64,000 nt of DNA from Massalongia carnosa (GCA_965645245.1 OZ287071.1:1674001-1738000), one strand, 5' to 3'. Shown: positions 1-64,000, counted from the stretch's first letter. Made by a program: numbers and translations. Notes: generated by a model not told the origin, from the letters alone.

Positions 1-2370
1 TCGTGAAGCATGGTCAATTACTGCTGACAAAATTCCTTGTGGACGCCGTGTGTTGTACGGTGCGCACGTTCAGGCTGCTCTTGAAAGTTGGACTAATGAG
101 ACGGAGCGTAAGCGTACTTACTATTCAGCTGGTTCGTGTGTTACAGAGACGTAGGTATTATTATTTTCTGTTCAAATCTTTAGGAATGGAAACGACGAGC
201 CTTCTCACTGTACTCAGCGTTTTAGTATCTTCGATCGTTGATTCCTTACTTATGTGGCTGATAGGGTTTTTAGTCGTTCGTTTTCGTTTTGCTGCAAACA
301 TGACAAAGAAAATAAACGCTTCAAAGATAATTAAGTGCCCGATCAAGACTATCCAATAGAGGTTCTCTGCAGAAGTTCGCAGAAGTACATTGGCGAGGAC
401 TGTATATCAGACTAAGGTTCACAGAACGAATTAAGCAAAAGTCCGCAAAATGTACATCGGTAAGGACGGCTAATCAGACAAAATCCCATCAAAGTCCAAT
501 GCATGTAACTCAATGTCGCAGCCAATGCAAGGCAAAAACAGCATTCGGAGTGCAGCCAGCCGTTTGGATTTTAGTGGTGCCGAATCAGTCAGGCGCATCT
601 CCATTGTCAAATGTGTCGATAATCAACCTACAAGCTCTTGGCGATGATTTGATGAATACTGTTTTCATAACCGAGCGTAAGCGTTAACGCATGTTTACCG
701 ACAATCGTCAAAGATTGCTTATATGGTGTTGATAAGTCCTCGTATGCAGCGGAAGGTAGACGAACATATCGCTTCAATTGAGCTTATGTTGCATGACCGA
801 GGATCTTGGAACGCCATGCTTTAGTTCAGTTTTGAGTGGATTTACTTGCAAACCCATGCATGGAGTATTCCTTTTCTTGCTCCGTTGATGTAGAGTAAAG
901 CTCGTTCAGTTGGAAACACTTGTCTTTCGATGTTGGAATTAGGACTATGGCGGTATTACCCCGGAATTAGCGCGATGGTTGTAGACTGATAAACCTCGAA
1001 AACCTGGCTCATATACGCTGCTGGCGCTACGTCTGCACAACGATGGCGAAGCTAGAGCTAGAGCCAGTATCGGTATGCATCAATAATTGAACCTGGCGCC
1101 GCTTGGGGTAGCATCAGCTATCAAACTCCATACTCATCGGAGCAGCAAAACTTTAGTCCCAAAGTACGTTTATAATGATGTTTTGTTACCCGCACCCAAT
1201 TCCTACCAGATTTAACTGGCTCAGCCTGAGACTGTTCACGCTAAATCAGGTTTGAAGGGGTGAACTGCAGTTACTTATACCCCTGCAGATATCAAGCCAG
1301 TCACTTAGCTTAGAGTGTCCGGAAAGTCAACCTATAAAATATGCTGATAACCTACCATCATCTGCTTTCCGCAACATGCCCTTGAATTTGCTCGCTACCA
1401 TTGAGTTTCTCTTCCACGAACTTCAAGTAAGTTATGCGAAGTTATACCTATTGCTGCTGATAGAGCTAAGAATAACGGTAAGAAGTAATGCCGAGCACTC
1501 CATGCGAGAGATGTGATCATGGTGGTGAGGAAGACCCGGGGGTAGGAAAGCTTGATGATTTCTTTAAGGGAAGCAACAAACCGAGCGTGTGTCTTTTCCA
1601 TCAATCCTGCTGTTCCAGGCCGTAATGAAACAGCCTAACACGAACATAGGATACAACAGTCCAGGATAGGCTCGGTGATAGTGGGATCAAGGCATATGTT
1701 CCCGCTCGTACATCAGGCACAAGTTCCACGTCGACCGAGCCGGTCTCTGCTGCGTTGAAACGATGGCAAGAGGAAAGCCCACAGGAAGAGTACTGGAGTA
1801 TATTAGGGTATTTTGCCAAAACTAAGAGAAATGAAGAGATATGCTCCGTAATGCGCAGGGAGATGGACGCTTAGAAATGACCGAAGGAAAAGATAACTGA
1901 TTAGAGTTGTGCCGAGAATAAGAGTACTGAAACACTATTTGTTTTTTTCATCAATGTTTCTTAACTGTAGTAAAGATACTGGCATTTACATTTCGCTATT
2001 TTATAGTCATGTATCTCTGTTGTTGGAGCTTATATTGTAAGCAGTCAATGGATGCTGGTATTCTAGAACTCCAGACCAGTCAGTGTTGGCGATGATTGCT
2101 TTCTGCTGTTCGTATATGCTTTGGGACCGCATTAACTAACTCCATGTGTGGCGTCATGTTTGGTGTGGCGTGTGGCTCAGTCGAAGGTCAAGTCATGAAG
2201 AAAGCTCTTCCGCCACTGCTTTCCATATTCTCCCTCTTCTCCCTCTTCTCCTCTTTCTCCGATCTATCGGCACAGATGCTCTTAATCGCGGCCATAGTTG
2301 TTTGAGCATTTATAACTGCTATCACTCAAGCCTCGTAACTAGTCTGTAGAGTATAGAGCAACGCTGTAAA

Positions 2371-4318
2371 ATGGATGTCGAGCTGTACGTTTACGATCTC
2401 TCTAAGGTGTGACCCTTCTTTCGTGGTTGCCATGGAAAGTATTCTTAGCTGATATGGTGTGTCCAGGGCTTGGCTAGACAGGTTGGCTCTCGCACTGGCT
2501 TCATGGCGTTAAGGCTGCTGAAATATTTCCATAGATGTCTGCAACTTTCCTAGGCATCCACATCGATGCTGTCTACCATACCGCCCTCATTTTGGATGGA
2601 GTAGAATACTTTTTTGGTGCCGGAGTACAGACATCCTATCCTGGAGCGACGCATCATGGAAAACCGATGGAGATTATCTCTATGGGGACGACGAACCTAC
2701 CAATTGAAATCATTCTAGAATACTTAGAGTCTCTCAAGACGATATATACGGTGGAGGTAAGCCCCCCCCGAACCAGTTCATTCTTTACTCTACTATTTAT
2801 AACTGATCTGGAGTATCCAAGTCGTACGATTTATTCCTTCATAACTGCAATAACTTCACTAATGACTTTGCCATGTTTCTTGTGGGAGCTGGCATTCCTG
2901 AGCATATAACTTCCCTTCCCCAAGATGTCTTGAAAACGCCTTTCGGGCAGATGCTGAAGCCTCAACTTGAAAGCGCTATACGTGGAGTCACGCAAGCTCC
3001 GGTACCACAGCGGGCCATTCCACTGTCAAATGGCTATGAGAATTCCAATGGATCTTCAACTGCTTCAAGCCTTCACCAAACCATACCTACAACCAAGGCG
3101 AATGAGTACCCGGTTCATGGGGTGCATAGCGTCACCAAGGTCAAGGAGTTGGAGAAACTTTTATCGTTAGCTAAGACCTCCTGCGCTGTCATCTTCTTCA
3201 CCTCCTCAACCTGTGCGCCTTGCAAGATCGTCTATCCTGCCTACGACGAACTGGCTGCAGAGTTTGGTAGCAAAGCCTTCCTTATCAAAGTCGATATAAA
3301 CCATGCTTACGAGATCGCCTCCCAATATCGAGTCCGAGCCACCCCCACCTTCATGGCTTTCCTCTTAGGTGAGAAGGAAAATGAGTGGTCCGGCGCCAAC
3401 GAAGGTCAACTTCGGGGTAACATTCGAATGCTCGTCCAAATGGCCCATCCTCCTCACCCGCACACCAACCTTAATATTCCAACTTTACAGCGTTTGCATG
3501 ATCACCCAGTCATTTACACCAAAACCCCTCCACTTGACAAACTTATCGCCAAACTAGGCCCCCTGCAGCACGACTCTGCTATCACAGCTCTTAGAACTTT
3601 CATAACCGCCCGCGAAACCTTGAAACCCGCCGATTCCCCCCTCCCATCCCTCCCGGCTCTTGGCACACTTATCCGTAAAACCATCATTTCACTCCCCCCA
3701 ACCTCCATCTTCCCCCTCATCGACCTCTTCCGCCTTTCACTCGTTGACCCTCGTGTAAGTGGCTACTTCGCCGAAGAATCTTCTCACGCCACCGTCCTCG
3801 CCTGCCTCTCGTCCGCAACCTCTCTTGGCGATGCCTGCCCGTACGCGTTACGCATCGTCACCCTCCAAATGGCCAGCAACCTTTTCACCAGCCCCCTCTT
3901 CCCCCCTGTCCTCTTAGCCGACCCTACGCTCTCGACCCCGCTGATACAGCTCATTACGTCCTCCCTTCTCGATTCCGTGCACCCCCCCCTTCGTGTCACC
4001 GCCGCATCGGTGGCGTTCAACATCGCGGCCTTCAACCATCAGCGCCGCCTGCACGTTGAGCCGGACCTCCTGCCGGAAAGCGCGCAGGTGGAGCTGTTAG
4101 CCGGGCTGCTGGAGGCGCTGGGGAGGGAGGAGCGCGGCGGGAAAGAGGAAGTGAGGGGTCTGTTGCTTGCGGTGGGGTGTTTGGTGTACGCGGCGCCTAA
4201 GAAGGGGGAAGTGGTGGATCTGTGCAAGGCGCTGGGCGCTAGGGGTGTGGTTGAGGGTGTTGGAGGAGGGAAGGAGCTGGAGGAGTTGGTAAGGGAGGTG
4301 AGCTTGGTTGTGAGATGA
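2371..4318 (+). CDS. PPPDE/DeSI-family desumoylating isopeptidase fused to thioredoxin-like and PUL domains (4 exons)
   Basis: Spliced reading MDVELYVYDLSK/GLARQ/MSATFLG..YHT..EYFFGAG../SYDLFLHNCNNF gives the PPPDE His and Cys motifs. A thioredoxin-like CAPC motif and a helical PUL-like C-terminus lie in ORF 2873-4318. GT-AG introns are visible. Confidence 0.9.
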
Positions 4319-5240
4319 GATCTTACGAAGGAGGTTTAGATAGATGATGGGGTTGAGATTACTTGGGGAGGGCATGGGTATTTATTCGATTCGAATATCT
4401 AGATCTTGACAGAAAGGATAAACGCGATGAATCATGTAGGCATATGTAACACCTAATTACGAAAGTTGGACAATCTTCGCAGTAAATACTTGCCTCACCC
4501 ACCCCCTATTTCATACCTCTCTCTTCCTCCCTATTCCCTCCCTCCTCCATCTTCACTTCCCCCCATCCCCATTACCTCGCCCCTCTCTCTACCTACCAAC
4601 CTACCTACATATCTACTGCTGCTGCTGCTGTTGTTGTTTGTCGTCGTCGTCGCGATTGTTGATGTAATAGGAGGTAAAACGTTGGCTGAAATAGTGAAAT
4701 GGGAGGTATACATACCTATAGGATAAGAGAGGGGGGGGGTTGGTTTCGTCTGTCGTATCGGATCGCTTTGTAATTATCCTTATGGGATGGCATGGCATGA
4801 CATGGTATCACAACCCCCCCATAACCCCCTCCCTCCTGCTTCTATCTATCAATCAATTAAATAGTCCAAATAGCACATCTATTGTATCATATCGTAAATA
4901 TCCACTAAATATCCTAATATGCAAACCTGCGAACCAGCCGAAAAAGGTAGGAGGCATTCCCCCCCCAAAACAAAAAGTGGGTATTCCATTAGCCACCCTT
5001 CCTTCCTTGTAGAAACCTGGTGCTCGGAAAAAAACCCAAACCGCCCCGGAAATAAGAAATCATGGTTGGGAAACTCTAGCTAATAGTTTAGTATATACGC
5101 TCTTGATTGAGCGATGAATGGAAAGTGGTATAGCACGGAGAAGGAAGCTCTATGGAAAACGCATTTTAATTTCATCTTATGCCATGCTAGACACGACCCA
5201 GTCTCATTCCATCTCACGGAACAAGAAAGAATAAACTGCT

Positions 5241-7835
5241 TTAATTTGCAAATACTACCGATGACCCCAATCCGCCCAATCCCTTATTGCCACGACTCAC
5301 GCTTCCCCTACCGGGCCGGGGAGGCGCGGTGCGCATGAGTGGGGAGGAGAGAGAAGTTTGGGGAGAGGGGTGTTGAGTTGTGTCGATGGTGGATGTTGGT
5401 GGGATGGAGGTGGGCGCTATTGTGCTTGGGGGTGAAGATGGAAGAGTGTTTGTCGTGGTGGTGTCCTCTTTTGAAGGGGTTGGAGAAGGAGTGATAATGG
5501 TGTCGATGGCGCCAACTATCGAAGCGGAGTCTTGCGGGGTAGACGTGGCGACTGCGGTGGTGAATGGAAGGCTGTGTAGAACTTTGTCGAGAGATGTAGG
5601 AAGGAGGGCATTAGGTGGGGTGATGGGAGATAGTGTTGACGATGGCGCCGGGAGAAGATCGAGCGGTTCCTGTGGAGCGATGGGGAGCGTAAGTGATGGT
5701 GAGGCGGCGTCGGGGGTTGGGATTAGTTCCTTGGTGGATAGTAAGGTAGATGGAGCTGAGGCTTCCGGGGTTTTAGCAATGATCGTGAGGCAAGAATTTG
5801 GCTTTGTCAAAGGCTGGGTTTCGGGTACATTCGGTGGCGATATTGATCCAATACTAGGTATATTTTCCAATACACCTGGCGGTATGGCACATGGAGCTGC
5901 TGAAATTGGATCTAAAATGCCTTCTGAAGCACCTCCTTCTCTAGCGGTTTCTTCAGAGCGTGGTTCAACCGGTATAGGTTCTTTCGCTGAAATATCTATG
6001 GGTCCCGACAAAGGGACCACAGGCAGCATCTTTGATACCTGTTGTTCCATTTTCTCATAAAAAAGCATGAATACCCCCCCTTGAGCAAGCACGGTTTCTT
6101 CGGTGACCTCTGATACCTCTTGGTCGCTGAGACGCCACCAGGACTCATTAGTTTTTGCTGCTGAATTTATGTCTGGCCGAGGAGAAACTCGATGTTTCCG
6201 ATAGCAAATATAGTGTCCGTTCTCATGTCGGCCAAAGTGAGTGATTATTGCGCGAAGAACGTATATAGAGGTACTTCCTGAATCCAAGTCATCTATTTCT
6301 CCCGAAAGCATAGACTTAGATGGATCGGTGCTCCAACCCTCAACTTTGGCCTCGTTCTCGTTCCTTGATGTTCGGCCTCCTAAACACCAATGTGACAAGT
6401 CAAATTGCAGAGGAAATTTGACTTCGGCAAAGTTCTTGCGCTGCACACCACTAAACTCATCGAAAACGCTTCGATTGACGTGGATAACCAGCGATTTAGG
6501 TGTTCGAGCAATGATAGCTTGCCGAGACTTTGTGGATGAGACCCGGTTTTTGGCAGGTATCTGACATTTCTGAAGCAACGTGTTATCGGAGAATTCATCA
6601 TCGTTTAAAGCCTCGTTAACGGCTGCTAAGCGATCGTTGATTGAGTTCTGCTGGGCTTCCGTCAAACAAGGAGTAGCCAAAGCAGTCTGGCCTGGGGCTT
6701 GGTCGTACGTTTCTGACAGCAGACGTTCCATTTGCGTTTTGTTTCTTAACAGCGTGCACTTGGTGCATTCAACTCCGCTAATGTGTTCCAGCGCAGTATA
6801 ATCGTCAAGGCAGGCCCTAAAGTTATATATCCGTTGTTTCCCGAGCGGGACGGTGAGGCAGTTGAAAGGAATTAAGGTCAAGCCCTCGACGAAGCCACAC
6901 TGCAGGCAACCGACGCGCTGAGCCAAAAGTCCCTCCAATGGGTTTCGAGCCAATATGGATATAAGCTCATCTGGAAGACATTCAAGCTTTGACCCGGTTG
7001 ACTTAGAGGATGGCTTCAAGGACTCAATATATCGGATCTTGCTTCTGGGTTTGCATCCAGGGCCATCAAGCGTTAGGTTTACAGCTTCAGCAAAACTATT
7101 ATGGCAAGATTTGCTCCTTGCCATTCTCAACGTTTCTTTCTCCACTTCATCCACAAGCTTCGAAAAGTACTCCTGTGCGTCTTGTTGCTGCCAGCTGCTC
7201 ATGCTTTTTAATTCCGCTGGCGTCCACAACATCTTTCCTGCATTCAACGGATCATTGAGCTTTGAGATAAGACCGCTCAAAGATTTTCGGGTAGACTTTA
7301 CATCCTCCGAGCCTGACGTCTTACTCAAGAAGTCGGCCAACGATGGCAAGGAAGCCAAGCCTTGGATGACGCTATTCTGATAGCAAGAGTTGTCCCAATT
7401 CCCGAGACCCGGTGGGCTATCCTTCAAGACATTACTCGTGCCTGCATGAAAGAGCGTCCCGATGCTCGAGATGCTTGTGTTTTGTTGTAACCTGTTGACA
7501 AATCCAGTTTCGTTCAATCCCAATATGCGCCTCATCATCTCGCTTTTCATTGCATGATGTAGGCTTTTGTTGCCCCCTTCAGCCATATTCCCCGATCTCC
7601 TCCCACCGCTAGCATCTAGGATCGCCAATAGTCTCGAAGGTGTCAGGTATACTAGCACGTTCCACGCCAGTTCGGACACGGGTAGTATCGGGAAATCGTA
7701 ACAGTGGAGGATTTGATAGATGGCTAATACCGCAAGACCAAAGTAGGCGACTATCGTGGATGAAGGGAAGATAGAAGAGCCAGTGGCGGAAATGTCCATA
7801 TGAAAGGCCTGGCTCTCGAAGAAATGTGCGTTCAT
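5241..7835 (-). CDS. Ubiquitin C-terminal hydrolase (USP/peptidase C19) with N-terminal hydrophobic anchor, USP30/Ubp16-like
   Basis: Cys box GLGNWDNSCYQNS, QQQDAQE motif, His box HFGRHENGHY, WWRLSD; N-terminal TM-like segment; Pro/Ser/Thr-rich tail. Confidence 0.9.
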   Translation of the reverse strand: MNAHFFESQAFHMDISATGSSIFPSSTIVAYFGLAVLAIYQILHCYDFPILPVSELAWNVLVYLTPSRLLAILDASGGRRSGNMAEGGNKSLHHAMKSEMMRRILGLNETGFVNRLQQNTSISSIGTLFHAGTSNVLKDSPPGLGNWDNSCYQNSVIQGLASLPSLADFLSKTSGSEDVKSTRKSLSGLISKLNDPLNAGKMLWTPAELKSMSSWQQQDAQEYFSKLVDEVEKETLRMARSKSCHNSFAEAVNLTLDGPGCKPRSKIRYIESLKPSSKSTGSKLECLPDELISILARNPLEGLLAQRVGCLQCGFVEGLTLIPFNCLTVPLGKQRIYNFRACLDDYTALEHISGVECTKCTLLRNKTQMERLLSETYDQAPGQTALATPCLTEAQQNSINDRLAAVNEALNDDEFSDNTLLQKCQIPAKNRVSSTKSRQAIIARTPKSLVIHVNRSVFDEFSGVQRKNFAEVKFPLQFDLSHWCLGGRTSRNENEAKVEGWSTDPSKSMLSGEIDDLDSGSTSIYVLRAIITHFGRHENGHYICYRKHRVSPRPDINSAAKTNESWWRLSDQEVSEVTEETVLAQGGVFMLFYEKMEQQVSKMLPVVPLSGPIDISAKEPIPVEPRSEETAREGGASEGILDPISAAPCAIPPGVLENIPSIGSISPPNVPETQPLTKPNSCLTIIAKTPEASAPSTLLSTKELIPTPDAASPSLTLPIAPQEPLDLLPAPSSTLSPITPPNALLPTSLDKVLHSLPFTTAVATSTPQDSASIVGAIDTIITPSPTPSKEDTTTTNTLPSSPPSTIAPTSIPPTSTIDTTQHPSPQTSLSSPLMRTAPPRPGRGSVSRGNKGLGGLGSSVVFAN

Positions 7836-8190
7836 GATGAAAATCTCACGAGCCCTTCGTGCGGGTCTTCTTAGAGTTTGGGAGACACCTCAAATAGAGG
7901 AGATAAAAAAAGCATCAGGTGATATGGCGATAGAGGAGGCAACTACGAGTCTTGCATAACCATCGTGTTCAAGTTTATCCGTAGCAGTAATCAGCTAGTG
8001 GCATTTTATGCAAATTCAGGGATCAATAATACTTTTATTCTTCAATCAACCTCTACCAACTCTCTTGTATACCTATATCGCTACTTACCCAGTCTCATCA
8101 GCTCCCAATTCTTAGTCCAAAAATCCTTTAATCGTCGCTTTTTAATCCAAGAGCCATCTCCAAATAAATCACCCATCTCCCATCCCAACA

Positions 8191-8834
8191 ATGGTCGAAC
8201 TCGAAGAAGTCGAGGACCGCGAGCTCGAAGCCCCCCAACCCGGCCCTATAGACGATGATGAAGACTCCGCAGACTTTACCGACACCGGTCTACTACCCCC
8301 CTTCCCTATTTTCTTCCCATCCCACCGTCTCTAACCACTCCTTTTGCCAGATTCCTCCCTCTCCACCACCTCCCTCCCCCCCATCACACTTGGTCTCCCT
8401 GACGAAACCCTTACCGAGCGATTCCTTGCCCTGCGTGACATGCTGGCGCCCAGCACGCGGCGCCGCCTCGCACAGGTGACGGCGCAAGTCACCAGCGTGC
8501 TTAAGAGCGGCGCTGTCTGGGGCGGAAAGGGGATGTGGGTGGTAACGGCCAGTGCACTGATGCTGGGGGTTCCGTGGGCGATGGCATTTGTGGAGGAGCA
8601 GCAAATGGTGGAGATGGAGCGGGAACAGCGGGCGAGGGAGAGTGCGGGCGAAGTAAGTCGACTTTTTAAGGGGGCCCTTGTTTTGCAGGCTACGTTTCGC
8701 AAATGTCCACCATTTGCCCATCTTATACATCTACCTCCGAAAAGCTAACGTCAATCCTCTGCACCTCCCAGGTTCTGACCCCGGGCGCCACAGCCTCCCA
8801 GCCCGGAGCGCAACAGGGCCGAGCGGCCCCATAA
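8191..8834 (+). CDS. TOM22: Mitochondrial import receptor Tom22 (3 exons: 8191-8287, 8351-8652, 8772-8834)
   Basis: MVELEEVED acidic N-terminus, DETLTERFLALRDM, TM segment WVVTASALMLGVPWAMA, EEQQMVEMERE; canonical introns. Confidence 0.93.
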
Positions 8835-9311
8835 AATTTCCGTTTCTTGCATCCTCCACTCCAACTCGAAATAACAAATCCCCCGAGAAAAAGAACCCAA
8901 TGAAAGAAGACTTAGTTAGGAACGAAAGCGACGGCTATATGCGAATGGCGTGGCATACTGATCTCCAGAAAACACTCGGCGGCCGCACGAATAGGGGGGG
9001 GTTAGTAGCGAGAGCAGATCCGGTCATTGTGGTGCAGGGAAGCCCCCCTGGGAAAATCTTAACCTTGATCTGTTTAGAAATAAACGGTTCTGTAGCTTGT
9101 CGTGTAAGATAGATCTATGGGTTTTCTTGCAGAAGTTGGGTGCTTTTTGGGTTGGGTTGGGTTGGGTACGAGGTTCGGACCTGTGTGTAATTACGCCTCC
9201 AGAATAGCCCACTCGTAACTAAACGTACAATGCGGAAAACCCCACCACCAATCCTGCCTCTCATATGACAGGACCCGCCTAGCAACTGCGATCCACGCGA
9301 CATATTCCCCC

Positions 9312-11192
9312 TCACCTCCTCCCGAGCTTCCACTTTGAAATCCTCTCCTGAATCTCTCCCCAACTGAACTCTCCCTTCCTCGACCCAGGCTGCACCCCTT
9401 CCTGTAAAACCACTGTCGGCGACCCGCTGCCTCCCCCCAAGTTTCTGACTAGCCCTCCAAACACGCTCCGCGCGACTTGTGTCAGATCCTTGACCGTCAA
9501 AGCCTCAATCCGTGCGCACATCTCCCTCACGCCCACTTTTCTTCCATGCACTTGCACCTGCCGCCCAAGATCCTCCAGCTCCACCATACGGCTCTCCAAG
9601 TTCATTAGAAGTGCGCTGCGCAGCTGGTTTTTCGCCCGGTTAACTTCTACCGTCTGTAGCGCAGAAGGGCCCGTCTCGAGCGTCAGGTTTTGCAGCTCAC
9701 GGCACATAACTTCAAGCATCTGACCAATGCGCGCGGGATTGCAACTAGCGCTAATGCCGAACAGGCCCGAGTCGGTGTAAGAATGGTTGAAGGCGATGCA
9801 GGACTCGACCCAGCCGTGCTGGTTGAGAACGTTGGTGTAAAGCCGCGAGTACATACCTTTGCCTGGACCACCGGCGCTGAAGGACCCGCCACCGCCGAGT
9901 AGAGTTTGCAGGGTCGCAAGGGCATATATATCTAGGGAAGAAATGGGAAGAGCTTCGAAAGCGAGATGGATGTGCGAGAGGTGCGGGTGTACGGGGTTTG
10001 ACGGTAGTGGTAACGGGGGCAGGGAGAGGAAGCCGCCAGTGTAGCGGGAGGGAGCACTAAGGTCAACAGAGGCGAAGGTTGAAGGAGCCGAATCTAGGGA
10101 GGATAGTGAGGCTTGTGAGGATGTCGATGTTGAAAGGTTTTTGAGAAACGGTAGGCTAGATAGAAATCTCGATGTTTGTGTTGGCGATGTGGAAGGAGTG
10201 CTAATTGGTGACGTTGAAGCTGATTGTATCGAGGAGGAAGGGGATGAAGACGCGTAGCGAGTTGTAGTGGATAATTCGGATAATGAAGTATTTAGTCCTG
10301 TTCCACTTATGGATGGCCTTGGTACACTCTTCATATCACCAAAGTATTTTTCTGTAAGCTTCAAAGCCTTTTCATGTACAACGCCAGCAAATGCAACCAC
10401 AATTCGTTCTGGGTGGAAAAACGTGCTTCTGTACTTTTCGACCACATTCTTATTGATGAACCGCAGACGCTCTTGGGGACACAGTAAAGGATTTCCAAGC
10501 GTGTTGTCTTTGTAGGCAGCTATGTTCACCAGCTCCGGTAAAATTAGCTCAGGCTTAGACCATATTTCGCTAATTTCATACTCGGCAGTCTCCAGTTGCT
10601 GTTGGATCTCTAGCTCAGTGATTAATGGATGCCGTATGGTTTCTGCCAGGAGGCCGAGTGTGGTGGACACAGATGAGTTAAAACTTGCGGATTGATACAT
10701 GAGCGACTCTCTAGATGATGCGCATTGTATATTCCCACCAAGCGTCTCCAAGGATTCTAGCATTTGATCTGATGTTCTCGAGCTCGTCGACTGTTTATTT
10801 CAATCAGCTGCGTCACACGCTGTAGGAAGAAGCAGTGTAGACCTTGAAAGCTAAGCGATCAATTATATGACTGACTCCCCGAAGCTCCTCATTCTCATAG
10901 CGGGACCCAGCATCAATATACACGCCGATACCAGAGAAGGGACCAGGAAGGGCTTCAGTAGCAACACGGATGCCATTTGACAGGTTAGTGATTTGATCAA
11001 ATTCCGCAGGATCCTAAAGGATGGCAAGCTTAGCTCTAAGTTTCGTGGCAGCTTGGTTAATCTCACCTTCTGTGTCGAATCAGCGATACTCGTAAGATTC
11101 CTGACCGATTTAGGAGCCCAAGTGGCACCACGAGTAACGCCCTTTGCCTGGTTGGAAAGTCGCGCTAGTGCCCGAGCTGATGTGCGCTGCAT
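9312..11192 (-). CDS. MAS2: Mitochondrial processing peptidase alpha subunit (M16), multi-exon
   Basis: Arg-rich presequence MQRTSARALARL; GGNIQCASSRESLMYQ; glycine-rich loop LLGGGGSFSAGGPGKGMYSRLY; LMNLESRMVELEDLGRQ. Confidence 0.95.
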
Positions 11193-11635
11193 GATGAAAA
11201 GGGAGTGTATCTGCAAAAGAAGAGATCGGTATTATATCTAAGTGAAGAAAAGAAGAGTGTCAGAAAATTGTCGACGCCTTGGTCGACCAAAAAACGACTA
11301 CATCTTAGCGCTCTAGCGATCAGTTCGAGGTAGAAAATCCTTTGGCGGCAAAACCTCGGCGCTTTAGTGCTTTAGCCTCCCCTTCTGCCACCTTTTTGTC
11401 GATGCAAACCTTCAAACTCTCGTTATGGATAGGATAACCTTTCAAGTTGTACTCTATCAAAACAAGTAATTGAGGGGTGAGTTCCAGTGTTTGGATTGGG
11501 CTGGGCTCAATTGTATAATGAAAACACTAGCAAATCTCATCATAAAATTGGGAGAAGATCCCCAGTATGGACGAGACAGCTTTACTTCACCAGAACCATT
11601 GCTCGCCCGCCTTTTCTACTTCCTTTTCCTATTCC

Positions 11636-13662
11636 TTATCCACTCCTCTCCCGTCCTCTTCTTTTCGTGTCATCGCCGCCATCAGGTACATACCGATCAA
11701 TCTCTACAAACCCTCGATGCTTCTCCTCTCTTCCTCCTTCTTTCCTCTCCCCGTCCCTACCCCTCTTCCTCTCTCTTTCTTTCTCCCTCCCCTTCTCCCT
11801 CCCCCTCTCCCTCTCTCTTTCTCTCTCCATTTCCCTTTCCCTTTCTCTCTCCCTATCTCTCTCCCTTCCCCTTATCACTCCACCCCCGGGGACATACCGG
11901 TCAATATCTATTGGACTCTTATCTCTGCTCCTATGCGCTCTTGTACCTCGCCCAACCTCGTAACCCCCGTTTCTCACATTTCTCGTTTCGGGACTTCTAG
12001 AACGCTCATGGCGCCTTTCACGGCTGCGCGAGCGACTGATATGATTATTGGTAGAGTGAAGCCGTTTCGAGCGGTGGGAATGATGTTGCTCAAGGGTGTG
12101 ATGGTGACGCTCACGGTAATGGGTCTGGTGCGGCGGCGGCGGTAAGTCCCGTTCTTGCGTGCCGCTACGGCTGCGAACAGCCGCACGTTTGTAATCTTCG
12201 GCTTCGCGCTCGCGTTGCGCTGCGGCTTGCTTCTTCCATAGTGCTTTTACATCCAGGTCGAAATGACGTTGTTCGTCATGACGGCGTGAGGAGTACTTCA
12301 TTCGGGAGCGCGAACGAGATCGGCTGTAATGGCGGCTATGATGAGTTTGTGGACTACGACTTCGGCTGCGACTCTGTGAATAAGTAAGGGGGTTGGATAG
12401 TTCGCGGATAAGGTTTGTGTTGTTGAACCCGAGCTTTGGGACTGATTGATGGTCTATTTTCCCGAAGGAGGACTTGTGGGGCGAGGCTATTCTGGGTGGG
12501 GGCAAATCGGAGAGTTTAGCTTTGGAGAGGTGGGATGTTTTCCGTAGGGGAGGATCCAGGGATTGAGAACGTTCGAAATCAGGTTTGGAACCGGATTTAG
12601 CGGCGAGTTCGCGGCCTTCTCGGAGGAGAAGCTCAAGCGCGGCTTCTTCCAGCGCTTTCTCGTCTACAGGTGGTGGTGGCGTGGGCCTTGAAGGGGAGTT
12701 CCGGGTTTGGATGTGGGATGTTATAGCGCTTCTGCGAGTTCTCTCCATGTCATCATAACTTGATCGGACATGTTCTCGGCTACGGTGGCGTTCTCCTTCC
12801 CTCTCGGACTGTTCTTGTTTCCGCCGCTCATACCGCTCCTGCCGTTCGAGTTCCTTTTCCTGCTGCTGCTGTTTCAGAACGGCCCTTTGGGCTTCGCGCT
12901 CCTCTTCTTTTTGCTTCTCCTTGGCCTCATCCTCCCGCCGTTTTTCATCTGCGCTTCGAAGCTTTTCAAGTTCCAGCCTCTTCTTCTTCTCTTCGGCTCT
13001 CAGCTTCTCCTTTTCTTCTTCCCGCCGTTTTCGAACTTCCTCCTGCTGTCGAGCTTTCTCCCTCGCTGTTCGGCGTTTGGCTGACTCTTGCGCATACTCA
13101 TCGTCTGTTTTGCTGCCGCGCTTCTCCTCCTCTGCTGCAATAGCTTCTCCAACCTCAGCCCTTCTAATGTCTCTTCCAGCCTTGTAGACCCGACCAACAC
13201 TTTGTTCAATCAAGGCATCAAGAGAAATTTCAATACTTTTATAAATTTCGCTTCGGTCAACCGCTCCTTGCATCAACGTAGCTGCCTTTCCACGGTCACG
13301 AGATAACAGCGATGGATCACGTTCAGTCTCGACTTCGGCAAGATCGTTCAGAAAGCGGTTGAATGCTATCTTATCATCCTAATCCATTGTCCTTGTGTTA
13401 GTCCAATAGAAGTCGACATGGCTTCTCGCAGTCAACACCGTGTAAAATTTGATTCAGCACTCACACTCTCTATGTACTGAGACCAGACCTTCTTTCGCAG
13501 TGCATCATATTCGCCTTTCTTCTTGATTGTATGGAGGAGGCCATCAATGGCAGACCTTTGAGAAGAGTTGAGAGGAAGTTCTGAAGTCTTAAACCTCTTC
13601 CGAGGGATAATATCCGCTCTTTCTAGTACAAGACTATTAATTTTGACTTCTGTTGAGGCCAT
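11636..13662 (-). CDS. BOD1/Shg1 (COMPASS-associated) domain protein with long charged and RS/RE-rich tail (2 exons)
   Basis: N-terminal KRFKTSELPL..LLHTIKKKGEYDALRKKVW resembles the BOD1/Shg1 domain; intron at about 13379-13464; coiled-coil and RS-rich ORF 11636-13276. Confidence 0.7.
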
Positions 13663-13983
13663 TTGTCGAGCCCAGTGAAAGGGTTCTTGTGGATCGGTAG
13701 CAGACAAGAAGTAGTTCGAGCCAATTACATGATAAATTTCGAAATTCTCGCTAGCTGGTTTAGCGTGTTATTTTCGGCAATTAGGTAAGTCTTACCAATA
13801 CGTGATCGATTGATGTACCACAGTACCTTTCTCACTTGACTATTCCATGGCCATTCCATCACTAGATTTCTGTTCCTTTCACGATTAGCGCCTTCCATCG
13901 TCCTTCAACAAACAAAATCTACTCGTCTCGCCCTTATAAGCCTGTGCCGTTCGACCTCCACTATCCGTCCACCCTCAGCCGTT

Positions 13984-14334
13984 ATGGTACATAAAATATT
14001 ATTCTGGAGTGGCTTCGGTGAGCTTCGTAGGGCGACCCAAATTTCCCCCTAGGGTGCTAATATGCGGCTGTATTCTGCAGGTCTCGCAGTCCGTTTCTGG
14101 CAATTGGGAATAGAGATGCGACCTTTCTTCAATAAAGAAGGACTCTGGGCATATCCAGTGTTTGCTGCGGCAGGAGGGGGCTTTGGATATTGGTTGACCG
14201 GTGTAGAAAGCAGACAAATGAAGCTGCTTGCGGAGCGACGGAACAATCTACTTGATAAGAGAAGGCGGAGGGCGGAGCGAGAAGAAGCGTTAAAGTCAGC
14301 AGAGGAGAGCGGTGCTCTGGCAAATTTATCGTAG
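13984..14334 (+). CDS. NADH:ubiquinone oxidoreductase 14-kDa accessory subunit (NDUFC2/B14.5b-like), 2 exons
   Basis: MVHKILFWSGFG, intron 14018-14080, then LAVRFWQLGIEMRPFF..YPVFAAAGGGFGYWL: a recognisable fungal complex I subunit sequence. Confidence 0.85.
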
Positions 14335-14996
14335 GAAGCGAAGCCATTGAAAGACGTTATCAGCCCGCTTGTCCGTGGAAAACCCTATAGCGTCATTCGT
14401 GGCTGAGTTTGGTCCAACGAATTGGAAAGAGCAAGTAAACATGGAAAGGAAGAATCTCCTTCGATAAGTCCATTCCCCATTGAAGCAATGGTGTAGTTAC
14501 GTTTATCTGGGAGGGGTTATGGTTATGTAAAGGTCCGCAGTAACCACTGGATTGGTGGTTAGGATAGCTTTCTCTAGGGTTCTCTATATGTTGGGCATCT
14601 TTTATCCATCATCATCATCATCATCATCAACCCATGTCTACTGTTCGTCCTTGGCCGGTGAACATGTAATTTTCAAGGTTATTACAGAGGTTTAGAAGAT
14701 TGGTGCTCGTAGGAAAGCAATGAATACTCTACACTCTCTACATGCAATCAAAATGATTACTTGCCTATATTGATATGCAGACACAGTAATTAGAGAAGAT
14801 ATGTAAAGGGTTTTACGTAAATAGTTAGTTAGGTAGTTAGACTAAAACCCTGCGCGTATTTTGATATCCATAACGAACTCCATGAAGAGTAACGGACTAC
14901 AATCTCAACCTCACTCTGAGTCCAAAGCTCGATTTCACCATTCACTTCGTTGTATGAAACCTTCTCCTCCTGGTGCAACGAAGCGCAATATTTTCA

Positions 14997-17252
14997 ATGC
15001 AGTTTCGTATATTTTCTAGCATCTGTCTTCGATTTGAATCTCAACGTACTCGTGCCAGCACCGTTTTTTCCTTTCGCTCTGCTAATGTGCAGGGTAACTT
15101 GATATCTCGAAGCGCTCATTTGTCTGCTTCGCCCGTGTCTCTCGGTACGCACGATGTTCATATTCGCCCGAATACAACCAACCACGAAGATGCATGTTTT
15201 GCTGGATTAGATGAACGAGATACCCATAGGGAGGTACAAAACGAGACAAGGGACGGGAGTAGCTTGCTACTACCCCGCCCCTTTGAAGGCTATGATCAGG
15301 TTACAGGGGCTGATAAACCGCCGGTGCTAGAACTGCCTTACAACACTCCACTTCCCCAAGAATCAGGCTTGCCGATAACAGATGAGGCGCAGATTATAGA
15401 GAGATCGTTGGACCAGGCCAAAAAAAGGGTTACTGTAGCTTTACGTTCAAGCAGCACCTATGCATTCATACCCTCGCTGTTGCAGGCAGCTAGGGACCCA
15501 ACTTTTTTGCGCGGAATGCGGAAATCCACAATTAGAGAGATGTATATGTTGCTGGATTTTGAAAGGAGCCTTCAAAAATATAAAGAGGTCTATCAGGATA
15601 TTCATCCACATCAACTCGATCAACTTCAGACCTCGAAACAGCCTTCAGTGACTAGCCTTGTCGGGTTTTATTTTTTCCAATATCAACATATTATTGAGCT
15701 ACTCATTGCTGAAGGCCGAAAGTGGGGGATTGTAGAGTTTAAATGGTTACTTAACGCTGCGCGCGTGGCAAGACATGGGGGACGAGCTTTCAAGATTTGG
15801 AAGGATATGCTGAAATGCAACGTAAAGCCGGATACCGACTGTTATAATCATTACTTTGAAGCCTTGTGCTGGTCCAATGCTCATGATCCGGCAGAGAGAA
15901 GAAATCAAAGAGTCACACCATGGAGGTTGGAACGCCGTCGCTGGCGCTTTCCGGCGGAGTCCGAAAAGGATGTGTTATGGCGTTCTTCTTTAGGATATCG
16001 TACGGGGCCATCAGGTTTAAAGGAGGAAGTCGTAAGCAAATTTACCGAGATGGTAGCGGGGGCGGTCATGGCTGATGCGACGACTTTCGGCCACCTTATG
16101 ACTGCCTATGCTAGGGAAGGAGATATGGAAGGAGTTAAAACAATATTGAAGCGGGTGTGGGATATTGACGTGGATGCTGTTATGGAAACCGAGAACAACG
16201 TCGACACTTTCATTGACATTCCTGCTAAGTCACCACTATACCCCAAGGAGGACTTGCTTTTCACAATCGCCCATATTTTTGGGATAAACAACGATTTAGC
16301 GCAAGGAATGAGACTGGTGGATTATATGTCCTCCAAGTTCTCTCTCAAGATCACGAATCAAACATGGGCGGAGTTATTGAGGTGGGCTTTCGTCCTCTCC
16401 CGCCCCCGTAGGGGAAACAGCAAGTTCGATGGTCAACAGATTGGCCAGCTTCCAAGCACAAGTCTGGAGAGCTTATACAAGACCATGACGGCCCCTCCGT
16501 ACAAAGTCAAGCTTAATATGTCCATGCTTGATCTTGTCGTAAAGTATCGTTACGGCCGCAAGCATCTCGACCAGATGTTAAGTATGATGATCGAAGGTTT
16601 GAAACTCCACAATCGTACACTGATTTCCTACGCCCGGGCGAGCGAGAAACATTTCTCTAGTCTCGCCCAAAAAAATTCCGTTCCATGGGTGACCAAATAC
16701 CTTCACACCCAAAGCCCCTTGTTTCATAGGAAAAACGTGGCGGGTTTACAAGAGTTCCGAGATTTCCTTTTGATCTCTCGATGGTTTTCCAAACTACTCC
16801 GTCAGAGCGACTGGTACAGCGCTAAACAGACAATTGTTATTTGGGAGCGCCAAAAACTTCCTGAAGCCATAAACGCTTTTTGGTACTTTAGACCCAAGGA
16901 TCGCCTCTCCTATAGTATCTCCACGGGGAGGGTGGATATATTCTGTGGATCGAAGGCAGGGTACGATGAGTCTCTTCATGAGTATATGCCAAAGAGAAAT
17001 TTTGTCCATTTCCCAAGCCATGTCTTCAAAACAAACGGCGTTTCAACAAGGAGGGCCCTGCGACGTAGACTGAGTGTTAAAGAACGAGCATTAATGCAGA
17101 TCTCATTTGCATCACTCTTGAGACCATGGAGATATCGTATAAAACAGTTGCCCAGGAAGAAGCAGCTAGTACAATCGGAGGAAGTACGTCGGAGAATGCC
17201 TAGACGCTCTAGCCGGCATGCTCATCTAAGTCAATTCAGAAGGAACGCTTAA
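14997..17252 (+). CDS. AEP2: Mitochondrial ATPase expression protein 2 (ATP13 domain, PPR-like)
   Basis: PPR-like VKPDTDCYNHY and DATTFGHLMTAYAREGD; ATP13-type segment SPLYPKEDLLFTIAHIFGINND..TWAELLRWAFV. The first in-frame ATG is at 14997. Confidence 0.8.
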   Translation: MQFRIFSSICLRFESQRTRASTVFSFRSANVQGNLISRSAHLSASPVSLGTHDVHIRPNTTNHEDACFAGLDERDTHREVQNETRDGSSLLLPRPFEGYDQVTGADKPPVLELPYNTPLPQESGLPITDEAQIIERSLDQAKKRVTVALRSSSTYAFIPSLLQAARDPTFLRGMRKSTIREMYMLLDFERSLQKYKEVYQDIHPHQLDQLQTSKQPSVTSLVGFYFFQYQHIIELLIAEGRKWGIVEFKWLLNAARVARHGGRAFKIWKDMLKCNVKPDTDCYNHYFEALCWSNAHDPAERRNQRVTPWRLERRRWRFPAESEKDVLWRSSLGYRTGPSGLKEEVVSKFTEMVAGAVMADATTFGHLMTAYAREGDMEGVKTILKRVWDIDVDAVMETENNVDTFIDIPAKSPLYPKEDLLFTIAHIFGINNDLAQGMRLVDYMSSKFSLKITNQTWAELLRWAFVLSRPRRGNSKFDGQQIGQLPSTSLESLYKTMTAPPYKVKLNMSMLDLVVKYRYGRKHLDQMLSMMIEGLKLHNRTLISYARASEKHFSSLAQKNSVPWVTKYLHTQSPLFHRKNVAGLQEFRDFLLISRWFSKLLRQSDWYSAKQTIVIWERQKLPEAINAFWYFRPKDRLSYSISTGRVDIFCGSKAGYDESLHEYMPKRNFVHFPSHVFKTNGVSTRRALRRRLSVKERALMQISFASLLRPWRYRIKQLPRKKQLVQSEEVRRRMPRRSSRHAHLSQFRRNA

Positions 17253-18319
17253 CTAGACAGGTACGACTCAGACTCAAGAAAAAAGCAATAATATGGAGAG
17301 ATAATGGAGCGTCCTTCCATCGACAAACGCTCGAACAACCAAGAGGGTCCGAATACTCTGCACTGCGTGTTTTTTTGAATCAATTCAGAAGACAAGCTCT
17401 TTTTGCCAAGAATGGCTCAAGATATGAGAGCATTGGAGAAACAACGATATACGAGGATCTGTATTTACATCTAGCCAAAACTCGAGCACCGGCGCCAGGT
17501 AGGACGAATGCGACGTATTCCTCCTATCAGGCGTGTTCTAGGACGCAGGAGTGACATAGCAGTTAGAACATCAAAAAGAATAGATTTCCTTCGCCCGCTG
17601 TTCCAAGAGCACCTTGAAAGGAGCCAAATCGTGCAACGCATTCTTCTTGGCGGAAATGCCCAAACCCCCACAAGCAAATGAAGAACGAGCTAAACAATCG
17701 GGTGGTTTCGGGCAAGAGAAGGCCATCAAGCCTAAAACATCGCAACAGCCAATGTCCCGATTCCTGGCCGGAACACGCCAGCTCGGTGAAATATCTCCTT
17801 GCCGTACACACAGGTCTCCTCCCGCTGGTATTCGTGTTGCAGCCTCACAGACGCAGACTACCTCGAGAGATGTCCACCGCTGACGTTCTGGTTTGGTCAT
17901 TCACGGAAACGGGACGTGACGCAGCGGAAAAGAAAGGGGAGGGTGCGCTTCAGTTCGTCGATGTATGTATTAGTATTATCCTCTTCGCAGACTGGGGGGG
18001 GGGGGGTTTCGAGAAGGTGCCCTACAAACCTGAAAACTGTGGTTTGGATTGGGGGTGGACCGTACCGTACGTAACCGGGTATGGGTTTACCTTGTACAGT
18101 GAGCGCGGCGTTATAGGTAGACCTCATATGTTTACATTCATTACCAAACACTTACTTCATTCGCTGAAACCCCCTAAAAGTACGCAACCCAGAATCTGTT
18201 AAACCTAGCAACAGGCCCTTTCCCCCTCATTCCACCATCTCTAAACCCCCCCAAAGCAACCTCGCCCCTTTTTCCCCCTTTTCCATCCCCTTCCCCAGAA
18301 GCAAAAGACCGAAAGCCCT

Positions 18320-19508
18320 TCAATATGTAGCACTCAACCGCTCCACCAGGTAGTCCCCGCTATTCACCCCCTCCCATTTCTTATCGCCCATCTCTCCTCC
18401 AAACGTCCCCGGCAGCGCCTCGATCCACCGGTCGAAATCCGGATTGCCGAAATAAGCCACCGAGTACCGCGGCGGAAGGAGCTCATCATCATCGTTATCC
18501 TCTTCCTCCTCCTGACGCCCCTCCACACTCTCCCCCTTCCCTTTCTCCTGACCTCTAGAACCCCCCCTGGGCGGCTCCACAACCCGATGCATGGTACTCT
18601 TCACGAGTCCGTTACTCCACCTCGCCAATAAATCCCCACTATTCACCACCACCGCGCCCTCGACAGGCTTGACACCGACCCACCCGCCGTCCGGCCGCTC
18701 AACCTGCAGCCCTCCCGCCGCGTCCTGGAACAGCAACGTCACGCTGCCGAAATCGCTATGGGCCCCCGCGCGCACGCGGCCGTGGCGGAAGTGCCCCCGC
18801 CGCACCCCCGGATAGTGCAGCAGCCGCAGCGTGTTGTCGCTGCGGCGCAGGTAGGGCTCGAAGAAGGTGTCGCTGAGCCCGAGCCCGATCGCGACGCCTT
18901 TCATCACTGCGCGGTGCAGTTCCTGGCAGCGAGCGAAGAATTCAATCATCGTAGTTCGGAACTCGGAGTCGAAGGCTTTCCCCTCCGCCTCCGGTCCTCC
19001 ATCACCCTGGCTGAAGTCGGGCCAATGGTTGTCTCCCCCCTCCTCATCCCCTTCGCGCCCGATTTCGAAACTCTCCTTTACGTCTTCGCCCTCCCCCTCG
19101 CGATCGGCAGCAACAGCTTCCTTAGTGGTGCCATTGCTGACTTTTTCGCGTCCAAGCCGCACGTAGCCGCGGTTAGACTGGGGCGTTTTCCATGCCAGGC
19201 TGTCTTTCTCGGCCTGGGGGAGGGCGAAGAAGGCGGCAGAGAGGGCGAAGACGCGGGGGAGGAGGGACGAGGGGAGGGGCGGCTGAGTGAGGTAGAGGAA
19301 GCCGGAGGTGCGGAGAGCCGAGAGGATCGCATGGGCCGTGGGGAGTGTTTCGGGGACGGGGGTAGGGTGGAGGAGAGGGGTGATGGGAATTAGCTGGAGG
19401 TGGGGTTAGTATTTGGTGGAGGGTTGTGAGGGGAGGGGTGAGGGGGAGGCTTACTGGGATGGAGGCAGCCGGGGCTTTCGGAAAGGGGGATGTTATGGAT
19501 GGAGACAT
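18320..19508 (-). CDS. Thymine-7-hydroxylase / thymine dioxygenase (2OG-Fe(II) oxygenase), about 375 aa, intron 19394-19454
   Basis: HSD..H..RYS iron/2OG motifs. The motifs WKTPQSNRGY..GREKVS, DVKESFEIGRE, DNTLRLLHYP, LARWSN..KSTMHRVVEPP and GVNSGDYLVERLSATY match the Neurospora T7H sequence as I recall it. Confidence 0.85.
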
Positions 19509-19716
19509 TGTGACGGAGCTGAGATACCTTTCCACCAGCGAGGACACAGCGTCAACAGACTCTTGACCGATTATCGGGATTGAATGAATGATTGGTCAAT
19601 GAATTGAGGGGATTCCGTTTAACTGACTAACTTAATCAGATAGAGAGCTGATTTATCTTATCTTATCTTATCTACCTTCTCTTGACTGCAGTCGTTCAGC
19701 GTCCATGTACGAAGTA

Positions 19717-19805
19717 ATCGTCGGCTCGCTTAGTGGGATCCGACTCGGAGGCCGTTAGGACTCCTAACGGCCTCCGAGTCGGATCCCACTAAGCGAGCCG
19801 ACGAT
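19717..19805. mobile_element. 89-bp palindromic MITE derived from the pogo/Fot1 element at 27479-30059
   Basis: Perfect 44-bp inverted arms with a 1-nt loop, TA on both sides (19715-16, 19806-07). The terminal 39 bp (ATCGTCGGCTCGCTTAGTGGGATCCGACTCGGAGGCCGT) are identical to the TIR ends of the large element. Confidence 0.95.
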
Positions 19806-20234
19806 TAAATGTTTATACGGACTCTGAGTCTCCCACCAGACCCTGGTCGCTCATTCTCTGTCGCTTTCAGCCTGGGCCCTATGAGTAAAGCACTCAAAAC
19901 GTGAGGCGTAAATTTCAACTTCCTCTTCCACTCAGTCCCACGCCATTCTTTACCAGTGCCTATTGCTTGACCCTTGAGACTTGAGGAGAAAGGCCTCTTT
20001 ATGTCAAACTCTCTTCACTGTTAGCAGTTTGTAGATTAAAAACACCCCACGCGGTCGGCGAGTTCAACAGGGCTCCGCCTCAGTACTGACTGGTCAGCTC
20101 ATTGCGTATGTTCAGTGGTGGAATTTTTACTTACCTTCAGTTCTTACCGTGGCTCTGAAACTCTGCCTGGCGTTCTTCACATTTCTCGAGTTTCACGTGA
20201 AGTTGGAGGAACTTCCTTGTGAAAGTCTGTGGCG

Positions 20235-23200
20235 ATGGCATATAACCGCCTAGGTACATTCCCCATCGATTCAACCCCTTGATTTGAACCCCCGCATGGT
20301 GCATATGGATGGCCATATCAGAAGACCCTATCAGAAGACCCTTATCCAGGACCACCCCGCTAACAATATCTCCTGAATAAAGGTAGTCCTAGTGTTCATC
20401 CAGACGAAGAAGATTACCACTCCATCCTACCTCCAATGAATCCTCCACGTAACGGGGGTTCCCCAGCCCACCCACTCGCCGGATACCAGTTGGAAGATGG
20501 GCCTTACAGACCGCAACAAGGCCCATTACAGATTCCAATGGGTCCGGCTGGAGCAGGCGATCGACTAGCAGCGCAACCTACATATTCTGTCGAAAACATA
20601 GACAGTTCCCACCATCATAATCAAGAGTATGAGGCCCATCATCCGGCGGTGGGACCGGACTACAATTATCGGGATCGTGATTATACGCTGTCTCCGGAAG
20701 AACACCACGATGCGTATTACACACAACCTTATGACCCAACTCCCCAAGATGAACATAGTTTAAGCGAATACCCTTCGCATGAACAGCAAGAATACTTTGA
20801 TGAGAATGATGAACAACCAATTCTTCAGCCCCACAACGCTTTTGGCCCCAACCCTCGATTGCAGCCAGATATTGAAGACCGGTACGATGGGCCACGACCA
20901 GAAATAACTCCGAGCCCTGCGCCGATAAGGCGTTGGAAAACTGTCAAAGAAGTTCAGCTGTTCAATGGAAACCTCGTGCTTGATTGCCCAATACCTCCCA
21001 AACTGTTAAACCAGGTTCCTCATGCAGAGCCACCGGAGCGTGACGAGTTTACTCATATGCGTTATTCCGCCGCAACCTGCGATCCTTCGGAGTTTTACGA
21101 CCAGCGCTTTACGCTTCGGCAGCGCCTATTCGCGAAGCCACGACATACGGAGCTTTTCATCGTGGTTACGATGTACAATGAAGATGATTTTCTCTTTGCG
21201 AGAACAATGGGTGGTGTCTTTAAGAACGTAGAGCACATGTGCTCTAGGACCAGTAGTAAGACTTGGGGTAAAGAAGCTTGGAAAAAAATTGTTGTCTGTA
21301 TTGTTAGCGATGGACGTGCCAAGATAAATCCACGGACAAGGGCGGTATTGGCTGGTCTGGGGGTTTACCAAGACGGTATTGCCAAACAACAGATGAGCGG
21401 AAAAGATGTGACTGCACATATTTACGAATATACGACACAGGTGGGGTTGGAGATCAAGGGAAAGGTTGTGAGTTTGAAAAAGGGAGCGACCCCGGTACAG
21501 TTGATCTTTTGTCTCAAGGAAAAGAACCAGAAGAAAATCAACTCCCACCGATGGTTTTTCCAAGCCTTTGGACGAGTCTTGGACCCTAACATTTGCGTAC
21601 TCCTTGACGCAGGGACGAAACCTAGAAAAGACTCTATTTACCATTTGTGGAAGGCATTTGATCTTGAACCCATGTGTGCCGGTGCATGTGGAGAAATCAA
21701 AGTCATGACGAGCGGTGGCAAAAAGCTCCTTAATCCCTTGGTCGCTACGCAAAATTTTGAGTACAAGATGAGCAACATTCTCGATAAACCGCTGGAGTCT
21801 GCGTTCGGTTTCATCACCGTACTGCCCGGAGCATTCTCCGCTTATCGTTTATTGCATTGCAAAATGACAAGAGTGGCAACGGACCCCTGGAAAAATACTT
21901 TGCCGGAGAGAAGATGCATGGTGCCAATGCAGGCATTTTCACAGCTAATATGTATTTGGCGGAAGATCGAATCCTATGCTTCGAGCTTGTGTCGAAAAGC
22001 AACTGTCGATGGGTTCTGCAATACGTCAAATCCTCCACAGGTGAAACGGACGTGCCAGATACTATGGCGGAGTTCATCATGCAGCGAAGACGATGGTTAA
22101 ACGGTAGTTTCTTCGCCGCTGTCTATGCTCTGGCTCATTTCTATCAAATTAATCGAACGGATCATAGTTTCCTGAGGAAGTTGATGTTCATGGTGGAGTT
22201 TGTATATCAAACCATTAACATGCTCTTCGCTTGGTTTGCCATTGTAAGTGTATGTAGCTTATTATATTCAAGGAAACTTATACGGCGTAGGGAAATTTCT
22301 TCCTGGTCTTCCGCATTCTCACCACTTCGCTGGGTGCCGACAATCTTCTAGGGACGGCAGGAAGGGCTCTAGGGGTTATCTTTGAGCGGCTTTACCTGGC
22401 CACATTACTGACATGCTTCGTCCTAGCCATGGGGAATCGACCTCAGGGGTCTAACAATTTCTACATGACAATGGTTTACTTCTGGGTCGGCATCATGGTG
22501 TACTTGATCTTTGCATCCATCTTCATCACTGTGAAGTCGATACAGATAGAAACGGCGGACCATCATTTCGCCATCTCGGATCTGTTTCATAACCAGCTTT
22601 TTTTCACCCTGATCGTATCTCTTACATCGACTTATGTCCTATGGTTTGTCGTCTCGTTTTTGTTTTTCGATCCATGGCATTTGTTTACCTCCGTAAGTCC
22701 TATATCTCCCAACATCATCGGTCAGAAGCCAACCTTAATGTTTCATGGCAGTTTATTCAATACCTTCTTCTCACACCAACATACATCAACATCCTCAATG
22801 TCTACGCATTCTGTAACACCCACGATATCACCTGGGGTACTAGAGGCGATGACAAAGCCCCCAAACTCGAAAGCGCCAACCTTAAGCCCGGTGGCAAAGT
22901 TGACATCCAGCTACCTACCGATGACGGCGACCTTAACGCGCAGTACGAAACGGAAATGCGCATGATTGCGGAGAAGGCGCCCAAGGAGGTCAAAGTCATC
23001 ACGCCAGCCGAGAAGCAAGAAGACTACTATAAGGGCTTCCGTAGCGCCGTCGTGCTGGCATGGATGTTTATGAATTTCGCTCTGGCAGCCGTGGTGCTGA
23101 GTACCGCTGGCTTGGAGCGCGTCGAGATAGGGAAGAATAGCGATACGCAGAGAAGTACGATTTACATGGCAGTCGTACTGTGGAGCGTGGCCGCGTTGTC

Positions 23201-23356
23201 GGCGTTTCGGTTTTGTGGTGCGACCTGGTTTTTGGTGGTGCGGATGGTAAGTCGTTACTTTTCATCTTCAGCGTTGTAGCCCCAGTCTTCTTGCTTTTCA
23301 GAATCTGTTCATTCGCTAACCAGCTTTGGGTGGCACTATAGTTCCGTGGCGTCTAG
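20235..23356 (+). CDS. Chitin synthase, class I (A. nidulans ChsC type), multi-exon; apparent 1-nt frameshift near 21850
   Basis: Exon 1 MAYNRL (20235-20253); [70 protein letters not shown]; last exon FRGV*. Confidence 0.95.
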
Positions 23357-26010
23357 CGTACCCAGCTTTTGGATTTGGCGTAAATGGATTCTGGGCATCT
23401 GGCGAATCCCTAAGAAAAGGTGTTTATCTATCAGACTGTCTGTCTGTCGCATGTTAAATATGTTGGCCAACCATACATACCCCTTTCCTCTTCCTCCTGT
23501 AGACATGATGGGGCGTCGTGGCGATCTACACGGATCATCTCTTGTTTTTTTATTGTCTGGGCCTTTAACGTTGGGTATGGAAACAAATGCTGTCTCTTTC
23601 CCAACCCATCGGGAAACACTTATTCACAGTTAGCATATGTAGAGGAATCCTACGTATCTGTCGTGTTGCCTCGATCAGTTAGGCAACACCTACCTATATG
23701 AAAGAGATGTTTTTGAGCGATTGAGATGCTTTAAAGTTAGGAGAATCGCAAGGGCTATGACGGAGTAAGATGTTCAGGAATGGAGGGGGTTGGTGAAGAC
23801 GGGATGGGCATGAGATGCAAGTGGTTAAAAATGGTAAATAAAGGAAGGAAATGCAGCAAGGAATCTATGCAGAAACCTTGACTTCATATCTCTTGAGCTC
23901 ATTCACTCGAACGCACAAACGGACTGATTGGGAGATCTGAAAAGAAATACACTGGGAGATATTTGCGAGAGTCGAAAGGCATACCATCTGATTAGTAGCA
24001 AACGGAGTTTAATCACTCTTCCGGACCACTTACTCATCAAGGCTTGGGCCTCATCCAATAGCTGTCTAAGTAGCATGTTCGTTCAAAAAATTAACTTGTA
24101 CGTCAAGGAATAAATTGTCGACTAGCCAATGATTCGAAACATTTCCAGTATAGAGAAATGAATCATAAAGTCTAACCACGAAATCAATGGTTTAACAGTG
24201 AACTTGAGGCAGACCGTGCCAGTCAAGTTTCTCAACAACAACCGCATAGGCAAAGAACGGAGACGCACATCTCTCTCTTTGCGGGCCGTCTTTTCGAAAA
24301 TGCTGGTCGGAATACAGAGTATATGTATCGGAACAAGCTGGCGTTGTCATCAAACAATGACATTTCCGAAGGCTACTATAGGATCTATCAAAGTCTCTTT
24401 AAACAGTTTGTAACTTTCCAGGCTTCATAGATAAGATTAGTAGTCAATACATCGACCTGTTTCCCTTGTATTCATACCTTCAACGTTGCGTTTTGCCCTG
24501 TTCGACACTTCTAGCCTTTCTCGTCTTTTGCTTAGTATAGCAGTGTTTCAGCATTTGCGTAAGTGTACGGATTGTTTCTCATAGACGGGCCTTATCGTCG
24601 TAACCCAATCTGATCGAAGACCCTAAACCGTGTCAAATGAGAGGAAATTACTTTTATGCTGCTGGAGCAGAACACTGCTTTGGTAATTCATACTAGGTAC
24701 CTTGTTTTTGATGCTCGAAATTTGACCTCTCTAGGAAACCAACATCCATTGGACTGCGGGAAAAGATACGAAACTGCATTGATAGAGAGATATTAAAAGA
24801 CTGTATGTGAGGGTGGCAAACTGACGGTAGGTAATGCTGCAATAACATATCAAGATCCGAGAACCTAGCGATAGAGAATGGAGAGGCGCAACATCAACTT
24901 CTTGCATACTGCTGTCTGCTGCTGGTTGCACGGCATGCTTGTGAATCCTATAGGTTAGTAATCTCGCCAAAGATGTCTTGTCCTCGTCACTTGTCAAGAA
25001 GTGGCTGGGCTTACATTTGGGCACGTTGGAGTGGGACGAAAGGCTGATGGTTAGCAAAGGGTGATAATCTGGGGCTCAAGGGTACAGGCTGATTCTCATC
25101 ATGTACTCTGCGCAACATATTCCAAGGCTTATGTGCAGCTTTGTTATATTGCTACAAAACCTAACGAATACTTCGTACAAAATACTTATGTGGCGATACC
25201 TAGCCGTTAAGTCTCAGGCTTAGGAGCAGCCAGGCCGCCATTAAATAGCTAGATCAGACAATAATGATAGTCAACGATCTCCCTTCCCCACATGCATTGT
25301 GTTGGAGCATGGGCAGATGCAAGAAATCAGGACTATTCATCGCATGAAGAAATGGGTGAAGGCTCGGAGTAAATACCTCGTACAGAGCAGAGAAAGAACG
25401 CTTGAAGCCCGGAGAATCACGTAATGAGGCAAAGCGACTAACGCGTTTCAATCTATATCCGTCGCCGCGCAACTACCCACACCAACAATCATCTCACTGA
25501 ACGTTCAGAGCAATTGCTATCAGACCATGCGGACATAAGGCTGGGCTGTGCTGTGCATTGCGGCAGTGTGAGGAGGCTGCCCTTTAACTTTTAAAATCCT
25601 AAAGCGAATGATTGGTATGCTTACGCAGCTCCTCCAAGGGATTTTGCGGACGGTTGTTACCATTGCTACTCACACTGTCCTGACGAATAGGTGTCTCGTT
25701 TTCCTTGTTGTTACGGATATGCGAACAAGCAAATCATCTAGTGCTATTCTTGTTGCTTGGCCGCTGTGGTGAAGTCAGCGTGGCAGGATGGGCTGGGATT
25801 TGGAGATAGGGTATCATTTGCTTCGCTGTATAAAGGCGTCGTTTCTATCCTCCTTCTTTCGAACCCTTCAGTCAATCCGTTCATGCACATTTTCCACCAG
25901 CCAACCTTCCTCTTCTCTACATAATCTTCCAGACCCAGAAACTCCTTTCTTAAGACTCTCCCATTTATATCAAGTAATCATCACTCAATAAAAATCCAAC
26001 ATCACCCACC

Positions 26011-26531
26011 ATGCATACCAAAAGCTTCCTCTGTGCCGCGCTGGTCTCGACAATCTCCCTCGTCGCCGCCAGTTCCACCACCACCACCACCACCAGCGCC
26101 CCCACCTCAGATCAGGTAAGACCCCTCCCCCCTCCCCCCAAACCATCCTACCCTTCCGTATTGGTCTACCCCACTGACCCTCCCTCCCCCTTTAGACCAA
26201 AAAGGCCATCAGCGAACTCAACTCGTTCTACTCTAAAGTCGCCACCGAGTCCAAATTCTCTTCGTACGGCGCCATCCTCTCCAGCGCCATTTCGTCCGGT
26301 GTCGTCCTGAACCCTGTCGACGGGAGCAAAATCGCCCAAGCCAGCCTTACCGCGCTCCCAGGCTTCACCGCGCTGCCCAGCGATGCCCAGAGCTACTACT
26401 CCAGCATCTACAAGGCCGAGCAGAGCATCATCAGCAAGGACTTGAGCGGGGCCGCGCCTAAGCCCACGGGGGTCATGGTCGCGGCGGGCGCGGCGGCGGC
26501 GGGCATTTTGGGAGTCGCGGCTATGCTATGA
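26011..26531 (+). CDS. Small secreted, probably GPI-anchored Ser/Thr/Ala-rich cell-wall protein (2 exons)
   Basis: Signal peptide MHTKSFLCAALVSTISLVAA; intron about 26116-26195; C-terminus SGAAPKPTGVMVAAGAAAAGILGVAAML looks like a GPI signal; TATAAA upstream at about 25829. Confidence 0.8.
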
Positions 26532-26749
26532 GATTGATGCGCTGGATAACGGGGGGGGGTTGAAGGTAGGAGGTAAATAGCGATGAGCGTGGATGATTAT
26601 TTCTCTGCATTGCGTGACAGAGCCGGCGTTTTAATGTCACTCGTTGAATTAAGATCATTTTTCCTAGTTGATGTGCTATTATTATGGTAGCATGTGTGGA
26701 ATTCACTTCCTGTTTCTTATCGCATGCTATCTTTTTTTCTTGATAGCTC

Positions 26750-27410
26750 TTGCCGGAGCCGACTGCAATTACGTTTCTCCGCAACGAGACGGATTATCCT
26801 GAGAAAAGTCAAAATCACATGTACCCATACACATCTGTTCATTGTGAATATTGTAAACATGTGCTCCCCACACGACGAACAAGTTACAAACGGCGATTTC
26901 TCCTGTTCATCACTCTAAGGATCTTTCATACCAGTTGGTTTTTACTTCCTCGCAGTTTTCTTTATCTTCACCTACATCTGAAGGTAACATAGCCTCTACT
27001 AATTTCCTTGCGTGTTAAAATGGCTTGCTAATCTTCTACCTCGCTGTCAGATTAACTTTGGCGGCAAGGACTATCTCTTTTCGGCCAGGACTGAGGACCT
27101 AGAGGTATTAGACGAATCCGACTCCAGCGAAAACGAGGACAAAAATGCATGGTTGAGGGAACTGGCCACTCACAAGCAGGAGTACTTTCCATGCTTGAGT
27201 GCCGTAGATGTCGCCTGCCTCTCGAACTGTCGGGAGCGATTCCAAAGTATGGTAGTTTGGGATGATCCGGTTGAGCTTCCAGGGGAGCTGACTGAAACTT
27301 TCACCGCTGCTAATATCAACCTCAGCGCTTTGAGGCGACGCAGGCTGCGACTGGCAGATCCGAAGGGTGACGAACGCGATCAGTACCGATGCAATATGTT
27401 TTGTTTTTAG
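26750..27410 (+). CDS. Orphan spliced ORF or gene fragment; 5' end unclear
   Basis: Canonical intron 26984-27050 (GTAAC..GCTAAT..CAG) joins ORF 26750-26983 in frame to INFGGKDYLF..27410. No recognisable family and no clear ATG. Confidence 0.35.
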
Positions 27411-27746
27411 TCTAGGAGAACTGGGTTTCTAATTAAATAGTAACTGTAATAAAAGCATGTATATCGTTGTACTTTGTAATCGTCGGCTCGCTTAGTGGGA
27501 TCCGACTCGGAGGCCGTCGCCTCCTAGTCGGGGAAAGCGATTTGCATCCATTCAAACTGAAATTTTGACCATTTTTCACCTTTTACCCTCAACCACATTG
27601 ATCAATCATTACTTAATATCGTAAAAAGCTTGAAAGCATCGTCGTCGTCATCGTTGTCATCAAAATTATCCCCCCCCCTCAATTTCCGATCCTTTATTAT
27701 CGCATTTGCAACTTTCGAAAAGACGTTTTCAACCTCCCTTCGTACC

Positions 27747-29926
27747 ATGGAAAATAATGCCTCAATCTTGGTTTCCACTCTCAGCCCCATGGAAAGATTG
27801 GAAGAAGCGAAGCAATTTCTGATTGATCATCCCGAAGAAAGCAAGGCTGCTGCGTCAAAAATCTACAATGTCAACGTTAAAACGTTGACGTCTTTTGTTC
27901 GTCGTCATCCGAAGAAGGACAGAAAAAAGAAGGGAAAAAAAGGGGGGAGAAAATCAGATACTGAAAGAGCATGAAGCTAGGGCTTTAGATGGATTCATTA
28001 AATCCTTATTGATACATGGAATTCCACCTACGCATCACATGGCTTTTAATGCAATTGTAAGTCTGAGAAAGGCTCATAAATTAAAAGCTCCATCAAGACG
28101 ATGGTTTCGGTCTTGGTGGAAACGTAGCAATTTACACAAGATTAAGACCAAACCATTACCAATGATTCGCTTTGAAGCCGCTGAAGAATCAGATGTGATC
28201 AAATGGTTTGATGGCTACAAAGAGGTATTGAGAGAATTGAAAATCAGAAGAAGACGAAACATTCTAAACTTTGATGAAGCTGGTTTTCGAATTGGATGCA
28301 TGAAGGGTCAGGAAATCTACGTTCCTATGGAAATCAAGCAATTCTACGCCGTCAGCCCGGAGAATCGCAGATCTGCGACGGTCATTGAGACGATCAATGC
28401 TGCTGGCGACTATCCCCCTCCCCCCATGATCATCATACAGGGTCAGGAAATCATGGCGACGTGGTTTTCGGAGGATTTGCCGGTGGGCACGCGTATTGTG
28501 CCTTCCGACAGTGGTTTCACATCTGATAAGATAGCAATTGAATATTTGAAGCATCTCATTCAAAATTCGGATGCAGGACCTAATGCAGATTGGAAATTGC
28601 TCCTGATGGATAATCATGGCAGTCACGTTACTCCTGAATTTGTACTTCTGGCCAATGAAAATCACATTCGTCCCTACCCACTAAATTCCACATTTGACTC
28701 ATTGCATGCAGCCATTGGATGTCGGCGTATTTCAGCCCTATAAACACTGGCATCAACAGGCTATTGAGGAGAATGTTGCATCGTCATTTGTCGAGTATTC
28801 CCTGACTCGGTTTCTTCAGGATTTGATCAAAATTAGAAACCAGACATTCAAAGCTTCTACAATCCGACATGCATTTGAAAATTCGGGAATGTGGCCGGTC
28901 AATCCAGAAGCATGCATTCGTCAGCTGAAACAATTCATTCTCGACAATTCTAGTCTGAACAATTCTGATCTGACTGATCAGCCCTCACTTCCTCTACCTC
29001 GTCAAATTCAACCTAGGGATATAGTCGACATAGAACATGGATTGCGTCAATGGGGGTCAAAAATTCAAGAATCTATGCAATGGAGTGATCCCGCCCGAGC
29101 AGGGGAATTTGATTCTTTTATAGCTGGTACGAAAGAGATCATTTCGAAGTCTATACTCGGAGAAGCGGAGCTTGAAATGTATCAGCAGCAAAGAACGAAT
29201 CAGCTAAACAGCAGACGAATATCTCGTAAAAGATTGAGACCTGAAATCGGAAGATTGGGAATAACCGCTGAAGATGCGAAGCAAGCTATAGCCATGAAGC
29301 TACAAAAAGATCAGGAAATTGAGAAGAAGAAGGAGAATAATAACTTCATGAAGTTGTGGAGAACGGAAAGAGACGAAATTCATGTCAAAGGGGTGACTGC
29401 TCGAAAAGCAGAAAGGGATCGAGTCAAACGACTAAAAGAGATGCAGAAAGGGCTCGGTGCCATCTCAGTTGAGATGTATGAGGAGATTCCTGACCCCGAG
29501 GCATTATGGAAAGCGACGAATGAGGTGTGGATAGCTGAGGAAGCGAAAAAAGAAGCCAGAAAGAATCCATCTGCATCTGCTCGTGCCAATGTTGAAGAAG
29601 ACGTCACATTTATTGTAGATGAGACTGAAGCTAGAAATGGAGGCATTTCGAACATTTCGAACATTTCGAACATTTCGAACATTTCGAACATTTCGAACAT
29701 TCCAGAAGAAGAAGCATGGCTACGAGATGATTTTGTGTCTTTCGATCCAAGTTTCGAATCGGGAGATGCTTCGAATTATGAGGGGGATGCGGGGTATGCG
29801 GGGTATCAGGAAGATCAGAATAATCAGGGTGGTCAGGGTGGTCAAGGGGGTCAGGGGGGTCAGAGGGATGATTTTAATGACGGCTTTGATGATGACGATG
29901 CCTTTCGAGCTTTGTATGAAATTTAG
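27747..29926 (+). CDS. DDE_1 transposase (HTH + DD35D), about 725 aa if two +1 homopolymer insertions (about 27940 and 28684) are corrected
   Basis: N-terminal HTH (AAASKIYNVNVKTLTSF); PSRRWFRSWW; catalytic NFDEAG, LLMDNHGSH and MQPLDVGVF with 35 residues between D2 and D3; no in-frame stops once the frame is corrected. Confidence 0.92.
29644..29701 (+). repeat. 9-bp tandem repeat (CATTTCGAA)x6+ encoding (ISN)n in the transposase tail
   Basis: Read directly from the sequence; GQG-encoding 9-bp repeats follow at about 29828-29863. Confidence 0.95.
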
Positions 29927-30121
29927 AATCAATAAATCAATGTGGTTGAGGGTAAAAGGTGAAAAATGGTCAAAATTTCAGTTTGAATGGATGCAAATCG
30001 CTTTCCCCGACTAGGAGGCGACGGCCTCCGAGTCGGATCCCACTAAGCGAGCCGACGATTACTCTGTACGGAGTACTCTATACATAGTAGATGCCACCCA
30101 GAGAAGCTTTCAACGTCAAAC

Positions 30122-31225
30122 ATGGCCCCGCCAATCATCGATATCCACACGCACATATATCCCCCATCCTACCTCTCCCTGCTTCGCGCCCGCACAGCAG
30201 TACCTTATCTCCTCGACCTTCCAGCTCCAGCTCCTCCACGGCTGATCATCCTTCCCTCCGATGACAATGCCTCTCTTCCGCAGTCCTCTCGCGGCCGGCC
30301 AATTGGTCCCGAATATTCCTCCGTAGAACAGAAGCTCGCTTTCATGTCAACCCATCATATCTCACTCTCGGTCATCTCGCTTGCAAATCCCTGGTTGGAT
30401 TTCCTACCTGCCCGAGAAGCCCTCATCGCCGCAACGATGATCAATAATGAGCTAGAGGAGATTTGCATGGCGAGCAACGGGAAACTGTTTGCATTCGCAA
30501 CATTGCCAGTCTCAGCTCCGACAGAGGAGGTTGTTGGAGAGATTCAACGCCTGTCGTCGCTCCATCATGTCCGAGGTATCATACTTGGCACTACCGGTCT
30601 TGGCGCTGGACTAGACGATCCAACTCTCGAACCTATCTGGGACGCGCTAGCAAAATCGCAATTTCTTATCTTCCTCCATCCGCATTATGGCTTGCCGTCT
30701 GAAGTGTTTGGGCCTCGAGCGCAGGACTATGGTCATGTTCTGCCGCTGAGTCTTGGATTTCCGATGGAAACGACAATCGCGTTTGTGCGGATGTGGCTTT
30801 CAGGCGTCTTTGACCGACATCAGGAGCTACGAGTACTGATCGCCCATGCTGGAGGCACGGTACCTTTTCTTGCTGGAAGAGTGGAAAGCTGTGTAGAGCA
30901 CGAAAGGCATTTCCGAGACGAGCAAAACAGGCAAAAGGAGAGACGAGGAATCTGGCACGTATTGAAGCAAAATATCTGGCTGGATGCGGTAACCTATTCG
31001 AAACTAGGGGTCAAGGCGGCTGCGGAAGCGGTGGGAGTTGACAGGGTGCTGTTTGGAACGGACCATCCGTTCTTTCCGCCGCTGGATGCGGGCGCTGAAG
31101 AGTGGATTAGTGTGAAGACTAATGTCAATGCGGTTGAAAGCGCATTGAACGAAGATCAGAAAGGGATCAAATCCGTACTCGGAGGAAATGCTATCACTTT
31201 GCTCAACCTTGAGAGTTCGCGATGA
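30122..31225 (+). CDS. Uracil-5-carboxylate (isoorotate) decarboxylase, amidohydrolase_2 family
   Basis: DIHTHIYPPSY (HxH), PRLIIL..GRP, SVISLANPWLDF, FLHPHYGL, LGFPMETT, AHAGGTVPFLAGR and FGTDHPFFPP match fungal IDCase as I recall it. Confidence 0.88.
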   Translation: MAPPIIDIHTHIYPPSYLSLLRARTAVPYLLDLPAPAPPRLIILPSDDNASLPQSSRGRPIGPEYSSVEQKLAFMSTHHISLSVISLANPWLDFLPAREALIAATMINNELEEICMASNGKLFAFATLPVSAPTEEVVGEIQRLSSLHHVRGIILGTTGLGAGLDDPTLEPIWDALAKSQFLIFLHPHYGLPSEVFGPRAQDYGHVLPLSLGFPMETTIAFVRMWLSGVFDRHQELRVLIAHAGGTVPFLAGRVESCVEHERHFRDEQNRQKERRGIWHVLKQNIWLDAVTYSKLGVKAAAEAVGVDRVLFGTDHPFFPPLDAGAEEWISVKTNVNAVESALNEDQKGIKSVLGGNAITLLNLESSR

Positions 31226-31847
31226 ACGGGGGTCCCGATTGGATTAGTAACGAGAGGAGTTCCCATCCGATAGATGATCCGATTAAATCGGCTTAGGGCT
31301 TCTCTAGCCCACTAGGCGGATTGAAGTTAGCGGTCTTCATCACGTGGCGCACTGAACGGAGTTGACGGAAATGCAAAGAGAGGCCGGAAAGAACTGCAGT
31401 TCAGGATCTAGCGTACATGTGAAGTGACATAAGAGAAACTCCAGATTATGAACATGACGAACAATCTCGTTTCTACATCATTCCTTGACTAAATAACGCG
31501 ACGAATGGGGACCGTGGAAAGAGCCAGGCCGAGGATGGAAGTGTTAGGTGGTCGGAATCATGATCGTGACCGTGAAAGAAAAAAAAAACAGTGACAACGC
31601 TAACTAGATGACAAGCAGACATATAAAGAGCAATGCATTATGGGATTGATCGGCCACTAACTCTCCCTCCATCATTGAACATCTCTCCCTTCAAGTTGGG
31701 AATATCACGGATTTTTCAATATCTTTACATCTTCATGATTATTAATGTAATAGTCTTCGGACAATTCCATCTAAAGCCAAAAGTCTCAACCTAACGATAA
31801 CCTCAGAAGAGAAGAGGGAAAAATTACTAACAACGGTCATCCACGTC

Positions 31848-33146
31848 ATGATGGAAAAACTATTTTCTTCGTACAAACAGAAGAGACGGAGCATGACCAT
31901 CAGTGGCCGCTCATTATTCCCAGGCAACAAAAACAGTTCTTCACAGCACACCCCAAAACATGGCCCCAAAACTCCCCCTGTAGCTCCAGCCAAACTGGCC
32001 ATTGACTATGAATCCCCACCTCTAGTCTTTCACGGCTCGCTCACAAGATCTACGGGTGCCATCCTCTCCGGCCAGCTCGAACTCATCGTGCTGGAAGCTC
32101 AAGCCAAGATAACCGCCTTTAAGATGGTCCTGGTGGGGAAAGTCCTTACGAAGAAACCCGTGGCCAAAGATTGCCCCGACTGTACGAGTATAACGACAGT
32201 CCTTCAAAAATGGATATTTCTCAACGAGCCTGTTCGCTTCAAGCAGGGCAAATATTCCTTTCCCTTTTCCTACCTCCTCCCAGGCCACCTCCCCGCCACC
32301 TCCAACAGCGCACTTGGCAGCATTGAATACGAGCTTCAAGCACATGCCATACTCAACCTTGATGAACCTATCCACTTCTCTCGCATTCTCACCGTTCAGC
32401 GCGCGACGCACCCCGGCATCGACAGATCCACAACCCGCGTGTTTCCCCCCACCAACATCGTTACCACCGCCACCATCCCTACCACCATTCATTCCATTGG
32501 CGAATTTTCCGTGTACCTCCGCCTCTCCGGGCTCGTGACCAAGAACCTTACCGAGCCCACCCATACCCGTCTGCGCGTCCGCAAAATCCTTTGGCGTATT
32601 GAGGAGCTCGCCCGCATCGTGTCACCCGCCTGCCCCAAGCACGAAGCTAAACTCGTCACCTCAGCCATCGGCATTCCCCATCACGGAAGAGGCATTCTAC
32701 ACGAATCCAAGCGCAAGCTGGCCGAACAAAGCTTCAAGCGCGGCTGGAAATCCAGTCCGGACTCCGACACGACTGAGTTTGAAACCTCCATCGCCATCGA
32801 CCTGTCCACGCGCCCGGTGTGTGATGTGCACTCGCCCACGGGCTTCGTGGTGGACCATAGACTCGTCCTAGAGATTATTGTCGCAGAGGAATTGCTGACG
32901 GGGTCGCGCGGGCAGCATGCGAACTACACGGGTCTGGCGCGCGTGCTGCGTATGACTTTCCCCGTCGTGCTAACAGAGCGGGGGGGTCTAGGGGTGAGTT
33001 GGGATGAGGAGCAGCCGCCGGTGTATCAGGATGTGCCGGGTAGCCCACCCGGCTATGCGCGGATCGAGGAGTATGTGGGAGACCCGATTCCATATGAGGA
33101 GTTGGAAGCGATAGAAGGGGCAGATGGAGGTTTTAGCGAGGGCTGA
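31848..33146 (+). CDS. Arrestin-related trafficking adaptor, LDB19/ART1 family
   Basis: YESPPLVFHG..STGAILSGQL, FPFSYLLPGHLPAT, RVFPPT, ARVLRMTF..ERGGLGVSWDEEQPPVY, and PY motifs PPVY and PPGY. Confidence 0.88.
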   Translation: MMEKLFSSYKQKRRSMTISGRSLFPGNKNSSSQHTPKHGPKTPPVAPAKLAIDYESPPLVFHGSLTRSTGAILSGQLELIVLEAQAKITAFKMVLVGKVLTKKPVAKDCPDCTSITTVLQKWIFLNEPVRFKQGKYSFPFSYLLPGHLPATSNSALGSIEYELQAHAILNLDEPIHFSRILTVQRATHPGIDRSTTRVFPPTNIVTTATIPTTIHSIGEFSVYLRLSGLVTKNLTEPTHTRLRVRKILWRIEELARIVSPACPKHEAKLVTSAIGIPHHGRGILHESKRKLAEQSFKRGWKSSPDSDTTEFETSIAIDLSTRPVCDVHSPTGFVVDHRLVLEIIVAEELLTGSRGQHANYTGLARVLRMTFPVVLTERGGLGVSWDEEQPPVYQDVPGSPPGYARIEEYVGDPIPYEELEAIEGADGGFSEG

Positions 33147-33606
33147 TTGGATCACGGAGTTTGGTCTCATATGGAAAAGGCCCTGCTAATAAAAGTTTCC
33201 AGGAATTTTCAATCAGGACGTTCTCGCGTTCTGGAAAAAGGGAGGCGCAGGGTTCACGGTTTGGAATACTCGCTTTCCGGTTGCTCGCTGCTCTATACAT
33301 ACATACGCATTTGCTGGTCTGGTCTGTAGGGGAAAAGCGGGCATGACTTTCAACTAGATTAGAATGGATAAGTATTGCTCTTTAAAAAGCTGTCTAAAAT
33401 ATATTATGTTCAATTATGATTGTTTCTCATTCTTCATCCAAACCCCAATCCCTCCCCACCAAGATCAAGGCAGCCGCTCGCTCGCTCACTCGGAACTAGG
33501 TATTCCTTACGGGGATCGCGGTAGTTAAGTAGATTTATGTAAAGAGCCTACTGGTTGATTATTAAAAAGAGAAAAATACATATAAAGATCTCTCTATCTC
33601 TCTCTT

Positions 33607-34217
33607 GATTGATTGATTGATTTATTCTTATTCCGATATGACACCGGCCGAAGGCCGGCCCATGCGGGCTGTCTATGTTTATCATACAAGGAAAACCCTT
33701 CTTGGGAATAAAAACCCCGTAGACTACGCACTACCTCCGGAGCCTCGCTGGCAACAGGCTGCTCTCTGTGATCGTTTTTCTTTAGAATCCTTGACGAAAA
33801 TGAGAAGTTATATCTCGTATAACATTTGCGATGCTAGTGAGAACTGTGTTAACAAGTTTGCTTTTATTATCCATGCAGTTAGCTTTTTCAGCATTTTCGA
33901 CGAACGCGTAATCGTCCGGTAGTCGTGGGTGCCCAATTGTCTGAGCAGCTCATATCTGCCTTCGATTAGTCTGCAGTGTAATATGATGTGTTTGGCAGTC
34001 TGTTTCTGCCAGCCACACGAGCAAGCTGGAGTCATAGCTCCCGGAACCCGACGATTGAACAGGAAGTTTGCCAAACCTATTTTCTCAGTGCGGATTTGCG
34101 TGGTTAGCGCGCTTTCCGCCTTCATCAAGTTGTCATGAATCTTCAATCTAGTTCTGTTGAGTGGTCCGAGCTGTGCCTCTGTTGGGTAGGGAACGCGGTC
34201 CTGATACGCCTTCCACC
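33607..34217 (-). mobile_element. 5'-truncated Tad1-like non-LTR retrotransposon (LINE), 611 bp
   Basis: Open frame from the truncation point to the stop at 33808 encodes a LINE ORF2 C-terminus (AESALTTQIRTEKIGLANFL..CSCG..TAKHIILHC). The 3' UTR ends in AATAAA plus an (ATCA)n tail. Flanked by a 13-bp TSD CTATCTCTCTCTT (33594-33606, 34218-34230). Confidence 0.92.
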
Positions 34218-34957
34218 CTATCTCTCTCTTATTTCTTATAAAACAAAACGAACGAACGACTTAAAGTTAATCAGAAAGACACACATACTGCCCAGGAATC
34301 CAGGAATTATTTTTTAATGCTCGCAATGATCTCATCTCGAAAGAAAGCAAGAAAGAAATAGGAGCAAGAAGATACGGAAGTCGTGCGGTAGGATTCAAGA
34401 GATCGAGGATTACATGGTGGTAAAGATCGATGGTTAAAGAGAGAGATAGAGAACGAGGTATATCTCGCTCACTCACCTACTTACTTACCCAGTCAGTCAG
34501 CCACGAAGATTCGATCGCAACTTCGCTGCTAGTGCTACTACCTCTTGAAAAGGGGTGTTGGCTGGGCGATTGAAGCAACATTTCCGTAACCGAACTGCTG
34601 ACATGCCACAATGTTAGATAGGTAGATTCACGAGTACGAGTACTTATCTATCTAGATGTGAATAGGTGGGTGGATGGGTAAGTATCGAGACATGGTGTAA
34701 CTGATCCGAGAAGCTGGAAAGGGTGAATGCATGAATGAACGAACCATTGCAGTCTCCCCGAGAAGAAAAACACAACCTAAACAGCATTTCCATGATCAAA
34801 TATGACCAAGTTTCCCCAAAGAACAAACGCTAGACTACAACCAACCGCCCGAACCCCCACCCCCCCCCACACCCCCCTTTCCCTTCATCTCTCACTTCCC
34901 CTTTAGCTTTCTATTGGGTTTTCCGGAAAACCTAGACGCCTTCGGCGCTCCGGACAT

Positions 34958-35500
34958 TTAGCGTCCGTTTTGGCGCATATCTCGAAATTTCTGAAGCCGG
35001 ATTTCCATCTGGACATCGGTCGGCTCGGTCCACTCGTGGAACTCCTCCGGCTCGTACCCCCACCATATGGAGTACTTATTGATGAACTCGGTCACAATCA
35101 CCCTCTTCCTGCCGGGTGGGAGTCGGAGAATCTGCGCCTTGTCTGCTTCCTTGGCGGTAAAGTCGTCGTACTTGGCGGACAGTTTGGCCCAGTTGAGGTT
35201 CTTCGCGAAGGCGCAGGCCCAGAAGATCTGCTTGAAGGCCTGGACAATCCCGCCGCGGTCGACAAAGTTGTGGCCATCTTCGACGACGAAGATGATGAAC
35301 GCGAGGGCTTGATCCGACAAACCGTCGCTGTCCACCGCCGGGGGTGACCCGGAAGCTGAGGCTTCAGGAGTCGAAGGCGTGAAAGTTGAGGGAGTGAGTT
35401 TTGGGACAGTAGAAGTTGAGGCTTTGGGGTTGAAGTTCCCGGGAGTTAAGGCAGCTTGAAGCAAGGTAAAATTGAAAGTATCCACTTCTCTAGGGAACAT
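34958..35500 (-). CDS. Hypothetical 180-aa protein
   Basis: Single ATG-initiated ORF with GC-rich third codon positions in its 3' two-thirds; no recognisable domain. Confidence 0.6.
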   Translation of the reverse strand: MFPREVDTFNFTLLQAALTPGNFNPKASTSTVPKLTPSTFTPSTPEASASGSPPAVDSDGLSDQALAFIIFVVEDGHNFVDRGGIVQAFKQIFWACAFAKNLNWAKLSAKYDDFTAKEADKAQILRLPPGRKRVIVTEFINKYSIWWGYEPEEFHEWTEPTDVQMEIRLQKFRDMRQNGR

Positions 35501-36244
35501 TGTGCTAAGGTGAAGTTTCCGAAAAGGTTGATCAGAATGGGAATAGGGGGTATGAAAGTGGAAAATATTACTTCCCGTTGCTTTCGGTGGATGAGCGAGT
35601 ATATTATTGTATGGTACATTAGAGGAAAGAGAACAGCACTCATCCTTATATGCACTCTAACTGTTGCGGAGGAGATTAAGGCTTGCCAGCCACTAGTGGA
35701 TGCATGCAAAAGCTGAGAACCCAAGGGGCGAATTAAGATTAGTGAAGGGCGACACAAAATCAACAGCGCCATGTTTTCGGCACGATTGGTTCGCTCTGCT
35801 AATCAGACATTCTTCACTGTCGCTGAAGAGCTAAGAACCATGGGTTTAGCAGCCTAAGAAGTGTAATAATTAATGCTCGAAAGCAAGATTCACCTAGCGT
35901 TTGTAAAATCAAACCAGAAGATCCATACGAACCGGCATCTGCTATAACCGGGTACATGTTAATGATCAGTATGGCCACCTCTGGAAATGTAAATAGTGTA
36001 GGTAAGCCTTTGAATGAAGTTGTGGTGGCGCGACAAGATAATCGGTTGAAGTGATAGTGAATGCAAAGGCAAGCAATGTCAAACGATACGTGATGCAAAT
36101 GCGACGATACTTTGCGCTTCGCTGCAGTTTTGTAACAAGGGGGTACGAAGTGCGTGCATCATGTCGCCATGCATGATTCGTTGCCAATGTTGCACAGGCA
36201 ACCACTTTGTGTCACTTTGTGTCAGGTAAAAATGCCCAAGAATC

Positions 36245-37198
36245 TTAATTGATTGTTTCCCTCTTCAGATCATTTACCACCATATATCTACCTACCCCTA
36301 TCCAGCCCCATCGAAACCACCGCATCTGACTCCAATGCCCTCTTGTCATGGCCTTTTGCCCTTTTCGCCACTGACCCACATCACTCACAAATAAAATTCT
36401 CCGTGGCGTTTTTTCACCTTCAATCTTCCGCTTCCCATTCACTCTAGCGGTCCGTAATGCCCCTAGCAACATCGTTACTGGGGCGTCTAGAAAACTAATG
36501 TACTTTCGCAGAAGATTCGTCGTTGAAAGCGTGTATAGCTCAACCGGACATCTCCAGCCAGATTTATTCACCATCATATCAGACAACCAAGCCCGAGCCC
36601 CAAGGTAGAGTGAAATGTGGTTGGGGTGGTCAGAAATGCCTCGCGAGTCGAAAGTTAAAAGGATATCAATGGTTGCAGGAGGTGCCTCGCCTCCGCTTCT
36701 TGTCTGCGCTGAGACAATCTTTTGAGAATGATGGGCGGATTTGGCGGAGGTGAAGGCGGAGGAGAGAATTTCAGCAACGGCAGCTGGATCCCACGAACTT
36801 TTCATACTGTCTGGGAAGGCGGGTGAATCAAGGACAAATACATCTGTCGGCGATCGTAGGCCGAGGAGCGTGGCTGAAGTAAGAAGTTCTTGCTTTCGGA
36901 CGAGCCCAAGCTTATCGGCGTTCCCTGACGAGAGACGCGTTCAGTTGGCGAATGTGAGCAGAGAAAGGATGCGGGTACCAGTGCTGAGGCATAATATTTT
37001 AACATGGTTGCCTAGGCCTACATCGGTGAGTGCGAGAAGTGTCGGGGAGAAGAACATAGCTTCATCGTCGGGGTGCGCAATGAGGAGACAGATACGTTTG
37101 TTACGGAATCTAGGGAATGAAACACGGGTAAGGTATGCTGTATAGAGCCAGGCAGTAATAAAGAGGACTGGAATAGCAAAGGCAAGATATAAGTACAT
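36245..37198 (-). CDS. GPI12: N-acetylglucosaminyl-phosphatidylinositol de-N-acetylase (PIG-L), 2 exons
   Basis: N-terminal TM segment, LLIAHPDDEAMFFSPT, LTFDSRGISDHPNH, HWSQMRWFRWGW..RYMVVNDL. Confidence 0.95.
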
Positions 37199-37489
37199 CG
37201 TGCTTGACTTAGGGCGAGATCGACCTCGTCGTCAAGGGAGGCAAAACAAACTGAAAGTGTATGGAGTACAGAGACAGCGTGATGAGAACTCTCCCTTGGA
37301 ACTCAGGTAGTACGTTGGATTAAGATTTGACCACGTGGCCCAATGAAGCCTAGTCCAGTGGAATAAATCATAAATGTATAAAAATGTACTTTATACATCT
37401 TAAGGCTGATGAACCTCCACCTCTGAACATCAGCCTTATCGAGCTGTATCCACATCGAGGTAATTGTTCTGCAGGACAATCCCCAAAGC

Positions 37490-38173
37490 ATGGCCAACCG
37501 CAAGGAACGCCGAGCCCATGCTCAGGCCCAAGCGAAACCCAACTCACCGCATAGCAACATCGACGTTCCTCTTTCTCAACCATCCCGTATGCCTCCACCT
37601 CATAAAACACTACTCGAAATTGCTGCAGAACGCCAGCTTTCCAAAGGAGGAGATCAACCTAAACCCATAGATCCGCAATCAGTCATCATGACGACTATCA
37701 ATCCAAATGGCACATTATCGAATTCACCGAATACATCCCCATCAGATGACCTGGACACGGCACCCTACCTTGATATTCCTTTGTACACGCTAAGCCTAAT
37801 TTTCCTCCACTTTACACTAACACTTTTGGTGCACCATCAATATGCGCTCGAGCCGCCTTCCCTGAGTCCTCTTTTCCTATCATCGACCGTCTTTTCCCTT
37901 ACGCCCGTACTCCTCCTCCTACTTGTGTCCATTCTGCACCCTCGATCTTCGCATCCAGTTACACAGGTTATCTTCGCAGCTATGTCGATACTAGCTGGGG
38001 GATGGCTGGTACATGCTACCAATGACGAGCCGTATATGGCCGTTATGAAGAGAGCTCCTGCATTGGGAACGTTGTGGGTATGGGGAATCGTAGAGATGAG
38101 ATGGGACTGGGCAGTAGCTTGCCTGAGCGTGGTAGGTGGCTGGGGATGGTGGAAAGGATATACTCTCTTCTAA
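37490..38173 (+). CDS. Conserved-looking fungal membrane protein (about 4-5 TM segments)
   Basis: 227-aa ORF with KTLLEIAAERQ, LHFTLTLLVHHQY, YMAVMKRAPALGTLWVW and hydrophobic segments. Confidence 0.8.
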   Translation: MANRKERRAHAQAQAKPNSPHSNIDVPLSQPSRMPPPHKTLLEIAAERQLSKGGDQPKPIDPQSVIMTTINPNGTLSNSPNTSPSDDLDTAPYLDIPLYTLSLIFLHFTLTLLVHHQYALEPPSLSPLFLSSTVFSLTPVLLLLLVSILHPRSSHPVTQVIFAAMSILAGGWLVHATNDEPYMAVMKRAPALGTLWVWGIVEMRWDWAVACLSVVGGWGWWKGYTLF

Positions 38174-38855
38174 ACTGAAAATTCAGTTGGTGGGCACAGC
38201 TCACCTGCATGGTCTATCACGGACTAATACCAGAATGGCTCATGTATCCTTTTGCTAGCAAGGTCTATAACTTGCCTTCGAGACGTTCACGACATGACTA
38301 CTGAGAACAATAAATCCAGATACATCGATTTTGTTCTCACTTTCAAAGGTAAGACCTTGAAGCACATCCAACACGGGTTTCGCTCTTTGGTATGTCATAA
38401 ATGCTGCGAAAATTGTTTGAATTGATTCTCAGAGGCCGGTTTTTAAGAGCAGGGTCTGAGATGGGTAAATGCTGACAGGCGTGGCAACTTTTGCCATCAA
38501 AGAAGTTCCTTCGGAGAGTTTTCAGGGACTACAATTATCTAAAACGAAGAAACCAGCTTGCCTTGAGGCGAGAGCTTCTTATGCGATTGTGACGAAACCG
38601 ATGCAACCTATTCATCGCCCTGAGGCCTTCTGCTGTCTCAGCAGGTGAACAAGTATAGCCATGGATTCACTTTTGGAATATGCGGCAAAACTGCTATCAC
38701 AGTGGAAAGCTGTACATATATATTTTAAGGCCCTCTCCAAAACATCGAGACGCCATTAAAATCATCCCAAAATCCTTCCACTTCCTTGACTAGCTATCAC
38801 AATCTCTTTCAATCCCATAGGTTCCCGCAGACCGTATCAGCATCACCTTAGCCAA

Positions 38856-39584
38856 ATGTTTAAAAAGAGAGGAAAGAAGCCTGCAACTAAAGCCAGTACC
38901 TCTGCGCCAGATCCTCATGGAAAGGAGCCCGCAGCTAGAGTCGGTACCTCTGCGCCAGATCCTCATGAAAAAGAGCCCGTAGCTAGAGTTGGCACCTCTA
39001 CGCTAGATCCTTATGGAAAGATAAGTGCCTTAAAAGAGATGCCACCATCAGAAGATGCTGAGTTTGCGATTCGGGATCCCGTACGCGGCCACTTGCAGAC
39101 TTATCTCAACGGCCTCGTTGTAGGAGTTTTGTTCGGAGACCTAACCGAGACAATGTTGAGCCACGAGATGGAACGATCATTTAATCGAATTACCCCAGCG
39201 TATGTTGAGCGCGGTGTCAGACAGCATTGGCAATCGTATAAGCAGCAAAATCGGGAACCCACGCAGAAGTCTTGGAGCCGGTTCCCTGCCGATAGCGCCG
39301 AGGTCGAAGAGGAGCTGGAGAAGATTCATGTTGATTGGCCTATCCCAACACCCGGAGAAAGTATTGGGCGGTTTGTCGGCAGTTTAGGAAGCATGGAAGC
39401 CATGATGGTGGATTCCGGGGATAATGATCTCGCCAAGGACATTCGTGGCGCTAGGGAGGAAATGCAGAAACGGTGGGAAGCCAAGGCTACAAGGGAGACC
39501 CAACCGGATGAGAATAAGGATAAGGATAGGGATAAGGAAAAGGATGACGATGACGATGACGATGACGAAAGCGATAGCGAATGA
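38856..39584 (+). CDS. Hypothetical 242-aa protein with 16-aa tandem repeats and an acidic tail
   Basis: ATG-initiated ORF with a basic NLS-like start, about 2.6 copies of a 48-bp repeat (TSAPDPHxKEPxARVG) and a D/K-rich C-terminus. Confidence 0.6.
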   Translation: MFKKRGKKPATKASTSAPDPHGKEPAARVGTSAPDPHEKEPVARVGTSTLDPYGKISALKEMPPSEDAEFAIRDPVRGHLQTYLNGLVVGVLFGDLTETMLSHEMERSFNRITPAYVERGVRQHWQSYKQQNREPTQKSWSRFPADSAEVEEELEKIHVDWPIPTPGESIGRFVGSLGSMEAMMVDSGDNDLAKDIRGAREEMQKRWEAKATRETQPDENKDKDRDKEKDDDDDDDDESDSE

Positions 39585-39951
39585 GACAATAAGGTATGGC
39601 AGTGAGGCTTCCATCGGAGCCAGAGGATGGTTGATCCTGCTAGGTGACACTTGAGAGGAAATTCCCCGAAAAGGTTATCGGTAGGTTGTTGGACTAAGAG
39701 TAACCTTTTTTCTATGTTTGAAGTTCGTGGGCCAAACCACACCAGCATGCTACAAGGTGGGTATTGGATCTTTCTATATAATCTCATCATTCCTGAACGG
39801 GTGTATGGGTCATTTCGGTTCACGCAGCGAGCTGGTTTCGACCATGCTCAGCTGATGCAAGTAGAAAACTGCAAAACAGATATAACGAATCCAGGATACT
39901 GTATCTACCTCTCTCCTCATCATTTCGTATTCGTGATTCACATTCTACTTG

Positions 39952-40183
39952 TTCAATTCATTCAATTCATTCAATTCATTCAATTCATTCAATTCATTCA
40001 ATTCATTCAATTCATTCAATTCATTCAATTCATTCAATTCATTCAATTCATTCAATTCATTCAATTCATTCAATTCATTCAATTCATTCAATTCATTCAA
40101 TTCATTCAATTCATTCAATTCATTCAATTCATTCAATTCATTCAATTCATTCAATTCATTCAATTCATTCAATTCATTCAATT
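39952..40183. repeat. Perfect 9-bp tandem array (TTCAATTCA), 25 full copies plus 7 nt
   Basis: Counted directly; 232 bp without interruption. Confidence 0.98.
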
Positions 40184-40702
40184 TTTATTCATTGCCGCTC
40201 AGGCGTCATAACCTGAGCATAAATTCGCAAACTAGTTACCTATCGTGTCCTTCAAAGAACCCACATACATAACCCCTTATGCTGCACCGCTCATATCCGG
40301 CCTCAATCTCGCCAAATGTCCCTCTTCACCTCTTTAATACTCATCCTCACATCTCTTTTCATAGGGCTTCAGCAGACACACATAGACTATAATTTATCCC
40401 CTTCTTCTTCTTCCCCAACACCACCACCTCCCAAAAGGGAAAGACTACCTGCGTGAGAAGAAACGAAAACAAGCGAGAGAACCCAACGTCGTTCTCATCT
40501 CCAGTTATTTCGCTTTTCTGAAAAATACGGGGAAAAAAAGGACAGATAAACCTATCTATCTACCAACCCGTTCTACATACCCAACTTTGGGTTCACCAAC
40601 GAAAAAAAAAAGAGAGAAGAAAATAGGAAAAATTCCGGATAAGAGGGAATTACTCCAAAGGGGGAGATGGACTTTGGATAGATAGATAGGCGTGGTGCGG
40701 TT

Positions 40703-40733
40703 GTTTTCCGTTTTCCGTTTTCCGTTTTCCGTT
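40703..40733. repeat. (GTTTTCC)x4 short tandem repeat
   Basis: Read directly from the sequence. Confidence 0.85.
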
Positions 40734-41051
40734 ACTGTTTCGGTGGGAGATTGAAGGGGAGGGGGGCAGAGATGGGAAATAGTAGATGGAGAGGTAGCGC
40801 AAAGGATGGAGAAAAAAAGAAGGCGAGGTTGAGTAAGTGGTATATCTGTTTGTCCGTCTATCTATCTGGATACAGGAGCGAAAATCTTAGCCAATGTATG
40901 ACCTTTGGGGAAAAAAAAGACACCCAACTTTTAGGCTACCCTCTCTTTGAAATCGCCGCTTCTCAACTCCCTTTTGCATATATCCCATCGGTCTCTCCTA
41001 GAGTTCATTTTATTGCTTTACCACAATCTAGCGCGCGATGAAATTACCATA

Positions 41052-42787
41052 CTACCATGCCACACAACCGGCCAGAATATCCCAGCCCAGGATCCGCCAT
41101 ACCTCCATCTTGAACCACTCGCCAACTCCTCTTTCCCCACTTGAAGCCGCCTCATCATACCCAGCGGGAAGGTCCAATCCCGAACCCCCTGCCTCAGCGC
41201 CTGCCGAAACGGACGGGGAGAGCGTGTTGGGAAGTTCCGAGGAGTGGGCGGTGCCGAAGACGGCGTGAAGGAGCGTGGATTGAAGGGTTTTGATTGGAAT
41301 GGTGTGCAAGGAGGAAGGCTTACAAGGCGTGACTGTCAACGGCGGGGATGGTGGATGAAATGCAGCTACAGGAGCAAATGTCGAGAGATCGAAGTCGCGC
41401 TTGGCAAAAGGGATAATACGCTCAAAGAGATGGATTAGGTACGGTGCGCACGCTTCCGCATATCTTCGACCCTCTTCGTGCTCGGAGGTAGATGCCAGCA
41501 CCTGGCTGCCCGGAACGGTCGGACCGAGAAAATCGGCGGGATAGTCGTCGTCGAAGACAAAAATTTTTAAGGCGGTGCCGACGCGCCTAAGGAGGAAGAA
41601 GAGAAGACCTTCAAGGATTGCGCGGTCTGAGTGAACAGCGAAGTCGAGAGTGAATGCCAAAGCGAGGAGCAGGTTGCAGAGATTTAGGATAGTTTTGTCT
41701 AGCTGTATGGGCTTGAGGATTGATTGGGGAGGAGGCGCTAATCCCCTTCTGACGCTGCAGGTGGATGGTTTATTTGCTGTAAGTAATGTTTTACCTTGCG
41801 CTTGGGCTGCGCAAAGGACACAAATGTGAGCCAGTAGGTCGCGAAAGATTTCGACGAAGCTGTGAATAACATTACCGGGAAGAAGGTGGCCTTCTGGGGA
41901 TTGATAGAGTTTGTGGAGGCATTGGAGGAGACGTGGGAATGTGCGGGACATGATAGTGAGCTTGGGGCTAACGTTTAGATCTATGTTTGATTGAGTTCGC
42001 GCCGGTTTTGGTTGTTGAGTTCGACTAGCAGCATTATCGCGGCCGGTTGTGCTAGAAAAATTCTGGGAGCTTTGTGGGAGTTTGATAGATCGAATATTTT
42101 GTCGGATGTCAGATGAGATCTGGCAAAGTGTATTGGAGAGGACTATGGGTTCAGGGTTTCTCTCTTGCATCATTTGTTCCAGGGCGTAGAAGCGGTGGAG
42201 GAAGGCGTCTTAAGACTTTCTATCAGCGAAAACCCCGTCATTGCGTACAGGATCGCCTTACCGTCCAAGTGCGACGAAGACTCTGCTATACCGTTGGCGG
42301 GGTATGGGAGTTCACCTACACATGACGTCCAACTTTCTGCCACTTTCAACCTCTTTCGAGCATTGGCACCAGGCTCATGGCCGGGGCCATTCGCACTTCT
42401 TTTCTGCTTCCTCTGTGATGAAGTCTCCTGAGCTGTAGTGATCGAATCACCCCGGACTTCCAACATGCGCTCCAACCCAAAGACTTTAATTCGAAGCTCG
42501 GTTTGTGCTGCTTCGGATTTCTTAAGTGCGTCTCGCAGGAAAGCTGATGTGTCGACATGATGGTTACCGTCCCTCGGAGCATCTGCTCGCCGGCCAACCT
42601 TTATAAAGGAGTGTAGCGATGAAAGGTAATCTGCAACAACGTCAGTGAGTCTCTCAATTTTAGGCTAAGACGATATACCTTGAACGCTAATATGATTAGG
42701 TCTAGATTTAGCCAAGAAAAGTGCAATGATGAGGTCGGATGAATGAGGGTTGAAAGTCTTTCTCGGAGGAGCCGCTTCAGGTGCCAT
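41052..42787 (-). CDS. Hypothetical fungal protein with N-terminal coiled coil (3 exons)
   Basis: The spliced model MAPEAAPP..LAKSRPNHISVQ/DYLSSLHSF..DALKKSEAAQTELRIKV../DAFLHRFYALEQMMQ.. joins ORF 41052-42173 through two GT-AG introns. C-terminus FKMEVWRILGWDILA. Confidence 0.72.
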
Positions 42788-43107
42788 TGGCGCTGTTCAA
42801 AAGTATGCAAACTTCAGCCGAGCCAAGAAGGCGATTAACGTGCTTGGCTCAGAATTTCTTCCGTGGCGAAGCCAATGGTTTAATCCAAAGTTCTATATCA
42901 CCAGCAGCATTTCATATAGTTCAGTAGAAGATAGTTGTTGTGTCCAGAACATTTTTTTTCGATATTTATAGAGGTATGCTTATCAATGGCAACTTTTATA
43001 CAAGGCTACTGGTGGTAGCTTGAAGGAACTCGTATGCGTTCTCTGGATTTACTATTCCATTCCAACAAAAGAAATGGGAGGGTATCATTCCATCTAACCT
43101 GTACACT

Positions 43108-45210
43108 TCAATGCCGTTTCGCCCTAGATGTTTCCCCTCCACGAGCTTTCCTGGACCTGCTAATGCCTCTTCTCTGTATGGTTTTGACAACATACCTCTC
43201 TAACATATCCCGCCTGTACCAGTCAATATCGGTGCCATACTCATCATAGGAACGATCGGCTTACATTAAATACAAGTATGTTACAAATGCCAAAGGAACG
43301 GCGATAATCCAGAAAAATCTGCCGAGAAATCAGTGTGAAGCCTAATCGGTTCCTTGCAGCCTAACCACATACGAATCGCTGTGCTCGTGTACGCCTTGAA
43401 ACCGTACAAAATTCATTCCAAAATAGCCCTAAAAGTTTTCAGTGGCTGAATTAGGAGATTGCAAGCATCATTACGTACTGTTAGAAAGGTCATGGGTAGA
43501 AACAGGATCGTCACCAGAGTCAATTGTTTCATGCTTTCGTTCTGACTGGCGCCTGTTGGGTCTTAGTATCTCCCGATTCCTTGGAAAGGCTTGCTCACTA
43601 TGAGTGTTGAAGATGAGATCGATCATGTTGTCAGCCGCCCTTCTCATTTGATCAAGTTCTTGGGTGATCAGTATGCAGTGGTCTTCGACATCTCCAAGAT
43701 AGGTTTGTGTCGTTTGGCTGATAGTCACGCTAGAAGAACTAAGCTTCCCCAGCAATCCGCTCGTACCTGGAGTGCTGATGGACTCGTTCTTATGGTCTCG
43801 TAAGGAGTTGACAAGGCTGATGATTGGGGAGATGTTGCTCTTGAATTGAGAAATTTCCGAGGTAAGAACATACAGCGAGGTCGTATGTTTTAATTCAGGT
43901 TCGGTCAGCACATCAAGCTCGAGTTCTCCAATAGCATCCTGGTATGCCCTTGTCACCGGGATGGCTAAATCGATGATTGCGTCAACAATTCCCTACAGGT
44001 ATGTAAGCAGATAGTGCCTATGGGATCAGGGAAGACCACCAACTTGCGCCAACATGCTCGCGTCAGAAGATCTTCTAAGAATCGTTTCCTGACTACTAAG
44101 TCGTGCAGTAATTGGGGTTTCAATATCCTCAGCAGAACTTTCGAAGAATGATATAACGGTGTTATCAGACGTCAAGAATATCGACACCTGCTCAACGGCA
44201 ACCCCCAGGTTCTTGGATGCTAAAGCAGAATGCTTCTCCATGAAATCAATACGTTCTTCGTTTGGTCCCCCGTGGTACCGCTGCAGGGTCCGTGCATACG
44301 AAATAGGCGCCTTTGTAACTACGTGCGCAGCTATAAAACCTCTGGCTGGGTCGTGGGTGTCTGCCGAAGTATCCAAAGGCTTGGGTGGGGCTGTATTCGG
44401 GTGACTTGTCTTCATGGGGCTGGATAGAAATGATCTGAAGGACATTTCACGCTTCTTTTTCTTGTTCTTTGTGGGCCGAGCACCTTCAACGTGCTCGTTT
44501 TCTAACTCTAAGCAGTCGGAATCGTAATCCGAATCCGAGTGCAAATGAATCAGCTTTTGCAAGGGGAGGACCACTATTCTGATATTAGTACCGTTCGACT
44601 AGCCTAGATTCAGTTGACATCGGAAAATGCATTTTCAGGAAACGAGAATACGCTTACTGTAAGTGTGATCCGAATACCAATCTGCTTTCGTCCTGTTCAT
44701 TGTGTTCATCAAATCCTCAATCGCCAACCGATGCAGCCCCTTATCATTCCCCAACAGCTTGATAATATCCCAACTCAATCCATTAACATTAATCCACCTG
44801 CACACCGCCCAACCCGGCCGTTCTTCCTCCATAAATGGCACCAAAGTCTTGTTATCCAGCCGATGCATCTGCATGCTATCCTGAGAGTAATCCACAATGG
44901 TAATTTCGCATTCTTCATGCAACTCCAGCGAATTGGACAAATGGTAAGCGCTATGCGGTGCTGATGTATCGATACCAGGCTCCTGACCTGGCTGCCATGG
45001 TTTCCCACGCTGTTTGGGACGGTATGTTTTCGCGGTGCTTGAGCGTATGGGACGACGCAGTCGGATTGACTCTGGGGGAGAGCTGAGAGGAAATTGAATG
45101 TGGCCGTTCAGCTGTGATGCTGGAGACTGTGCTTCGAGGTCGATATGCGTAGGTCGGATGACGGGCGCGTCCGCGGGTGACGACGTTGAAAAATCCTGTG
45201 CTTCAGTCAT
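43108..45210 (-). CDS. CorA-family Mg2+/metal transporter, multi-exon
   Basis: [55 protein letters not shown], and the GYFGMNF signature between two TM helices. Confidence 0.92.
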
Positions 45211-46398
45211 GATTGTTGAGACGCAGTCTGCAAACGCCGCGTGAATTGAAGCCCATCGAGGGAGAACGAGGAATGCAGGGGAAGTTTTTATTGGGAAATG
45301 CGTTATGTTCAAAAGGCCAATACACAATCAGCCCAATCAGGTCAGACACAGAGGGAAAGGTGAAATTGGAAATGTTTTAAAAACGAGGGTTTCAAAAATG
45401 AGGTCACTTTGAACGAGGGCCGTTTCTCGGGTAAAAATTCCTAATGAGGTCTCTAGCAGCCCCTGTTGTCTTTAACCTAGCGGGCGCAATACTCCGTACA
45501 TGAGCGCCTAAGTAGGTACGGTGGCGGGGCACCTATATGTGGGGTGTAATAAGCGGTGGAGTCTCCATAGGAGAACTACCATAGTAGCCTTTTGGCTCAG
45601 TGGCTTAGGTGACTTATTGCACCCCTGTTACAGCAGTGGTGCTCGGTGGCACTGACCCTCGCGTGCAGTCATCACACCTGTCACCTGACCATCTGGTGGA
45701 GGTCCACTCTACCCTTCCACAACGTAGTTGTACGCTGATCAGATTGACGTATGATGGATGCATAGCTTTCGCTATAAATCACGATCGAACTGTATTTAAT
45801 TTAAAAATCGTGTTTTCTTTCAGTCATTAAGGAACGTAGAACTTGATGCATGCGAGGCAAAGTGTTAATTTCGCATATTTATGATTCTCTAAATTGTACG
45901 TCATAAAACAAAAGAAGTTTCAGCAATTGCAGTGAATTGAGTTCAGATCATTGTTTTTTGCTTCAAGTTTCACGTTTGTGATATTTCATTCAAACAATCA
46001 ATATTTTTGTCTGAAAGCTTACGATGATGATCATGAAACTTCGATTGATCAGCGTTATGAGCGCGACGACTGTTGTTCGTGTTTTTAAGCATGGCATAAC
46101 CTCAAGTTCTTCTTACGTTCAAAAAATCGAAAGTAGGACGGGCGGTTTAGGGTGCTAGTAAGATGTGTTCATTTTCAAGTATCTTTAAATACAGTCAAGC
46201 AAATATTTCATAGCATTACAAAATCAACCTATTTGACAACATCCCGTGTTGTACACATCCCCGCCATCAGATCCCAGCCACCAGAACTCCTTTTCAATCC
46301 TCATCCTCAAACGCCGTGCACCTTTTTCCCCGACCACTCTTCTCCTTTCAAAAACCTTTATGTAAAGAAAAACCCAATGAGCTCGGAAAAGGAAGTAT

Positions 46399-49300
46399 TT
46401 AGACAGTGGGTGACGACCGGGATACGTTAGGCTTCATCCAATCCCTTCGATATATCTTACTTGCATTTGACGGTTCTTTCCATGACCAGTATGGCTCATG
46501 AACAAAAGGCATGTCCATTAATTGTGGTACTTGTGGCTGCGCATAGCTTGGAACCAACTTCTTGTTCCTGAATGTTCGTGATATGTCAACGTTTGCGGCT
46601 GTAAATGAACCGTTGGCCTTCTTGGTCACTTCTTTGACGATATCACTAAGATCCTTCTCACTATTCGCAACCTGTGCTCGGAGAAAATCTAGATCTGCCT
46701 GTTCGCGTAGTTCAGCCATCACCGGGGTTCGTGGCGTGTAGGGGTATCGGTTCAGAAGAATAGGGGAGCGTGGCTCTATCTTCGGGTCGAGAAACGCACG
46801 TAGTCCTTTATCTAGCAACTGATTTATGTTCAAGCTTTCGCCATGTGGAATCTTGTTGGGATGACTTGGAGTAACGCAATCCATATCCACCTCTTTCCTC
46901 AGTACATGATCGATGTCAACAGCGCTAAAGTAGGCACATGATTGAGGCAGATCATTGATTCCCATTTGCTGAGAAAACATCGCTCGTGTCCACACGTTGG
47001 CAACTTGTAAGGCCATTGCACCCTTGTACTTGTCCTCTTCTTTGACCAAATACCGAATCTCATCGTGGACTGTAATAGCAAGCCGAGCATCAAGATTAAA
47101 GCGACGAATAAGGTAATCCATTGAAATGATGAGGAGATGAAGGTAGTCTACACCCGAGGACTGGATAGCCCAGTTTATTCTTGAAGTCATGAAGCCTCCT
47201 TTGTTGATGAAACGGCGCATCAAAGCCTCGGTGATCCCAGCACCTAGAACTGGTGTTCGCGGACGCTCTTGCTCTGCAAAGTCTTCTAATCTGTTGAAAA
47301 CAAAAGATTCGGTCCCTCCGCGCCAAAAGGATCGATCGCTGAGGGCTTTCCGAGTCGTTTTGATACCTTTGGTTTCCTTGTATAGTCGTGTTGCTATCTC
47401 ATGGGTTTGCTTTTCAGTAAGATTGGGATTGAATTGCCGTAGCAAAGTCGAGGCAAACTTCAGGCCAGCGCCGTATATGCGGCCATAGTTGAAAACTTTT
47501 GCATCATTTCTGGATATCCCTAGAATCTTTGCCGTTTTTGAATGGAGATCGGTGCCTGCAGCTTTGGTGCCTTCCAACGTCATAAACCCAATTGCATTCC
47601 CACCGTGAATACGAAACTGGGCGTCTCCAACAAGACTTGCAATCCACAATTCCTGAGAATCGACGTCAGCACCAACAAAACAGTAACCTGGAGGCGCTTT
47701 GATCATTGACTTCAGTTCTGAGCCAACTCTGTTAACTTTCGCGTTGCTAGCTGTAAGCCAAGTATTCTCGACAGCTCTTCGAGTGATTGTCCCCATGGGT
47801 ATTATTTGTGGAAGAATAAATCCAAGACCTTTGGATGGTTGCGATTTTGATTGTTTGAGACCTACAGCTTCGCCTTCGTAGACCACAAGCTGCGATCTAA
47901 TGCGGTCTCGAGCACTGATCCAGTAAGAGCAGGAAGCGTTCATCTCCAAGGCTTCCTTCGCATATGAAAATTCGGAAGATAATACTCCGCTCTCGAAGTA
48001 TTGCAAGTAACCTTTAGCCAATGGATTCGCGCATCTAGCTTGTGGCCCATCTTTATGAGGTAGCTTAAAATAGCGATATTTATTGTCATCCCGAAGACTT
48101 AAGTTCTTCTCATCAGCCATATCGCAGTGAATAACAGCTTTCTCGGTGTATATGTAGGCCGAAGCAAGTGGTACCTTAAAAGTCCATCCGTATTTATCCG
48201 ACCATACAAGGGGGTAACCATCCCAGGAAAGTCGGAGTAACAGAGGAGCGATGCGAGTTCTAACCGTTAAAGCTAACTTCGCTTGACTTGTAGCAAACAA
48301 GTCTTTGTACCACTGAGGCCTTCCTGGTTTCTTCTGTCGTGCAGCAGGTCTTGGTGGATCACCCTTTTTCTTTCCTTTTACCATCTTTATCAATTGGCCC
48401 GACCAGTCCAACTGTCTCAGCCAGTCATCATTCTCATAGTGCTCCGGGTTATCTTTTGATTCAAGCGCTCGATCTGTTAGGTCAACCAGTCGTTCTTCCA
48501 CTGCCTTCGAAAGGCGATTATAGGTAGCTTCAGCATTTTCAAGATACATCTCCCAAGATCTGTCCACTGGAAGGATGACGGACGATAGATGCCGCAAAGC
48601 GCTGAAACTTACGGGATGAGGGCATACGTCGAGGAAGCCTGGAAAAACTTTCTTATAAACCCGATGTGTGACAGCCACATCAGCTGCACAATAGTCAAGC
48701 AATTCTTCGAGTTTCCCTCGTATACCACAGCGGTCGAGCTCCCCAAACTGATCGCGTTGGGCTTTATCAATGGTAACGTTGCAATGGAATTTTGCAACAT
48801 CTCGCAAGGAATTGATAGAACTTCTCCCAACCCACAACTCCTCTTCTTCTTCGTTGAGTACATTACTTTCCAGCAATGCGGCTAATTCAACAGAGTTGGT
48901 TTCAGTCGCTATTTTGTCTCTTATGTCCCGATTCTTTTTATGCTTCATCCAAGTCGGCCTTTGTCTTGAGCACATCCCGTTAACGGCAACATGTAAAGAC
49001 ATAGTATCTATAAAGAAGTTCTTTGACTGCTTGACATTGTATTCTTCCGCTATTCGAGCCCGATCATATCCAACATTATGGCCAATAACAATTCTTGCCT
49101 TGTCCGGATTCCCGAGCGGAATGAGATGCCTATCGGATTCCGATTCTCCCATGAGCCAAGGAGAGAGCCAAGCGTACCATGCGGTATTGCTCGCTGCACA
49201 GGCCATGACTGCAAATGAACTTTCTTTCCACATGACCTCGGTATCGAAGGTTAACATCTCTTCCTCCGGTGCTACCACCACCTCGCTTGTACCATCGCTA

Positions 49301-49876
49301 TAATATTTTGTCCATCCGCTGCGTTTATTCCACTGCCGGGGTGGTCTTGGAAGGTCAGTTATCGAATACTGTCGTGCATAACCGAGGTATGGTTCTGATG
49401 CATCTATGCCTAATCTGTGGAAGTGTTCATCGAGGGAAGTACCCTGAAGAGGCGGTAAATCGAAAGCCACTGGTGGAGAGATTTCTTGGTTTTTACCCAA
49501 TAGCTGGTGCTTAGCTAGATGATCCCTACTTAGGTCTATCAGATGCTGAAGTGGTACCGTTGACGGTCCCATAAAGATCTGGGGATGGACATGGCTGCTA
49601 AGCTGTTGTACCCCTATCTCATTGTAGCGTGCTGCGGACGGCACTGCGACCTTGAAATCAGTCAAGAACAGGGGCAGGAGCGATCCTAGAAGGAAACATA
49701 CATGCAAGACTGGAGGGTTTTGAAAGCTTAAGATCATCTGTGCGCGCTTCCACTACATATAGTCGTCTTATTGAGAAATTGTAGAATGGTCTGGAGGTAT
49801 TACTCCAGCGGTAAAAGGAACTAGAGAAGATCGAACAAGCAGCACCATGTTTGACGCTCTGACGAGACCAAATCAT
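46399..49876 (-). CDS. MIP1: Mitochondrial DNA polymerase gamma (2 exons)
   Basis: Exo motifs FDTEV and GHNVGYDRARI; polymerase motifs VGADVDSQE, AKVFNYGRIYGAG and TVHDEIRY. Presequence-like first exon; intron uses the CAG acceptor at about 49644. Confidence 0.97.
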
Positions 49877-50356
49877 GCTCGTTTGTGATCAGCTCATATG
49901 AAACATGATTAGCATAACGCTCGCTCTGATTCAATTGTTTTATCATGGAAATCCAAAGCGAATCTAACGTAATCTAAGCGTCACGATACATTCCTGACAC
50001 GTGCTTGGTACGTGTACCTAGTTCCAGAGTCAGTTCTCATATTGTGGCGTGTGGCATGCGGCGCTAATTATCTAATCCGGTAAACTACGTACTCCTTTGG
50101 TCTTATGTATGCATGCATTGTACGGGCAGGACACAATAGGCCTAGACTTGTGACGATGAGATTTTAAATGCAACGAGAGGAGAGACCTTTCCAGCACTAT
50201 ATAACTTTACGTCTAATCAACCTGGCTCGGTACTATACTTTTCTTATGTGTATTATAGTTCACTCCTACTAGATGATTCTCACCCTCGTATTAATACCCT
50301 GCTGCTAACCTGCCACTTCCCACGACTCAGCCAGCGGCTTAAGACAGTTGCTCCTG

Positions 50357-51530
50357 ATGGAGGAGGCGAACGTTCCCCATTTCCCCGATTCTTGGACTTC
50401 TCTGCTTGCAAGCAATGCCTTCCCTGATCATAATATTGCTCTGGGACACTCGTGGGGTAGTACGGTTCCGTCAAGCTCACAATACGCACATCTAGGAGAT
50501 TCCATTCACTCCTCCGCACCTCCGCAGCCTTATAGGCAGAACTCTACACCATATCTACCTCTAGTTAATCCCATCCCACCTTCCACTTCACTCAACCCCA
50601 GTTATATTCTTCCGTCACAACACTTACAACGAGGCTCTTCGCATCTTGACCTTCCCAATTTCCCACTTCCACGGCCTTTTTTTTCAGACCTCCCAATTCC
50701 CGAACGTCAAGAAGGAAACCGATATACCCAATTCAGCTCAGACTTTTTGGGATCGCCATCTCAACTGGTAGGTTTTGATGCTCTCACGTCGAGCGCTCTC
50801 AATCCTATCTCCCGCCCAGTATCTAGACTTTCCTGGGATTCAGAAAGAAGCGCAGGTAACGACTTTCTACCTTGGCCTGCATCGCAGTTACAACAAGGCT
50901 TCATAGACCTCACTGCCGACTCGTCGCCACCCAGGATGCCCGTTACCACCCGCAAGCGTTCTGTACCTGCAACACGTACTCTTCTACGACATTCGACGAC
51001 ACCTTCTTCCTCAACTAAACGGAGAAAGACGGAAGCATCATCTACGGTGCAGGAACTGAAGGTGGAAGAGGCGGATTTGAGAGATATTGATGAGGATTGC
51101 GGACTTTCTAGAGTTCTTGAGCAGCAGCGTTTGATGTCCATCAAGGCGCAGCAGGACCTGGCAGATAAGCCCATCAACTTTTCTAGCTTGCAATGTATCA
51201 TTTGCATGGAATCTATGACAGATATTTCCGTAACGCATTGTGGTGAGTGGTAATCCGCCGGCCAGTCGGATGCAGACTATCACGCTGTTAACATCCACCT
51301 CCTTCTTAGGCCACATATTTTGTCACGCATGTCTTATGGAAGCTCTCATTGCAGGGGAACAGCAAGGTACCGATCCTGGAAAGGGAATCTCCAAATGCCC
51401 CGTCTGCCGAAAGAAAGTAATAAGGCCGAAAGACAACAAACCGAGCACCCAGGTCATACCATTGGAGATTAAGCTCATGACCAAGGGTGGTTTGGGGAAA
51501 CGGAAAGACACTGGGGGCAAGGTGGCATAG
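50357..51530 (+). CDS. C3HC4 RING protein with SUMO-interacting motif (Slx8/Rfp-like STUbL subunit)
   Basis: SIM-like FIDLT; RING CIIC..THCG|HIFCHAC..CPVCRK split by an intron at about 51243-51309. Start codon uncertain. Confidence 0.8.
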
Positions 51531-52034
51531 ATTTGCTTTGCGTACAACCGAAGGCTATTGGGCTTTTCATCACTCTGCCGGCGCTCATACGGCGGGGGGT
51601 TTTCTTACAGCATAGCGAGGGCGGAAGATACCCAGGGACTATATGCTCACCATGCCTTCTCTAATGGCTTCTTTGAATGGCCTTGCATTGATCGATGTTC
51701 AAATTCACGCAGGGCTCTTGCATTGGCAAACTATTGGAAGCGCTGCCCTTCTCACTTGGTGACGGGACTTCTGGCTTTTCGACTATCTCTACTAATCAGA
51801 ATAGTGTAGTTCATATTTGTCTTGACTTCTCTGATGAATAGGGGTCAAGTTAGCAAACAAATGATGTGAATCTGCATACCACCAAAACAACAATGTAGTT
51901 GCTGTGGTGTCATTTCCCCTATGCTTCACGGGTTCGTACCCGTATTCGTTTAAACCGCATTTGGTCGTAGCCCTAATTAATCGATAGCGATTAACCCAAT
52001 CACAATGGAAACGATCGTTCCAATCCTTGGCAGG

Positions 52035-52278
52035 CACGCAGGTGACAAAATTAAATTTAAACCAAAATTTCCCCCCCACCAAAATCATTGTGATTTAATG
52101 TCTAAAAGTTTGCAAGCAGTGATTGATGATGAAGGCAGAATGGCAGATTATTGATTTAATTGTTGAAGTTCAAAGAACCATGAAATTAACAAAAAAAACG
52201 CTACGGTTTATGATAGAAAATCCGGTGATTTTGATGAGGAAAAAGTTTCGGTGTAAATTTAGTTTTGTCACTCGCGTG
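52035..52278. mobile_element. 244-bp non-autonomous TIR element (MITE) with CAC...GTG termini and a 5-bp TSD
   Basis: 53-bp ungapped inverted repeats (42/53 identical); direct repeat GCAGG at 52030-52034 and 52279-52283; AT-rich non-coding interior. Confidence 0.82.
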
Positions 52279-52526
52279 GCAGGATAATAACTAGGGTTTT
52301 TAGGTGCGCAAATTGCGACGTTCCCTTCTACCCTGTATCTGAACTCCTCTCTACGTCATAAAGACATAGTTATTCTCGACTGTACACTATAGATCTTCAA
52401 CTTTCGTAGCGTGCTTTCGCTTCATAGCCACTACACTTGGATTTATTAGCTTCTTTTAGAATGACAGATTGGCTTCTTCAATCCTTTCACGCTCCTTTTT
52501 GACATGTTCAGGATCAAGAACTGGGA

Positions 52527-54085
52527 ATGGCTTTAACCCCCACCCGCAAGATAGTTGTCTTCTCAGGGGGTAGCGCTGCGAACAGCCTCGTCGATGTTTT
52601 TAACGAGGTCATCGAGAACAACTCGTGTTCGTTGAGCTATGTGCTTCCTACCAGCGATAATGGAGGCTCGTCGAGCGAGCTTATTCGCGTGTTTGGTGGT
52701 CCTGGAATTGGGGATATCAGAAGTAAAGTCATTCCACAACAAGTGGGATTTTTCATAAGCTGCTTTTTTGTCTTAGGCTACTTTCAATGCCTTGGTTTCT
52801 CCTATACTTCTCTTTTTTATTTTGACAAGAGTCAATGACTGGCCGCTTCTTGTTATGACCTGTCTACCGGTTTCTTGACTGCCCTGACTTCCGACTAGGC
52901 CGCCTTGTTCGTCTTATACCTCAGTCGAACAAGCCCATTCTCGAGTTTTTCAACCACCGTCTTCCTACCTCTCCTATAACCGCCTCCTCGGAGTTTCTGA
53001 CCCTCCTGACCGGGACATCTCCCCTCTACCGCTCAATTCCTACTCCACAAGCCCTCCTCATTCGCTCTATCCTCGCCCATCTTCATCTTGAGATTCTCAA
53101 ACGTGCCCGTCCGCCTTCGTCAACCTTCAACTTCCAATCAGCATCGATCGGCAATCTCTTTCTGACTGGTGTACGCCTTTTCTCTGGCTCGTTCGAAGCT
53201 GCCATTTACCTCTTCGCCCTCATCGGACGAGTTGATGAGTCTCGCACTGCCGTCATCCCTGCTGTCGTCAGTAATTTCACCCACCATATCTCTGCCGGCT
53301 TAGCAGATGGCACAACCATTACCGGCCAAAATGCTATAAGTCACCCCAGCGCCCCCACAGCTCTGCAGTCTTCCACCACGGATCATCCTCACCCACCCCC
53401 CTTGCAAGCCCCTAATGGGCCAGATACTGGCCTCGAAGATGCCCATCTCCCTGGCTCTCTCCCTAACCTACGTCTCCCGAACATCTCTTTCTCCAAGACC
53501 ATCGACGAGCCCCTTCCTAGCCGCATCTCTCGGATCTGGTATATCAACCCGTACGGGCAAGAAATGACGCCCGTCCCAAATTCCAAAGTTCTTTCGGCCA
53601 TCCAGGAGGCTGAAGCCGTCATCTACAGCATCGGCAGCCTCTACACCTCCCTCGCGCCCTCTTTAATCCTACGCGGCGTCGGCGAAGCCATTGTCCAGGG
53701 CCCGCGATTTAAGATCTTAATTCTAAACGGCAGTTTAGACCGTGAAACAGGTGGATTCACTGCGAGAGACTTCGTGGAGGCGATTGCGCGGGCGGGCGAG
53801 GAGAGCAGAGGGATGATGGGTGAGGTGCAACCACAAGTCTGGAAGAGGTATGTCACGCATTTGGTTCATCTTGAAGGGGAGGGCACGCCGGCGGTAGGCC
53901 GCGAGGAGCTGAATACATGGGGGGTGGAGTGCGTGAGGCTGTACGGAAGGAAAATGGAGGATGGATTGGTGACCGGGGCTGGGATGCAGTACGATGGGAA
54001 AGCGCTAACGCAAGCTTTGGGGGCGATTCTGGGGAAGAGAGATCCAAAGAATAGCCGCAATCGGAGAAACACTTTTGAGAAGTAA
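52527..54085 (+). CDS. CofD/YvcK (UPF0052) family protein, yeast YNL011C-like (2 exons)
   Basis: IVVFSGGSAANSL, SDNGGSSSE, GDIRSRL (spliced), SIGNLFL, IYSIGSLYTSL, LNGSLDRET. Confidence 0.9.
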
Positions 54086-54263
54086 AGAAGATCCGCCGAG
54101 TCAATCACGATTTCACGTGCTTGGTGAGCGTTAATAGCTCCCAGGATTTGTATCAGTACCTCACGTGCGTGGCTCTACGAGCATTCTAAGCCCATTCAGG
54201 TTAGCCCATGTAGCTAAGCTCCTTTAGGGATTAGCGTCCTAGTTGACATTAGGCTAGCGCTAA

Positions 54264-56142
54264 CAGAGAAAACCTCGGCATAACGAAATTATTTTTCGGA
54301 TTTTTTGTAGTTATATGGTTAAAACCTCGTTAACGAAAAACCCCTCCATTACGATATAACGAAATATATTTTCATATTTTTGGTGACGTTCGTTATAGCG
54401 AGGTGGTAAAACTATCATATATTTGCTACGATTCTGCTGTAAATATGTCTCGAGAATGGCCTGCCTCCATGTCTTTGTCAACCTTCCCCCCTCGAAAAAA
54501 CCCGTCATGGAATCACGAATATTCAGCGAAAAGCTCTTCGAGACTGGTACAATGAAACTTGAGACGGTTGATTGTTCTATAGAGGGAGAAGAGCGGCTAA
54601 TATACATTCAGCTGACTAAGCATAGAAACTTCCAGAACTAGGGCAGTGCAATTCAACAGATGATTCAAAGGATAAAGTGACTCAGAACGACTGTCGCATG
54701 TGGTGGAAAGAGAGTATAATTATGTGCCTGGGAGTGCATCTATCAGCGAGATTCTTAGTTCCAAATATGCTTACTTGGATGATAAAGAGGAGGCGAGTTC
54801 AATCAAACGGGAGGTTATTCCCAAATAACCTGTGTTAAAAGATGCTTTGTTCGAATGGGAGCAGTGATATGAACAGGCCAGTCTCACTGCTAATGCTGAC
54901 GTGCTACGGATCAAGGCCACCGAGTTGTGGAACAAACTGCCTCAGTATGAAGGTATTCCCACTCCGAAATGGAGCAATTGCTGGCTGGATCGGTTTAAAA
55001 GACGACGAGGACTCAAACAACGCATTCATCATGGCGAGGCTGGTTCAGCTGACCAAAGCGAAAATGTACAGCAGATAATGACTGATCTTCGTAAATTAGT
55101 ATCTGAATATGCTGCCAAAGACGTTTATAACATGGATGAAACAGGGCTTTTTTGGAAAATGGCACCCGATCGATCTCTTGGTACTGAGAGGCACGCCGGT
55201 CAGAAGCAGGATAAGGTGTGTTTTTCACAGTAAGCTGCTTCAATTTGGCAGAGTTCTAATTATAACAGGCTAGAATCACTGCCTGTCTCACATGTAATAC
55301 TGATGGGTCGGATAAACCTGATATCTAGTTTATTGGTAAGGCCAAAAGGCCAAATTGTTTTCGGGATGCCAAAATTCATGGACTGGAGAATGTGGGTGCT
55401 GTTTGGAGGTATAATCCCAAGGCCTGGAATAACAACATCATCATGAGAGAATATTTGCATTGGTTAAATGGCCATATAAATGGACGATCGATTTCAGCAT
55501 GGGAAAACGACGTCAAACCTTCCACCATACAGAACTGCTGGGGGCGATCAGGAGTCATTCATTGGGGTTTAGCACCCTTCAATCAACCAAGAACCTCGAG
55601 ATGGGTCGAGTCCTTGACTGTTTTGCAAGAGATTACACAGGACATACGTCAGATGCAGGTCATGGGTAGAATAGAAGAGGCGATGAACATTCATCAATTT
55701 ATAAACCCGCCTGAGGAGGCTATAGGGGACACAAATGAAGATATTGTGAATGATATCGTTTCACGATATGCGGAGCAGGAAAGGCTCGCTGAGACGGATG
55801 AAGAGGTGGAAGTTACACCTGTTATAACGGTCTGTCAAGCACAGGAGGCTTGTAGGATCCTGAGACTGCATGAAGAACAGCAGTTGAAGGGCGATATGGG
55901 TATACTTCGTCAATTACGAAGGCATGAACGGGGGCTGTTTGAAAGACGGCAAAACAGTCAAAAACAATCTACTTTAAGCACTTGGGTAGTTGCTGGGGAC
56001 AAGGGGGGGAATTGGGAGTTTATAGGGGGGCAAAGTAGTAAATTTACCATGATTTTCTCCATCTCCCCCGATATAACGAAAAACCCGCTATAACGAAATT
56101 ATTTTGGTAAAACGCCACCATCGTTATGGCGGGGTTCGACTG
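54264..56142 (+). mobile_element. Degenerate pogo/Tigger-like (CENP-B HTH + DDE_1) transposon relic
   Basis: Diverged ~22-bp TIRs (CAGAGAAAACCTCGGCATAACGA vs CAGTCGAACCCCGCCATAACGA), TA after the right end, repeated ATAACGAA subterminal motifs. Remnant peptides DALFEW, WLDRFKRR, YNMDETGLFWKM and TIQNCW. Confidence 0.85.
54700..56093 (+). pseudogene. Transposase pseudogene with intron 55216-55268, premature stops and an internal deletion
   Basis: KQDK|ARITACLTCNTDGSDK is restored by splicing. In-frame TAA/TGA/TAG stops. The D2-D3 region is missing between NGHINGR and SISAWE. The 5' boundary is approximate. Confidence 0.8.
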
Positions 56143-56428
56143 TAAGTCAACTCAGTGTACGAAGTACTGTACTGCGTAGTCAGCCTGTTAACCCAAAGGG
56201 GCTTAACAATGTGTAAAGCTAACCTGAGGAGGCTTAGCCGAGCACGTCTAAAGGCCTTGAGGCAGTAACATTAGTCGGATTGACACGTGATATTTGATGA
56301 ACCTATATATATCTTCGAGTGAGCAGTTGGCTGTGTTGAATCTTCAGTATGTATGCGTTGTTTTCTTTATTCTGTAGTATACAGCCGAACGATATTTTCT
56401 TGTCACTGTTCTGTTATCGCTCAAGGAA

Positions 56429-58304
56429 ATGATTTCGCATCTTGACCTTCTAGTGTACCTGGCAATATGTCTTTTCCTGCCAGTAGTAGCGCACCTAGAG
56501 GATGATTTCCAAAAGCAATGTCTATCTTTTACGCCAGAATCGCAGATTTTCAACAGTACTCGTCAAGTTCTCCAGTATGTTCCAGCCGGTACTAACCTCA
56601 GCTTCCCTGACAATGACCCAACCTGTTCACGGCTGAGCCAAGTTGTCTCCGTAGCTCTCTGTCGAGTAGCGCTGTTAATTCCCACCTCAAGCCGATCAAA
56701 CACTGTATTCGAAATCTGGTTGCCGGCTCACTGGAGCGGTCGTTTGCTCGGGACCGGCAATGGAGGCATAGACGGATGTCCGTGTTACCTCCACATTACT
56801 TGAAATAGCAATGATGACTGCTTGAGGATCAGCGTTGACGATATATCGCAGGTATAAAATATGAGGATCTAGCGTACACGGCTTCGCATGGATTCGCTTC
56901 ATTTGGGTCCAATAATGGCCATAATGGCACCAGCGGCGTGGCTTTCTATCGGAATCCTGAAGTTGTTACCGATTTTGCTTGGAGGTCGTGCGTTATCCCG
57001 TTTTTCTTTTCTGGTTTCAAACTCCTCCTTGGGTAGAGAACACAGCCAGAATGCTTACGTTGTCTATAACCAAAGTCTCCACTCGAGTGTTCTGGCTGCG
57101 AAGGAGCTCGTCAGGCTCTTCTACGGGAAGGCTCATAAGAAATCCTACTTTTTAGGCTGCTCCCTTGGCGGGCGTCAGGGTATCAAAGCTGCAGAGATGT
57201 TTCCAAACGAATTCGACGGCATACTATCAGGCTCTCCAGCTCTTGACTATAACAATCTGGTATCCTGGAGAGCCAGCTTCTTTCCCATTACAGGCTCGGT
57301 CAACTTATCTGATTTCATTACACCAGCGGCCTGGAAGACATTGATACATAAGGAGATCCTGAATCAATGCGATGGTCTTGATGGCGTTATTGACGGTGTC
57401 ATCGAGGATCCTAACTTGTGTTACTTCCTTCCAGAAATCTTAAGTTGTGCTTTTGCCGTCTCTAGAGATTGTTTGACAGATGTCCAAATTAAAATTCTCC
57501 GAAAGGTCTTCAGCCCTCTATATGGAGAAGACGGTAAAATAATATATCCTGCGATGCAGCCTGGTAGTGAAATTTTAGCCGTTGAGAAGTTATATGCAGG
57601 GAAGCCATTCAGTTACTCAGAGGTAATGAACATCTTGAGTCTCAATCCATTTGTTGCTGACATCTAGGTTACCAGGACTGGTTCAGATACGTTGTTTATG
57701 ACAACCCAGCCTGGAACGCCACTACCTTTACCGTTCACGACGCTACCGTCGCCGATGCGCTCAATCCCTCCAACATCAGGACATGGCCGGATAATCTTTC
57801 CAAATTCCGCAACGCAGGCGGAAAGATCATCACCTTCCACGGCGGCCAAGACAACCAAATCACCAGTTTCAACACGGAGCGATTCTACCACCGTCTTATG
57901 TCCGGTATGCAGGCCCAACCACGCAAGCTCGATGATTTCTTCCGCTTCTTCCGCATCTCCGGCATGTTTCACTGCAACTCCGGTCCAGGGGCCTGGGTGA
58001 TCGGCCAAGGCGGTGGAGCCGCAGCTGCCGGAATCCCATTCAGAAGCACGAACAATGTGCTCGCGGCCCTGGTGGCATGGGTGGAGTACGAAATTGCGCC
58101 GGACACCATCGAGGGTACGAAGTTCCTCAACGATACCGTGGCGCTGGGGGTGGCGTTTCGGCGCCGGCATTGCAGGTAAAGGGATGGCGTTTTTGATGCA
58201 TACCGGGATACCCACGCTGACTGTTTTTGAGGTATCCGTTGCGGAATACGTTTTTGGGAGGCAACCCTACGTTGCCGGAACATTGGAAATGTATGGACTC
58301 ATAA
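56429..58304 (+). CDS. Tannase/feruloyl esterase family secreted hydrolase, multi-exon
   Basis: Signal peptide, EIWLP..WSGRLLGTGNGG, nucleophile motif GCSLGGRQG, HGGQD, GMFHC, AWVE..APD, HCR|YPLRN. Confidence 0.93.
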
Positions 58305-58735
58305 AGAATAGGAGTAGCATGGGGCTGTTGTTGTGCCTTAAGGTAAGTTCGTGGTGAAGACTTCAGATGTTAATTGACTCCCTCGACCGAAACCGTGGGG
58401 TGGGGTACTTATGTGATGGTGCTGAAGCGATATGGGTTGAACAGAATTTTTAGAATTCTTTTGGAGGGGAAGGTGAAGGGAAGGATAAGGGTGGATGGAA
58501 AGAACGGTAAGGAAGAGACGGATAGATATTACCTAAAGCTGAACGAAGCCGTTACGGAATCAAAAACGCGCGAGATCTTTGCAAGTGAGCTATGCATAAT
58601 GAACATTGCAGTGTTTTTCTTCCTCGACGAAACATGTACAACTACCGCCCCCCTGACGCTGCATATGAAACATTCGAACTTTTTAGACATGAGATTTCTA
58701 CCCACCCTTGAAGCCAACCCCCGCTCACCTCGGAA

Positions 58736-61700
58736 TCAAGCATAAGCCGCCCACCCACAAAACAGCACCGCTAGGTTCCGCTCATCCATCGCCTGCTGAA
58801 TAAGCTCGTTCACCGTAGCCGTGACGCTGAGGCTCTTGGACAACTTCTTGGCCACAACGGTCAGAGCGCGATCTGCCTCGCCCGGCTCGTCCTTGCGCTG
58901 GCGCTCCCCCGCGGCGGCGGAGTCTTCACCGCCGGCCCCCCCGCCCCCCAGCACGGCCTCGGTCTGGGCGTCCTGCATCTTCTTCAGGCGCAAAGGCGAC
59001 AGCGACCAGCTGTAGAGCGGATCGTAGCGCAGCACGTCGAGGATGGTCATGATGCTGTAGGACTCGGCGCGTAGGGCGGCGAGGGTGAACTCGCAACAGC
59101 GGCGGAACACGCCCTCGGTGCCGGTGATGCCCATGCCATCGACCAAGTCGCGCGTGAGCCGGAACGGTACCACCTCCGGTACGGGTAGTACGCGGCCCTG
59201 CTCGAACGCGATGCCCAGGTCGATGTGCACCACTTCGCCGGTGCGCTCGTCCAGCAGGATATTGTGCCCGTGGCGATCGCCCAGGCCGAGCACGTGACCG
59301 AGGATGGAGATGGCCGCTGTGCTGCGCGTGTAGGCGAGCCGCCGCTCGAACCAGTCGTCCGGGTGCTCGAAGCGCTCCATGAAGAAGTAGCGGAGAACGG
59401 GGTGGAAGTGGTCCGTCACTTGGCGGAAGGTCTTGATGCGCTGGTCCACCGACTTAGTTTGCACGTCGGCGATGAGTTTGCGGCACACGGTGGGCTTGAG
59501 GTCTTTGGGAAAATGCCGCTGGTGTGCGGGCATGAGGTAGTCGTGTAGGGGAATCGTGTTGGGCACAAACTCGATGATGCCCGATGTGGCTGTGAGTGGC
59601 AATACTTTGTAGGTTCGGATCCCAAGGTTTCTCTGCCGTGTGGCTTGCTGGGTCTTCAGCAGGTTGCTGACTTGCTCAAAAACCTGCTCCATGATGGAAT
59701 CTTGCCGTAGATCATCGTTTCCTCCTTTGAACTGCGGGCCGTTAGCGTACAGTTGATAGCAAAAACTATCTTAGCTTACCAACTGTTTATACCGAAGACC
59801 ATCGCTCCCAATTGCGGTAACGATTTTTGGCATGCTAATACCAGAGGCTACGGCGAACTCAGGGTGGAATTTGGCGATGATGGGAACATTGCTGTAATCA
59901 CAACTTGGGCGGAGAGCTATCTTCATCGTAGGAGGAGGAACCTTTTGATTGAGGATATCTTGCTCGAGTCGCTGCCCAGTTGTGGATTTTCGTAACAGAA
60001 TCTTGGTTCCTGGCTTGATCTTCGCATCGTCTATTCTCTCTGCGGCAAATCTAACGAAGCTGATGTTAGTATTGTGCAAGGCAACCCAAATCGGATGAGC
60101 ACGCTTATGAGCTTTTAGCTGAGTCACAATCTTGTTGGCGGCCGAATGTCGTGCGAGCGCTGTTTCGTCCTTGCCGCCTTTCGTCTTGCTTCCTGCAAAG
60201 ATTTGATACATTCCATGATATGGGTGTTCGATGCAGATCCTTAGAACAAGCGAAGAAAGCAAGTCCTGAAAGGGACTTGGCACATCTAGCAGCCGGGAGG
60301 ACCACTGGTTCATCAGCTGCGCGAACTTCATACTGCCAACCTGGGCCACGTGTTTGGATACTGCGTTATTGGCTATATCACTTTCCCAATTTTCAAGCCA
60401 AAGAGCAGAGAATCTTAAGGCATCATTATCGTACTTGTCGCAAGCTTTAAGACAGAGCAGATAGTTCTCCAAACTCTGGCGTAGAAATGCTTGTCGACTA
60501 TCTCTAAGGCGCTGGAACTCTCGATCGTCCAGATCAAACCATTGTTTGGCTTTGGCACGGTGGCTTTTGAGATTATCTTTTTCTTTTGTCTGCGAGCCGG
60601 ACGACTTGATCATTCTCTCAAGATCACGAACCTCTGCTTCCTTCCGTTCTCGAAGCTTCCGAATTCGTTGGAAATCTTCCAAGCCGTCCGCATTTTGAAG
60701 CTGTTGATCACAGAATGATGCAAATTCATGAAAGACTTGTCCTGCTTCGTCACCCTGGCATACACCATGCAGGTCTTTGATTCCAGGAGTGAGGTAACGG
60801 CTGATAATTTCGTCGGGCTTTTCAAGCCTCGCCTCTGATATTTGATGGCCCTAGAATGGTGCGTAAGCCGAAGCGGCAGGGAGCATGGAGGATTCCACAT
60901 ACCAGCTTAGCAAGGAGCTCAGACTTTCCGACATGAATCAATTGGGATTTGGAATCAAACTTCTGTAGTAGATCCTGGAGCATCCTAATGGAAGCAGTCA
61001 TCTCACCATGGTCCCATAACACATTTGCACTTTCTAGTTGCACAGCGGCTGTGATGTTGATACCAGCATCCTCGCAAGAATCAACCAGCTGGGTAAGATA
61101 GGTTGCGGTCGCCAGAGCATTCTGGAGAGCCCCATGAAGTCGACTCATTTTTGAGGATGCTACGAGCGCGTTACTTTCGAATGTAAGAGAATCGCGTCGA
61201 GAGGTCTTCACGAAGTCCTGAAGTGTCTTCCTCTTGCTCAAGGAGCTGAAAAGAGTCTCACGACAGGAGATTATGCTGCTTATATTTTTGAAACTATTCT
61301 TGGTCAATACCATTGATTGTCGAACGATAGATGGGAATTGCAAATCACCTTGCAGAGCTCATCCAATTCTCGCGAGATACAAATCGGGACCACACTTCTC
61401 GTAACTGTCCTATGTCCTTAGATGAAAGGACTTCTTCGATTTCGGTAAGAATGCTAAGAGTGCTAAAAGCTGTCTGCAATGATGAATCGGCAGTACTTCC
61501 GATCATTAACATCTTCATAGACTCTTGGATTCCACAGTCAATTGCGCTGCTTAGAGCTTCAAAATCAGCTGCACTGTTCATGGTCTGAAACACTCGAAAG
61601 ATGCTACCAGTACAACTAGTGTGTGAGACAGGAGCTGATACATCCCATTGTTCAAGCTTTCGGGCGGTTCGCAACATGGACTCGACAGAGTCTGGCCCAG

Positions 61701-64000
61701 AGTTACTCATCTTACTCAGCAATGATTGTGACAACCCATTGAGATCAAGTGAACCAAGTATTTTAACCATATCTCCCTCATCTTCCCAATCTCCTCCTTT
61801 CAATAGTCGAATTCGGCTATCATAATGAGCTCCTCGAAACGAGAGGCTTTTAAACCCAGCATTCTCGTACTCTAAACGAGCCATCATCGAGGACAAGCTC
61901 GAGGGCTGCTGCACACCATAGAACGCGTCCTGTTCATCTATACTTTGAAATATACGTAGTAGAAGATCTGTCGGTTCTTCCATCCTCGCAGCGGATGACC
62001 TTCTAGACACTTTAGCTGCCTCCGAATAGCTGATCTCTAAAAACATTAATGCCGTTTTGAACATGGAGCATCGATTGGCTGCTTCGGCAGCGAGCCTATA
62101 GTCGATTTCGAGCCATCGAGACCGATCGGATTTTGCAGTTTCACGAGCTAATGGTTGCTTTCTTAGATAGAGTATAGCATTAAGGAGTATCTTCACATGC
62201 GGTATCGTTTCTATCTCCAAGCTTTTGAACCACTGCGAACACACCTGGGAAATTGTTTGCCTGGCCGTGAGAAGCCCATCGAGCTCCTTCTGAAGCACTA
62301 GATGAAGGACATATGGAAAAGCTTGCTCTGCGAAATGTGTTATTTTTTCTAAAATTGGCGGAAGCTCTGACAAGATGGGATCATCCGGAGCTACGCGAGC
62401 GAGCGCAATACATAATTCTTGTATCCACTGGGGCGCAGACTTGTTTTTTTCAAATTTAGCTTTCTCTAGCACACTTCCTTCCCCTAGAATCCTTGATACA
62501 GTCGATGGGCATATGTACTGCTTCCAAATCATGGCTTTCATAAGAGAATTTGGCAAAGTCTGCTCGCATTCTGTAGCGTACTCAGTTTCATCGGCTTTGG
62601 TGGCGATGGATCTTAGGATCGCCTCTGCCAGCCCAACTTGGAGAGGATTTTCTACTAATGTGATGTTGCAGAGAAGCTTTAGAATTAGGGACCTTGAGCT
62701 CTGTGGTAGCGGACTAGAATGGGTGGATGTAAAAACATCGTTAAAATTCGAAGACGTCTCTAACGTTATCTCAGAATCTATGAGACCTGTGCCTGCGTAA
62801 GCGCGCCCAAGTACTCGTCCTACCCAAAGAAGGTAGCTTGGCCCATAATGGCTACGTTGGCAAATCTTCCAAAGGACTGGAGCGTAGAGTGCGGCTTGCT
62901 GATCCGAGCCAAGAATGTCATCTCGGAAACTTGCTGGCAACTCAAATGTGGTACAAAGCAAGCCTAGTATAAGATCCTGGGACGTTTGGCTTAGAATGTT
63001 TCTTCTCGTACGTTCATCCTCAAAGATTTCCAGCAATAACTCACTCTCATATGTTCCCCTCTTCGGGTTTCCTTTTCCTTGAATGTTGCGCGCCGCGCTC
63101 ACAAGTGCTTTAAATGATGTTTCCAACTTCCCGGAAAGTTTGGGAGAGGTATAATCATCTAGCAACGTAGCGAACCAGCGGTGGAAAGTCTGAGCTTTTG
63201 ACATAGTCGCACGGAATTGGCTTTCCTGGGTGGTGCTCTCCTGGGTAGAGCCAAGAAACGTCCTCAATGATGCCATAGTAGAGACTGCCATTCCTGCGAG
63301 GAATGACGGAACCAATTTCAAGTAATTAACGCCATGTCCCACAAGATACTGAACCATGCCTATAGCATCTTCCGCACAATGCGTGTTGGTGATGTATGGC
63401 CGCAAAGCATGGAGCGCCATTTCAATGGGATAAAACTCTAAGGCGGTTGGGCCAGCCATGGAGATTAATACCCGGATTCGTCGAAGAACCGAACACGCAT
63501 GGAGAGATCCTAGTGCAGGATGGATTGTGTTTAGTAACTCTCGAAAAACAAAAACATATAACTCTGGTGACCACATTGACTCTGCATCATAGCGTGTACG
63601 GCGACACAGGTATTCTACCTCATCAATAAGGTATTTCGCTTTGAACAATGGCTGCTGATTGACTGGGAGAGCCGTTTCTGAAGCACTATTAGAGATTATT
63701 TCGTGGTAGGACTTTAAAACTTTTGCGTATAGAGGGCGCTTCTGAAGACCTTTCTCGATGTGCTCGATCTCATCCATAGTTTTGAAGAAAGTTGCTAAGA
63801 TATCAGGGAAAAACGTGTTAACAAGCGTCGCATGTAGCTCTTTCCCAAGTGTCTTTCGTAGGCGTACCTCAGCTCCTGGACCTTGGGTATTCTGCGAAGG
63901 GGGAACTGTAACATCTCGCGCCATGCTATAAGCCGCAGCTTTCCCGAAGGAGAGCTTTAGCAACTCCTCATACGGCTTGCCCAGATCTTCAGCTAACTGT
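58736..64000 (-). CDS. TEL1: ATM-family PIKK kinase Tel1, 3' portion (gene continues beyond the window)
   Basis: FAT region, [42 protein letters not shown], and FATC ending [12 protein letters not shown]. Confidence 0.96.

Follow-up and report, generated by a model that had tools for sequence, protein, structure and literature searches.

We found that a 10,343-bp segment of the Massalongia carnosa genome (positions 19717-30059 of the window, i.e. the whole stretch of 64,000 nucleotides analysed here) is probably a macrotransposon, or composite transposon, that moved via the outer ends of two separate elements. It sits between the pyrimidine-salvage genes for T7H and IDCase, inside their shared promoter, and consists of 7.7 kb of host DNA bracketed by an 89-bp palindromic MITE and a 2,581-bp pogo/Fot1-type element (Table 1). 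Its outer termini are the matched inverted ends of one transposon family, carried by two distinct elements; it is flanked by a target-site duplication of the length typical of that family, and a closely related sample has an allele lacking exactly the unit and one TA; finally, the cargo is host DNA that has a separate native locus.

Table 1. Features of the composite unit and its surroundings (window positions).
Feature	Position	Strand	Remarks
T7H (thymine-7-hydroxylase / thymine dioxygenase)	18323..19508	-	ATG 19508, pointing left
T7H-side part of the split divergent intergenic region	19509..19716	.	208 bp; 19715-19716 is the left copy of the duplicated TA
MITE	19717..19805	.	89 bp (two 39-nt termini around 11 nt); its left end forms the unit's left outer end
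Host cargo	19806..27478	+	7,673 bp; TA at start and end; second, element-free copy at another locus
Division-1 (class I/II-type) chitin synthase (CHS) copy	20397..23249	+	four homology blocks; aa 12-934 of 938 covered by tblastn
Putative small Ser/Thr/Pro-rich secreted protein, C-terminus hydrophobic ('GPI-type wall protein')	26011..26531	+	assigned by eye
Orphan ORF	27012..27410	+	132 aa; no family
pogo/Fot1-type DNA transposon copy	27479..30059	+	2,581 bp; its right end forms the unit's right outer end
Right TA copy (30060-61) and IDCase-side part of the split intergenic region	30060..30121	.	60-bp intergenic part
IDCase (iso-orotate / uracil-5-carboxylate decarboxylase)	30122..31225	+	single 367-aa ORF

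Over 39 nt, the two outer ends (19717-19755 and 30021-30059) match exactly in inverted orientation, and the whole unit is flanked by TA at 19715-16 and 30060-61; our repeat and 39-mer analysis thus bears out the unit coordinates and the exact 39-bp inverted ends beside TA that a first-pass annotation of the sequence had proposed. The 39-nt terminus occurs exactly four times in the 64-kb window, always as an element end (0 expected, 100 shuffles); the MITE and the pogo element each have an inner end of their own. The MITE is a palindrome whose arms (19715-19760 and 19762-19807) are 100% complementary, with exact 39-mers at 19717-19755 and 19767-19805 and TA at 19715-16 and 19806-07. It is short and non-coding, with terminal 39 nt identical to the ends of a transposase-encoding pogo family, as is distinctive of MITEs. 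On paper, removal of the unit restores a T7H-IDCase spacer of 268 bp (208 + 60) with a tandem repeat at the junction, just as had been claimed.

The decisive evidence comes from four public sequencing runs, which we compared as Logan contigs (not raw reads). Run X1 stems from a closely related sample, while X2 and X4 bear the species label of the window; X2 is possibly the sample behind the window assembly itself, and X4 belongs to the same study as X2. In X1, a 13,982-bp contig (record 1, depth 26) carries 17500-19714 followed contiguously by 30060-32500 (record positions 8870/8869). At this joint 10,345 nt are missing, 2 nt can be assigned to either flank and nothing is interposed; as the missing length equals the unit plus one TA, X1 holds an exact empty site, which is the junction that had been predicted. 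The chitin synthase block had also been expected at another locus, and it is indeed present in X1 as cargo 19803-27478 on a 17,464-bp contig (record 2), whose depth of 27 is like that of the empty-site contig and which runs on for 5.76 kb and 3.98 kb into unlike sequence. Neither the MITE nor the pogo element is present at the borders of this X1 cargo, and TA stands at either border, which is what separate TA duplications by the two elements at a donor site would leave. The empty site and the second cargo locus together support the earlier proposal that the outer flanks were once contiguous and that the unit moved host genes.

The genome of the window's species itself contains two copies of the cargo. 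Both outer junctions of the unit are present in X2 (records 7, 14) and in X4 (records 15, 21), and no empty joint was found among the contigs listed for these two runs. Cargo depth is about twice that of the flanks, both in X2 (245.6 vs 127.8 and 122.6) and in X4 (1523-1756 vs 698-909), where several SNPs stand at half depth. In X2, the cargo also continues into unlike sequence (records 8 and 10), as in X1 record 2, and this other-locus copy has no MITE at 19805 and no pogo element at 27461. The ORFs of the block are likewise found on another contig of 2,849,552 bp (2.85 Mb), with the variants of the other-locus copy, and that contig is not represented in the T7H cluster.

Concerning the target site, the identities of the two flanking genes given by the first-pass annotation hold: in a PDB search both match characterised enzymes, with the next families scoring far lower. 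T7H has a 2OG-FeII_Oxy domain and its best solved relative is the thymine dioxygenase 5c3p (E 2.6e-68), while tblastn with T7H proteins of relatives covers aa 18-349 at 19399..18323. The best solved relative of IDCase is the uracil-5-carboxylate decarboxylase 4hjw (E 4e-124; 4hk5, E 2.9e-121), and the protein shares 78% identity with that of Sticta canariensis and 74% with that of Peltigera leucophlebia. The predicted adjacency of the two genes in relatives was also found, in the form of consecutive locus tags in four named Lecanoromycetes (P. leucophlebia, S. canariensis, Letharia columbiana and Puttea exsequens). Among the matches listed, 26 T7H/IDCase pairs, these four included, share a same-sized contig, which is only 3.3-9.1 kb long for eight of them, and by this measure the genes are very probably adjacent in many further relatives. 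Conversely, in 80 related CHS loci, of which 30 extend the full 10 kb to either side, CHS has no T7H or IDCase homologue nearby. The T7H-IDCase adjacency is ancestral.

These data bear directly on how the arrangement arose. The first-pass annotation had left room for two independent insertions, of the MITE and of the pogo element, into an ancestral T7H-CHS-wall gene-IDCase order. Although each element has TA on both sides and their left flanks share the motif TGTACnnnGTA, this order is contradicted by X1, where T7H meets IDCase on one contig at precisely the outer ends, with a single TA, and the cargo is on another contig of equal depth, as well as by the adjacency of T7H and IDCase in the four named relatives and their absence beside CHS in all 80 loci; we regard it as excluded for practical purposes. 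An assembly artefact, in which two mis-joins at the shared termini would have placed the cargo within what is truly a simple element between T7H and IDCase, with the second cargo copy elsewhere, is very improbable. The genome contains the termini in many copies, and no short-read contig among those listed bridges the inner junctions (MITE-cargo and cargo-pogo), which rest on the window assembly. However, the window is part of a 2.81-Mb contig and shows 0 differences to X2 over 4.7 kb of flanks; the repeats (89 bp and 2.6 kb) are short relative to the reads that such an assembly needs; the window's cargo has private variants, so the assembler kept the two copies apart; the doubled depth requires a second cargo copy with non-native flanks; and two precise mis-joins would be needed.

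A more serious competitor, if still an unlikely one, is element-guided homologous repair, whereby a lone pogo element or MITE would first have inserted at the T7H-IDCase TA, and a break there would have been repaired from an ectopic MITE-cargo-pogo template, copying the cargo in. Homology would be provided by the 39-46-nt terminus on one side and by the 2.6-kb pogo body on the other. Repair or recombination through the elements would leave the identical final structure, including the outer TA duplication; it is duplicative by nature, which fits the two cargo copies, and tens of pogo family copies would be available as partners. Nevertheless, it involves an additional event compared with macrotransposition, since an element must already have inserted at this very TA, and it has no more than about 40-46 nt of left-hand homology to work with. 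It also requires the same unobserved two-element donor, left unchanged by the process, yet the other-locus copy in X2 is without elements, and none of the contigs listed for the four runs shows the T7H-IDCase TA occupied by a single element alone.

Under macrotransposition, the 89-bp MITE would have inserted at a donor locus elsewhere, at a TA about 0.6 kb upstream of CHS, and another member of its family, of pogo/Fot1 type, at a TA lying 7.7 kb beyond. A transposase acting in trans, from one of tens of other family copies, would then have paired the outer terminus of the MITE with the far terminus of the pogo element (identical 39 nt, inverted), and everything between these termini would have been excised as one unit. 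This would have integrated at a TA inside a near-palindromic site of the 268-bp T7H-IDCase divergent promoter, with duplication of the TA. Three steps are inferred, namely a donor allele with an element on each side, transposase action, and the way in which the element-free copy came to stand beside the composite; a MITE-cargo-pogo allele at the other locus was seen in none of the four runs, among the Logan contigs listed. As the other-locus copy is free of elements, an extra step is needed: either the second copy would have joined by an outcross after cut-and-paste, or both elements would later have been excised from a repaired donor.

The pogo copy of the window has the features of pogo/Fot1 elements within Tc1/mariner, i.e. 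a TA target-site duplication (27477-78 and 30060-61) and terminal inverted repeats (27479-27636 and 29902-30059, about 158 nt and 92% complementary), along with a DDE_1 catalytic domain (PF03184) that falls in two frames (profile 4-103, E 1.1e-07; profile 108-177, E 0.017) and an N-terminal HTH, the latter as a weak HTH_psq match below cut-off (E 0.022). These support its earlier assignment as a pogo/Fot1 element with a transposase, but not as an autonomous one. The transposase frame (27747-29926) is not intact in this copy: relative to the multi-copy family, three 1-nt changes disrupt it (after 27911, after 27934 and at 28683), at which family contigs, with a depth of 16-35 times single-copy, carry +A, +A and -1. 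As it stands, the ORF reaches its first stop after 75 codons, and with the three family differences it would run for 726. The family is multi-copy, with an estimated tens of copies, and its consensus frame is open over these 726 codons; the unit, given its frameshifted pogo copy, would need a transposase supplied in trans. That such a transposase acts on the 39-nt end is suggested by the existence of the MITE. The MITE may also be multi-copy in the genome, for which the evidence is indirect: an X4 contig carries a 2-nt variant of its centre, and several other flanks occur at 19808 in the run contigs, although these could equally belong to pogo copies. Depth in the run contigs is raised in the bin covering the MITE (19504-20004).

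More generally, pogo/Fot1-type transposases might accept, as a single substrate, a MITE end together with the end of a full-length element some distance away, and in this manner mobilise and duplicate entire host genes across 10 kb or more in fungi. We put forward only tentatively this generalisation, in which the unit would be a naturally segregating macrotransposon joined by the element-free copy through outcrossing. If true, the MITE-cargo-pogo unit may still be mobilisable, a single transposition event would have led to gene duplication by segregation, and this would be the first eukaryotic case in the Tc1/mariner superfamily with an empty target, an element-free cargo locus and a filled target in wild material.

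In Fusarium, the short non-coding mimp elements share the termini of their transposase-encoding partner impala, are moved by it in trans and target TA. Each of these elements moves alone, whereas here a MITE end and a partner end were apparently used together across 7.7 kb of host DNA. A close parallel is found in maize, where Ac/Ds (hAT) macrotransposons, which rely on the termini of two separate elements, are able to excise, to reinsert and to multiply (Huang and Dooner, 2008; Wang et al., 2022, both as cited in PMC9910405), and, by the same account, carry 10.3 kb and 28 kb of host DNA and create a target-site duplication on reinsertion (PMC9910405). The present unit likewise bears host DNA between the ends of two separate elements, but it is of the pogo/Fot1 type within Tc1/mariner, with a TA duplication, in a lichen-forming ascomycete; one of its ends is an 89-bp MITE, and it is a natural polymorphism inferred from genomes rather than followed genetically. 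Bacterial composites such as Tn5, Tn10 and Tn630-NC1 similarly have two copies of one family that bracket a cargo and move via their outer ends. Tn630-NC1 is of the IS630/Tc1 family, for which its description states that no composites had been reported before 2024 (PMC11544213), and thus of the same IS630/Tc1/mariner superfamily as the element studied here. Bacterial composites have two full IS copies, one encoding the transposase, in contrast to the MITE and frameshifted copy of this eukaryotic host. ToxhAT, the hAT-associated transposon of 14 kb (14.3 kb) that carries ToxA in wheat pathogens, has a single pair of 74-bp TIRs, contains a nested element and moves between species; the account of its origin in the cited text includes no empty site with a native cargo locus (PMC6737239). 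It resembles the present unit as a fungal class II element of similar size with TIRs and host-type genes, but here the borders are two distinct pogo-family members, and the empty target can be seen along with the element-free cargo locus.

Four genes or ORFs had been described between the outer ends, and domain matches confirm two of them, CHS and the transposase, while no Pfam family matched the wall-protein candidate or the orphan ORF. The wall-protein candidate comprises two ORFs in different frames, so that an intron is presumed, and it has no detectable homologue adjoining CHS in the 80 related loci. Near-identical copies of the orphan ORF lie on the 2,849,552-bp and 17,464-bp contigs. 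TACGRAGTA, already remarked on as a recurrent motif, is found five times in the window (0.5 expected). The chitin synthase is identified by its Chitin_synth_1 and Chitin_synth_1N domains, but its attribution to class I is less clear, as the named proteins nearest to it bear the labels 'class 1' as well as 'class 2 / chitin synthase 2'. The window's CHS copy does not have an uninterrupted reading frame: direct reading reveals a 1-nt deletion at about 21848-21851, which shifts the frame ahead of the AEDRIL stretch and at which 65 of 65 related loci have one more base. It also has six replacements at residues conserved in 7-8 of 8 homologues. The moved CHS copy looks redundant and decaying.

The empty form of the insertion site is present in X1, a lichen metagenome from a different study and one of five public runs that contain the stretch, four of which were compared over 17500-32500. 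A single 13,982-bp contig (depth 26) spans 17500-19714 and continues with 30060-32500 at the very next record position, with two bases fitting either side of the joint and no letters in between; the 10,345 nt skipped correspond exactly to the 10,343-bp unit (MITE, 7.7-kb cargo and pogo element) plus one TA. The flanks, which contain the thymine-7-hydroxylase gene (T7H) on the left and the iso-orotate decarboxylase gene (IDCase) on the right, differ from the window at 8 positions in 2.2 kb and 9 in 2.4 kb, so few that the X1 fungus should belong to the window's species or to a very near relative. The X1 cargo, 19803-27478, lies on a separate 17,464-bp contig of matching depth (27). Beyond the cargo this contig has another 5.76 kb on the left and 3.98 kb on the right, neither of which resembles the window, and the last 30 letters before 19803 are not MITE sequence. 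The X1 fungus thus carries a single cargo copy, at a different locus and bordered by neither element, and its T7H-IDCase spacer is uninterrupted. Both this joint and the occurrence of the chitin synthase (CHS) block elsewhere had been anticipated by the first-pass annotation, which proposed that the MITE and the pogo element moved host genes as one unit into the T7H-IDCase promoter.

In X2 and X4, the two runs whose species label fits the window best, contigs from the T7H flank reach 19742 and 19740, inside the MITE terminus, and others pass from the pogo terminus (from 30036) into the IDCase flank; the empty T7H|IDCase joint is absent among the joints listed for these runs. Cargo-internal contigs are covered about twice as deeply as the flanks, at 245.6 versus 127.8 and 122.6 in X2 and 1523-1756 versus 698-909 in X4, where several SNPs also stand at about half depth. 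In X2, as in X1, the window's sequence is also left at the cargo borders, here by contigs that depart at 19805 and 27461 and continue in sequence of another kind. The doubled depth and the exiting contigs of X2 indicate that the window's species has two cargo copies, one in the window arrangement and one at the element-free other locus. In X5 (organism B), depth over the compared stretch is 0-14.

The 90% cluster of the orphan ORF of the cargo has three members, located on the window's 2,812,471-bp contig, on a 2,849,552-bp ENA contig, and on a 17,464-bp Logan contig, equal in size to the X1 cargo contig. On the 2,849,552-bp contig there is likewise a cluster member of a 178-aa ORF from the CHS region, and this member carries exactly the two substitutions (22458 and 22781) by which the other-locus copy is recognised. 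No member of the T7H cluster comes from the 2,849,552-bp contig. The second cargo copy is therefore on a different large contig; a search for a second CHS copy had been suggested in the first-pass annotation.

Features of the proposed composite unit (window coordinates)
Feature	Position	Description
MITE	19717-19805	89 bp, perfectly palindromic, non-coding; 39-nt terminus + 11 nt + inverted terminus; TA on both sides
Division-1 chitin synthase (CHS)	between the elements	four blocks, aa 12-934 of a 938-aa homologue
Candidate small secreted Ser/Thr/Pro-rich protein	between the elements	no Pfam family matched
Orphan ORF, 132 aa	between the elements	no Pfam family matched
pogo/Fot1-type element	27479-30059	2,581 bp; TIRs of ~158 nt, 92% complementary; TA on both sides

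T7H, on the minus strand, has the Neurospora thymine dioxygenase 5c3p as its best solved relative (E 2.6e-68). The best solved relatives of IDCase, a 367-aa ORF, are uracil-5-carboxylate (iso-orotate) decarboxylases (4hjw, E 4e-124), and its closest named proteins come from the Peltigerales lichen fungi Sticta canariensis (78% identity) and Peltigera leucophlebia (74%). Both genes read intact in the window, and their 268-bp divergent spacer is now divided into 208 bp and 60 bp. They carry consecutive locus tags in P. leucophlebia (MMC31_003788 / 003789), S. canariensis (MMC29_003905 / 003906), Letharia columbiana (HO173_010248 / 010249), and Puttea exsequens (MMC21_002820 / 002819). These four species included, at least 26 T7H/IDCase pairs are found on contigs of equal size among the 120 + 120 matches listed, from which we infer that the two proteins of each pair lie on one contig; 8 of the 26 are on contigs of 3,262-9,109 bp, leaving no room for the 7.7-kb block between the two genes. 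Conversely, none of the 80 metagenome loci encoding the closest CHS relatives (63-83% identity; 30 of them flanked by a complete 10 kb on either side) has a T7H or IDCase homologue at E<=1e-10. The adjacency in relatives and the absence of both genes from the CHS loci indicate that the insertion between T7H and IDCase is derived, in agreement with the synteny expected in the first-pass annotation.

Searches of relatives with the downstream part of the cargo (23250-27478) gave no tblastx match at 1e-6, the wall-protein exon and the orphan ORF gave no tblastn match at E<=1, and tblastx with the whole window matched nothing outside CHS beyond short spurious stretches; an exact 40-nt cargo stretch had 0 matches in JGI metagenome contigs. 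Within the cargo, the 2.7 kb from 23280 to 25978 contain no ORF above ~115 codons and have no detectable homology in the 80 related CHS loci. Relative to the window, X1 is 30 letters longer at 24971, and 9 nt at 25654 are missing from X4 and X5. The long ORF has its first ATG at 20436, yet homology to CHS proteins already begins at 20397, so that the first ~11 codons are probably in a separate 5' exon.

All four element ends share an identical first 39 nt, and this 39-mer has 4 exact copies in the 64-kb window and 0 in 100 shuffles. The pogo element codes for a DDE_1 (pogo/Tigger-type) transposase, the domain of which is divided between two reading frames; the frame from ATG 27747 meets a stop after 75 codons. 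Interior contigs of the family in X1 and X2 have 16-35 times single-copy depth, and family contigs differ from the window copy by an additional A after 27911, another after 27934, and one base fewer at 28683; with these three differences the transposase ORF extends over 726 codons. Members of the family are abundant, and some are probably functional. The copy in the unit is a frameshifted, non-autonomous member, so that transposase would have come in trans. The features described in the first-pass annotation (MITE, pogo ends, flanking TAs, gene identities) are accurate; the autonomy it ascribed to the pogo element does not apply to the window copy. In the C-terminal region of the transposase (29635-29706), the 9-bp unit CATTTCGAA is tandemly present about six times, and an X1 family contig is without 27 nt (three units) there, indicating that repeat number is polymorphic among copies.

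These data support, with qualifications, macrotransposition of the unit via the outer ends of the two elements. A transposase, supplied in trans by other pogo family members, would have used the left terminus of the MITE and the right terminus of the pogo element as the two ends of one element. The structure fits such an action, with identical inverted termini outermost and the target TA duplicated around the whole unit. The TAs that bound the cargo at both ends would be those that each element duplicated when first inserting beside the cargo at the other locus. The identical inverted outer termini, the TA duplication, and the exact empty site favour the composite reading already put forward from the sequence. 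The caveat attached to it, that MITE and pogo might have inserted independently, can be set aside with near certainty, since the empty site was seen in X1. The insertion target (19707-19716 with 30060-30069) is a near-palindrome centred on TA (14/18 positions). It sits within a short tandem repeat of a 14-nt unit. Loose contig ends at 19808-19809 in X1 and X2 give the flanks of other family members, and these show neither the target motif nor the near-palindrome. With the empty site known, there is no longer any need to explain the junction repeat by a target preference for TACGRAGTA or GTACTCTG.

A double mis-join in the window assembly would agree with the fact that no contig bridges the inner junctions, among the contigs listed, and we regard it as very improbable. 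Homologous repair, in which a pre-existing element at the T7H-IDCase TA was repaired from an element-flanked donor, would lead to the same end product as macrotransposition, but it needs one more event and would have had only ~40 nt of homology, on one side, and we hold it to be unlikely.

Macrotransposition postulates a donor allele in which MITE and pogo flank the cargo at the other locus. This allele was not seen among the rows listed for the 4 runs, and the other-locus cargo copy in the window's own species is without both elements. Such a copy could be present because the unit was lost from the donor by cut-and-paste and the strain was then outcrossed to one in which the locus was unmodified; insertional translocations, on segregation, yield duplication progeny. 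Alternatively, the donor would have been repaired from the sister chromatid, and both elements subsequently excised. The 17 nt directly left of the pogo-site TA (27462-27478), with TGTA on both sides, are missing in the other-locus copies of X2 and X5, whose match ends at 27461, and are kept in X1. This absence may be an excision footprint, bearing on the second route, or an unrelated slippage deletion.

Concerning the fate of the moved CHS, the window copy has a 1-nt deletion at about 21848-21851, within the stretch 21846-21851, in the codon after the conserved ...SAYR motif, and the reading frame shifts there, before the AEDRIL stretch is reached; one base more is present in every one of the 65 related loci with an alignment across the site. 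Six replacements (V>M, G>R, K>N, R>S, I>V, W>R; positions 21393, 21624, 22000, 22013, 22387, and 22458) affect residues on which 7-8 of 8 distant homologues agree, and which the other-locus copies keep. Deletion and replacements together suggest that the moved copy is probably a decaying duplicate, and its sequence looks like that of an early-stage pseudogene. The deletion is likely private to it: X2 contigs are interrupted at 21826/21848, and no protein of the 2,849,552-bp or 17,464-bp contigs falls into the cluster of the 554-aa frameshifted ORF, although proteins of these contigs do cluster with the neighbouring ORFs. Against this, contigs of X4 and X5 are continuous across the site, although they may be mosaics of the two copies; no X1 indel appears there among 12 of 25 rows listed, with two X1 gap letters unaccounted for; and no near-identical longer CHS protein is found among the matches listed. 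RIP is not supported as the cause of the private G>A / C>T changes of the window copy, as the contexts of these 9 transitions are mixed (CpA 3, CpG 2, CpC 2, CpT 2).

That cut-and-paste DNA transposons can move whole host genes is well established for bacterial composites and for maize Ac/Ds, and is, to our knowledge, scarcely documented in fungi or in the Tc1/mariner/pogo superfamily. Among the matches listed from the open-access literature, which include plant, insect, and fish cases, there is no fungal macrotransposon, although subscription papers could hold a precedent; nor do the papers on composite transposons and ascomycetes found in this literature describe a fungal case. The mechanism proposed for the unit is the same as that of maize Ac/Ds macrotransposons, 10.3- and 28-kb units bounded by the termini of separate elements, which excise, reinsert, and rise in number (PMC9910405), and its logic is that of bacterial composite transposons (PMC11544213). 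The nearest fungal analogue found in the open-access literature is ToxhAT, a 14-kb TIR-bounded element termed a composite of at least two transposons (PMC6737239). The macrotransposon or composite transposon mechanism is therefore already known, and it is the combination that differs: the pogo/Fot1 family of the Tc1/mariner superfamily, an 89-bp MITE as one end, and a lichen-forming ascomycete as host. All three states, empty site, cargo at the other locus, and filled site, are preserved in wild material, and this unusually complete natural record also includes the target duplication and a duplicate gene early in decay. It would show concretely how genes can be relocated and duplicated in lichen-forming fungi. 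The 39-nt MITE end and the pogo end are a testable substrate for transposition assays, and the conserved divergent promoter of two consecutive pyrimidine-salvage enzymes, split by 10.3 kb, is a natural experiment.

Next to T7H, one contig of X5 (different species label, depth ~8) links 17500 and 18420 on opposite strands, a possible sign of a small inversion or else an artefact of the contig. The neighbouring genes are ordinary: 14973-17252 encodes a PPR/ATP13-type mitochondrial expression factor, and 31848-33146 an LDB19/arrestin-N protein.
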